Source of the DNA: Candidatus Jordarchaeales archaeon
GTDB taxonomy: Archaea; Asgardarchaeota; Jordiarchaeia; Jordiarchaeales; Freyrarchaeaceae
Assembly (NCBI GenBank): GCA_038889235.1
Contig: JAWAHN010000001.1
Span: 524,499-556,498, forward strand
Direction of reading: 5' to 3'
Length of the DNA: 32,000 nt
This document shows, in pieces, positions 1-32,000 of the stretch (positions are counted from its first letter, which is position 1; every line of letters starts with the position of its first letter). The position numbers and the translations under genes are program-made. The notes below the pieces were generated by a model, which was given only the letters and a program-made list of their open reading frames with translations, ran no database searches and had not been told where the DNA came from.

Positions 1-2
1 TA

Positions 3-701
3 GCGGTTGTAACTTGGATCGGCGTGTTCTACTTAATCCCCTTGCTTTTACCCATATCCGTGACAGCACCTTTCCTTTTGTTCCTCGGGGGGATTACTGT
101 AGCTCAAGCTTTCATGGAAACCTATGAGTACAACGGTGGAAACTTGGAAACCGTCTGGGGGGACTTTTTGGCGGTGTGCTTGGCCGTTGTTCCACAGATC
201 TTCTTATGGACGGCCAGCGTGCTGACAGTTAACTTCAGCTTCTTGTTGACAGGTGAAGCTATGAGCGCTGCTCTGTCACCATACAGGTTGCTGAACGAAG
301 TATTCTATTTCACCTGCCAGCTCGACGGGTTAATAGTCAGGGTTCCTTATGCCAAGCTTCTCGGAGTGTACGGTTACAGTGTAAACCCGACTTTTAGCTA
401 CGCGTCGCTCGCTTTAGGTTGGTCCGGCGTGTTATTCTTCGGGTTAAATGCAAGCCTAGTGGGACTCGTTTGGGGAAGCATATTTTCAGACGTGAATCAT
501 AGAAAGACTAAGCGCGCCGCCGCGATAGCGACCGCCGCCGCAGTCCTATCGGTAGCGGGGGTCATGCACTCGTTCTCTGTCCCCTTGAACAGCTTAGAGG
601 TGCTCTCCGCCATTCCATGGGGGCTGTTTTACCTCGCAATGGCTGTGTTAATTCTCTTGATCGGCCGGCGTCAGGTCGGACACGCCGCCCCTAAGGCCTG
701 A
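3..701 (+). CDS. Multi-pass membrane protein of unknown function, 5'-truncated by the window edge
   Basis: ORF track 24..701. The frame stays open back to position 3. Several hydrophobic helices, no family motif recognised. Confidence 0.6.
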   Translation, partial: AVVTWIGVFYLIPLLLPISVTAPFLLFLGGITVAQAFMETYEYNGGNLETVWGDFLAVCLAVVPQIFLWTASVLTVNFSFLLTGEAMSAALSPYRLLNEVFYFTCQLDGLIVRVPYAKLLGVYGYSVNPTFSYASLALGWSGVLFFGLNASLVGLVWGSIFSDVNHRKTKRAAAIATAAAVLSVAGVMHSFSVPLNSLEVLSAIPWGLFYLAMAVLILLIGRRQVGHAAPKA

Positions 702-1565
702 CAACGTGCACACTCCACCGTTTTTCCCATTCATGACTATGGTTGCCAACGGGTAAACCTCGCTTAGGGCGGCTTCCAGGGTTATGGAATTTATGGGAGT
801 CATTTTAAGTGAAGGTGAGACTAATCCAGAGGCGATGAGGATTTTGAGCGCGTCTTTCAGTCTAAGGTCTGAGGTTCCGTTGTAGTAAACCTTGGATGGG
901 TTTCTGAGCAAGTATAGGGCGGCGTCTTGTAACCTCCTTCTTCTCAGTTCTAAGAGGGCGGCGCTGCAGTTTTTCGGAGGGGGCGGGGCAGTCCATACCA
1001 GTGTTTCTTTTCCAACCCCTTGGAGGTACACTATGCGGTTGTCGTAGAGCTTTTTCAGCACCTTTCTCGGGTTCGGCATCACTCTGCATGAAACTTTGAG
1101 AACTAGGTTGGCGTCGATTCCAGGTGGCATGTGTAGGATTAAGTTATAAAGTGTTCTTGCCTCCCTCCAGTCGTCGTGTTCTCCTTTAAGCAGGTTGCTG
1201 TTCGTGGCTGTGACGAAGAGCTTTCCGTCTGAGACTACGAGACCGCCGGCCATTTCTAGGAAAGCCTTAGTTATCTTTTCGGCTTCCCCGTCAGGGATTC
1301 CGGTAACTTCTTTAACGAGCCTCGGTAGCTCGGCTGGAACTTGAAGCACTCTGAGAAGCCTAGCTGTAAGGGCGCTCATCTTTCCAGTATGGAATACGTC
1401 TATGTGCCTCCTGGTCTCGTATGCGGGTAGCAAGGGGATGCCGCAGCCGAACTTTTTATTCAGCGATTCGAGAAAGACCTTTCGCACGGGTTCAGCGAAA
1501 GGAGCGTTGAGCGAGGCTGAGAATGCCATGGCGTCTCTGCAAGCCCTTGTAGGGTTGACGAGCAA
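648..1565 (-). CDS. Hypothetical protein (305 aa), possibly with winged-helix segments, directly downstream of nurA
   Basis: Long ORF starting 4 nt after the nurA stop, behind a GAGGGGGG RBS. No family recognised. Confidence 0.6.
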   Translation of the reverse strand: MLVNPTRACRDAMAFSASLNAPFAEPVRKVFLESLNKKFGCGIPLLPAYETRRHIDVFHTGKMSALTARLLRVLQVPAELPRLVKEVTGIPDGEAEKITKAFLEMAGGLVVSDGKLFVTATNSNLLKGEHDDWREARTLYNLILHMPPGIDANLVLKVSCRVMPNPRKVLKKLYDNRIVYLQGVGKETLVWTAPPPPKNCSAALLELRRRRLQDAALYLLRNPSKVYYNGTSDLRLKDALKILIASGLVSPSLKMTPINSITLEAALSEVYPLATIVMNGKNGGVCTLSGLRGGVSDLTPADQEN

Positions 1566-1568
1566 ATG

Positions 1569-2762
1569 TTAGACCCCCCTCCCCCTCTTTCCCCAAACGC
1601 TCTCCAATCCGTGTTTTGGTTTAAACATCCTGTAGAAAACGTTTGCCTCAACTCCTTCCTTTTTAGCCATTTTAACTATCCTAGCGAAGAACTCGTCTGT
1701 TAGGAAGTCGAGTAGGGTGTCTTCCACGAGGCTGAAAGCGTGTGCGAACTCTAAGGGCCAAGGAACGTTGTTCATGTTACTTGCCTGGTAGTAGAGAGCA
1801 GAGCAGAGGTATTCAAAGAGTCTCTCGTCCTCGACGACGCTGCGGTGGACTTCAACCCTTATAGGCATGGCGTCGTGGGGCTTGAAGTAGAAGAAGCGCA
1901 TGTCCGATATGAAGCCGGCATAGTTCTTGCCGAAAACCTTCCTCTTCGCCAGCTCCCCCCAGAGCTTGCTCTTCCTGGGAGCTGTGATAACCAACTTTCT
2001 TCCACCTTTCTTGCTACATGCGGGCAGTATTGGGTCAAGGAGAGCGACATCGCTCACCCTACCATACAGTCCTATGGAGCTTGGGAGCTGAGAGGAGCTG
2101 GAGACCAACTCGACCGAGCGGGGGGATTTCACCACGCACGCGTGGAGGCGTTCTACAAGTAGCTCTGTCAGCCTGTCAGCTATCCCGCCGTCACCGTAAA
2201 TCCTTCTGAAAACTCGCTCATACTCTTCCCGTACAGCCCTTGATACTTCGTACTCGCGCGAAACAACTCTGTAAGGTGGTAAAAGGTCGTGGTGTGGGAG
2301 TATTGGGCCGTCGAGGAGTATCAAGTCGCAGTTGTGAGAGAGAAGTGCCTCAACGGCTGCCGTTCTCTCGAGATACTGGCGGGAAATTGCTTCGACGCGA
2401 TCCAAGTCTTCGTCAACGAGACCAATTGTGGGAATACACTTAGCGATGACGCGTGGAGCGTAAACTAGGGGGTTGTCACATTTGAAGAAGACCGAGACGG
2501 CTGAAACAACTATGAAAGAAAGGCCAGCCCGCTCACTCCTGTTGGACGAACCGTCGACTCCGACAGTTAGGACGTCTCTAGCTGCAGGGTTAACACTCAA
2601 CTCGACGAGCTCCAGGTTTCCTTCGAAGCACTCGAGTTGCTTCACCATAGAAATGTAGGTCTTATAGAAGCGTTCAGCCTCGTCTCCGAGAATTTTAAGA
2701 GCCTCGTAAAAGAGCTGCCCCCTCTGCAGTTCCCTTTCTTCAAGTATCTTAAGAAGGTTCAA
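1569..2762 (-). CDS. nurA: NurA-family nuclease
   Basis: GVDGS and LLDGP acidic motifs, and C-terminal PWPLEFAH (the family's P-x-PL-x-x-AH motif). Probable TTG start at 2762 overlapping the herA stop. Confidence 0.85.
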   Translation of the reverse strand: MNLLKILEERELQRGQLFYEALKILGDEAERFYKTYISMVKQLECFEGNLELVELSVNPAARDVLTVGVDGSSNRSERAGLSFIVVSAVSVFFKCDNPLVYAPRVIAKCIPTIGLVDEDLDRVEAISRQYLERTAAVEALLSHNCDLILLDGPILPHHDLLPPYRVVSREYEVSRAVREEYERVFRRIYGDGGIADRLTELLVERLHACVVKSPRSVELVSSSSQLPSSIGLYGRVSDVALLDPILPACSKKGGRKLVITAPRKSKLWGELAKRKVFGKNYAGFISDMRFFYFKPHDAMPIRVEVHRSVVEDERLFEYLCSALYYQASNMNNVPWPLEFAHAFSLVEDTLLDFLTDEFFARIVKMAKKEGVEANVFYRMFKPKHGLESVWGKRGRGV

Positions 2763-4404
2763 GCCGCGCCACCCCCTCCGCAAACTCCTCATGAAGCTCG
2801 AAGACAGTCTTGTGGCCGTAACCAAGCCGGATGTCGCCTTTATCTATGGCGACGCATATAGGCTCCCTTATGGGAGTAGCCATTCCAGCCACCAGAAACT
2901 CTCCCACCCCGAGCCTTGGCAGAATGCTTTTTATCTCTGGGAAGTCAGTGTAACTCTCTATCGCGCTCATGTCGCTTGCAGCAGTAAGGCAGCCGCAGAA
3001 CAGAGTGTTTAGGTTGGAGAAAACGGCCTTAGATATCCTAGATATCCGCTGGTTAATGACTGTAAGGTTGGCTCCAAACTTCCTCCCCTCCTCAGAGAGA
3101 CTCGTGATCTTCCCAAGGCAGAGGAAAGGCTTGCCGACCACGACCTGCGAATACGCTCCGCCAGTTTCCGGGATGTAGTTCTTGGCCTCATCTATCACTA
3201 GGTGTATTGGAAGACGCTTTCTAAGTATCAAGTCAGCGATGGTTCCCAGCTTCGCCTGCCTCGCCTCTAGCGAATCCTGAGAGGCGTCAATTACAAGCAC
3301 CCTGTTAGCTGCAAGCTTCCAGACCTTCGAGTAATCGTTGATACTGCTTCCGTTGAAAAAGCTTGAGCCGAGCATTTTAACTCGCTTCTCTATAGCAACA
3401 CTCCAGGTCCTAGTCGACTGGTCCTTGCTGTAAAACTCCTTAAGCCACTCATTAACGTAATTCATGAAGACGCGCGCGTCAAGCTCGACCTCGCCCCCCA
3501 AAAAGTCCATTACAAAAAGATCCGCAGCCACCTCGACGGCTTTACGAGCCTGAGAGGGGAGCACGTCAAGCATCAAAAGTTTAACTAAGTCGCTTGCATC
3601 AGTGGGGATAACTGGTAGTTCCGAGCTTTGAAGCACCTCAAACCTGCTACAGAGCTCACCAAGATTGCTGGTAGCATACTCCCCCGTGTGATCCCAGACT
3701 ATAACGTTAATCTTCTTCGACAGGGAAGACAAGCCGACGAGGAAGCAAGCGGCAGTCACACTCTTCCCCATACCTATGCGGGCAAATATGCCGACGCCAA
3801 GCCTCAAAATCGCGGAGGCGTCAACTTCCACAGGATAATCCGCCTCCCTGATCTTACCTATAGCGAAGTACTCGTCCTCCCTTGCGGGGTCCTTGAACAG
3901 CAGACGGTAGTCCTCCTTATTGGCAACGTACACAGGAGAGCACGGCTTCGGAGGATAAGCGATGCTCGTAACACCTGGACCAGCGGGCTTGCCGTAAATC
4001 CGCAACTCACCATACTTGAGGTTTTGCTCAAGATGGGGAATCTCGCCGTAAATACTGGAGAAGTAGTTTAAAACGTCCGTTGTGGCGCCTCGAGTGGCAG
4101 CGTTGAGACTGGTCACCAAACCTATTATTTTAGCTCCCCCATGCTTAACCGTTAAAAGTTGCCCCTCGTAAACATAATCGTCAGCGTAATCAAACACGGC
4201 AAAATTGCAAAGCTTGGTGCTCGTCGGACTCACTATGAACCCGACGGGAGCCTCACCCTTAAGTATCTGGTCCTTGGACCTCATGTAGTCGTACTCGTCA
4301 ACCTGGCAACTCATGAAGGCACGCAGCAACACCGGATCGAAATTATTTTCCAGAGACACACCACCAACCCCAAAAGTCAATATGTAACCGTTCACTAGAA
4401 CCAT
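2749..4404 (-). CDS. herA: HerA-family helicase/ATPase
   Basis: N-terminal HAS-barrel-like region, Walker A variant ARIGMGKS, Walker B VIDEA, EGRKFG and NQR motifs. Confidence 0.85.
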   Translation of the reverse strand: MVLVNGYILTFGVGGVSLENNFDPVLLRAFMSCQVDEYDYMRSKDQILKGEAPVGFIVSPTSTKLCNFAVFDYADDYVYEGQLLTVKHGGAKIIGLVTSLNAATRGATTDVLNYFSSIYGEIPHLEQNLKYGELRIYGKPAGPGVTSIAYPPKPCSPVYVANKEDYRLLFKDPAREDEYFAIGKIREADYPVEVDASAILRLGVGIFARIGMGKSVTAACFLVGLSSLSKKINVIVWDHTGEYATSNLGELCSRFEVLQSSELPVIPTDASDLVKLLMLDVLPSQARKAVEVAADLFVMDFLGGEVELDARVFMNYVNEWLKEFYSKDQSTRTWSVAIEKRVKMLGSSFFNGSSINDYSKVWKLAANRVLVIDASQDSLEARQAKLGTIADLILRKRLPIHLVIDEAKNYIPETGGAYSQVVVGKPFLCLGKITSLSEEGRKFGANLTVINQRISRISKAVFSNLNTLFCGCLTAASDMSAIESYTDFPEIKSILPRLGVGEFLVAGMATPIREPICVAIDKGDIRLGYGHKTVFELHEEFAEGVARLEPS

Positions 4405-4727
4405 GCATTAAATAAATTTTTCATCAATGGAAGTTTATCCTATCATGATATATAAATTTTTTCCAATCTTTGTGATAGTACTGTCTTAAAAAACATAATT
4501 CTTTCTTCAATTAAGCATGTGGCAGGAAAGTATTTCTTGAAATGGGCTTTGCACAGCGTGATGAAGGCTGACGCTTACGGCTTCATGTCCCCTATCGTAG
4601 GTTATATATGATGATGCTATTTTTGTGGTAGGAGTCGCAGAGTTTAGAGAAAAACTTATAAGGTTTTTTATTTATTAGTTCTATCAAAAAATAACTTCCA
4701 GCATTGTTTCTTCATGTTGAAAGAATA

Positions 4728-5021
4728 ATGGAAGTGAGTGGCTGGTTGGAGGAGGCGTTAAGGGTTCTTATGGATTTGGATAAGGCTAAGACTAGGTTGG
4801 AGGTTTTGAACGCTATAATGGATTATGGCCCGGTGTCTCCGTCGGAGCTTGCTGAAAGGCTTGGTTTGTCCCAGAATGCAGTTAACATAGCTCTCCACTA
4901 CTTGTCTAAGAGTGGTGTTGTGAAGAAGGTTGAGAGGGGGCTTTACGAGGTGAATCACGCTGTTTTCTATAAGGCTTTCCTGGCGCTGGTTTTCAAGTTA
5001 AAGGATGTTGTTGGGAGGTGA
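4728..5021 (+). CDS. Winged-helix DNA-binding protein, paralogue 1 of 5
   Basis: SPSELAERLGLSQNAVNIALHYLSKSGVVKKVERGLY wHTH pattern. ATG at 4728. Confidence 0.8.
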   Translation: MEVSGWLEEALRVLMDLDKAKTRLEVLNAIMDYGPVSPSELAERLGLSQNAVNIALHYLSKSGVVKKVERGLYEVNHAVFYKAFLALVFKLKDVVGR

Positions 5022-5025
5022 AGGC

Positions 5026-5298
5026 GTGAACAGGCTTTGTGATAACGCTTTGCGGCTTCGTGGGGGTAGCCTTAAGGTTTTGTCTCTTCTCTCAATTTCA
5101 GCGAAGCCTCTTAGGCCCAGTGAGATAGCTGAGATTTTGAACATGCCTTTGAAGGATGTTGGTAAGTACCTTGTCCGGCTTTCTGAGAAGGGGTTGGTTT
5201 CAAAGGTTGAGGTGAATGGTACCCCTGGTTATGTGTCTAACTTGGACTTGTTAGAGATAGTGTTGGACCACGAGAGGCGTTTAAGGAGCCTTGAGTGA
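5026..5298 (+). CDS. Winged-helix DNA-binding protein, paralogue 2 of 5
   Basis: RPSEIAEILNMPLKDVGKYLVRLSEKGLV. GTG start at 5026 after GGAGGTGA. Confidence 0.8.
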   Translation: MNRLCDNALRLRGGSLKVLSLLSISAKPLRPSEIAEILNMPLKDVGKYLVRLSEKGLVSKVEVNGTPGYVSNLDLLEIVLDHERRLRSLE

Positions 5299-5312
5299 GC
5301 TGAGGGCTTGCC

Positions 5313-5618
5313 TTGAAGGTTGAAGATTTGGAGGAGGCATTCAGGCATATTTTGGGGATGAAGGAGAGCACGCTGCGTGTCTTAACCTATATTTTAGTGA
5401 AGGGGGAGAGAGTTACTCCTAAGGAGATTGTTGAGGAGACTGGGTTGAGCCAGAACAGTGTTTGGAAGGCTGTTAGGCGGCTTGAGGCTTTAGGGGTTAT
5501 AAGGTCTGTTGAGAGGGGGAGCTATGAGGCTAATCATGGATTTATATTGGCTTTACTGCTATTTGAGCTCCAGAAGGTAGCGAGGATGCTTGGAGAGGTG
5601 GGCGTTGAGCGAGACTGA
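5313..5618 (+). CDS. Winged-helix DNA-binding protein, paralogue 3 of 5
   Basis: TPKEIVEETGLSQNSVWKAVRRLEALGVIRSVERGSY. Confidence 0.8.
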   Translation: MKVEDLEEAFRHILGMKESTLRVLTYILVKGERVTPKEIVEETGLSQNSVWKAVRRLEALGVIRSVERGSYEANHGFILALLLFELQKVARMLGEVGVERD

Positions 5619-5904
5619 GGGTGATGCAAGGGCGGGGTTTGCAAAATTTTTAAAGCTGGGAGAAGCCTCCATGAAGATAGTGGAGTATGTGTTGCGCTCT
5701 CCAAACCCTGTGACGCCGAAGGAGCTTGTCGAAAAGTTGGGGCTGAGTGAGGGGACTGTGTGGAACGCGCTTAGCAGGCTCAGTAAAACTGGGTTTTTAG
5801 TGTCTACGGGAAGAGGGGAGTATAAGGCAAACTACGGATACATACTTGCTATGGTGCTCTTCGCTTTAGTTGAACTATACGAGAAGAGGGGGAAGGAGAG
5901 ATGA
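5605..5904 (+). CDS. Winged-helix DNA-binding protein, paralogue 4 of 5
   Basis: TPKELVEKLGLSEGTVWNALSRLSKTGFLVSTGRGEY. TTG start at 5605 after GAGGTG. Confidence 0.8.
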   Translation: MSETEGDARAGFAKFLKLGEASMKIVEYVLRSPNPVTPKELVEKLGLSEGTVWNALSRLSKTGFLVSTGRGEYKANYGYILAMVLFALVELYEKRGKER

Positions 5905-5937
5905 GCGGGAAGGAGAGAGAAGGAGAGATGAGCGGGA
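5892..5937 (+). repeat. 19-nt direct repeat GAAGGAGAGATGAGCGGGA (5892-5910, 5919-5937) duplicating RBS and start codon in frame
   Basis: Read directly. Period of 27 nt gives two in-frame ATGs (5901, 5928). Confidence 0.8.
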
Positions 5938-6272
5938 GCGTGGAGAAGCAGGCGCCTGAGAAAGTGAACCCTAGGGCTGTGATAGCAGCGCTTATGGGGT
6001 TCAGGGAGAGAGGTTCATCAGTCTTATCATACCTGCTGAGGAAGCAGGAGGGAAAACCTGTCCCCCCATCAGAAATACAAAAGGCGCTTAATATCTCCCC
6101 GTCAAACTTGTCTCACTCTGGTAGGAGCCTCGAGAAGCTTGGACTTATTTCGAGGGGGCCCGACGGCTATACCCCGAAAATAGGAGTGATCATAGACGTG
6201 CTTCTTTCCGTAGTAACAGATCTTGTGAGAAGAGTTGAGGAGCTGGAGAGGGCTGTTGAAGAAAAAAGGTGA
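5901..6272 (+). CDS. Winged-helix DNA-binding protein, paralogue 5 of 5, with C-terminal coiled coil
   Basis: PPSEIQKALNISPSNLSHSGRSLEKLGLI, and tail DLVRRVEELERAVEEKR. Confidence 0.8.
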   Translation: MSGKEREGEMSGSVEKQAPEKVNPRAVIAALMGFRERGSSVLSYLLRKQEGKPVPPSEIQKALNISPSNLSHSGRSLEKLGLISRGPDGYTPKIGVIIDVLLSVVTDLVRRVEELERAVEEKR

Positions 6273-6331
6273 AGTGATATTCGCAATGGGACGTTATTGT
6301 GATCCGCTCGGACGCTATGAACATGGGGGAA

Positions 6332-7267
6332 CTAGCTGCTTCTCTTCACTTTTTTGACGTACCTTGACGCGCTTATGGCAGCCATGGCTCCTTCTCCCGC
6401 CGCTGTTACAACCTGCATTCCGCCGCATGTGCAGTCGCCGGCCGCGAAGACACCTTCAACGTTTGTCCTCTGCATTCGGTCTACTTTTATACAGCCTTTT
6501 TCGTCGACCTCCACGCCGGCCTTTCTTACTAGCTCGCTCGTCGGAACACCTCCGAGCGATATGAAAACTCCGTCGATGGGTATGGCGTCCTCTCTGCCGT
6601 CCTTGTACGCCACTTTAACGTGTTCCACCACGTCTCTCCCGGTTATTTCGGTGGCTCGGGCTTCGACCACTTTTACGCCTTTCTCTCTGATTTTCCGCAG
6701 TAGGTCCTCGGCGGCTTCGAGGGGCGCGCCATGCGTGACTAAAACTACTTCGCTTGCCAGGTCTGACAGGAAGAGGGCGTCAACTGCTGCTTCGTCACTG
6801 GAGCCTACGACTACAACTCTCAGCCCCTTGAAAAATGCTCCATCGCACACGGGACAGTAGCTTACACCTCTCCCCAAGAACTCCGATTCCCCAGGTATTC
6901 TTAGCTTACGCCTCTGTGTTCCGGTAGCGATTATAACGCTTAGAGACGAATAGCTGCCCTTCCTTGTTGTTACTTTTTTGAGCGGCGTCTTCAGCTCTAA
7001 GTCGATTGCCTCCTCGAATGTCCGTATCTCTGCGCCGAACTTAGAGCATTGCTTAACCATTCTCTCTACGAGCTCAAGGCCAGCTATGCCGTCGGGGAAA
7101 CCTGGAAAGTTCTCTATGAATGGGGCTTCCCCTGCCCTCCCACCCGGAATCCCGCTCTCCAGGATAACGGTTTTCAAGCCGAGCCTAGAAGCGTATATCC
7201 CAGCTGTTAATCCTGCTGGACCAGCACCCAGTATGACTAAATCGTATACTTGTTCCCCTTCACCCAT
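6332..7267 (-). CDS. trxB: Thioredoxin reductase (FAD/NAD(P)H)
   Basis: GAGPAGLTA FAD motif, GRGVSYCPVCDG redox CxxC, GVFAAGD. Confidence 0.92.
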   Translation of the reverse strand: MGEGEQVYDLVILGAGPAGLTAGIYASRLGLKTVILESGIPGGRAGEAPFIENFPGFPDGIAGLELVERMVKQCSKFGAEIRTFEEAIDLELKTPLKKVTTRKGSYSSLSVIIATGTQRRKLRIPGESEFLGRGVSYCPVCDGAFFKGLRVVVVGSSDEAAVDALFLSDLASEVVLVTHGAPLEAAEDLLRKIREKGVKVVEARATEITGRDVVEHVKVAYKDGREDAIPIDGVFISLGGVPTSELVRKAGVEVDEKGCIKVDRMQRTNVEGVFAAGDCTCGGMQVVTAAGEGAMAAISASRYVKKVKRSS

Positions 7268-7553
7268 GTAGTACCACCAAGAGCTTTAGTTTTCTCATAT
7301 CGAATAGTTAAGGTTGAAGTTCAATTTAGGTTTTGTCGCATAAACCGCCGCTGCGGCCTTCACACTAGTTACTGCTCGTTGGTTGTTTTTGGTGAACGTT
7401 GGATGGTGGGTGAAAAGTTGTCGGGAGTCGCGGTCGATGGGCTTTAAGGGTGAGCGGGGCTTGGTTTGTTGTGTTTTGAAAAATCAAGAGGTAGTCGTCA
7501 TAATATGGAAATCGATAAACGTCTTTAAACCTTGTCTTCTCTTGGGGGTGTTA

Positions 7554-8351
7554 ATGCTTCAACCTAGTGTGAAGGTCAAGGTTAGGAGAGTTGACCTGCT
7601 TAAAGGAGAAGTGGAAGTCGTCGAGGACTGTGTGTCTGTGGAGACTGTCGTAATGCTCTACGTTAACGGGGAGCGTGCGGCCACCTTTCTTTCTCTTCCA
7701 TCGCAGTTGGAGGAGCTTTGCATTGGATGGCTTCTAACACAGTCGATAATAGATTCAGTTAACGATATCGAGAGCGTGCAAGTCGAGAATGGGAAAGTGA
7801 AGGTTTATTGTAGCAAAGACGTTGAAGCTCGCCTGAAAGCTTTAGATTCTATGGCTGCCCCGGCACGTGGCTTCGAGACTCCCTTGAACGTCTACTTCGC
7901 AAACGGACTTGCTAAGCCCTTCGTTAGATCGAAGTATAAAGTTAAAGTGGAGGACATATTGTCGTTTGTGCGAGTTCTCGACGAGAAAGCACAGCTTTTC
8001 AAGCTTACAGGGGGCACCCACTCTGCTGCATTGTTCAGCGACGGGGAGCTGGTAGCTTTCGCCGAGGACATTGGGCGACATAACGCCGTCGACAAGGTGG
8101 TAGGTTTAGCGGCGATGAGGAGAGTGGACTTCTCTCGCTCGGTTTTAGTAAGTACGGGTAGGCAGCCAGCTAACATGGTTCTAAAAGCTGCGCGCGTCGG
8201 CATTCCAATAGTGGCTTCTATCTCTGCCCCCTTATACTCCGGGGTGGTTGCAGCTGAGGAAACCGGAGTAACATTAGTGTGCTTCGTTCGGGGGGCGCGA
8301 ATGAACGTCTACACGCATCCCGAAAGAGTGGCGGGGATACCCATTCGTTAG
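7554..8351 (+). CDS. fdhD: FdhD/NarQ family formate dehydrogenase accessory protein
   Basis: TGGTHSAAL, EDIGRHNAVDKVVG, STGR and SAP motifs. ATG at 7554 after GGGGGTG. Confidence 0.92.
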   Translation: MLQPSVKVKVRRVDLLKGEVEVVEDCVSVETVVMLYVNGERAATFLSLPSQLEELCIGWLLTQSIIDSVNDIESVQVENGKVKVYCSKDVEARLKALDSMAAPARGFETPLNVYFANGLAKPFVRSKYKVKVEDILSFVRVLDEKAQLFKLTGGTHSAALFSDGELVAFAEDIGRHNAVDKVVGLAAMRRVDFSRSVLVSTGRQPANMVLKAARVGIPIVASISAPLYSGVVAAEETGVTLVCFVRGARMNVYTHPERVAGIPIR

Positions 8352-8474
8352 GGGGCGTTCCTGGAAGCCCGTGATTTTCAGCTATGTTTCACGTTGACTC
8401 TGAAACACCCTTTCGCTGAAATTTTGTTGGTAGCTGGCGGCGGAAAGGCTAAGGCGGAGGAATGCCTTTAGGTT

Positions 8475-8750
8475 TCATCCGAGTATCTTCTTGAGAACTT
8501 CCTCGACTTCCTCCCTGCCTCTTGCTCCCTCGAACACTAAGCGGCCCGTCTTGTAGACCTTTAACACTTTCCCCTCATAGGACACATCAAACATTAGTCC
8601 TGACAGAGAGCGTAACACTTTGCCTCGCTCTACAATTTTCCTTATAGCCTCATCTTTCTTGGATTGCTTGAATGTGACTATGAAGTCTCTTCCCTCACCA
8701 CAGGCTTCCTCTATGCTGGCGACGTATTCCTCGAGTTTTACCGTTTTAAC
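8475..8750 (-). CDS. Small (~90 aa) hypothetical protein missing from the ORF track, with no canonical start codon
   Basis: Open frame KTVKLEEYVASIEEACGEGRDF...KVYKTGRLVFEGARGREEVEEVLKKILG* overlapping the sufS stop, preceded by GGAGGG. No ATG/GTG/TTG between the upstream in-frame TGA and mid-ORF. Confidence 0.6.
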   Translation of the reverse strand, partial: VKTVKLEEYVASIEEACGEGRDFIVTFKQSKKDEAIRKIVERGKVLRSLSGLMFDVSYEGKVLKVYKTGRLVFEGARGREEVEEVLKKILG

Positions 8751-9979
8751 CCCTCCGATAACTCTTTCAAGACTCCAACGAAGCGATCCACTTCTTCACG
8801 CGTATTGTAGACGTAGAAACTTGCCCTGACTGATGCTTTTAAACCTAGGCGCTGGTGTAATGGTTGAGCACAGTGGAGGCCGCTTCGAACCATTATTCCG
8901 AACTGATCGAGTAGTAGCGCTAAGTCGTGTGAGGATAGGCCAGCCATGTTAAACGGTATTATTCCACTCCTGTCAACGTTCTTGTTTGGACCATAAACAT
9001 CTAAACCGCCTATTTCTGCGAGCTTGTCTAGAGCGTATTTAGTTAGATTTCTCTCGTGCGCGTACACGTTTTCCATGCCCAACCGTTTCAGGTACCTTAC
9101 CGCTTCCATGAGGCCTATGGCGCCACATACGTTAGGCGTCCCAGCTTCGAACTTCCAGGGCAGCTCGTTCCACGATATTTTGAGGTTCTTTTCGACGGGG
9201 TCGTACCTCACTTCCCTTATCATGCCGCCTCCGAGGAGGAATGGTTCTCCTTCCTCTAGAAGCTCGCGCTTAGCGTAAAGTACGCCTATTCCCGTCGGTC
9301 CAAGCATCTTGTGGCCTGAAAAGGCTAGGAAGTCGATGTCAAGTTTTTTGACGTCTACTGGAATGTGAGGGACCGACTGTGCCCCGTCCACGAGGACCAA
9401 CGCGCCATGGTCGTGTGCAAGCTTCGAGATTCTCTTCACGTCGTTTATTACGCCTGTAACGTTTGAAACATGCGTCACGCAAACCAGTCGAGTCTTCCCC
9501 GTCATAAGCTGTTCTAAGTTCTCGTAATTTAGCGTGCCATCGCTATTGACGTCCGCGTATTTAACTTTAAACTTCCTAATTTTTGAAAGAGATTCCCACG
9601 GAACCAAGTTGCTGTGGTGTTCCATTAACGTGACGACCACTTCGTCTTCAGGGTTCAGCTTTAACCCCCAAGAGTAGGCGACAAGGTTTATCGCTTCGGT
9701 GGCGTTTTTCGTAAAGACCACTTCCTCGTAGCTCTCCGCGTTTATGAATCTCGCCACTTCTTCGTGCGCTTTCTCGTAGAGCTCGGTCGCCTCCTGGGAC
9801 AATGTGTGAATAGCTCTGTGTATGTTGGCATTGCTTCTTTCGTAAAACTCCTTCATTGCCTCTATCACGCTTCTCGGCTTTTGCGAGGTAGCAGCGTTGT
9901 CAAAGTATATCAAAGGGTAGCCGTTCACTGTCCTCTTGAGTATGGGGAAATCCTCCCTGACCTCGTATGGGTCAAACAA
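8738..9979 (-). CDS. sufS: SufS/CsdA-type cysteine desulfurase (group II)
   Basis: YFDNAATSQKP, MEHHSN, DGAQS, FSGHKMLGPTGIG (PLP Lys), EAGTPN, RSGLHCA (catalytic Cys). Confidence 0.93.
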   Translation of the reverse strand: MFDPYEVREDFPILKRTVNGYPLIYFDNAATSQKPRSVIEAMKEFYERSNANIHRAIHTLSQEATELYEKAHEEVARFINAESYEEVVFTKNATEAINLVAYSWGLKLNPEDEVVVTLMEHHSNLVPWESLSKIRKFKVKYADVNSDGTLNYENLEQLMTGKTRLVCVTHVSNVTGVINDVKRISKLAHDHGALVLVDGAQSVPHIPVDVKKLDIDFLAFSGHKMLGPTGIGVLYAKRELLEEGEPFLLGGGMIREVRYDPVEKNLKISWNELPWKFEAGTPNVCGAIGLMEAVRYLKRLGMENVYAHERNLTKYALDKLAEIGGLDVYGPNKNVDRSGIIPFNMAGLSSHDLALLLDQFGIMVRSGLHCAQPLHQRLGLKASVRASFYVYNTREEVDRFVGVLKELSEGLKR

Positions 9980-10472
9980 CGCTGCCGCCCCCCATTTTTT
10001 TGGCGAGCCTCTTAGCCAGCTCTTCCTCCTCTAAGGCCTGCCTTTCCTCGAAGGTCAACTCCTCCGGGAGCCAGTCTGGCTTACTCCCTGTCCTCCTATA
10101 GTAGTCCCTTATGGCCCTCCTCATCGCTCCGACGGCTAGCACACCACAATGGAACTTGACTGAGGGTAAGCCTCCAACCTCCTCTGAAACCTGCTTCCAA
10201 GAGATGTTCCAGGCGTCCTTCAGCGTCTTACCTTTAACCATTTCGGTCAGAATGCTGGCTGTTGCGATGTTTGCAGCGCACCCGTAGCTTTCGAAGCTAG
10301 CTTTCTCAATGACCTCGCCTTCGCCCACCTTAAGGTAGAAGGTTATCATGTCCCCGCACATGGGGTTTCCTGCGACTGCCCAGGCATCCGCGTCATCCAT
10401 CCTTCCAAGGTTCTTTGGGTTCCTAAAGAGCTCCAAAACCTTTGGACTGTAGGGAAGCGGCGCACGCGACAA
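9972..10472 (-). CDS. iscU: IscU/NifU-N-type Fe-S scaffold with acidic helical C-terminal extension
   Basis: GNPMCGD, YGCAANIA and KFHC (three Cys ligands). TTG start at 10472. Confidence 0.9.
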   Translation of the reverse strand: MSRAPLPYSPKVLELFRNPKNLGRMDDADAWAVAGNPMCGDMITFYLKVGEGEVIEKASFESYGCAANIATASILTEMVKGKTLKDAWNISWKQVSEEVGGLPSVKFHCGVLAVGAMRRAIRDYYRRTGSKPDWLPEELTFEERQALEEEELAKRLAKKMGGGSVV

Positions 10473-10476
10473 CCCA

Positions 10477-11694
10477 CTAACCCCCCATGCTCCCATATAT
10501 CATTCTAAGCCTGGACACAGATTCGCGCAGAGACTGAAGAACGTAGTCTATGTCCTCGTCGGTGTGGTATCGTGTAACCTTCATTAGAATGCTCCCATGA
10601 GCCTCCTCAAACCTCCTCCCAATGGCAAGAAGCACGTGACTAGGCTGGAGTATACGCCTCGTGCACGCACTTCCACTAGAGACATAAACTCCCTTTAAAC
10701 TAAGCTCCACGGTCAACGATTCGCCCTCACATTTGAGGAAGCTTATGTTGACGTTGTCCGGCGCCCTTTTGTCGCCCAGCGGCCCGTTCAGAAGGGTACC
10801 ATCTATGCTGCTCAAAACTCCACTTATGAGCTTGTCCCTTAGCTTCTTCATCCGCGCGACGTTCATGTCGAAGTTGTTGAACGCTTTATCCGAAGCCGCT
10901 GCGAAACCAACAATCAGAGGAGTGTTTTCGACGCCAGGCCACAGCTTCTGCGTTCCAAACTGGCCCTCCAATATTTTCTCGACGGAGACGCCGCTTCTAA
11001 CGTAAAGGGCGCCAACCCCCCTTGGTCCCAGAATTTTGTAGCTGCTTATGGTCGCTAAGTCCACGCCTAGTCGATTTACATCAAACTTTACCCGCCCGTA
11101 AGCGTCGGAAGCGTCTGTGTGAAAGACTGCCTCAGGGCTCTTGTCTTTCACTATTTCGACTGCCTCCCTAATTGGCTCAATTGTTCCAATTTCGTTGTTT
11201 ACGGCCATGAAGCTAGCTAAAATTACTTCGCGGTCGGCGAACTCCTTCAACTTTTCGAGGTCGATGAATCCTTCGCTGTCAACTGGAACTTTCACTGTTA
11301 TGAAGCCGTAGTTTTCCAGCATGCGGCAAACGTGGAGGACACTTAAGGGTTCGATCTCGGACACAAGTATCTTCCGCCCCTTCTCCCTTTGCTTAAGGGA
11401 GACACCCATGATAGCGAGGTTGTTCGCCTCAGTCTCGCCTGGGGTGAAGTTCACCTCCTCCGGCTCCTTGGCACCGATGAATCTGGCAACTTTCTCGGCG
11501 GACTTCCAGATAGCGTCGTAGGCTTCCCATCCCGGCTTGTGTGTAAGAGTTGGGTTCCCATAAGCAATTTTGTTGAAATAAGGTAACATTACTTCGAGGA
11601 CCTCGTCTGGAACCCAGCTCGAGTTTTCTATGTCAAGGTAGACCTCTTTCTTGAGCTCACCATGTGCTTTGATGAGCTCCTCAACGCCGCTCAT
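10477..11694 (-). CDS. iscS: IscS/NifS-like protein with degenerate PLP pocket
   Basis: VNNEIG, SSYKILGPRG and SSGSACT recognisable. Several PLP-binding residues are substituted (see findings). ATG at 11694. Confidence 0.8.
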   Translation of the reverse strand: MSGVEELIKAHGELKKEVYLDIENSSWVPDEVLEVMLPYFNKIAYGNPTLTHKPGWEAYDAIWKSAEKVARFIGAKEPEEVNFTPGETEANNLAIMGVSLKQREKGRKILVSEIEPLSVLHVCRMLENYGFITVKVPVDSEGFIDLEKLKEFADREVILASFMAVNNEIGTIEPIREAVEIVKDKSPEAVFHTDASDAYGRVKFDVNRLGVDLATISSYKILGPRGVGALYVRSGVSVEKILEGQFGTQKLWPGVENTPLIVGFAAASDKAFNNFDMNVARMKKLRDKLISGVLSSIDGTLLNGPLGDKRAPDNVNISFLKCEGESLTVELSLKGVYVSSGSACTRRILQPSHVLLAIGRRFEEAHGSILMKVTRYHTDEDIDYVLQSLRESVSRLRMIYGSMGG

Positions 11695-11864
11695 TCCAGA
11701 AACCAGCTCCCGGCAAACTTTATCCCTAAAACTAGTTTCACGACAAGCTATAAGGGTTTCGTTTTTAAACAAAAAATGCGCTTAACTTGAAAAAGCTTTT
11801 ATTTCCCTACGGCACCAGTCCAATAAGCAGGAACTATTGGAGCCAAAACCAGCTGCAAAGGTGA

Positions 11865-13055
11865 GTGGTGAAAATTTTCGCCGCACCCCCATTTGACTTT
11901 GACTTGATTTCGAGCCTTGTAGCCTCCGAGTTTGCTGTATCAGACGCATTCCTAGACGAGGAGGGCACGCCGACATTCATCCTTCCCCCAGACCAGGAGA
12001 CGAAGAAACCCTTCAAACGCCTCCTCGAAAAACTGAGGCTCTACAACCTACTAGCTGTCATGCGCTATGCCAGCTTAGATGCGGCATACGTGAGTCTTTC
12101 AGAGGGCGACTATCCGAAAACAGAAAAGGTGATAGTGTTAAAGGTCTTCCCAATGGAGGAGAGGAAGAGGAGGAGCCCCTTGATCAATGCAGCCCTCCTT
12201 GCTGTTACAACTTTAACGATAATGATGGCTGGTTACAACTTTGCTAACGAGTTCAACAACAGCCTTTTCCTGCTATCCCTTTTTGGACTTCCCCCAATGT
12301 ATTACTATCAGCCTCCATTAATTCACGCGATATATTACACACTCGCGATATACGGAATAATAGGACTTCACGAAATGGCACATTACTTTGTGTCCAAGGT
12401 AAGGGGAGTAAAGGCCACACTACCATATTTTATACCGGGATGGCCGTTCGGAACCTTTGGTGCTCTCATAATGCAGGAGACGCCAGTCGCAAATAGGGAC
12501 GAGCTTTTCGACGTGGGTATTAGTGGCCCGCTAACAAGCCTTGTGATAGCAGTCATAGCGACCATAGCTGGAATTTTGATAGCACCCGTGATACCGTGGC
12601 CTGTAGTCTATGAGATGGAAAGACTTTCGAGGGAGATTCAGGTTCAATTACTTAGCCCGTTACCAACACCAATCTTGTATGAACTGATTAGAGGACTGGT
12701 ACCTAAGCCGGTTTACGGTGTGGATTTGCTTAACCCGCTTCTCTGGGCTTCATGGGCCGGCATGTTAATCGTCGCCCTTAACCTCTTTCCGATAGGACAG
12801 CTTGACGGGGGGCACTGTGCCCGAGCTGTGCTAGGTATGAGGGCGCATTACATCGCGTCGATAATCTCAGCTGTGGTCATGGCGCTGCTAGGATATTTCC
12901 CCATGGCACTATTGGCCCTCCTGCTCTCCATAAGAGGGCACCCTGGACCATTAGACGACGTGTCTAAAGTGACTACTTCAAGGAAGATAGGGTTTATTGC
13001 ATGCATCATCCTGGCGATACTCTGCATACCGCCACTGACTTTCTCGTTATTCTAA
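11865..13055 (+). CDS. Site-2 protease, peptidase M50 family
   Basis: HEMAH zinc motif, GISGP, NLFPIGQLDGGH, multiple TM helices. Confidence 0.92.
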   Translation: MVKIFAAPPFDFDLISSLVASEFAVSDAFLDEEGTPTFILPPDQETKKPFKRLLEKLRLYNLLAVMRYASLDAAYVSLSEGDYPKTEKVIVLKVFPMEERKRRSPLINAALLAVTTLTIMMAGYNFANEFNNSLFLLSLFGLPPMYYYQPPLIHAIYYTLAIYGIIGLHEMAHYFVSKVRGVKATLPYFIPGWPFGTFGALIMQETPVANRDELFDVGISGPLTSLVIAVIATIAGILIAPVIPWPVVYEMERLSREIQVQLLSPLPTPILYELIRGLVPKPVYGVDLLNPLLWASWAGMLIVALNLFPIGQLDGGHCARAVLGMRAHYIASIISAVVMALLGYFPMALLALLLSIRGHPGPLDDVSKVTTSRKIGFIACIILAILCIPPLTFSLF

Positions 13056-13108
13056 GTAAGCATTGACTTGTCGGTGAGGAAAAAGAAAAAAAACCGAGAA
13101 ATTTGTTC

Positions 13109-14386
13109 TCAGTGGGAGCTGAGATTCTTTTCCTCCTTCTTTATTGCGAGCACAGCTGCTCCATGCGGTACGACTTTAACTTTCGCGTCTTTTCCAGCAA
13201 TTTCGAGGGCTTGCCTTAACCCTTCCTGTGGGTCTTCTATTGGAGTTATGTTGAACACTTTTTCCACTTCTTCCGGGGGAAGAGACGACATCATGAATAT
13301 TCTCACTTTTCGTAAGGCTTTCGCCAGGTAGTATGCTTTGTGTCCGCCCATTTTGAACTCGCTTTTGAGCCTCCGCTCCATTTCTTCTACGCTTAGTTTT
13401 TGCTTCATCCACTCGTGGAAAACTTGGTTTCCAACACCTTCTCTGCACTCTGCTAGGAAAACCACGCATCCTCCATTCTTCACTATCGGGAGAACGTTGT
13501 CCAGCGCTTTGTGGGCTTGATAGAGGTCGATGTCCTTCGGATACCCCCCGGCGCTCACTACCACTATATCGGCCGGCTCGCTCTCGGCTTTGTAGAGAGC
13601 GTCAACAAGCCGTACACCCTCCATAAACGCCGCCTCGAGGTCCCCGCTGAAAGCCTGAACTATCTTACCGTCAGTATTCTGCACTACGTTGACTATGAAG
13701 TCTGGCTTCGCTAGGCGAGCTGCTTCTGTCATGTCAAGGTGCACTGGGTTACCGTTAAGGACGCCGCTCCTAGCGGCTGGGTGAAGCATCATGGCGTGGT
13801 TGAAAAGTATCGTTTCCCGCGCTGAAACGCCGGGGAGTATGCTTTTCCGCCCCCCCGTGTACCCTGCATAATAGTGGAAAGTGATGTCTCCTGTAAGTAT
13901 CTTCGCGTCAGCCTCCGCAACCAAGGAGTTAATGTAAACCCTATTGCCGAAAGAAGTCTCTCCCATGAAGGTCACATCACCGTCACAATTGTGGCTAACC
14001 CATTCGTATTTGCTCCACACGTCTTCTCCAAGTATCGACTTGGCCTCTTCATCTTTCACTTTCCTATGCGTGCCGCAACCAAAGATTATGGTTATCTCTC
14101 TGCGAGAGAAGCCGATTTCCTCAAGCTCACTAAGCAGCGCTGCCAGAATCTCACGCGTCCTCGTATCCCTTGTGTGGTCGTTCACCACCACGACGACGTT
14201 ACGTTTACCTCTTAGCACCACGTGGAGGGGGGGACTTTTAATAGGGCTTCTAATGCTCCTCTTAACTTCACCTACCGGGTCAGAGCAACCAGGAACATCT
14301 CTAACTTCAAGCACGCCGGCAAAGTTCTCGTCAGGCACTTCAACGCTCACTTCGGTCGAACCGTACCTCAAAGCGAACTTCGCCAA
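13109..14386 (-). CDS. larA: LarA-family nickel-pincer racemase/epimerase
   Basis: DHTR, GTHR, FHYYAGYTGGRKSILPG, GGYPKDIDLYQ. Probable TTG start at 14386. Confidence 0.88.
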   Translation of the reverse strand: MAKFALRYGSTEVSVEVPDENFAGVLEVRDVPGCSDPVGEVKRSIRSPIKSPPLHVVLRGKRNVVVVVNDHTRDTRTREILAALLSELEEIGFSRREITIIFGCGTHRKVKDEEAKSILGEDVWSKYEWVSHNCDGDVTFMGETSFGNRVYINSLVAEADAKILTGDITFHYYAGYTGGRKSILPGVSARETILFNHAMMLHPAARSGVLNGNPVHLDMTEAARLAKPDFIVNVVQNTDGKIVQAFSGDLEAAFMEGVRLVDALYKAESEPADIVVVSAGGYPKDIDLYQAHKALDNVLPIVKNGGCVVFLAECREGVGNQVFHEWMKQKLSVEEMERRLKSEFKMGGHKAYYLAKALRKVRIFMMSSLPPEEVEKVFNITPIEDPQEGLRQALEIAGKDAKVKVVPHGAAVLAIKKEEKNLSSH

Positions 14387-14512
14387 GAAACCACCCAAGA
14401 GGACTGTGGCATGAATGGCTATAAAAAGTTCACACCACCTTTTACTGCAGAAAAGGATATATTTTTGGGTAAATTAACCTATAAGCAAAACTTCCCAGCT
14501 GGGGAGAATGAA

Positions 14513-14992
14513 ATGGCGCAGGCAAGCGTGAAAGCGGTAGCGCTTGCATTAACCGTTATAGTTGCCGCCTCCTTTGGAGCAGCAGGATACTTATACTACC
14601 AGAACAACGCAGCTCAGCAACAGCAAAGGCTAATGCTTGCAGCAATACTACAACACGACTTAACCCACGTAACAGTCATAATAAACTACGGAAACGGAAC
14701 AATAGAGTCACACACAGTAAAATACACACCCGGAATGAATGCATTACAAGCACTATATGAAGTAGCTGAAGTCGACGGAAGATACTACGAGTTTGATGGG
14801 ACACCGTCATTCTACATAACAGTCATAAATGGTGTTCGAGAAGGCGATAGGGAAGGTTACTTCTGGCTGTACTATGTTAAGCACTACTTCTCCCTCTCCA
14901 TCGAGCTCCCTCTAGTAGGCGTAAATAAGTGCCTGCTTTCTGGAGGAGACACGGTACTGTTTGTCTATACTAATGTTTTCCCGTTCTCCTAA
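14513..14992 (+). CDS. Membrane-anchored DUF4430/transcobalamin-like substrate-binding protein
   Basis: N-terminal TM anchor, NALQAL, FYITVINGV, YFWLYYV pattern. Adjacent to an ECF S component. Confidence 0.7.
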   Translation: MAQASVKAVALALTVIVAASFGAAGYLYYQNNAAQQQQRLMLAAILQHDLTHVTVIINYGNGTIESHTVKYTPGMNALQALYEVAEVDGRYYEFDGTPSFYITVINGVREGDREGYFWLYYVKHYFSLSIELPLVGVNKCLLSGGDTVLFVYTNVFPFS

Positions 14993-15054
14993 TTTTTTTG
15001 TTTAAAAAATTATATAGGATGATTTGTCCTGTTACTGTGACGGGGTGTAGTTGC

Positions 15055-15669
15055 ATGTATGTAGTCCCGAAATCTGTTCGTGCTTCGCTTGCCGGTTTTC
15101 TTACTGCTGCAGCTGTGGCTGGAACTTTTGCTCTTTCACCGTTGCCGAACGTGGAGGTTATAACGTTTTGCGCTTTCGTCGCTGGCTTTCTTTTCGGTTG
15201 GAGGATCGGAGGTATGGTTGGTGCTTTGTCTATGTTTATTTTCAGCGCTATTTCTCCTTACGGCTCCGGTTTAAGTTACCCCTTTTTGCTTGCAACACAG
15301 GTTTTCGGGATGACTGTTGCTGGGCTAGTTGGGGGCCTGCTTAAAGGACTGCTCCGAAACTTCAGAACGACTTCTTTTTGGACGATGTACATTTTTGGTG
15401 TGTCTGGAGCCGCGGTAACTTTGTTGTATGATGTTGTCACAACGCTGGGTTTCATGTATCCCATGATTCCCTTCTCTGAGTTCCCCGCTGTTTTCGCTGC
15501 CGGTATTCCATTCACGGTCGTCCACGTGGCGAGTAACGTCGTTCTCTTAGGTATTGTAGCGCCTTTCGTTATAAGGTCTGTCAAGGCTATGCTTGGAGAA
15601 GTTGAGCCTAGTACTGCAGAGGAGCTTCGTGAAAGTGAAACAGAAGTAGAGGAGTCCTCTAAAGGGTAG
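15055..15669 (+). CDS. ECF transporter S component (cobalamin/vitamin-type)
   Basis: PLPNVEVIT motif, about 6 TM helices, HVASN. ATG at 15055 after GGGGTG. Confidence 0.78.
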   Translation: MYVVPKSVRASLAGFLTAAAVAGTFALSPLPNVEVITFCAFVAGFLFGWRIGGMVGALSMFIFSAISPYGSGLSYPFLLATQVFGMTVAGLVGGLLKGLLRNFRTTSFWTMYIFGVSGAAVTLLYDVVTTLGFMYPMIPFSEFPAVFAAGIPFTVVHVASNVVLLGIVAPFVIRSVKAMLGEVEPSTAEELRESETEVEESSKG

Positions 15670-15888
15670 CATGTTGGTTTGCCCGAGAACTGTGGGACCA
15701 AGCTTTCAGGGGGCACACTTGGCGAACGCTGCGGTCCGGCTATTCGTTGAACGGGTTTTGCGTCTCGCAGACTCACCTTTATTTGGTGCGGCGGTTTTGG
15801 CAGGGTAAGTTAATTGTAGAGCCTCCTTTTTGTAGTAATCGAAGACTGGAAGGATGTTTTCGGTTTTAGCCCTGGGGGCGCTTCTCGG

Positions 15889-16089
15889 TCAATCCCCTGA
15901 CACTATTACTAGCGCTCCAGTTTTGCACGCCATGGCGCAAGTGAAACATTCCTTCTTTTTAGCACACTTAGAGATGTCAACCTCGAAGGGTTCTATCTTA
16001 GTTATTGCCTGCACGGAGCATGCCTTCATGCAAGCAGCACATTTGTTGCAGCGTTGGGGGTGTTTTAGCTGCGGGTAGTTGAATGGCAA
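15889..16089 (-). CDS. 2x[4Fe-4S] ferredoxin
   Basis: CNKCAACMKAC and CAKKKECFTCAMAC. TTG start after GGAGGG. Confidence 0.85.
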   Translation of the reverse strand: MPFNYPQLKHPQRCNKCAACMKACSVQAITKIEPFEVDISKCAKKKECFTCAMACKTGALVIVSGD

Positions 16090-16459
16090 AACGACCCTCC
16101 ACGGTACTTCTCAACCTGCATTTTTCGACGACCGAGTAGCTGCTTACCGCTCTTCTTTACAGTCCGTGTGTTGAAGTGTTTAATAAGCTGTCGATTGGCC
16201 TTTTTTCAATGAGATGTCGAATGGGGCTTCTTTGCCCAACTGCATCTTGGGACGTACATAGTGACACTTAACGGTTGCGCTCTTAAGGCTCAGCAACCTT
16301 TTCAGCTACTTCAACTGCTATTGTTAAAAAAGAAGCCCCAAAATTTTACATTTATTTCCGATATTTTGGATTTAGGACGCTTGGTAATAGGACCGGTTCG
16401 CTTTTTAGTGGAAGGGGTGAATGAATGTATTTTATTGTTCTCCTCTGTAGGCGGGGGAT

Positions 16460-16789
16460 TTAACTTTCTATTGCTTTCGCTAGCTTTGACAGTTCCATGA
16501 GTTGGTCTCGAGTGATACTGTTAGTTAGTTCTAATAGTTTTCTTACACGCTCATCTTTCAGCCTGTAGAACATTCTTTGCCCCTCCTTCCTGCACTCAAG
16601 GATGCCGGAAACAACTAGCGTTTGAAGGTGCTGGGAGACCGTGGACTGCGACTTACCTATGAATGGAACTATCTCGTATTGGCATTTTTCGCCCTCTTCG
16701 ACAAGCTTTAGTATCTTCAGCCTCGTCTCGTCCGCTAGAGATTTCAGAAGCATGACGTTCTTCTTTATTAGAAGTTCTTCTTTCTCCAA
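16460..16789 (-). CDS. ArsR/SmtB-family transcriptional regulator
   Basis: KSLADETRLKIL, SQSTVSQHLQTL, RKEGQRMFY. Confidence 0.9.
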   Translation of the reverse strand: MEKEELLIKKNVMLLKSLADETRLKILKLVEEGEKCQYEIVPFIGKSQSTVSQHLQTLVVSGILECRKEGQRMFYRLKDERVRKLLELTNSITRDQLMELSKLAKAIES

Positions 16790-16852
16790 AATTTTCCCCC
16801 CGACCAGAGTTCGCTCGTTTTTTCTAATTAACTTATGTTTTAAGATCGGAAT

Positions 16853-16862
16853 ATATTAATAT
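16853..16862. promoter_or_regulatory. AT-rich palindrome ATATTAATAT between divergent arsR and dsrH/E/F-like genes, a candidate operator or promoter element
   Basis: Perfect 10-bp palindrome in the divergent intergenic region. Function inferred only. Confidence 0.35.
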
Positions 16863-16918
16863 TTGCATGATTTCCAAGTTAAACGGCGCCGTTTTAGTTC
16901 TTCAGGGAGAGTGCTGCC

Positions 16919-17236
16919 TTGAAGGTTGTGATCGTTGTTCTCGATCCTCCCAGCTCGGACAGAGCGAGGAAGATAATGGGGCTACTAGAGGAGCTAGCTG
17001 GGCTCGGAACTGAAGTTTCAGTCTATTTTTTAGGGGACGGTGTCTATTGGGGGATAAAGGGATGCCTCGACAGGTTTGCCAACTCTAGAGCTGAATTTTT
17101 CGTAGAAGAAGGCGATCTTGAGGCGAGAGGTATTCAGAGGGAGATTCTTTCGGAGAGAGTTAACATTGTCTCAGAGATAGTTGAAAGGCTTGTTTATGAA
17201 ATTATGGAAAGGGCGGAGAGAGTCATAAGTGTTTAA
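16919..17236 (+). CDS. DsrH/TusB-like (DsrE superfamily) protein
   Basis: VYFLGDGVY, DLEARGI, and position in a three-gene DsrE-like cluster. Confidence 0.75.
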   Translation: MKVVIVVLDPPSSDRARKIMGLLEELAGLGTEVSVYFLGDGVYWGIKGCLDRFANSRAEFFVEEGDLEARGIQREILSERVNIVSEIVERLVYEIMERAERVISV

Positions 17237-17249
17237 GGAGGAGTTATGT

Positions 17250-17630
17250 TTGAGGAAAACGTTGACGATAATTCTGTATCGCGGGCCTTATGCGTCCCAA
17301 AGGGTTGATGTGGGGTTGGCTATCGCAGAGAAGGCACTTGAGAAGGGATACGGTGTCAACATTTTCCTTTACATGGACGCTGTGCATGCCCCTAAAAAGG
17401 GGCAGATGCCAAGGTATTTTCCTAACGTAGGTGAGAAGCTTCGTGCCTTAGCAGAGAAGGGTGCGAGAATTAGGGCGTGCTCTCGGTGCGCGGCCGCCAG
17501 AGGGTATGTAGAGGAAGACGCTAAGGATGGCGTTTACCCGACAAGCCAATATGTTGATGGAGTGGCTATAGTTAATCTGCGTGAGTTGGGGGACTGGATT
17601 AAGTTAAGCGATAAGGTGATAGTGATCTAG
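17250..17630 (+). CDS. DsrE/TusD-like sulfur carrier
   Basis: GPY, IFLYMDAV, ACSRCAAARG (conserved Cys). TTG start at 17250. Confidence 0.82.
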   Translation: MRKTLTIILYRGPYASQRVDVGLAIAEKALEKGYGVNIFLYMDAVHAPKKGQMPRYFPNVGEKLRALAEKGARIRACSRCAAARGYVEEDAKDGVYPTSQYVDGVAIVNLRELGDWIKLSDKVIVI

Positions 17631-17996
17631 GTGGTGATTGGGTTCAAGAGTGTAGTGCTGGTCATTACGAAGCCGCCTTACGGCTCGGAGGATTGCTTCA
17701 GCGGACTCTACGTAGCGGTTGCATGCCTTAACAGTAATCTGAAGTGTAGCGTGATTTTCCTGGGTGATGGAGTGTACGCAACTCTCGCTCATCAGAATAC
17801 TGAGAAACTCTCTGTGCCGAGCGTCGAAGACGTCATCTACGCTTTGCTCCCCGAGGCGAAGCTTTACGTTCACAGGAATTCTCTGCTTGAAAGAGGAATA
17901 CCCGAATCAAAAGTAGTGAAGGGTATAGAGTTAATTGACGACGCAAAGACAGCGGAACTACTATTAAGTGAGGGGGAGTGTATAATAACGTTTTAG
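17631..17996 (+). CDS. DsrF/TusC-like protein
   Basis: TKPPYGSE, IFLGDGVYA, SLLERGI. Confidence 0.8.
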   Translation: MVIGFKSVVLVITKPPYGSEDCFSGLYVAVACLNSNLKCSVIFLGDGVYATLAHQNTEKLSVPSVEDVIYALLPEAKLYVHRNSLLERGIPESKVVKGIELIDDAKTAELLLSEGECIITF

Positions 17997-18254
17997 TTAG
18001 GTAGGCCCTTAAAAGTTATTCAGGGAAGTGAAGGATTGAAGGCGGACACAAATGGCTCCCCTGCTAACGGAGACATGAATATGGCGTAGCTGAGTTTTTG
18101 GGTGTGTAATTCAATTTCTGCTAGTTATTTTTGGTCTGCGACTTCATTGTTGAAGAAGTCATTAATTTGAGTATTAACGATAAATTTAAAAGGAAAACTC
18201 TTTAATCCCACTCTTAGAGTTTTATTGCTGTTTATCGTTAAAAGGGTGAGCTTC

Positions 18255-18539
18255 GTGTCGAAAGTCAAAGTTGATATTTTCATCCCTGTCGGTGCTTGTG
18301 CATGCCAGTTCGCCGGCTTCATGGACAAAGTGTTTAACGTGCTCATGAAGTATCGTGACAAAGTGGAATTTGAGATTAAGTCGTCACTCTCAGATGAAGC
18401 TAAAAACTACAAGATCGGCAGTAAAGGCGTTGTCCTGAACGGCGTAGAAGTTTTTACGGAGCATTTTAAGCCAGATAAGCTTGAGAAAGCCATAGAACAA
18501 GCAATTAAGAAGATTGAAGAAGGAAAAGTGGAAACTTAG
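18255..18539 (+). CDS. Small thioredoxin-fold-like protein with CxC motif
   Basis: IFIPVGACAC and GVVLNG. GTG start at 18255 after GGGTGAG. Confidence 0.6.
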   Translation: MSKVKVDIFIPVGACACQFAGFMDKVFNVLMKYRDKVEFEIKSSLSDEAKNYKIGSKGVVLNGVEVFTEHFKPDKLEKAIEQAIKKIEEGKVET

Positions 18540-18549
18540 TTTTCTTCGC

Positions 18550-19023
18550 TTATTTTTTAATCGATTTTTGCTTTTCAATTCTTTTCTGTTCTTCTCTTAT
18601 TTTGAACTCAACTAGCTTAGCGTATTCTTCAGCGTTCATTAGGTTAGCAGTGTCCGCTTCGAAGTTTCTCGGCTCGACCTTCAGCAACCATCCCTCACCG
18701 TAAGGATCCTGGTTTAAGAGCTCAGGTTCGTCTTTGATTCTAGAATTCACCTCAACGACGCGGCCGCTTATTGGGGAATAGATTCCCATGACGGCTTTAA
18801 CCGATTCGAGTTCTCCTATCTCTTCAGCGGTGTTAATCTCGCATCCTTCTTCTGGCAGGTTTACGTATAGGATGTCGCCCAGCAACAGCTGGAAATAGTC
18901 CGTTATCCCAATAACTGCTGGTGACGCTTCTCTCACCCAGGTATCATGCTGAGAATAGAGAAGTCCTCTAGGGATTTTTATGATGAATTTACCGGAGGCA
19001 ACCTCTATAACGTCAATCATCAT
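18550..19023 (-). CDS. gcvH: GcvH-like lipoyl-carrier protein
   Basis: GITDY, ESVKAV (lipoyl Lys), SPISGRVVEVN, NQDPYGEGWL. Confidence 0.9.
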   Translation of the reverse strand: MMIDVIEVASGKFIIKIPRGLLYSQHDTWVREASPAVIGITDYFQLLLGDILYVNLPEEGCEINTAEEIGELESVKAVMGIYSPISGRVVEVNSRIKDEPELLNQDPYGEGWLLKVEPRNFEADTANLMNAEEYAKLVEFKIREEQKRIEKQKSIKK

Positions 19024-19037
19024 GTAACCTCCAGGCG

Positions 19038-19469
19038 TTAAATGTTAAGCTTCATTGCTGTTTGCTTTGTCATTTCTCCTATTATTCTGTCTACTTCTTC
19101 CGCTATTTTTTCAGCTACTTTTCTGGCGAGTTTTTCACCTTCCTCGTCAAGTTTTCTCCTGGAGTTAGACTTAAGACCGTATGCTCTCATTACGTCCGAG
19201 ACTCTTATCACTGCCGCTACATTTCCACCATTCATTTTGATGACTTTCTCGGCGCATCCCTTATCGCACCCATCAACTATTATCGTAGGTTGCTTTCTGA
19301 CGAAGGCACGCTCATCCTCCTTACCTGAAATGTAGAGGGGCAAACATATGACCATCGTCTGGGTTGGTTTAAGCTCCTCCGTCACGATTCGCGTAGCCAC
19401 GCGCGTGACGGTGCCTTCAGAGATTTCTTCGCCGCCACAAGCCACTATGCCGATCATGGGAATCAGCAT
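19038..19469 (-). CDS. DGC-domain putative zinc-binding protein
   Basis: ACGG, ICLP, VDGCDKGCA. Confidence 0.8.
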   Translation of the reverse strand: MLIPMIGIVACGGEEISEGTVTRVATRIVTEELKPTQTMVICLPLYISGKEDERAFVRKQPTIIVDGCDKGCAEKVIKMNGGNVAAVIRVSDVMRAYGLKSNSRRKLDEEGEKLARKVAEKIAEEVDRIIGEMTKQTAMKLNI

Positions 19470-19472
19470 CAG

Positions 19473-19886
19473 CTACACCCCTTCGGAGTTTAATATCCTG
19501 TCGACCTCGCCGCTAACCTTTTCAGCTATTACCTCAGCCAGCTTTCTCCCCTTTTCATCGAGCTCTATCACAGACGACCTGTCAGGCTTCAAGTTCCTAT
19601 ATTCCCGGAGAAGTTTCGTGACCTCAAATACTACAGCAGGCTTGCCACCGGCGCTCTCCACGGCGAAGCTGGCACATTTTGAGGGGCAACCATTAATCAC
19701 GATGCAAGCGTTATCTCTAACCAGCTGTCTAGCACCAACATCGTCGACTATCAGCTTTGGGAGACATACCGTTAATGTTACATCCGGTCTGAGTTCCTCG
19801 ATGACCCTGTACGCCGCCTCGCGCGCTATACTCCCGTAAGTCTTCCCTACACCACTACAAGGAAGAACCACCACTTTTTTACCCAT
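19473..19886 (-). CDS. DGC-domain putative zinc-binding protein
   Basis: PCSG, VCLP, INGCPSKCA. Confidence 0.8.
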   Translation of the reverse strand: MGKKVVVLPCSGVGKTYGSIAREAAYRVIEELRPDVTLTVCLPKLIVDDVGARQLVRDNACIVINGCPSKCASFAVESAGGKPAVVFEVTKLLREYRNLKPDRSSVIELDEKGRKLAEVIAEKVSGEVDRILNSEGV

Positions 19887-20274
19887 AGGCAGCTTCCTCC
19901 TTAATTATCCTTTTTAACTCCTCTTTCTCCGGAACAACTCCGACAGTTTTCACCTTTCCATTCACCACAACCACCGGAGTCAGCATTATTCTTCTCTTCC
20001 TCGCCTCCTCAACGTATGGGGCCAGCCACTCATCTATTCCCCTAAAGTCGCGCCTTTTGAAAAGCTCGTCCAGCTCGTCAGTATTAACACCTAAACTTTC
20101 GAGGAAGATATGTGAGTCCATTATGCGCCCGTACTTTTCAGACTCATCAGAGCCGGCAAAAACGTGCGTTATCTCCATGTCTAATCCTTCTTCACTTTTT
20201 ATTTCCCTAAGCATCCTGAGGATCCTACGACACCTTATGCATGGAGGATTTGGACCAACTATAACTATATGCAT
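19879..20274 (-). CDS. Thioredoxin-family small redox-active disulfide protein
   Basis: GPNPPCIRC and MLTPVVVVNGKVKTVG. Confidence 0.8.
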   Translation of the reverse strand: MHIVIVGPNPPCIRCRRILRMLREIKSEEGLDMEITHVFAGSDESEKYGRIMDSHIFLESLGVNTDELDELFKRRDFRGIDEWLAPYVEEARKRRIMLTPVVVVNGKVKTVGVVPEKEELKRIIKEEAAYG

Positions 20275-21247
20275 AAGTTTTTCACCACACTTAAAAGTTA
20301 AAGCTCAATACTGAACACGTCTGCTTCCTCGAGGAGCACAAAGGATTATCGCTATAAAAAAATATCGTTTAACGTCAATATATTAGACTTCACTTCATAG
20401 CAGAAACATGAAAAGTAAAGAGATATAGCGTAGTGCTCCTTTTGTGTGAAGACGCATAAAGCACGAGAAGTGACGACATTAGTGTAATAGTGACTTTGTA
20501 CCAAACGCAACGCTCTCATAAAGCGAGAATTGTACAAAAATGAAGAGGCATAGTAAAGGTCAGGTGAAGCAAGGTCGTAAGAAGAGTAATAGTAGAACCT
20601 GAAGAAGGCTGAAAAGTTTAGAGGTCAACAAGAGATTATTCTTAGAACGCCAGCAGGACAGCTAGAGGAGCAACGATAGTGCGCCCATTAAAAGGTATGG
20701 GGGATTACTATGAGGAAGCAAGAAAAGCAGAATGGAATTGCCTAGAAAGTTTTTATAATATGAACGAAGCTCATAGAAGCCTTAAGTTCAGGAAGAACTT
20801 GACGGATATACGATTATTAACATCGTAGAGTTACCAAGGAAGGGTGAGGCTGGCTAACAGTCCTAGCTTCTTGCTTAAGGACTACCCTAAGCAATGGAGG
20901 CATTTATGGATAATGGTGGAGGAGAGAGAAGACACTCTTTATTCCAGCAATCAATTGCATAATTTCAGTAGCCGCGCTTGACAGAAAACTCATTATCGCG
21001 ACTCGAGACAAACAATTTTACATTCTTGAGAAGGATCTAACCCTGAACTAGAAGTATCCGAAAAACGGCAAAGTATTAACTCACGGCATGATGTGCCGCT
21101 GTCATTAGGTTTCGGTTGGTTCCGCCATCAACGTTAGCATGCATCTGTTTTTCTAATTATCGACATAAAGCAATACTTTTAAGTCGACAAATACTACTTT
21201 AGCCTGACGGCCGCCAAACATGAAAGCTAAAGAGGAGAGAATTTATT

Positions 21248-21832
21248 ATGTCAAATAAAAATACGGGCGGTAAAGGGTCGTTTATCAATTTGCTGATCCC
21301 TCCAAGAGTGAGGGAAGTCAAGATAACAGAAGTTCTTCCCTGCCTCGCCGCCGAAGATAGGATACGGGTCGTGGGCAACACGGGTGAGAAACTAAGCGAC
21401 CTCTTGCCAGTCATATACCTCTATCTTCCCCAAGCAACGTATAGCAGGGAGTCGGACTCCGTGAGTTTTATGTTCGAAGAGCACCTCATCACTGTTTTTG
21501 GTGAGGGAAAAATAACAGCCACAAACCTGAAGGATAAGGATGAAGCTATACGCACTTTAAACTATGTTAAAGATCTGCTGAACAGGGCAGCGATCTACGT
21601 GAGCCGGCATGGAGTACCATCCCTCGAACTCATGAGTAGCAAGCCCAAAGTCAACCCAATCGAAATCAACAAAGCCTTACCAAAAAAGGACTGCGGAAAG
21701 TGCGGCGTATCTACATGCTATGGCTTCGCTGTAAAGCTCGCGCTCGGAGAATGCAAGCCAAGCATGTGCCCCTATCTCGACGCAAACAGCCAGAAAGAGC
21801 TACAAAAGAAAATACATTTCATTCAAATATAA
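21248..21832 (+). CDS. Fe-S-binding protein (AcsC/RnfB-like CxxC-4x-C...CP domain) with N-terminal alpha/beta domain
   Basis: LPKKDCGKCGVSTCYGFAVKL...CPYL, and N-terminal PCLA and ITVFGEGKIT. Confidence 0.8.
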   Translation: MSNKNTGGKGSFINLLIPPRVREVKITEVLPCLAAEDRIRVVGNTGEKLSDLLPVIYLYLPQATYSRESDSVSFMFEEHLITVFGEGKITATNLKDKDEAIRTLNYVKDLLNRAAIYVSRHGVPSLELMSSKPKVNPIEINKALPKKDCGKCGVSTCYGFAVKLALGECKPSMCPYLDANSQKELQKKIHFIQI

Positions 21833-22072
21833 ACTATCAGTCCTCCAAGCATCATGAAAACTTCTTCCTAAAACGAAAACAACGTAACCTTCTTCTTTTT
21901 CTCTTTTCATTTAAAGCATCGCCTTCCAGGTTCAGTAGACAAACTTATTAAGTTTTGATAGAAGAAGTTGAAGATCGTTTTCTCTTCATCAAAAATAAGG
22001 AGGGTGAAGCTAGCGGAAGATTTGGTTTTGATCCTTATGGTGGCGTTAAAAGTGTTAGAGGGAGGGTTTTAG

Positions 22073-22250
22073 ATGCCTGAGAGGAGTAGTTGGGAGAGGC
22101 AAGCGGATAAAGATCTGAGTGTCGCTGAAGAACTGTTAAGGATGGTTTTTTGAGTGGGCTTGCTTTGTAGCTCAGCAGGCTTCGGAAAAGCTGTAAAGGC
22201 AGTTTTTCAGAAGTTGAACGCCACCGCTTGGGGCCACTCCGTATATTCAA
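22073..22250 (+). pseudogene. HEPN-domain toxin pseudogene
   Basis: MPERSSWERQADKDLSVAEELL / DGF / EWACFVAQQASEK / AVKAVFQKLNATAWGHSV can be read only across three single-base deletions. End coordinate approximate. Confidence 0.75.
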
Positions 22251-22610
22251 AACCTATCTATTCCGAAACTGCTGACGGCAGCAACCCGTACTTCTAGAGG
22301 TAACCTTCAGGTCTTATGCGATCCGGAGCTCTTACAATCAGCATGTAGGTGACATTTTCACTGAGAATGAAGACATTAGGTACTTCTGCTTTTCACTTCC
22401 CTCCTACAGGTTACTCGGCGGATGACTGAGTATTTAAGAAGCTAGAGAGGTTTCTGAGAAAACGAATTGGTGAAGTGGCAAATAATGAAGAAAAAAAGAC
22501 GAATGAACGAGGGACGAAATTGACGGGAGAAGACATGTTACCGCAAGGCGGAAAACCTTAAGGGCGCGAAAATATCTGAACGATGAATAAAAAAGTTAGA
22601 TTGGGGGGCT

Positions 22611-22994
22611 TTAGTCTTCCACTTCGATCCAGTTCATTTCGTCCTTGGAGTAGGCTGCAAGCTCGTAGTCCTTTGTCATCTCGATGGCGCCGTTCGGACA
22701 CGACAAAGTACATTGACCACAGAACATGCAGGCCGCCAGGAATATTTTGGGTCTTTTTCCTGTTTTTGTTCTTTGTCCTTCGGGTCTGGTGTCTGGCACC
22801 ATTGTTATCGCTCCTGTGGGGCAGTCTCTGGCACATAGGCTGCATCCATTGCACTTGTTAACGTGGTATATGTGTCTTCCTCGGTAGCCTTCGGGTACTG
22901 GGAGTTTTTCGAATGGATAGAAGACTGTTGCCGGCTTCCTCGTTAGGTGTTTCATGAGTAACGGGATTATGGCGGCTGGTCGTGGCACGTTCAA
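22611..22994 (-). CDS. NuoI/EchF-like 2x[4Fe-4S] subunit
   Basis: ATVFYPFEK, YRGRH, CNGCSLCARDCP, CMFCGQCTLSCP. Confidence 0.9.
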   Translation of the reverse strand: MNVPRPAAIIPLLMKHLTRKPATVFYPFEKLPVPEGYRGRHIYHVNKCNGCSLCARDCPTGAITMVPDTRPEGQRTKTGKRPKIFLAACMFCGQCTLSCPNGAIEMTKDYELAAYSKDEMNWIEVED

Positions 22995-23001
22995 ACACCT
23001 C

Positions 23002-24291
23002 CTACAGCATGCTCAAGGCTAGCATTATTAGTGTGGAAGTTGCCCTCCATCCGAAGAGGTCGAAGTAGGCTGCCGCCTGTATCACTACGATGTTGAGTAT
23101 CGTTAACGGGATGAGGTATTTCCAAGCTCCCGCCGTCACCTGGTCTATTCTGAACCTCGCGAACGCTGTCCTAAGCAGCGTTATCAGGAAGAGAACCGCG
23201 AAGAGCTTGACAAGGAACCAGCCAAGACCAATCAAGTACCCTAGTGGAAGGGCGCCAAACATTCTTTCAATGGGGGTTACCCCTATGCTGCTTCCCGGTC
23301 CATAGGGCCCGCCTAGGAACAACGCGGCAGCCAATCCAGCTCCGAATATCATCTCTAGATCGCCTGCCGCCCTGAACATTGCAAGTTTCTTACCAGAGAT
23401 TTCTGTTTGCCAGCCTGCAACTATCTCGGTGTGGGCTTCTGGTATGTCGAACGGGACTTTCTCCATTTCAGCCATAAGCGAGATCAGAAGCGAAACGAAC
23501 GATATTGGCGCCACGAGTATCAATGGCATTTTCGTGATCGCCTGGAAAGTGGTGATGTTCCCTATGGTTAATACCTGCAAGATGGAGAATGGTTGCAGCT
23601 GGAGCAGAGGGGCAATGTAGAACGTCCAAAGCTCGGGCATTAGCGTTGAGAGCAGCAGGTATTGTTCTATGGTCAGCCTCGGAAGGTTGAGAAGGCCGAG
23701 AAACGCCAACATCTGGGCGACTTGTTGTGGGGTTGCCATGTAGCACGCGACGACTAGCGCCGGTGTGAGTGCGGATAGTGCCAGTGGTACTTCAAACGCC
23801 ACAAGCTGCAAGCCCGACCTCGCGGTCCCTATTTCGCCAAACCTGCTGGTTGAGAACCAGCCCGTGAGTATCACGGTAATGGTGTACATGGTTGCCAGGA
23901 ATATTAGGAAGACGAGGTCGCCTTCGAAACTTATGATTCCCGATCCCTTGTAGACGGGAAGGAACATTACCATAGTTAGAGCCACGGTGAACGCCACTAT
24001 GGGCGTCGCTACCAAGCTCTTGGCGTCTGCGCCTTTCTGCACTACATCTTCTTTGGCTAGCAGCTTTATGAAGTCTGCTAGTGGCTGTAAGATGCCGTGC
24101 CACCCAGTATAGAATGGTCCGACGCGGTGTTGCAAGCGTGCATGGACTTTTCTGTCAAACCACTCGCCGAGGAAGGCTAATGCTACCATGAAGATTGCTC
24201 CCGGGAACACTAACAGCTTGAAGAGTTCTTTTGCGATGTTGAAGGCTTCGAGTTGCTGAGATAACAGGTAGAGGAGGAGTTCAGTGCTCAT
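23002..24291 (-). CDS. NuoH/EchB-like membrane subunit with a large internal insertion
   Basis: RKVHARLQHRVGP, LQPLADFIKLLAKE, KVPFDIPEAHTEIVAG, RFRIDQ. Confidence 0.92.
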   Translation of the reverse strand: MSTELLLYLLSQQLEAFNIAKELFKLLVFPGAIFMVALAFLGEWFDRKVHARLQHRVGPFYTGWHGILQPLADFIKLLAKEDVVQKGADAKSLVATPIVAFTVALTMVMFLPVYKGSGIISFEGDLVFLIFLATMYTITVILTGWFSTSRFGEIGTARSGLQLVAFEVPLALSALTPALVVACYMATPQQVAQMLAFLGLLNLPRLTIEQYLLLSTLMPELWTFYIAPLLQLQPFSILQVLTIGNITTFQAITKMPLILVAPISFVSLLISLMAEMEKVPFDIPEAHTEIVAGWQTEISGKKLAMFRAAGDLEMIFGAGLAAALFLGGPYGPGSSIGVTPIERMFGALPLGYLIGLGWFLVKLFAVLFLITLLRTAFARFRIDQVTAGAWKYLIPLTILNIVVIQAAAYFDLFGWRATSTLIMLALSML

Positions 24292-24356
24292 AGCCAGACC
24301 TCCTTTCTCCTTTTCGCGCCTGTCATTAATTTATACGTTTCCGTTAGAAAGACAGG

Positions 24357-25609
24357 CTACCACCGCCTCTCCTTCTCATTGAACTCCCTGCTATACTTTC
24401 GGAGTTCCTCCATTGACCAGACCCAGGAGTGTTCTTTCTCGACGTCCACGAACACTAACCTGTCCTCACATGAGAAGCATGGGTCAATTGACGCTAACGC
24501 CACAGGGATGTCTGCGATGTAGCAGCCTTTTAAGAGCTCTGCGACTGAGAGTATGTTCGCCATGGTCGGCGTCCTAATCTTGACCCTGTAAGGTTTATCG
24601 GTGCCATTGCTCTTCACATAGTAAACTAGCTCACCTCTCTGGGCTTCAAACCTAGAGAAGGCTTCACCCTCAGCCACACGCCGGATGAGCTTCTCGGGCA
24701 TGATGTTCCCGTCTTTAGGCATATGGTCGAGGCACCATCGGATGATCTTAATGCTTTCGAGTGTTTCGAGCACGCGCACAACAGCCCTACCGAAAGAGTC
24801 GCAAGAGTCCCACGTTACAACGTTAAACTCTGCCTCATCGTATTTCAAGTGCGGATCGTCTTTACGTACATCTCGCTCAACCCCAGCTGCACGAATGGTA
24901 GGGCCAACGGCTCCCAACTTTACGCCAGTCACAGGATCGAGAATGCCTACATCTTCAGTCCTCTTCCTGATAGTAGTCTCTTCAAGACACAATTTCTCGT
25001 AGTATTTCGTCCTCTCTTCGAGGTAGTCGAGACCTTTCCTGATTTTGTCAGCGAGCTCAGGAGTTATGTCCCTTCTAACACCGCCGATGATATTCATAGC
25101 ATAGTTGACCCTATTACCTGAAATAGCCTCAAGCAGATCCATAACAACTTCTCTATCACGCCACACGTACATGAACAGTGTCTCAAAACCAATTTCTAAT
25201 CCTAGAGCGCCAAGCCACAGCAGGTGGCTGTGGATACGCTCAAGCTCGCTCACTATGGTCCTGATAAACTTAGCTTTCTCACTAACCTCTATTCCGCCAG
25301 CCTCTTCAACAGCCAGCGAAAAGCAAGTCGTATTCGCGCTCCCCAAGGCGACGGGCACACATAGAACTTACGACATTTGCCTTAGAGGAGTTGCGCGTTC
25401 GAACATATACCGCAAACCCTTTCTACCAAGAATATTCCTTGTATGTAGGTCCTGTTTTCCAGCGCCTTTTCTATCCCCCTGTGAACATACCCGATCCTAG
25501 GTTTCACGTCTACGACTGTTTCTCCCTCAACAAATATCTGGAACAGTTCAGGCTCGTGTAGAGCAGGGTGTTGTGGGCCAATGGGTACTATTACGGGTGC
25601 CGTTTTAAT
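24357..25609 (-). CDS. Group 4 [NiFe]-hydrogenase large subunit (NuoD/EchE-like), two exons: 25609-25392 and 25332-24357, 397 aa after splicing
   Basis: Exon 1 reads PIGPQHPALHEP...GYVHRGIEK...ERVCGICSNA (L1 motif). Exon 2 reads TTCF...ELERIHSHL...DPCFSCEDR (L2 motif). Probable ATT start at 25609 after GGAGGTG. Confidence 0.88.
25333..25391 (-). other. 59-nt bulge-helix-bulge (tRNA-type) intron in the hydrogenase large-subunit gene
   Basis: mRNA reads CGCG-CA^A-CUCCUCUAAGGC...GCCUUGGGGAG-CGCG-AA^U. Standard cuts join CA+U into the His codon and restore the frame. Confidence 0.85.
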
Positions 25610-25650
25610 GCACCTCCCTTCTATATCTTGTTTTCACGTCTTTTGTTTTG

Positions 25651-25670
25651 TTTATAAAATGTTTTCGCCT
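25651..25670 (-). promoter_or_regulatory. BRE/TATA-like promoter (AGGCGAAAACATTTTATAAA) upstream of the large-subunit gene
   Basis: Purine-rich BRE followed by TTTATAAA about 40 nt upstream of the ATT start. Confidence 0.55.
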
Positions 25671-26350
25671 TGTTTCTATAGAAAAGTCTTCGAACGTCAA
25701 CACGTTTTAAGTTTCCAACAGCGCTCTCTACGGCTTACTACCGTGACGAAGCTGCCTAAGGTCTACTATTTTTACCACTCACCTTTTCCTAACAGTTCTT
25801 AGTGCTACAGGCAGGTGCACTATTTCCTTCCGTTATCATTTGATTGCGCATTCATGTAGTGCATTCACACCACATAGCGAATTTAGGAGTATGAGCGCCG
25901 GCTTAATTCCATGTACGCTGAAGTTGGAGACTAGGGATTTCAATAAAGGGCTGGAAACCTTGTGAAAGAGTTAACGTCCGTGACCACGAGAAAGACTAAT
26001 AAAGCCGGTGGACGTCAGATCTTGATTAACTGTGCCGAACAGCGTCGAAGTTCAGCACTCGTGGGGACACGCATGGTGTCTCTTAAAAACAGGATTTTGG
26101 TTTTGAAAAGTGCAAGTTGTGTGAAGCGTCTTTATTGTTAAAAACCCCTTTTTTAATGTACTGCGTTTTAGTTAAGATTCAATAAGTTAGGATGCTATAA
26201 AAGTAAAGGGCAGAGTAGTGTTATTTTTTCTCAGGCTGTTGAAAAAGGGGGAGGGGTAGTGTTCTGCAGGGATGCCAGGGGGGCTTTTGGGAGGGAAGAA
26301 TTTATGTTTTTCTGACAGGGAGGGGGTCAGCTAGTGCTGTAGGATGGTTT

Positions 26351-26830
26351 CTACTCTTGTTGTGCCGGCTGCCAGTCCTTTCTAAGTGGGTATACGCCCT
26401 CCGGCCAGTCTTCGGGTAGTACGAGGCGTTCGAGGCTTGGGTGTCCTTCGAAAACTACTCCTAGGAGGTCGTGGACCTCGCGTTCGTAGAGGTTGCTTGA
26501 CGGCAGGATGTCTGTTATTGTTTCGAGCTTAGGGTTGGACTTTGGCACCATCGTCCTCACCATCACTGCTGTTTGAGGCTCCTTCGACCTCCACAAGTGG
26601 AATATTACCTCTATGTTTTCCCCGAGGTCGACGCCTGTTATCGTGGAGACGTGCCATAGGTCCCAGTTGTCTCTCATATACTCTATGACTTTCCTGTGCA
26701 CTCCAGGTTTTACTCTCAAGTGAATTCTCCTCGACCTTTTAATGTAGGCTTCCTCAAGTTGCGGCCCGAAGGCCGCTTTAAGTTCCTCGAGGAGTTGTTC
26801 CTCGCTCTTGGCCTCCTTCTTCTTGCCCAT
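26351..26830 (-). CDS. NuoC/EchD-like subunit
   Basis: [39 protein letters not shown]. Confidence 0.92.
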
Positions 26831-26842
26831 CTTCTTCCCCCT

Positions 26843-27277
26843 CTACAGTTTTTGTATTTTTGCGAGAAGTTTCGCTACGCCGTCAATGATAGCCTCTGGC
26901 TTAGGCGGACACCCTGGCACGTACACGTCAACTGGGACTGCCGTGTCTATTCCCCCCTCGACCCCATAGCATCCCTTGAACACGCCTCCCGTGCATGCAC
27001 AGTTTCCAACCGCCATCACAAACTTGGGGTCGGGAACTTGCTCGTAGAGCTTCCTAAACCTGGCTTTCATTTGTTTAGTGATAGGCCCGGTGCAGACGAG
27101 GACGTCGGCGTGCCTTGGACTCCCCATTAGGAGAACACCGAAACGTTCGACATCGAATCGTGGCATTAGTGCTGCTAAGATTTCGATGTCACAAGCGTTG
27201 CATCCGCCGGTGTTCAAGTGGAGTATCCATGGCGACTTTAGCCTCGCCCATTTTATGACTTTGTCGAGGAGTCCCAT
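26843..27277 (-). CDS. NuoB/EchC-like small Fe-S subunit
   Basis: GGCNACDIE, SPRHAD, GNCACTGG, PGCPPKPE. Confidence 0.93.
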   Translation of the reverse strand: MGLLDKVIKWARLKSPWILHLNTGGCNACDIEILAALMPRFDVERFGVLLMGSPRHADVLVCTGPITKQMKARFRKLYEQVPDPKFVMAVGNCACTGGVFKGCYGVEGGIDTAVPVDVYVPGCPPKPEAIIDGVAKLLAKIQKL

Positions 27278-27338
27278 TGTACCACTTCCAAGACGTTTAG
27301 CGTTTAAACCATCCTGGCAGTTGGAGATTAGAAGAGTT

Positions 27339-27440
27339 CTCCCTTTTTTACTTTTCCGTTACCAGCGCAGCGCTCCCCCGACTCCCGGAAGGGGGTAAGT
27401 GATGACGAGGCCTTGCGGCGAAAAAGTAAAAAGGAGGGAG
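27339..27440. repeat. Imperfect ~20-bp inverted repeat in the nuoB/nuoA divergent intergenic region
   Basis: CTCCCTTTTTTACTTTTCCG (27339-27358) versus CGAAAAAGTAAAAAGGAGGGAG (27419-27440). Confidence 0.6.
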
Positions 27441-27499
27441 GTTTCTATTTTGTGCCGGCTCCCCCTTTTGGGCGCCTGTGTCCTCGCGGAGGTGAAGGC

Positions 27500-27817
27500 A
27501 TGTCTGGCTTACTGGCCTTGGGACTTGCAGTTCTAGTGAGTTTCCTTGTGGCATGTGCAATATACCTTACAGGGAAGGCTATTGGTGCTAAAGGCAAGGT
27601 GACGCCGGACAAGCTAGATCCCTATGCCTGTGGTGAGACTTTCCCCCCTGAGAAGTTTCAGTACAGGGTGCACCTAGTTTACTACGCGATATTCTTCACG
27701 CTGCTCGAAACGGCAGGAGTAATAGTGTTCACGTCCTCTTTCAGTAGTCCGCTATACGCCTTGATATACGTGGTGTTCCTAATGGTGGCAGCGCTTCTCG
27801 TCCTCTACAAGAGGTAG
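27500..27817 (+). CDS. NuoA-like membrane subunit
   Basis: Three TM helices, KLDPYACGE, YYAIFFTLLE. ATG at 27500 after GGAGGTGA. Confidence 0.88.
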   Translation: MSGLLALGLAVLVSFLVACAIYLTGKAIGAKGKVTPDKLDPYACGETFPPEKFQYRVHLVYYAIFFTLLETAGVIVFTSSFSSPLYALIYVVFLMVAALLVLYKR

Positions 27818-28030
27818 ATGAGAGGAGCAGAGTAGGAGCAGACCTGTCCCCCTCTGGGCGACACATCATGTCCCATTTTTTCACATAATTACTTCAACGA
27901 TCCCTGTTATCATGCCGTTTTCTTGCCTATGCCTGTTTTCGAAAAATTATTTAGAAGGGTAGATTCCAGCTTTTTTAAGCGTCATTGGAGTGTGATTTGG
28001 TTGAAGTTCCGTTTTGAACTTGAAGGTGAA

Positions 28031-28453
28031 ATGATTGAAGTAGAGATGCCTGAAAATCTTTACTACCACCCAGATCACTGCTGGGCTAAAGTGGAGGATG
28101 GAAAGGTTAGAGTGGGCTTCGACGACTTTGGACAGGCTACAGCTGGGCAAATACTTTTCATCAGACTTAAACCTGTCGGAAAAGAGATTAAGCAAAACGA
28201 GACGTTCGGAACAATAGAGACTGGGAAGTGGGTTGGACCCTTAAGGGCGCCTGTCTCTGGAACAATAATTGAAGTGAACCCAGAGATTAAAACGAATCCG
28301 TCACTAGTAAACAAGGACCCGTACGGAAGGGGTTGGCTAATACTCGTCAACCCATCAAACTTAGAAGAGGAGCTTAAAAGGCTTATCACAGGCGATGCCA
28401 TAAAAGAGTGGATAGAAAGGGACATTAAGGAAAAGTTGAAGAAAGCTAAGTAG
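28031..28453 (+). CDS. gcvH: Second GcvH-like lipoyl-carrier protein
   Basis: YYHPDHCWA, GFDDFGQ, GTIETGKWVG (lipoyl Lys), APVSG, NKDPYGRGWL. ATG at 28031. Confidence 0.88.
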   Translation: MIEVEMPENLYYHPDHCWAKVEDGKVRVGFDDFGQATAGQILFIRLKPVGKEIKQNETFGTIETGKWVGPLRAPVSGTIIEVNPEIKTNPSLVNKDPYGRGWLILVNPSNLEEELKRLITGDAIKEWIERDIKEKLKKAK

Positions 28454-28672
28454 CATCTCCTAGTTCTATTTTTTCCTCTGCTGCAATTTCTCCCTCGATT
28501 GGGTGTTCAAAGAGAATTGGCACCTTCCTAAGTTTCATAGAGAGCGGAGGAAAGAGGCGCATAGTTTTGGCGTTGGAGAGCTTCATTTAAGCGACATGAA
28601 TTATTAATTTTACTTATAATTTTTCAAAAAGTTTTTTAGTTGCGAAGTGGGAATGTTGCTGAGAGCAAGGGG

Positions 28673-29729
28673 GTGAAGGAGTTAGAATACAGGATGACTA
28701 AGGTTGTAAAGCTTCACGGTTGAGCTTGTAAGCTCCCGCAGGCAGATTTGAAGAAGCTTCTAGAGAAGGCGGGGGTCACAACTCCGAGCAACATTCTAAG
28801 TGGGCCCGACGAGGATGCAGCCGTTATACGTGTCCGGGATGACATGGTGCTCGTGAAAACGATAGACTTCGTTACGCCGAGCGTCGACGAGGGATATGTT
28901 CAGGGGAAGATTGCAGCCGCTAACGCGACAAGCGACGTGTACAACACAGCCACGAGGCGGGCTGTGTGCATAAGCGAAGGGTGCAACCGAGATAGTTGGC
29001 TTCTTGGCGGTCTTAGGCGTGCCCACAGACATGCCTGTGGAAATAGCAGTAGATATTCTTCGGGGGATCAAAGACTACTTAAGTGAGGTCGGAGGGGCAT
29101 TGGTTGGCGGGCACACGATATTTAACCCGTGGCCGCTGTCTGGGGGCGAAGTTACTGCTATAGCCCATCCAAGTCAGATAGTCTACCAGAGAGGTGCTAG
29201 GGCCGGGGATGTGTTGGTTCTCACAAAGCCACTGGGGACCCAGCCGGCAATGGCTGTCTATAGAAGTGTGAAGGAGCCGGAGACGCGCGAACTAGTGCTA
29301 AGCGTGCTTTCAGAGAAAGAGGCGGAGGAATTAGTTAGGAAGGCGATAGGATTCATGACGCAGTCAAACAAACCTGTTGCTGAAGCTATGAGGGAGGTTA
29401 AGCCTAATGCTGCAACCGACGTAACAGGGTTTGGGCTTGTGGGACATGCTGGAAACATGGCTAGGGAGAGCGGGGTTGACGTGGAGATACAATTTTTACC
29501 AGTTATGAGGGGTGCTGTTCAAGTCTCAGAGCTCTTTGGCTACGGGTTAGAAAGAGGGGAAGCTGCGGAGACCTCTGGTGGAATCTTGGCGTCGCTGCCT
29601 AAGGAGAAAGTTGACGAGTTCCTGGGCGAGTTGAAAAAACGCGGAGTTACAGCTTACATCGTTGGTGAGATTAAGCGCGGCGAGGGGAAAGTTACTGTGA
29701 AGCGTGACGTCGAAATGATCGAGGTGTAG
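28673..29729 (+). CDS. selD: Selenophosphate synthetase, a selenoprotein (UGA=Sec at 28721-28723), two exons: 28673-28942 and 28974-29729, 341 aa after splicing
   Basis: VKLHG-U-ACKLP matches archaeal SelD. Also EDAAV, TIDFVTP, GKIAAANATSDVY|AKG, GGHT, LTKPLGT, ATDVTGFGLVGH, ETSGG. Start position (GTG 28673) inferred. Confidence 0.92.
28943..28973 (+). other. 31-nt bulge-helix-bulge intron in selD
   Basis: mRNA reads GUGU-AC^A-ACACAGCC-loop-GGCUGUGU-GCAU-AA^G. Removal restores the frame and SDVYAKG. Confidence 0.78.
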
Positions 29730-29734
29730 ACTTA

Positions 29735-29783
29735 GGTGATGATGGAGGAAGGTAAAGCATGGTTACCCCTTCCTTCCAGAACC
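29735..29783 (+). promoter_or_regulatory. Eukaryote-like SECIS element in the selD 3' UTR
   Basis: AUGA (29739-42), an 11-nt stem strand, AAA (29754-56), a complementary return strand and GA (29779-80), starting 10 nt after the selD stop. Confidence 0.72.
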
Positions 29784-29801
29784 CCCACAGCAGTGGGGCT
29801 T

Positions 29802-29837
29802 AACAGGTGATTGAAAGGCGGGTTTGAGTTACCTGTT
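29802..29837 (+). terminator. Long hairpin downstream of selD (AACAGGTGATT...AGTTACCTGTT), possible terminator or stability element
   Basis: 11-bp stem including G-U pairs, one mismatch and 3 further pairs, folded by eye. Function not established. Confidence 0.3.
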
Positions 29838-29917
29838 GAAGTTGATACTGGGTGGAGAAAGCTTTATTTGAGCTTTTTCGCTTTTGAATGTAAAGCACGT
29901 TTTAATGGTGGAATTCT

Positions 29918-30541
29918 TTGCAGCTAGAGACCGTAATCATAAACATTATTTGTTGTTTGCCGGATTTGGCTAGAGCCTTTACTTCTATCTTCATCATAAT
30001 GGACCCTATCGGCAATATTCCCATATTTCTGAGTCTCACTGAGGGGATGAGCCCGAAGGAGAGGAGGAACACGTTTCACCTAGCGCTTGTCACAGGGTTC
30101 ACTCTTCTGCTGTGCTTTGCTGTTCTAGGAAACTACATTCTCTTCCTTTTCGGGATAACTATAGAGAGCTTCATGATAGCAGGCGGAATACTTCTGCTAG
30201 TTATCGCTATGAGGCTGCTGATCTTAGGATGGAGGAGAGAGGAGCACTTGTCGTCTGAAGGTATAGGGGTGGTGCCAATCGGCGTACCCTTACTGGTCGG
30301 CCCAGGAGCCATAACTACTACCATAATGTACCTTCAGACTTCGGGTGTCTTCGTCACCCTAATAGCCGTGATTTTGTCCTTTGCGGTCACTTGGATCATA
30401 CTTAAATTCATAGACCCGATTAGCCGCTTCCTCGGGAGAACTGGGAGCCTTGTAATAGGAAGAGTGATGGCACTACTTATAGCAGCAATAGCCATGGAGT
30501 TCGTGATAAAAGGGGTTATGGGCATATTCAAAGCGTTATGA
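29918..30541 (+). CDS. marC: MarC-family integral membrane protein
   Basis: MDPIGNIPIF, IAGGILL, VVPIGVPLLVGPGAITT, GRVMALLIAAIA. Confidence 0.92.
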   Translation: MQLETVIINIICCLPDLARAFTSIFIIMDPIGNIPIFLSLTEGMSPKERRNTFHLALVTGFTLLLCFAVLGNYILFLFGITIESFMIAGGILLLVIAMRLLILGWRREEHLSSEGIGVVPIGVPLLVGPGAITTTIMYLQTSGVFVTLIAVILSFAVTWIILKFIDPISRFLGRTGSLVIGRVMALLIAAIAMEFVIKGVMGIFKAL

Positions 30542-30745
30542 GAGCGAGCGGCTAAGCAGGTTTAAGAGACACGGATGGATTTACGTCTGACGCCAAGAGC
30601 CCAATACTTCAAGAGCTTGAAGAACTACTGCGAGACTGAAAAGAGGCTTGCGTGGATGGGTGGCAAGGAGGGAAGAAGAGCTTCTGATGAACTTCTTATA
30701 GGGAGAGCAGGGGGTAAGTAACGCAAAAATAGGGAAATTGGAATT

Positions 30746-32000
30746 TTATCCTTCGACGGCCTTTCTGGCAGTTTTACCGCGGCCGAGACGTTCGTGTGCC
30801 TTGGCAAGGTGTCCTGCGGCTAAGGCGCCAATAAGTGAGACCTCGCCAGCTAGAGCTGCACTGCAGGCTATTTCTGCGAACTTTATGGCGAGCTGACCGG
30901 GCTGCTTCAACTTCTTCAGGGTATCCATTCCGCAACCCATGATGGAAAGTGTTTCCTGGTATTGTGGGAGCCACATGCCCCCGCCTACCGCACCGCACAC
31001 CATTGATGGAAGCGTCAGTGAAACGTATAGGTCTCCGTTTTCCAAGAGCTCTGCGGTTACTATCCCCATGCTGCTTTCACCAATGTGTGCGGCGTCCTGT
31101 CCTGTGGCAAGCCACATTGCCGCAATAATGTTGGCGGTATGAGCGGTAAATCCTCCAAGTGTTGCGGCTTGCTCCGATCCTATGTAAAGTTTCCTGTATA
31201 CTACTTCAATGAAGTCTTCTGGCGTCGTCTTTAGTACTTCCTTAACATGCTCTCTCTTCAACACAGCCTCCGCTTGGACGGTCTTCCCCCGTCCGAGGAT
31301 GAAGTTGATGGCGGCTGGCTTCTTGTCTACGCACATGTTGCCCGAAAGGGCCACTGTCTTAGCCCACGGGAGCTGTTGCTCTATATAGTTGCATACTTTG
31401 TCGCAGGCGCTGGTGAGGGTGTTCATACCCATAGCGTCAAAGGTGTTTGCTACAAAGCGCAGGAACACGTTGCGCCCTACAATCCACGGTTGGATGTCAA
31501 CTAGCTTTATGAATGGGTCGTCTGTTTCAATGACCTTTTTTATCTCCTGGTAGTTTTGCTTCACCCATTCAACTAGTTTGACCGCATGCTCTAAATCTGG
31601 GACTTTTATGCAAGGGGCTCTTGTGATACCCGTTTTCAAAACTCTTGCCCTTGCCCCTCCGCTAACTGTTATTACACGGCAACCCCTATTCACGCTAGCC
31701 ACCAGAGCCCCTTCCGTCGTTGCAAGAGGAATGTAGTATTCTCCGTCTGCAACTTCGCCTTTAACCTTCAGTGGTCCCGCTATCCCCAACGGTACTTGTA
31801 TCACGCCTATCGGGTTTTCTATGTTCCTCGCAGCGGTTTCGTCGAGGTCTATGGAGTAACTTCCGACATGCTTCAAAGGTTTCCCTATAATCTTCTCCAA
31901 AGCCTTCCTTCTCACCCTGGCGGCGTCATCCACACTTCCCGTGTATTTTTCTACTTCGTGAAGTTTTATCTCGCCTCTGATCAGTTTTTCAACAAGTTCT
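30746..32000 (-). CDS. hmgA: Class I HMG-CoA reductase (NADPH), 5' end beyond the window
   Basis: ENPIG, ATTEGALVAS, DAMGMN, DKKP, GQDAAH, C-terminal AH. The frame stays open to 32000. Confidence 0.93.
   Translation of the reverse strand, partial: ELVEKLIRGEIKLHEVEKYTGSVDDAARVRRKALEKIIGKPLKHVGSYSIDLDETAARNIENPIGVIQVPLGIAGPLKVKGEVADGEYYIPLATTEGALVASVNRGCRVITVSGGARARVLKTGITRAPCIKVPDLEHAVKLVEWVKQNYQEIKKVIETDDPFIKLVDIQPWIVGRNVFLRFVANTFDAMGMNTLTSACDKVCNYIEQQLPWAKTVALSGNMCVDKKPAAINFILGRGKTVQAEAVLKREHVKEVLKTTPEDFIEVVYRKLYIGSEQAATLGGFTAHTANIIAAMWLATGQDAAHIGESSMGIVTAELLENGDLYVSLTLPSMVCGAVGGGMWLPQYQETLSIMGCGMDTLKKLKQPGQLAIKFAEIACSAALAGEVSLIGALAAGHLAKAHERLGRGKTARKAVEG

Follow-up and report, generated by a model that had tools for sequence, protein, structure and literature searches.

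A probable BHB intron inside the nickel-site histidine codon of an Asgard [NiFe]-hydrogenase gene

How might a hot-spring Asgard archaeon (Jordarchaeum) produce the large subunit of a group-4 [NiFe]-hydrogenase from a gene whose histidine codon in the RxCGxCxxxH motif is split by 59 nt (25391-25333, minus strand)? The gene lies in a stretch of 32,000 nt of contig JAWAHN010000001.1, which we call the window and to which all positions refer; the features of the locus are collected in Table 1. Exon 1 ends in ...CGICSNA and, if the RNA is left unspliced, is followed by Q L L TAA, just as the first-pass annotation of this DNA had described, the UAA three codons past the junction being a stop for ribosomes on unspliced RNA. 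That annotation had read the insert as a BHB intron, and we consider it highly probable that the 59 nt are a BHB intron of the HBh' type, carried by the pre-mRNA of the one large-subunit gene for a group-4 [NiFe]-hydrogenase that this genome has, an intron that would very probably have to be spliced from the mRNA.

The product of the gene is, judging by its NuoD-like fold and by the NuoB-, NuoC-, NuoH- and NuoI-like partners recognized through Pfam matches, the large subunit of a group-4 (energy-converting, Mbh/Ech-like) [NiFe]-hydrogenase. Exon 1 matches positions 3-71 of the NCBIfam NuoD/FpoD profile, and exon 2 matches Pfam Complex1_49kDa (E 1e-74) and holds the C-terminal nickel motif DPCxxCxxR/H in the form DPCFSCEDR; the N-terminal nickel-site motif, RVCGICSNAH, appears only once the 59 nt have been removed. 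The closest solved relative is MbhL of Pyrococcus furiosus (PDB 6cfw_L, E 1.7e-64), with which the product shares nickel-binding Cys motifs at both termini and the NuoB/C/H/I-like operon partners, although the cluster here is one of five genes with no antiporter-like subunits adjoining, unlike that of the P. furiosus MBH, and no intron has been reported for P. furiosus mbhL in the literature searched. It is the only large subunit of the NuoD/Mbh type in the genome, which also encodes a second, group-3-like hydrogenase and HypD.

The translation start of the large subunit is uncertain, since the position of the canonical ATG of its relatives is occupied here by ACG (25603); the Shine-Dalgarno-like GGAGGTG is kept in those relatives, where the ATG comes at equal spacing. 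The length of 397 aa given in the first-pass annotation thus holds if the ATT at 25609 is assumed as the start, and becomes 395 aa if counted from the ACG. The spliced product reads CGICSNA-H-TTC, with a predicted junction peptide ...SNAHTTCF... (spanning ...VCGICSNAHTTCF...) and a predicted RNA junction in which ...AACGCGCA is joined to UACGAC... (also given as ...AACGCGCA joined to UACGACUUGC...). In the deposited records the gene is present as fragments of 41 aa and 329-335 aa.

Table 1. Features of the hydrogenase locus, in window coordinates and in the order of transcription.
Feature	Position	Strand	Remarks
NuoB-like hydrogenase small subunit	26843-27277	-	Pfam Oxidored_q6
NuoC-like subunit	26351-26830	-	Pfam Complex1_30kDa
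Spacer, 741 nt, non-coding, lineage-specific	25610-26350	-	between NuoC-like gene and large subunit
TATA-box-like TTTATAAA	25651-25658	-	surrounding 40 nt identical in L201-L203; further upstream diverged
Shine-Dalgarno-like GGAGGTG	25611-25617	-	read from sequence; 7 nt upstream of ACG 25603
Exon 1, large subunit	25392-25609	-	about 72 codons, end GCG CA; start uncertain (ATT 25609 or ACG 25603)
Central helix H, 5' strand CGCG (exon 1)	25394-25397	-	four Watson-Crick pairs with 25335-25338
Bulge 1, CAA	25391-25393	-	predicted 5' cut between 25392 and 25391
Predicted intron, 59 nt	25333-25391	-	exactly the bases extra relative to orthologues G001-G004
Intron helix h', 5' strand CUCCUC, bulged U, AAGGC	25379-25390	-	6+5 bp with 25339-25349
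Intron helix h', 3' strand GCCUUGGGGAG	25339-25349	-	pairs with 25379-25390; same in both lineages
Central helix H', 3' strand CGCG (intron)	25335-25338	-	pairs with 25394-25397
Bulge 2, AAU	25332-25334	-	predicted 3' cut between 25333 and 25332
Exon 2, large subunit	24357-25332	-	324 codons, third base of His and stop
NuoH-like membrane subunit	23002-24291	-	Pfam NADHdh
NuoI-like 2x[4Fe-4S] ferredoxin subunit	22611-22994	-	Pfam Fer4 families

As regards geometry, two 3-nt bulges, CAA and AAU, stand on opposite strands with the 4-bp CGCG/CGCG helix between them, and are flanked on the intron side by a helix h' of 6+5 bp with one bulged U, all at the coordinates first proposed. On the exon side, where a weak helix had been anticipated, there are 0 bp in strict register, and only a 3-bp UCG/CGA pairing is found, offset by an internal loop; the class is therefore HBh', and the full hBHBh' motif, that is, the strict form required by a narrow-specificity EndA, is not formed. 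The earlier label of "relaxed BHB" depends on the definition used, given that a 2026 preprint (10.64898/2026.10.13.758758) counts HBh' with all four central pairs among the canonical classes. When the BHB rule (a cut after the second base of each bulge) is applied, 59 nt are taken out and CA+U are joined into CAU (His), U 25332 being the last base of the restored codon, and the ORF becomes colinear with its orthologues. The Ala codon at helix H is GCG here, versus GCT or GCC in the same-genus genomes without this intron (G001-G003).

The large-subunit orthologues are uninterrupted at this point (GCx CAY ...) in those three same-genus genomes and in one of the same family (G004), and relative to them the His codon of the window is interrupted by exactly 59 additional nt with matching boundaries, which bears out the cut obtained from the rule without adjustment. 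The spliced product aligns with these orthologues at 84-86% identity with no indel, and histidine occupies the junction position in 173 of 173 uninterrupted homologues. Of eight loosely BHB-like solutions nearby that restore an ORF, only the proposed one runs colinear with the orthologues. The insert was also shuffled 200,000 times, with the cut sites kept where the orthologue alignment places them: a 4/4 central helix together with a flanking helix arose in 0.3% of cases, and an intron stem of at least 6 bp in a fraction of 7.5e-5. At this register, four Watson-Crick central pairs with an h' of 6+5 bp are attained by fewer than 1e-4 of the shuffled inserts. A genome-wide scan for HBh' (h' of at least 6 bp) returned 39,888 matches versus 39,577 in a mirror-image null, so that the motif is useless for discovery without an independent anchor; the folding energy of the locus is ordinary with respect to shuffles (z = -0.43), and the BHB conformer has -19.4 kcal/mol versus -23.0 for the minimum-free-energy fold, which shifts to a 5-bp central helix. 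The significance of the intron thus lies in its exact register, rarely reached by the shuffles, and not in its stability.

Around 15 contigs are indexed with the truncated exon-2 ORF, and seven of them were read besides the window. The identical insert is found in GCA_038886715.1, GCA_038894675.1, GCA_038824485.1 and GCA_038837545.1, which with the window makes five NCBI assemblies from different samples, and a diverged lineage (Logan contigs L201-L203, from SRR32459161-3) carries a 57-nt intron at the same site in three independent per-run assemblies. Between the two lineages, one of the 37 positions of the BHB core has changed, a U.G to C-G replacement in the 5' strand of h', whereas nine of the 27 loop positions have changed and a 2-nt indel is present (core versus loop, Fisher p = 0.0012), together with a loop-closing A.C to G.U change. 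In other words, the motif is conserved among the intron-bearing relatives while the loop has drifted. In the genomic DNA the two exons are offset in frame differently with 57 nt between them than with 59, yet the same ORF is recovered by the BHB rule in either lineage. Since there are only two distinct intron sequences, the covariation amounts to very few events; G001-G003, of the same genus, do not have this intron, and the variation came from a protein-cluster look-up. Further scans of metagenomes and species genomes revealed no more carriers of this intron, BLAST found no copies of it elsewhere in the genome, and no C/D box (TGATGA or CTGA) is present in it.

Between the spliced CDS of the window and that of L202 there are 111 synonymous changes and nine conservative nonsynonymous ones (dS 0.61, dN 0.010, omega 0.016), distributed as 15 and 0 in exon 1 and as 96 and 9 in exon 2. 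This pattern indicates strong purifying selection on both exons after the gain of the intron, and, as the intron is present in both lineages, it implies that the gene stayed functional while carrying it.

Such selection would also be expected if the gene had simply been divided in two, with a fragment of about 75 aa (...CGICSNAQLL) and another of about 330 aa, starting within the insert (...PVALGSANTTCF), that assemble with no RNA splicing at all. The frame of exon 2 is in fact open from GTG 25358 or TTG 25346 (in the 57-nt lineage, from TTG/GTG), and exon 2 is annotated from internal starts of this kind by gene callers. However, a protein made in this way would lose the histidine that none of the homologues has lost, no Shine-Dalgarno-like sequence is seen at the usual spacing before the candidate internal starts, and the conservation of the non-coding 5' half of the stem, including a change that improves the pairing, would be left without explanation, as would the exact colinear protein that the BHB rule delivers; moreover, the equivalent split in the sister species considered below would yield a 16-aa N-terminal peptide. 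We regard this possibility as very improbable.

A slimmer chance is given to a recently inactivated gene, in which the insert would be inert, or a dead intron, within a decaying sequence that has lost its ATG and gained the 741-nt spacer upstream. It is true that ACG takes the place of ATG, that the operon is broken by a spacer absent from eight relatives, and that the second, group-3-like hydrogenase means that the Hyp genes are not necessarily tied to this enzyme. Yet two lineages separated by a dS of 0.61 have all three features, insert, ACG and spacer, in common, and the omega between them argues against decay, in agreement with the earlier opinion; over 1,188 nt neither a stop nor a frameshift has arisen, the G000 lineage overall shows 104 synonymous versus 27 nonsynonymous changes, the four neighbouring subunit genes are all intact, and no other NuoD/Mbh-type large subunit would be available to the genome.

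A programmed translational bypass similar to the hop of T4 gene 60, from GCG 25396-25394 to GCG 25337-25335 with restart at AAU, seems barely conceivable: matched GCG codons do occur at a distance of 59 nt, and the interval holds a hairpin and an in-frame stop, but the stop lies three codons past the take-off site rather than directly after it, Asn would replace the invariant His so that the product would not fit its homologues, the structure that has been conserved is BHB geometry in exact register, and the selD, hypD, cbf5 and sister-species introns obey the BHB rule at exact registers. A single ribosomal frameshift is excluded, as the two open stretches do not overlap, the frame of exon 1 stopping at 25384-25382 and that of exon 2 opening only downstream of a TAA that precedes GTG 25358 by a few codons. 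Finally, an artefact of assembly or binning, already doubted in the first-pass annotation and favored by nothing except that the sources are metagenome-assembled genomes, has a negligible probability in view of at least five independent assemblies with the insert and of the 57-nt variant.

Returning to the intron, the genes required for its removal are present, as the genome (G000) encodes two EndA paralogues (alpha/beta), at C1:1056.2-1056.8 kb and C3:444.3-444.9 kb, and RtcB. According to its ORF translation, EndA alpha has the Tyr/His/Lys triad; it is most similar to the alpha subunit of Aeropyrum pernix (3p1z_B, E 4e-47). The Crenarchaea-specific loop, which has a role in the broad specificity of EndA (PMC3241643), is present in it, and Lys occupies the position of A. 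pernix K44. The translation of the second paralogue is without the catalytic His. The EndA encoded here is of a broad-specificity type.

The transcript would fold in such a way that the exon CGCG pairs with the intron CGCG, flanked by the CAA and AAU bulges and stacked on the 11-bp intron hairpin. A heteromeric (alpha-beta) EndA would cleave after the second base in each bulge, and RtcB would ligate the exons, the intron probably being circularised. The ligation would make CAU, supplying the nickel-site motif RxCGxCxxxH with its invariant His, and would leave a single ORF of 395-397 codons. We infer cleavage, ligation and circularisation in vivo from the boundaries, the independent assemblies, the selection on both exons, the conservation of the core and the presence of the EndA and RtcB genes, all of which support the BHB reading proposed at first.

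This insert is not the only one of its kind. In a sister species (G003; JGI contig Ga0105162_1007018) the same gene has a different insert, of 50 nt, after ...PALH, with the strict hBHBh' form (4/4 central pairs, h' of 9 bp, h of 7 bp), and again the BHB rule restores the frame; this second intron, elsewhere in the gene, suggests that the gain of mRNA introns is ongoing in the lineage. Similar introns, with conserved motifs restored on removal, are present in selD within the window and in two genes elsewhere in the genome, hypD and cbf5: that of hypD shows C-G / U-A / U.G covariation across five genomes, and cbf5 is split by a 29-nt HBh' intron at its GTLDP motif. The tRNA genes of this genome also look crowded with introns, ten of the 14 found by ARAGORN having called introns, several of them outside the anticodon loop.

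Splicing-endonuclease introns in archaeal coding sequences have been known since 2002 for one gene, cbf5, to which one more, in a 5' UTR, has been added (PMC7714728). The cbf5 pre-mRNA intron of Crenarchaeota (Watanabe et al., 2002, FEBS Lett 510:27; Yoshinari et al., 2006; Yokobori et al., 2009, PMC2738675) resembles the present one in being a short BHB-type intron in protein-coding sequence, in its cutting by a hetero-oligomeric EndA followed by ligation, whether predicted or shown, and in its patchy gain and loss among close relatives. In contrast, the host gene here is that of a metabolic enzyme, an energy-converting hydrogenase, and not of an RNA-modification enzyme, the host organism is an Asgard archaeon (Jordarchaeia) and not a crenarchaeon, and the intron interrupts a metal-site motif within one of its codons, with splicing predicted from sequence. 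In Haloferax volcanii the HVO_1309 mRNA has a BHB intron in its 5' UTR, with cleavage demonstrated both in vivo and in vitro (Schwarz et al., 2020, PMC7714728). There too the archaeal splicing endonuclease has an mRNA as its substrate and removal matters for expression, as is predicted here, but that intron occupies an untranslated leader and the one predicted here the coding sequence. The non-canonical tRNA introns of Thermoproteales and Asgard archaea (PMC3241643; 10.64898/2026.10.13.758758) share with it the motif classes hBHBh' and HBh', the EndA type with the Crenarchaea-specific loop, and repeated independent gains at differing positions; here, however, the host RNA is an mRNA, so that the constraint is the restoration of reading frame and codon and not of a tRNA fold. 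In the literature searched, only cbf5 is reported with such an intron in archaeal coding sequence, and no paper describes one in a hydrogenase, as the first-pass annotation had supposed, or in Asgard mRNAs. The comparative evidence indicates that the hydrogenase insert is a real splicing-endonuclease intron of the cbf5 kind.

Taken more widely, the same hydrogenase gene has gained two different introns at two sites in sister species of this genus, and selD, hypD and cbf5 are split too. It is somewhat probable, in our opinion, that Jordarchaeia maintain a dynamic population of introns spliced by EndA and RtcB in ordinary protein-coding genes, in which case mRNA splicing by the tRNA machinery would be routine and obligatory. 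Hydrogen metabolism would then depend on splicing twice, through the catalytic subunit and through the maturation factor HypD, and the competition between splicing and coupled translation could be a regulatory gate. The intron is located in a core gene of energy metabolism which, according to the comparative data, was functional long after its arrival, and it offers a testable case of mRNA splicing based on protein enzymes in what is regarded as the archaeal phylum nearest to eukaryotes. Since gene callers split or truncate such genes, metabolic reconstructions from Asgard genomes may wrongly score hydrogenases, SelD and HypD as missing or broken.

As for the 741-nt spacer, in the same-family genomes G001, G002 and G004 the NuoC-like and large-subunit genes are separated by a few dozen nt. 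It contains no ORF, Rfam match, repeat, unusual fold or match in eight relatives, and BLAST found no copies elsewhere in the genome; nor did Rfam give a match anywhere in the window or near the locus, or ARAGORN a tRNA in the window. A large BHB intron across the spacer was considered and rejected, with matches at chance level only. The TATA-box-like TTTATAAA within it could possibly serve as a promoter of the large-subunit transcript's own.

The 2.14-Mb genome has a single gene for a NuoD/Mbh-type hydrogenase large subunit, on the minus strand within a five-gene cluster; a separate group-3-like hydrogenase is found on another contig. The large subunit carries the C-terminal DPCFSCEDR motif and, among solved structures, is closest to Pyrococcus furiosus MbhL (6cfw_L). 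The frame of its gene runs through ...ERVCGICSNA into Q L L TAA, and the other frame picks up at ...TTCFSLAVEEAGG. The two open stretches have no overlap, which makes a single frameshift impossible. NCBIfam NuoD/FpoD profiles cover the first piece to position ~71 and the second from position ~70–78; nothing is missing, so the break is due to an insertion. Orthologues from four genomes, three of the same genus and one of the same family, read through this point without a break (GCx CAY); against them, the His codon of the window's gene is split by exactly 59 additional bases. His occupies the junction position in all 173 uninterrupted homologues fetched.

Features of the hydrogenase cluster, of the 59-nt insert in its large-subunit gene, and of the 50-nt insert in the orthologue of G003, a same-genus relative
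Feature	Position	Strand	Basis
NuoB-like small subunit	27277-26843	minus	
NuoC-like subunit	26830-26351	minus	
Hydrogenase large subunit	25609-24357	minus	
NuoH-like membrane subunit	24291-23002	minus	
NuoI-like ferredoxin	22994-22611	minus	
59-nt insert, central helix H, CGCG	25397-25394	minus	sequence read
59-nt insert, bulge 1, CAA	25393-25391	minus	sequence read
59-nt insert, intron stem	25390-25379 paired with 25349-25339	minus	sequence read
59-nt insert, central helix H', CGCG	25338-25335	minus	sequence read
59-nt insert, bulge 2, AAU	25334-25332	minus	sequence read
G003 insert, outer helix CCGGCU/AGCCGG			
G003 insert, central helix UUGC/GCAA			
G003 insert, bulges ACA, AAG			
G003 insert, inner stem, 9 bp			

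On comparative grounds, it is highly probable that the 59 nt are a real and selected intron of the hydrogenase mRNA, of the predicted HBh' type (the bulge-helix-bulge, BHB, class without the exon-side helix), removed by the splicing endonuclease. The helices, bulges and stem proposed in the first-pass annotation were all recovered on rechecking the sequence, and cutting after the second base of each 3-nt bulge does remove 59 nt and give CGICSNA-H-TTC; the 397-aa product that it had announced holds for a start at ATT 25609 (397 codons), the alternative being 395 codons from ACG 25603. The motif is not in itself remarkable: its fold is not unusually stable (z = -0.43 against dinucleotide shuffles), the BHB conformer (-19.4 kcal/mol) is a few kcal/mol less stable than a minimum-energy fold (-23.0) that is register-shifted to a 5-bp central helix, HBh' motifs of like quality show no genome-wide excess (39,888 versus 39,577 mirror-image), and eight loosely BHB-like solutions near the locus restore an ORF, so that motif-spotting alone is no proof. 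The strength of the case lies in the independent anchor of the orthologues, which fixes the position and length of the insert. With both fixed, 0.3% of shuffled inserts formed all four central pairs together with a flanking helix, and a stem of at least 6 bp arose in 7.5e-5 of them; among the local solutions, only the proposed removal yields a protein colinear with the orthologues.

A protein-cluster look-up led to a diverged lineage in the per-run Logan assemblies of SRR32459161-3, where the same site holds an intron of 57 rather than 59 nt; the exons thus stand in a different frame relation in the DNA, yet splicing by the BHB rule yields one and the same ORF in each. Between the two spliced coding sequences there are 111 synonymous changes and 9 conservative nonsynonymous ones (dS 0.61, dN 0.010, omega 0.016), of which exon 1 alone has 15 and 0; 104 synonymous and 27 nonsynonymous changes were counted on the longer branch of the window's genome. 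The intron is older than the divergence of these lineages, so the gene has stayed under strong purifying selection with the intron in it. Within the BHB core (H, H', bulges and h', the intron-side helix) 1 of 37 positions changed, from a U.G pair to C-G, versus 9 of 27 plus a 2-nt indel in the loop (Fisher p = 0.0012); the loop-closing A.C of one lineage is G.U in the other.

Selection on both exons would also be expected if the pieces were translated as a two-polypeptide enzyme; however, this is very unlikely, as it would lose the invariant His, lacks a ribosome-binding site, and leaves unexplained both the conserved non-coding 5' stem half and the exact reconstruction of the codon. Decay into a pseudogene, already doubted in the first-pass annotation, is a shade less probable again in view of the omega between two intron-bearing lineages. 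A gene 60-like ribosome hop between two GCG codons is scarcely credible, as it would place Asn, not His, at the junction. An assembly artefact, likewise doubted earlier, has practically no chance, since the exon-2 ORF recurs letter for letter in GCA_038886715.1, GCA_038894675.1, GCA_038824485.1 and GCA_038837545.1, whose DNA carries an identical insert.

The intron reading extends to the sister species G003 (Jordarchaeales JZ-1 bin 29), whose orthologue has a 50-nt insert after codon 16, ...PALH|EPE... (L033:2277-2326; also L113:404-453), and to JGI contig Ga0105162_1007018, which has it too. This insert is a strict hBHBh' motif, and the BHB rule restores a 395-codon ORF. By parsimony, the 59-nt and 50-nt introns would represent two independent gains within one genus.

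The window's genome encodes RtcB and two EndA paralogues. The first has the Tyr/His/Lys catalytic triad, finds its best solved match in the catalytic alpha subunit of Aeropyrum pernix (3p1z_B, E 4e-47), and aligns without a gap through the Crenarchaea-specific loop, which confers broad substrate specificity (PMC3241643), with Lys opposite both K44 and R46; the second lacks the catalytic His. The pair is a predicted alpha-beta arrangement, which, like the epsilon-2 type, cuts non-canonical introns (PMC5829648). Further HBh' introns are a 31-nt one in the window's selD (28943-28973, plus strand; central helix GUGU/GCAU, 8-bp stem, bulges ACA and AAG), whose removal restores ...ATSDVY|AKGATEIVGF..., and a 29-nt one in cbf5 (C1:835887-835915; L199:1482-1510), whose removal rebuilds the catalytic GTLDP motif. 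The hydrogenase maturation gene hypD (C1:259820-259836; L196:1483-1499) has a 16–17-nt mini-intron between VCGT and HEQT, with central helix CGGG/CCCG, found in all five family members examined (relatives L207-L210); across them, its stem shows covariation at the third pair (C-G, U-A, U.G), and the Thr codon that it splits has synonymous differences in the third base. ARAGORN called only 14 tRNA genes in this 95% complete genome, 10 with introns, several at non-canonical positions; most of the genome's tRNA genes are probably masked by multiple introns. Splicing-endonuclease mRNA introns appear to be numerous, and their gain ongoing, in this Asgard lineage.

Besides its own 5'-UTR case, PMC7714728 gives cbf5 as the only additional BHB intron reported in archaeal mRNA, and no report of one in a hydrogenase gene was found in the searchable literature, in agreement with the first-pass annotation. 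PMC2738675 describes how the intron of cbf5, a gene whose introns are already published for Crenarchaeota, has been gained and lost; a 2026 preprint (10.64898/2026.10.13.758758) on the tRNA introns of Asgard archaea leaves mRNAs aside. The hydrogenase intron would be of the same kind as that of cbf5, but in an Asgard host.

Between the NuoC-like gene and the large subunit lies a non-coding spacer of 741 nt (25610-26350, minus strand); the gap is a few dozen nt in the same-family G001, G002 and G004. Searches of it for ORFs, Rfam matches, repeats and unusual folding came out negative, and it had no match in 8 relatives. It is C-rich over its first 130 nt and continues with oligo-T runs; conservation of its last ~60 nt, with a TTTATAAA box, in the diverged lineage suggests a separate promoter. 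At 25603-25609 (minus strand) ACG stands where the orthologues have ATG, likewise 7 nt from GGAGGTG, with an in-frame ATT two codons upstream. The ACG and the upstream spacer are common to the window and the diverged lineage, so the gene stayed under purifying selection with these as well; given that ACG and ATT are conserved in that selected lineage, translation seems to begin at a non-canonical codon.

Follow-up and report, generated by a model that had tools for sequence, protein, structure and literature searches.

Two protein-coding genes in the window (the whole 32,000-nt stretch of DNA analysed) are interrupted by short insertions that are, with high probability, bulge-helix-bulge introns of the pre-mRNA. 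The longer one, of 59 nt, lies in the large-subunit gene of a [NiFe]-hydrogenase (25391..25333, minus strand), and the other, of 31 nt, in a Sec-containing selD (28943-28973, plus strand). Introns of the tRNA type had been proposed at both places by the first-pass annotation, and the motif, the junctions and the conservation agree with that proposal. The insertions are not assembly errors, for the same sequence, with the 59 nt kept, was found in DNA runs X1 and X2 and in three further NCBI assemblies that are 99.8% identical.

In both introns, two 3-nt bulges lie on opposite strands around a 4-bp helix, the arrangement that defines the bulge-helix-bulge, and both introns begin with A, end with AA and sit in conserved motifs. 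The positions of the cuts follow from the archaeal rule that cleavage falls between the second and third bases of the bulge (PMC2738675). The folds bore out the shared architecture described earlier for the pair, including its strong intron-side stem; on the exon side, pairing is weak in one and missing in the other, so that the motif is relaxed and not fully canonical. In Rfam, nothing in the whole window reached the gathering scores.

Exon 1 of the hydrogenase gene (25392..25603, minus strand) encodes GPQHPALHEP ... ERVCGICSNA plus the CA of a His codon and aligns to residues 9-72 of 6CFW_L, while exon 2 (24357..25332, minus strand; stop codon 24357-24359) encodes the remainder of a group-4 large subunit (MbhL/NuoD-like), with P. 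furiosus MbhL as its best PDB match (6CFW_L, E 7e-65). The exonic 5' strand of the central helix, CGCG (25394..25397, minus strand), is followed by the bulge CAA (25393-25391), cut after 25392, and the 3' strand, CGCG (25338-25335), by the bulge AAU (25334-25332), cut after 25333. The intron-side helix pairs CUCCUC with GGGGAG and then AAGGC with GCCUU (6 + 5 bp), and the exon-side helix has just 3 bp, beyond an internal loop. Exon 1 thus ends in ...GCG CA at 25392 and exon 2 starts with U ACG at 25332, so that the rule-based cut yields CGICSNA-H-TTCFSLAVEE, with the His codon split CA|U. The nickel-site motif CGICSNAH is contiguous in uninterrupted relatives, and exon 1, the His and exon 2 together align with P. 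furiosus MbhL without a gap, S68 corresponding to residue 72 and C12 to residue 78. Both nickel-site motifs of the group 4 membrane-bound enzymes are present, the N-terminal CxxCxxxH (RVCGICSNAH) whole only once spliced and the C-terminal DPCFSC ligands encoded by exon 2.

The genes upstream in the operon (26351..27277, minus strand) encode a NuoB-like small subunit (26843-27277; Pfam Oxidored_q6) and a NuoC-like 30-kDa subunit (26351-26830; Pfam Complex1_30kDa). Between the latter and the large-subunit gene is an ORF-free spacer of about 750 nt (25604..26350, minus strand), where relatives have about 65 nt; it lies outside the introns. The gene has ACG at 25601-25603 where relatives have ATG, and no ATG, GTG or TTG start. 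The spacer was searched for a large bulge-helix-bulge intron that would supply the start codon, and nothing convincing was found; its Rfam matches were at chance level, and no RNA contig covered 25639-26169. The missing start codon and the unexplained spacer leave some doubt about the expression of the gene.

The selD gene begins with an ATG at 28694 and carries its Sec codon, TGA, at 28721-28723; exon 1 (28694..28942, plus strand) ends in ...ANATSDVY, with ...GUG UAC at 28942. The exonic strand of the central helix, GUGU (28937-40), and the 5' bulge ACA (28941-43) form the 5' site (28937..28943), cut after 28942. The intron itself folds into an 8-bp stem, ACACAGCC/GGCUGUGU (28944-51/28960-67), followed by GCAU (28968-71) and the terminal AA. 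The central helix, GUGU/GCAU, includes two G-U pairs, and no exon-side helix is formed. Exon 2 (28974..29729, plus strand; stop 29727-29729) starts with GCG AAG and encodes AKGATEIVGF ..., its first G (28974) being the third base of the 3' bulge AAG. The rule-based junction, SDVY|AKGATE, matches the NDLY|AKGATD of an uninterrupted SelD.

An intron of 30-34 nt was found at the identical selD site in 10 of the 10 genomes with a readable junction, which represent two families of the order, and in none of 14 more distant SelD loci; it dates to the ancestor of the order Jordarchaeales. Across these 10 genomes, all 120 cells (100%) are paired and seven of the eight stem pairs change on both sides, and none of 500 shuffles reached the observed score. 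The 30-nt versions are in frame, but end in TAA. All Jordarchaeales SelD entries found are truncated at the intron, and no spliced product was found in the protein collection, where every close relative is an exon-2-only call. In line with the suspected misannotation, gene callers do split such genes.

The hydrogenase intron, on the other hand, is young and was gained recently within the genus. An 88%-identical relative carries a 57-nt version with the same helices, which are kept or improved (U-G to C-G) between the two species, while the loop has diverged in sequence and length; four close relatives (G001-G004) lack it. The short direct repeats flanking the two introns do exist, but their interpretation as a trace of duplication at intron gain was not supported: CGCG/CGCG is self-complementary and is itself the central helix, and conservation of GTGTACA/GTGTGCA does not extend to the order's other family.

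Spliced transcripts had been predicted for both loci, and one candidate was seen, for the hydrogenase gene. In metatranscriptome run X4, a contig of 2,059 nt passes directly from 25392 to 25332 and thus skips exactly 25333-25391; split reads were not seen in the raw data. Since this is a single assembled contig, from a strain 2.4% different from the window and with no DNA run from the same sample, it might also derive from a precise intron-less allele, although the window strain and the 88%-identical relative both carry the intron. The contig differs from the window by 18 synonymous and 4 non-synonymous changes, which indicates that the hydrogenase gene is under selection. Splicing of selD was not observed in the RNA; one contig breaks off precisely at 28942, its remaining 30 bases unplaced, a hint only, and selD is presumably spliced in vivo. 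A low-depth X4 contig also appears to skip 72 nt of selD exon 2 (29023-29094), which is conserved coding sequence, and the skip was taken as an assembly or template-switch artefact. Nothing in RNA run X8 matched the stretch.

Other readings of the two insertions have to account for the same observations. They could be disabling lesions in pseudogenes or decaying genes, with the RNA contig coming from a strain whose DNA lacks the 59 nt. The hydrogenase gene, without a canonical start codon and with its 750-nt upstream insertion, and the divergence of the contig, which has no paired DNA, fit this account. It is nevertheless very improbable, as throughout an order selD is broken at one and the same site, by an insert whose stem covaries, the helices of the hydrogenase intron are conserved while its loop drifts, and a random 59-nt insert is not expected to form a bulge-helix-bulge whose cut restores a split His codon. 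The excess of synonymous substitutions between the strains also speaks against decay, as do the differences in exon 1 from the 88%-identical relative, which are synonymous by eye.

Two accounts that dispense with RNA splicing are less probable still, and about equally so. In gene 60 of phage T4, bypassing is promoted by hairpins with nearby stop codons, and the present inserts likewise hold a hairpin and a stop, so the ribosome might skip them through translational bypassing or a programmed frameshift. However, no matching pair of take-off and landing codons is present, inserts of 30, 31, 34, 57 and 59 nt would need different frame shifts, what is conserved is precisely the endonuclease motif, with its 4-bp helix and two 3-nt bulges, and the 59 nt are missing from an RNA contig. 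Alternatively, each gene could be truly split, as the two ORFs per locus reported by gene callers would have it, and make two polypeptides that assemble. But selD exon 2 has neither a start codon nor a ribosome-binding site at its 5' edge, the hydrogenase would be divided inside the His codon of CxxCxxxH, its nickel-binding motif, and the covarying hairpin would be left without a reason.

Removal of the insertions as bulge-helix-bulge introns would proceed by folding of the transcript, such that the end of exon 1 pairs with the 3'-terminal part of the intron in the 4-bp helix, with a 3-nt bulge on either side. EndA, as a heterotetramer of catalytic and structural subunits, would cut after the second base of each bulge, and RtcB would then join the exons; a complete hydrogenase large subunit with its CGICSNAH nickel site and a complete SelD would be encoded only by the spliced mRNAs. 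Both enzymes are encoded in the genome, and presumably they act on these mRNAs. The catalytic EndA subunit has the Tyr/His/Lys residues and the crenarchaeal loop lysine, with the A. pernix protein 3P1Z_B as its best PDB match; a second paralog lacks the catalytic His, and RtcB was located with 600 bits. Judging from these sequences, the EndA is a crenarchaeal-type, broad-specificity pair of a catalytic and a structural subunit, as the relaxed specificity suggested by the first-pass annotation would require. According to PMC5829648, two-subunit EndA accepts relaxed motifs.

The suspicion of an Asgard host was well founded. A full-length actin (464 bits) and Vps28 (61 bits) are encoded on the same 1.1-Mb contig as the window, and the nearest named homologs and a cluster member belong to Jordarchaeaceae, Jordarchaeales or Freyrarchaeum (Jordarchaeales/Freyarchaeota). 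By these markers the host is an Asgard archaeon of the order Jordarchaeales (= Freyarchaeia); its origin is a hot spring. Assignment to the Thermoproteota, suggested by a SelD contig scan in which, with close relatives left out, Bathyarchaeota were nearest at about 50% identity, was overruled by actin, Vps28 and the Jordarchaeales homologs. In this 95%-complete genome ARAGORN detected only 14 tRNA genes, most of them with introns.

More introns of this kind had been expected genome-wide, and a genome motif scan with Pfam checks confirmed or supported seven more. The hydrogenase gene of a sister species carries an intron that differs from the present one. Pfam positions run across the junction in kae1 (TsaD, 2-61 | 64-264), pcm (PCMT, 2-59 | 61-208) and an FAD oxidase (1-80 | 93-139), and either Pfam or a motif supports introns in cbf5, in two aconitase-family subunits and in an Fe-S/CCG protein. 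The cbf5 intron, of 29 nt, follows the first base of the catalytic Asp codon. Such introns are thus present in at least nine genes of this genome. The seven came from a validation set of 15 scan candidates, among which six were judged false by Pfam (GT2, RIO1/KH, 4-HFCP synthase, FeoA/FeoB, an SMC-like gene and a PEP-utilising enzyme) and two, an epimerase and an APH-like gene, stayed undecided.

A genome scan for introns of 18-300 nt, which required an inner helix of 4 bp and 40 or more open codons to either side, recovered both known introns. Its candidates were not in excess of those in controls with one cut site shifted by a base, and gene-boundary straddlers dominated the noise. A relaxed scan showed only a modest excess (for introns of up to 40 nt, 298 candidates vs 259-279 in controls; 189 vs 152-167 for those with no Shine-Dalgarno start nearby). 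As the frame-controlled excess amounts to only about 30-40 candidates in approximately 2,000 genes, perhaps 1-2% of the genes have such introns, and the label "intron-rich" is not supported. Nor did the suggested control of Ni and Se enzymes gain support.

The closest known case is the cbf5 pre-mRNA intron of Crenarchaeota, described in Aeropyrum, Sulfolobales and Desulfurococcales (PMC2738675 and earlier work cited there). It too is a short bulge-helix-bulge intron in a coding sequence, often with a relaxed motif, cut between the second and third bulge bases by a hetero-oligomeric EndA, and it likewise interrupts a catalytic motif and is gained and lost among relatives; the cbf5 intron of the present genome occupies the position described for Crenarchaeota (PMC2738675). 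Unlike that case, the hosts here include metabolic genes (hydrogenase and SelD) rather than an RNA-modification enzyme, the organism is an Asgard archaeon, and many genes of one genome are affected, not one. Motif, presumed enzymes and lineage are shared with archaeal tRNA and rRNA introns, including those of the intron-crowded tRNA genes of Freyarchaeia and Atabeyarchaeia (PMC11291895; bioRxiv 10.64898/2026.10.13.758758), two reports that make no mention of introns in protein-coding genes. Here, by contrast, the substrate is an mRNA, and the junction must also keep the reading frame. In eukaryotes, HAC1/XBP1 mRNA undergoes unconventional cytoplasmic splicing, with cleavage by Ire1 and ligation by RtcB or Trl1. 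As proposed here, a short mRNA intron is removed there without a spliceosome: an endonuclease cuts at two stem-loops, and an RNA ligase known from tRNA splicing then acts. Nuclease and recognition motif are not the same, however, and HAC1/XBP1 is a regulated stress switch, whereas no regulation is shown here.

According to PMC2738675, such an intron had been confirmed in no archaeal gene other than cbf5, and the literature searched demonstrates endonuclease-type introns in no further protein-coding gene of the archaea. The present Asgard genome has at least nine split genes, including a nickel enzyme cut through a metal-binding His codon and the selenoprotein SelD. With one intron dating back to the origin of the order and another varying among sister species, splicing of mRNA by the machinery for tRNA appears as a recurrent feature of a lineage close to the eukaryotes and not as a one-gene oddity. 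To metabolic and selenoproteome surveys such genes look broken, and cells that couple translation to transcription must somehow tolerate the introns in their mRNA. The balance tips slightly towards Jordarchaeales, and perhaps other Asgard lineages with intron-crowded tRNA genes, carrying tens of introns of the endonuclease type in ordinary protein-coding genes, with gains and losses among the species of a single genus. If so, core metabolic and translation genes would need the tRNA-splicing machinery for their expression, the cell would be forced to keep ribosomes off unspliced transcripts, and close relatives of the eukaryotes would possess a spliceosome-independent system of mRNA introns.

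A membrane-bound [NiFe]-hydrogenase operon with NuoB-like, NuoC-like, large-subunit, and NuoH-like genes lies on the minus strand of the window. The large-subunit frame is interrupted directly past ERVCGICSNA by an insert of 59 nt (25333–25391); the upstream frame runs into a TAA, and the remainder of the protein lies in a different frame. On the plus strand, selD, in which an in-frame TGA at 28721–28723 is the Sec codon, is interrupted between SDVY and AKGATEIVGF by an insert of 31 nt (28943–28973). The same sequence is present in three further NCBI assemblies of the species (99.8% identical) and in two DNA runs, so the inserts are not assembly errors.

In both genes, the four exonic bases preceding the final two pair with four bases close to the 3′ end of the insert. 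This central helix is CGCG/CGCG in the hydrogenase gene, where the bulges are CAA and AAU, and GUGU/GCAU in selD, where they are ACA and AAG (three unpaired bases per strand in each case), and both have a strong closing helix on the intron side. The motif is a bulge-helix-bulge, the structure recognized by the archaeal splicing endonuclease EndA. The crenarchaeal cbf5 intron is cleaved after the second residue of each bulge (PMC2738675), and the junctions were predicted by applying this published rule to both inserts. The hydrogenase junction becomes ...GCG CA|U ACG..., translating to CGICSNAHTTCFSLAVEE, and uninterrupted genes of the same genus have CGICSNAHQCTF at the corresponding site; the two exons, joined through the rebuilt His, align without gaps to P. 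furiosus MbhL (6CFW_L). The selD junction reads SDVY|AKGATE, compared with NDLY|AKGATD in uninterrupted Asgard SelD.

In each of the 10 genomes with a readable junction, spanning two families of the order, the selD insert lies at one and the same site and is 30, 31, or 34 nt long. Four more distant Asgard genomes and ten other archaeal SelD loci lack it. Its flanks are invariant (GUGUAY|A and GCAYAA|GC), and its stem varies from ACACAGCC/GGCUGUGU to GCGUAGCC/GGCUACGC to AUGUAAAUC/GAUUUACAU. Pairing was kept in 120 of 120 cells, with both sides changed in seven of the eight stem pairs, and none of 500 shuffles reached the observed score. In a large protein collection, the Jordarchaeales SelD entries are all exon-2-only calls of 232–250 residues. 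With the bulge-helix-bulge motif, junctions that restore conserved motifs, and the covarying selD stem, the proposal of the first-pass annotation that both insertions are tRNA-type mRNA introns is upheld. The flanking direct repeats, in which it had seen a hint of duplication during intron gain, are instead by-products of the motif, since CGCG is a self-complementary sequence and the selD repeat is not conserved between the two families. The control of Ni and Se enzymes that it also considered gains no support.

The hydrogenase intron is young: none of four close relatives (G001–G004) has it, and a 57-nt version was found in three Logan contigs of an 88%-identical relative, with the helices retained, one U-G pair replaced by C-G, and a loop differing in sequence and length. 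One of the four, the sister species G003, has a different insertion of 50 nt in the same gene, after GPQHPALH (contig C2, oriented positions about 1295–1345). As judged by eye from the sequence of this insertion, its central helix spans 4 bp (UUGC/GCAA), its bulges are ACA and AAG, and its inner and outer helices have 9 and 6 bp, respectively; the predicted junction is ALH|EPE.

In the metatranscriptome run X4, a contig of 2,059 nt aligns to 24400–25332 and resumes at 25392–25594, and therefore omits exactly the predicted hydrogenase intron. The DNA runs, in contrast, include the 59-nt insert. Since the contig comes from a strain that is 2.4% different, it may alternatively derive from an allele precisely lacking the intron, although the strain of the window has the intron and so does the 88%-identical relative. 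The contig differs from the window by 18 synonymous and 4 non-synonymous changes. For selD, there is a mere hint of splicing in one RNA contig that ends exactly at 28942 with 30 unplaced bases. Separately, a low-depth contig (X4 record 10) seems to omit 29023–29094, an in-frame stretch of 72 nt in the conserved coding sequence of selD, adjoining a CCACAG/CUGUGG hairpin; an artefact of assembly or template switching is the probable cause.

The start of the hydrogenase large-subunit gene is also unusual. No ATG, GTG, or TTG precedes its conserved GPQHP motif in 25595–25620 (minus strand), and an ACG stands nine bases past the GGGAGGTG ribosome-binding site; at this position relatives have ATG. 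The arrangement is kept in the 88%-identical relative, in which the downstream changes are synonymous, and implies either non-canonical initiation or an ACG changed in the RNA. Between the 30-kDa and large-subunit genes lies an ORF-free spacer of ~750 nt (25604–26350), compared with ~65 nt in relatives, which occurs once in the genome and has a diverged version in the 88%-identical relative. Neither an Rfam match within the spacer nor a bulge-helix-bulge intron spanning it was found, and none of the RNA contigs covers 25639–26169.

The genome encodes the RNA ligase RtcB and two EndA paralogs (C1:1056164–1056754 and C3:444282–444869). Circularized introns are commonly left behind when EndA and RtcB act together. 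In one paralog, the catalytic Tyr, His, and Lys are all in place, as is the crenarchaeal-loop lysine, and its closest matches are the A. pernix and P. aerophilum catalytic subunits; the other lacks the catalytic His. Their sequences together suggest a two-subunit heterotetramer, a type known to accept relaxed motifs at any position (PMC3241643, PMC5829648); this favors the relaxed-specificity EndA proposed earlier. The Asgard host suggested at first pass is likewise borne out by full-length actin and Vps28 genes on the same 1.1-Mb contig as the window, and the named relatives are Jordarchaeaceae, Jordarchaeales, and Freyrarchaeum. In this 95%-complete genome, ARAGORN detected only 14 tRNA genes, 11 of them with introns, mostly at non-canonical positions; most of the tRNA genes are probably too interrupted for detection. 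These mostly intron-bearing genes fit the 92–95% tRNA gene interruption reported for the lineage (PMC11291895). The searched papers on Asgard tRNA introns and the Asgard selenoproteome make no mention of introns in protein-coding genes.

The genome was also scanned for bulge-helix-bulge motifs whose rule-based removal joins two coding frames, with one cut site shifted by a base as the control. Both known introns were recovered. For introns of ≤40 nt, there were 298 candidates at the correct cut sites and 259–279 in the controls; where no Shine-Dalgarno start was nearby, the numbers were 189 and 152–167, and with introns of ≤70 nt, 430 and 383–402. Candidates were then checked by Pfam on each exon separately. 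A single profile continues across the junction in three, kae1 (C1:846098–846111), pcm (C1:804315–804345), and a FAD-linked oxidase (C3:304889–304915). Pfam or motif evidence also supports introns in the genes for an Fe-S/CCG protein 9 kb beyond the window (C1:565583–565612), the large (C2:318659–318687) and small (C2:145890–145918) subunits of the aconitase family, and cbf5. Six others were dismissed as false, and two were neither confirmed nor rejected. Apart from that of cbf5, the introns in these confirmed or supported cases are bulge-helix-bulge introns of 14–31 nt; because the pcm intron starts with U and terminates with AC, an A start and AA end are not universal. The cbf5 intron (29 nt, C1:835887–835915) interrupts the catalytic Asp codon after its first base (GHAGTL|DPKV), the same described position as in the crenarchaeal cbf5, the only confirmed case in the searched literature, where other genes are merely predicted (PMC2738675). 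The expectation of many more introns genome-wide thus holds for these further cases, but the modest excess over the controls suggests only about 30–40 real ones detectable by this method, and "intron-rich" overstates a frequency of perhaps 1–2% of genes.

Follow-up and report, generated by a model that had tools for sequence, protein, structure and literature searches.

The closest described counterpart of the element analysed here is the cbf5 pre-mRNA of Crenarchaeota, which encodes a pseudouridine synthase and carries a BHB intron, often with a relaxed motif, within its coding sequence (Watanabe 2002; Yoshinari 2006; Yokobori 2009, PMC2738675). Another mRNA with a BHB element, HVO_1309 of Haloferax volcanii, bears it in the 5' UTR (PMC7714728). 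In the literature that we could search, endonuclease-type introns in archaeal coding sequences comprised only Crenarchaeota cbf5, with the Haloferax 5'-UTR case in addition. The layout of the BHB motif is described in PMC5829648, according to which non-canonical introns are cut only by (alpha-beta)2 and epsilon2 endonucleases, and Asgard EndA is an (alpha-beta)2 enzyme with an L1 (Crenarchaea-specific) loop; the loop-less M. kandleri enzyme still cuts the HBh' form (PMC5829648). The broad specificity of EndA has been ascribed to K44, an RNA-recognition residue (PMC3241643). In a preprint of 2026 about the tRNA introns of Asgard archaea, the word 'mRNA' does not occur; it treats protein-coding genes only as neighbours for matching tRNA loci. 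Asgard archaea are also described as having a Sec-containing SelD with a eukaryote-like SECIS in the 3' UTR (PMC11227280; PMC9723677), and the word 'intron' is absent from both of these papers on Asgard and Jordarchaeia selenoproteins.

Here we analyse selD within a 32,000-nt stretch of DNA (the whole of which we call the window) from a genome of the class Jordarchaeia. This class belongs to the Asgard archaea, the archaeal phylum closest to eukaryotes. The selD coding sequence is interrupted by 31 nt at 28943-28973, which we consider highly likely to be an archaeal EndA-type (BHB family) intron. Every related genome retains the insert, with mutations that compensate one another, and it is therefore very probably removed from the mRNA by splicing, with cleavage and ligation predicted at the bonds described below. 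This makes selD a strong candidate for a second gene family with such an intron, in Asgard archaea.

An insert within the selD coding sequence

The broken selD gene appears as two open reading frame pieces, 28748-29086 and 29004-29729. Exon 1 opens with the ATG at 28694, reads MTKVVKLHG-TGA-ACKLPQ... and ends ...AAANATSDVY at 28942; exon 2 begins AKGATEIVGFLAV at 28974, and its frame reads AKGATEIVGFLAVLGVP... up to the stop at 29727-29729. From its first base, the insert consists of an A, a perfect 8-bp stem around an 8-nt loop, and GCAUAA. Pairing of 28937-40 with 28968-71 forms a central helix of G.U, U-A, G-C and U.G, two of the four pairs thus being G.U. A sequence-only reading of this DNA had described a selD gene split over two frames by a 31-nt insert with an 8-bp stem, a GUGU/GCAU helix and the flanking ACA and AAG, and we found the two pieces and every one of these elements in place (Table 1).

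Table 1. Coordinates of selD, its predicted intron and the elements of the motif within the window.
Feature	Position	Strand	Description
selD exon 1	28694..28942	+	83 codons, MTKVVKLHGUACKLP...SDVY; NF010705 positions 8-90
In-frame TGA read as selenocysteine	28721..28723	+	codon 10, HG-U-ACK
Central helix H, 5' strand, GUGU, exon	28937..28940	+	pairs with 28968-28971; invariant in 14 sequences
5' bulge ACA, predicted cut 28942/28943	28941..28943	+	separates H from the intron stem; its 3 columns stay unpaired in RNAalifold
Predicted 31-nt intron	28943..28973	+	removal restores a seamless SelD; orthologous inserts of 30, 31 or 34 nt
Intron stem h', 5' strand ACACAGCC	28944..28951	+	8 bp with 28960-28967; 6 compensatory pairs in relatives
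Intron loop ACGAGGCG	28952..28959	+	8 nt; 5-11 nt in relatives, sequence free
Intron stem h', 3' strand GGCUGUGU	28960..28967	+	written GGCTGTGT as partner of ACACAGCC
Central helix H, 3' strand, GCAU, intron	28968..28971	+	GCAU in 13 of 14 sequences, GCAC in 1
3' cut region AAG, predicted cut 28973/28974	28972..28974	+	without a closing exon-side helix
selD exon 2	28974..29729	+	251 codons plus stop TAG 29727-29729; NF010705 positions 91-345; AIRS and AIRS_C domains

Two profiles of the SelD family place the exons end to end. The NCBIfam equivalog NF010705 matches exon 1 over positions 8-90 and exon 2 over positions 91-345 (88 + 245 bits), and TIGR00476 matches them over positions 3-89 and 90-283 (84 + 153 bits). 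Removing the 31 nt joins ..SDVY to AKGATE.. without a gap at NF010705 90|91, with no residue lost or added, and gives one reading frame of 334 codons with Sec, whose TGA occupies the Sec/Cys position in the N-terminal loop. In other lineages, homologues that lack the intron have NDVYAKGATD or NDVYAMGA where the exons would join.

The position of this junction can also be derived from the RNA. In a canonical BHB motif, the cut falls after the second base of each 3-nt bulge, and so lies two bases 3' of either strand of the central helix of 4 bp. Applied here, the rule cuts at UAC|A and AA|G, removes 28943-28973 and joins 28942 to 28974. Of all junctions, only the one given by the cut rule fits both the SelD profile and the homologues, and it is the same in all 14 sequences compared below. 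It is also unambiguous, because shifting the 31-nt segment by one base in either direction alters the joined sequence. The predicted spliced RNA, ..GUG UAC|GCG AAG.. (junction letters GACGTGTAC|GCGAAGGGT), reads ..V-Y-A-K... The sequence-only reading had arrived at the same cut, after the second bulge nucleotide and giving SDVY|AKG, and the seamless profile match and the NDVYAKGATD homologues bear it out. It had also raised an alternative register that would excise 29 nt. We rejected this register, which would leave the reading frame broken and whose additional A:U pair is replaced by A:C in the nine sequences, L003 among them, in which the stem ends in C.

Folded as a single sequence, the selD insert gave z = -1.67, with 17 of 200 shuffles folding equally well. 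Since this is not significant, the case rests on comparison among relatives. An Rfam search of the 32,000-nt window returned no match.

Distribution and covariation among relatives

We searched 11 Jordarchaeia genomes, representing three genera in two families. All 11 contain selD, and the frame is broken at the same codon wherever a contig reaches the site. One of the 11 hits is incomplete and was excluded from the site count; the insert lies at the same codon in 10 of 10 other class genomes with the site covered, and in 4 further contigs from public assemblies. Among 201 Asgard genomes sampled, 88 contain selD, and the 77 such genes outside Jordarchaeia are all open through the site, at ~320-330 codons. 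The insert is therefore both class-wide and class-specific, occurring in Jordarchaeia selD and in none of the 77 others. Two families with a protein identity of only ~50% have it at one and the same site, which indicates that it is old, and most likely the intron was gained once, in the ancestor of Jordarchaeia. The insert is 31 nt long in the Freyrarchaeaceae genome under study, 34 nt in L003 and 30 nt in the others, with the length variation among orthologues confined to the loop. Inserts of 30 nt keep the frame of exon 1, in which they end with TAA or, once, TAG. At the other end of exon 1, selD of family 2 (L007-L012, L029 and L030) has TTA (..YR-L-TKAV..) aligned with the ATG start of the genome under study.

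Protein databases hold this gene in pieces. The names under which sources list its close homologues (Jordarchaeia, Jordarchaeaceae, Freyrarchaeum) identify the class. A search with exon 2 of a collection of 5.8 billion proteins found no spliced-form Jordarchaeia SelD, which does not count as evidence against splicing; the Jordarchaeia-like hits (at least 75% identity to a spliced selD) were C-terminal pieces of 191-250 aa only, and the full-length SelD hits were ~50% identical and came from other lineages. The cluster containing the C-terminal SelD piece of the genome under study likewise held no spliced form. Its 268-aa member comes from a close strain, P0127 (Logan contig), whose intron reads GCACAA in place of GCAUAA; the TAA is thereby lost, and the C-terminal reading frame is called back through the intron (MRRATCTTQPRGGLCAQ-AKGATE..). 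Such extension through the intron is an annotation trap. A metagenome scan yielded only copies of sequences already compared and two intron-less distant homologues.

We aligned 14 distinct selD insert sequences and ran RNAalifold on them without structure input. It returned an 8-bp stem that stacks, past three unpaired bases, on a 4-bp helix between exon GUGU and intron GCAU. On this structure, 96.7% of cells in the 14 sequences are paired. Changes that compensate on both sides occur in six of the nine stem pairs, and the stem reads ACACAGCC/GGCUGUGU in the genome under study, GCGUAGCC/GGCUACGC in L005 and GUGUAAAUC/GAUUUACAU in family 2. In 500 shuffles the observed covariation score was never reached, and sliding the partner strand by 1-3 columns lowered pairing to 14-59%. 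The central helix is invariant save for one change of GCAU to GCAC, by which a G.U pair becomes G-C; GCAC also occurs in one further close strain. Invariance of the exon strand says little, because GUGU is fixed by the Val-Tyr codons. In the intron, GCAUAA stays fixed while synonymous sites are near saturation. The comparison of selD across sister genomes that the sequence-only reading had called for thus yielded an insert at the same codon, with covariation, throughout the class.

A stable hairpin directly after the last exon-1 codon, spanning a gap that is short and variable in length, could also suit ribosomes that bypass these 30-34 nt as they translate, in the manner of phage T4 gene 60 or mitochondrial 'byp' elements. 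Bypassing of the gene-60 kind follows rules, namely matching take-off and landing codons and a stop right after take-off. In selD the take-off codon would be UAC or UAU (Tyr) and the gap ends in UAA, CAA or UAG, which leaves no matching landing codon, and the codon after take-off is AAC, AGC, AGU or AAU instead of a stop. The GCAU/GUGU pairing and the 3-nt bulge, moreover, would have no role in hopping, yet they are exactly what EndA requires. We regard bypassing as highly improbable.

Set beside the make-up of an EndA-type intron, the insert departs at one point. A 4-bp central helix lies at the exon-intron borders (GUGU/GCAU, paired in 14 of 14 sequences), and a 3-nt 5' bulge (A-Y-A) is closed by an intron-side helix of 8-9 bp. 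Cuts two bases 3' of the helix strands would yield a functional product, and the genome encodes a relaxed-motif endonuclease and an RNA ligase. A second 3-nt bulge closed by an exon-side helix is what the motif lacks: in an alignment of 154 columns, with ~50 nt of exon on each side, no such helix lies adjacent to the 3' site. The 3' cut site therefore falls outside a closed bulge, and the motif is relaxed, not the canonical hBHBh'; by the nomenclature cited in PMC5829648 we read it as the HBh' type. This agrees with the sequence-only reading, which had called the exon-side helix essentially absent and the BHB less canonical. RNAalifold also indicated a possible 4-bp exon-exon pairing of CGAC (28926-28929) with GUUG (28995-28998), with two-sided changes among relatives. 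Lying 7 nt and 21 nt from the motif, it is too distant to serve as the BHB outer helix, and its two-sided changes may be a phylogenetic artefact.

Selection, the selenocysteine pathway and splicing enzymes

Taken alone, selD of the genome under study looks frameshifted, as would be expected of a pseudogene, of a fault in sequencing or assembly, or of a mobile insertion gained recently. The relatives argue otherwise. The same insert is found in 14 distinct sequences from independent assemblies, and at the same site in the two families despite their low protein identity. All 13 spliced reading frames from related genes are intact, with no other stops or frameshifts, and the HGU[AS]CK motif with its Sec codon is kept in all 13. 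In both exons dN/dS is 0.04-0.14, with dS at ~1 or more even within a genus; by this estimate purifying selection on both exons is strong. The remainder of the Sec pathway is likewise intact, and we consider decay, error or recent insertion extremely improbable.

The sequence-only reading had named as refuting its intron a genome lacking tRNA-Sec/SelB and other selenoproteins, in which selD would be a plausible pseudogene. This refutation fails: SelB is represented here by a gene and tRNA-Sec by a candidate. SelB (306 bits, above cut-off) adjoins SepSecS (412 bits) at G000:C1:350598-353269, outside the window, and a PSTK-like kinase at C1:374773-375516 scores 192 bits, below the equivalog cut-off of 290. 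The tRNA-Sec candidate, with anticodon UCA, lies on the minus strand at G000:C1:336000-336136 (L017:1501-1637), likewise outside the window. Its score is low (27.8 bits) because the alignment needs three inserts: the D arm holds one of ~26 nt, another of ~13 nt follows the anticodon, and the T loop has a third of ~19 nt. The candidate thus resembles a tRNA-Sec gene interrupted by three introns. An earlier candidate at C2:40794-40901 has UAA in the anticodon loop and was set aside as Leu-like, not Sec. Directly 3' of the selD stop, at 29736-29785, is a hairpin, GGAGGAAGG ... CCUUCCUUCC, preceded by GUGAUGAUGG, which is a candidate eukaryote-like SECIS; the 104-nt stretch that holds it has a fold z-score of only -1.15.

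The most serious rival explanation is a split gene, as both halves would then be conserved. Under this explanation, two polypeptides, an N-terminal one of ~90 aa and a C-terminal one of ~240-250 aa, are independently translated and then associate, and the hairpin is merely intercistronic. Purifying selection on both halves is likewise expected of a split gene, the insert ends in TAA or TAG in the exon-1 frame in 12 of the 14 sequences, and the C-terminal piece figures as a protein in gene calls and databases. Such a protein, however, would have no conserved start after the insert: the candidates are a TTG 10 codons in (the genome under study), an ATG at codon 2 (L005) and a GTG at codon 8 (family 2), with none nearby in L004. 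The tail of the N-terminal piece is not conserved either: most genomes would give it 9 aa, and the genome under study 29 aa in a shifted frame. It is the conserved SD-x-YA-x-G motif that the break interrupts, and no residue is lost or duplicated there. A covarying stem, and an invariant 4-bp helix from which the exact junction follows, would also be superfluous in a spacer. Together, these points make a split gene unlikely.

Splicing of selD, our preferred reading, would call on enzymes that the genome encodes. Two genes, at C1:1056137-1056754 and C3:444282-444869, belong to the EndA family. The product of one is closest to the Aeropyrum pernix EndA alpha catalytic subunit (3p1z_B, E = 4e-47); it retains the Tyr/His/Lys triad, and the loop residues that are K44 and R46 in A. 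pernix are kept as K51 and K53. The other has Ala in place of the catalytic His of M. jannaschii EndA, as expected of a structural beta subunit, its predicted role. We infer that the two proteins form a heterotetrameric (alpha-beta)2 endonuclease. RtcB is also encoded (600 bits).

From these elements we propose the following course. In the pre-mRNA, exon GUGU (28937-40) would pair with intron GCAU (28968-71), and the ACA 3-nt bulge and the 8-bp intron hairpin would form on the inner side. The (alpha-beta)2 EndA, with the L1/CSL loop of the enzymes that process relaxed HBh' motifs of this kind, would cleave at UAC|A and AA|G, in each case two bases 3' of a strand of the central helix. The exons would next be ligated by RtcB into ..GUG UAC|GCG AAG.., so that a single SelD selenoprotein of 334 codons could be translated. 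That the 3' site has no closing helix of the canonical BHB, and that no ligated product has been seen, would also suit a hairpin cut or bound by some other factor, such as another RNase or a regulatory protein, with no religated mRNA. In that case the cell would lack an intact SelD though the Sec pathway needs one, and it would go unexplained why the EndA cut rule matches the junction set by homology; we think this reading very unlikely.

Further inserts and comparison with known systems

A second insert of the same layout interrupts the [NiFe]-hydrogenase large-subunit gene at 25332-25397 on the minus strand. It has a helix of CGCG with CGCG, CA|A on the 5' side, an 11-bp stem and AA|U on the 3' side, and its removal joins ..CGICSNA to H... 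In the genome as a whole (2.14 Mb, 95% complete), ARAGORN recognised just 14 tRNA genes and predicted introns in 10 of them; most of its tRNA genes are probably too interrupted for recognition. We also scanned the genome for frame-joining inserts of HBh' shape. Frames were joined by 4.4% of the hairpins that had a full central helix and by 3.7% of those that had none, so the scan was non-discriminating and was dropped; its 'broken frame' criterion had missed selD.

We lean slightly towards the view that Jordarchaeia routinely depend on EndA/RtcB splicing of mRNA, with a selD intron fixed since the origin of the class, a second one in the hydrogenase gene and, apparently, three inserts in the tRNA-Sec gene. 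If true, any selenoprotein of these archaea needs splicing at two levels (selD mRNA and tRNA-Sec) in addition to UGA recoding, and splicing efficiency could be a control point for selenium use. A class-wide selD intron with covariation suggests that splicing of protein genes by the tRNA machinery extends beyond one gene. There is also a practical consequence: with Jordarchaeia SelD in databases only as a C-terminal fragment of 191-250 aa, selenoproteome surveys and pathway reconstructions under-annotate SelD.

The introns of cbf5 and selD are alike in being short, in lying inside an archaeal coding sequence that is broken when unspliced, and in having a relaxed motif (often so in cbf5). Their host lineages are alike in having a splicing endonuclease of hetero-oligomeric make-up, for which a relaxed motif need not lie within a tRNA. 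The two differ in gene (a selenoprotein in our case), phylum (Asgard, class Jordarchaeia) and insertion site. Moreover, the selD intron is fixed in every class genome examined, whereas cbf5 introns have been repeatedly gained and lost, and splicing of cbf5 has been shown by experiment, whereas that of selD is predicted. With the HBh'/BHL tRNA introns of Crenarchaeota and Asgard archaea (PMC5829648, PMC3241643), the selD intron shares the 4-bp central helix, the 3-nt bulge, the intron-side helix and one disrupted flank, as well as the same set of encoded enzymes, loop lysine included. In contrast to those introns, it sits in an mRNA, with no tRNA body to aid recognition or folding, and the exon strand of its helix is constrained by the Val-Tyr codons. 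HVO_1309 resembles selD in that an mRNA is the substrate of the tRNA splicing endonuclease, as predicted for selD; its element, however, lies in an untranslated leader and leaves the frame uninterrupted, whereas the selD insert breaks it. Lastly, the Asgard SelD proteins described previously (PMC11227280; PMC9723677) belong to the same family, have a UGA at the catalytic position and go with the same archaeal/eukaryotic-type Sec machinery, but, compared with them, the Jordarchaeia selD would need an extra RNA-processing step.
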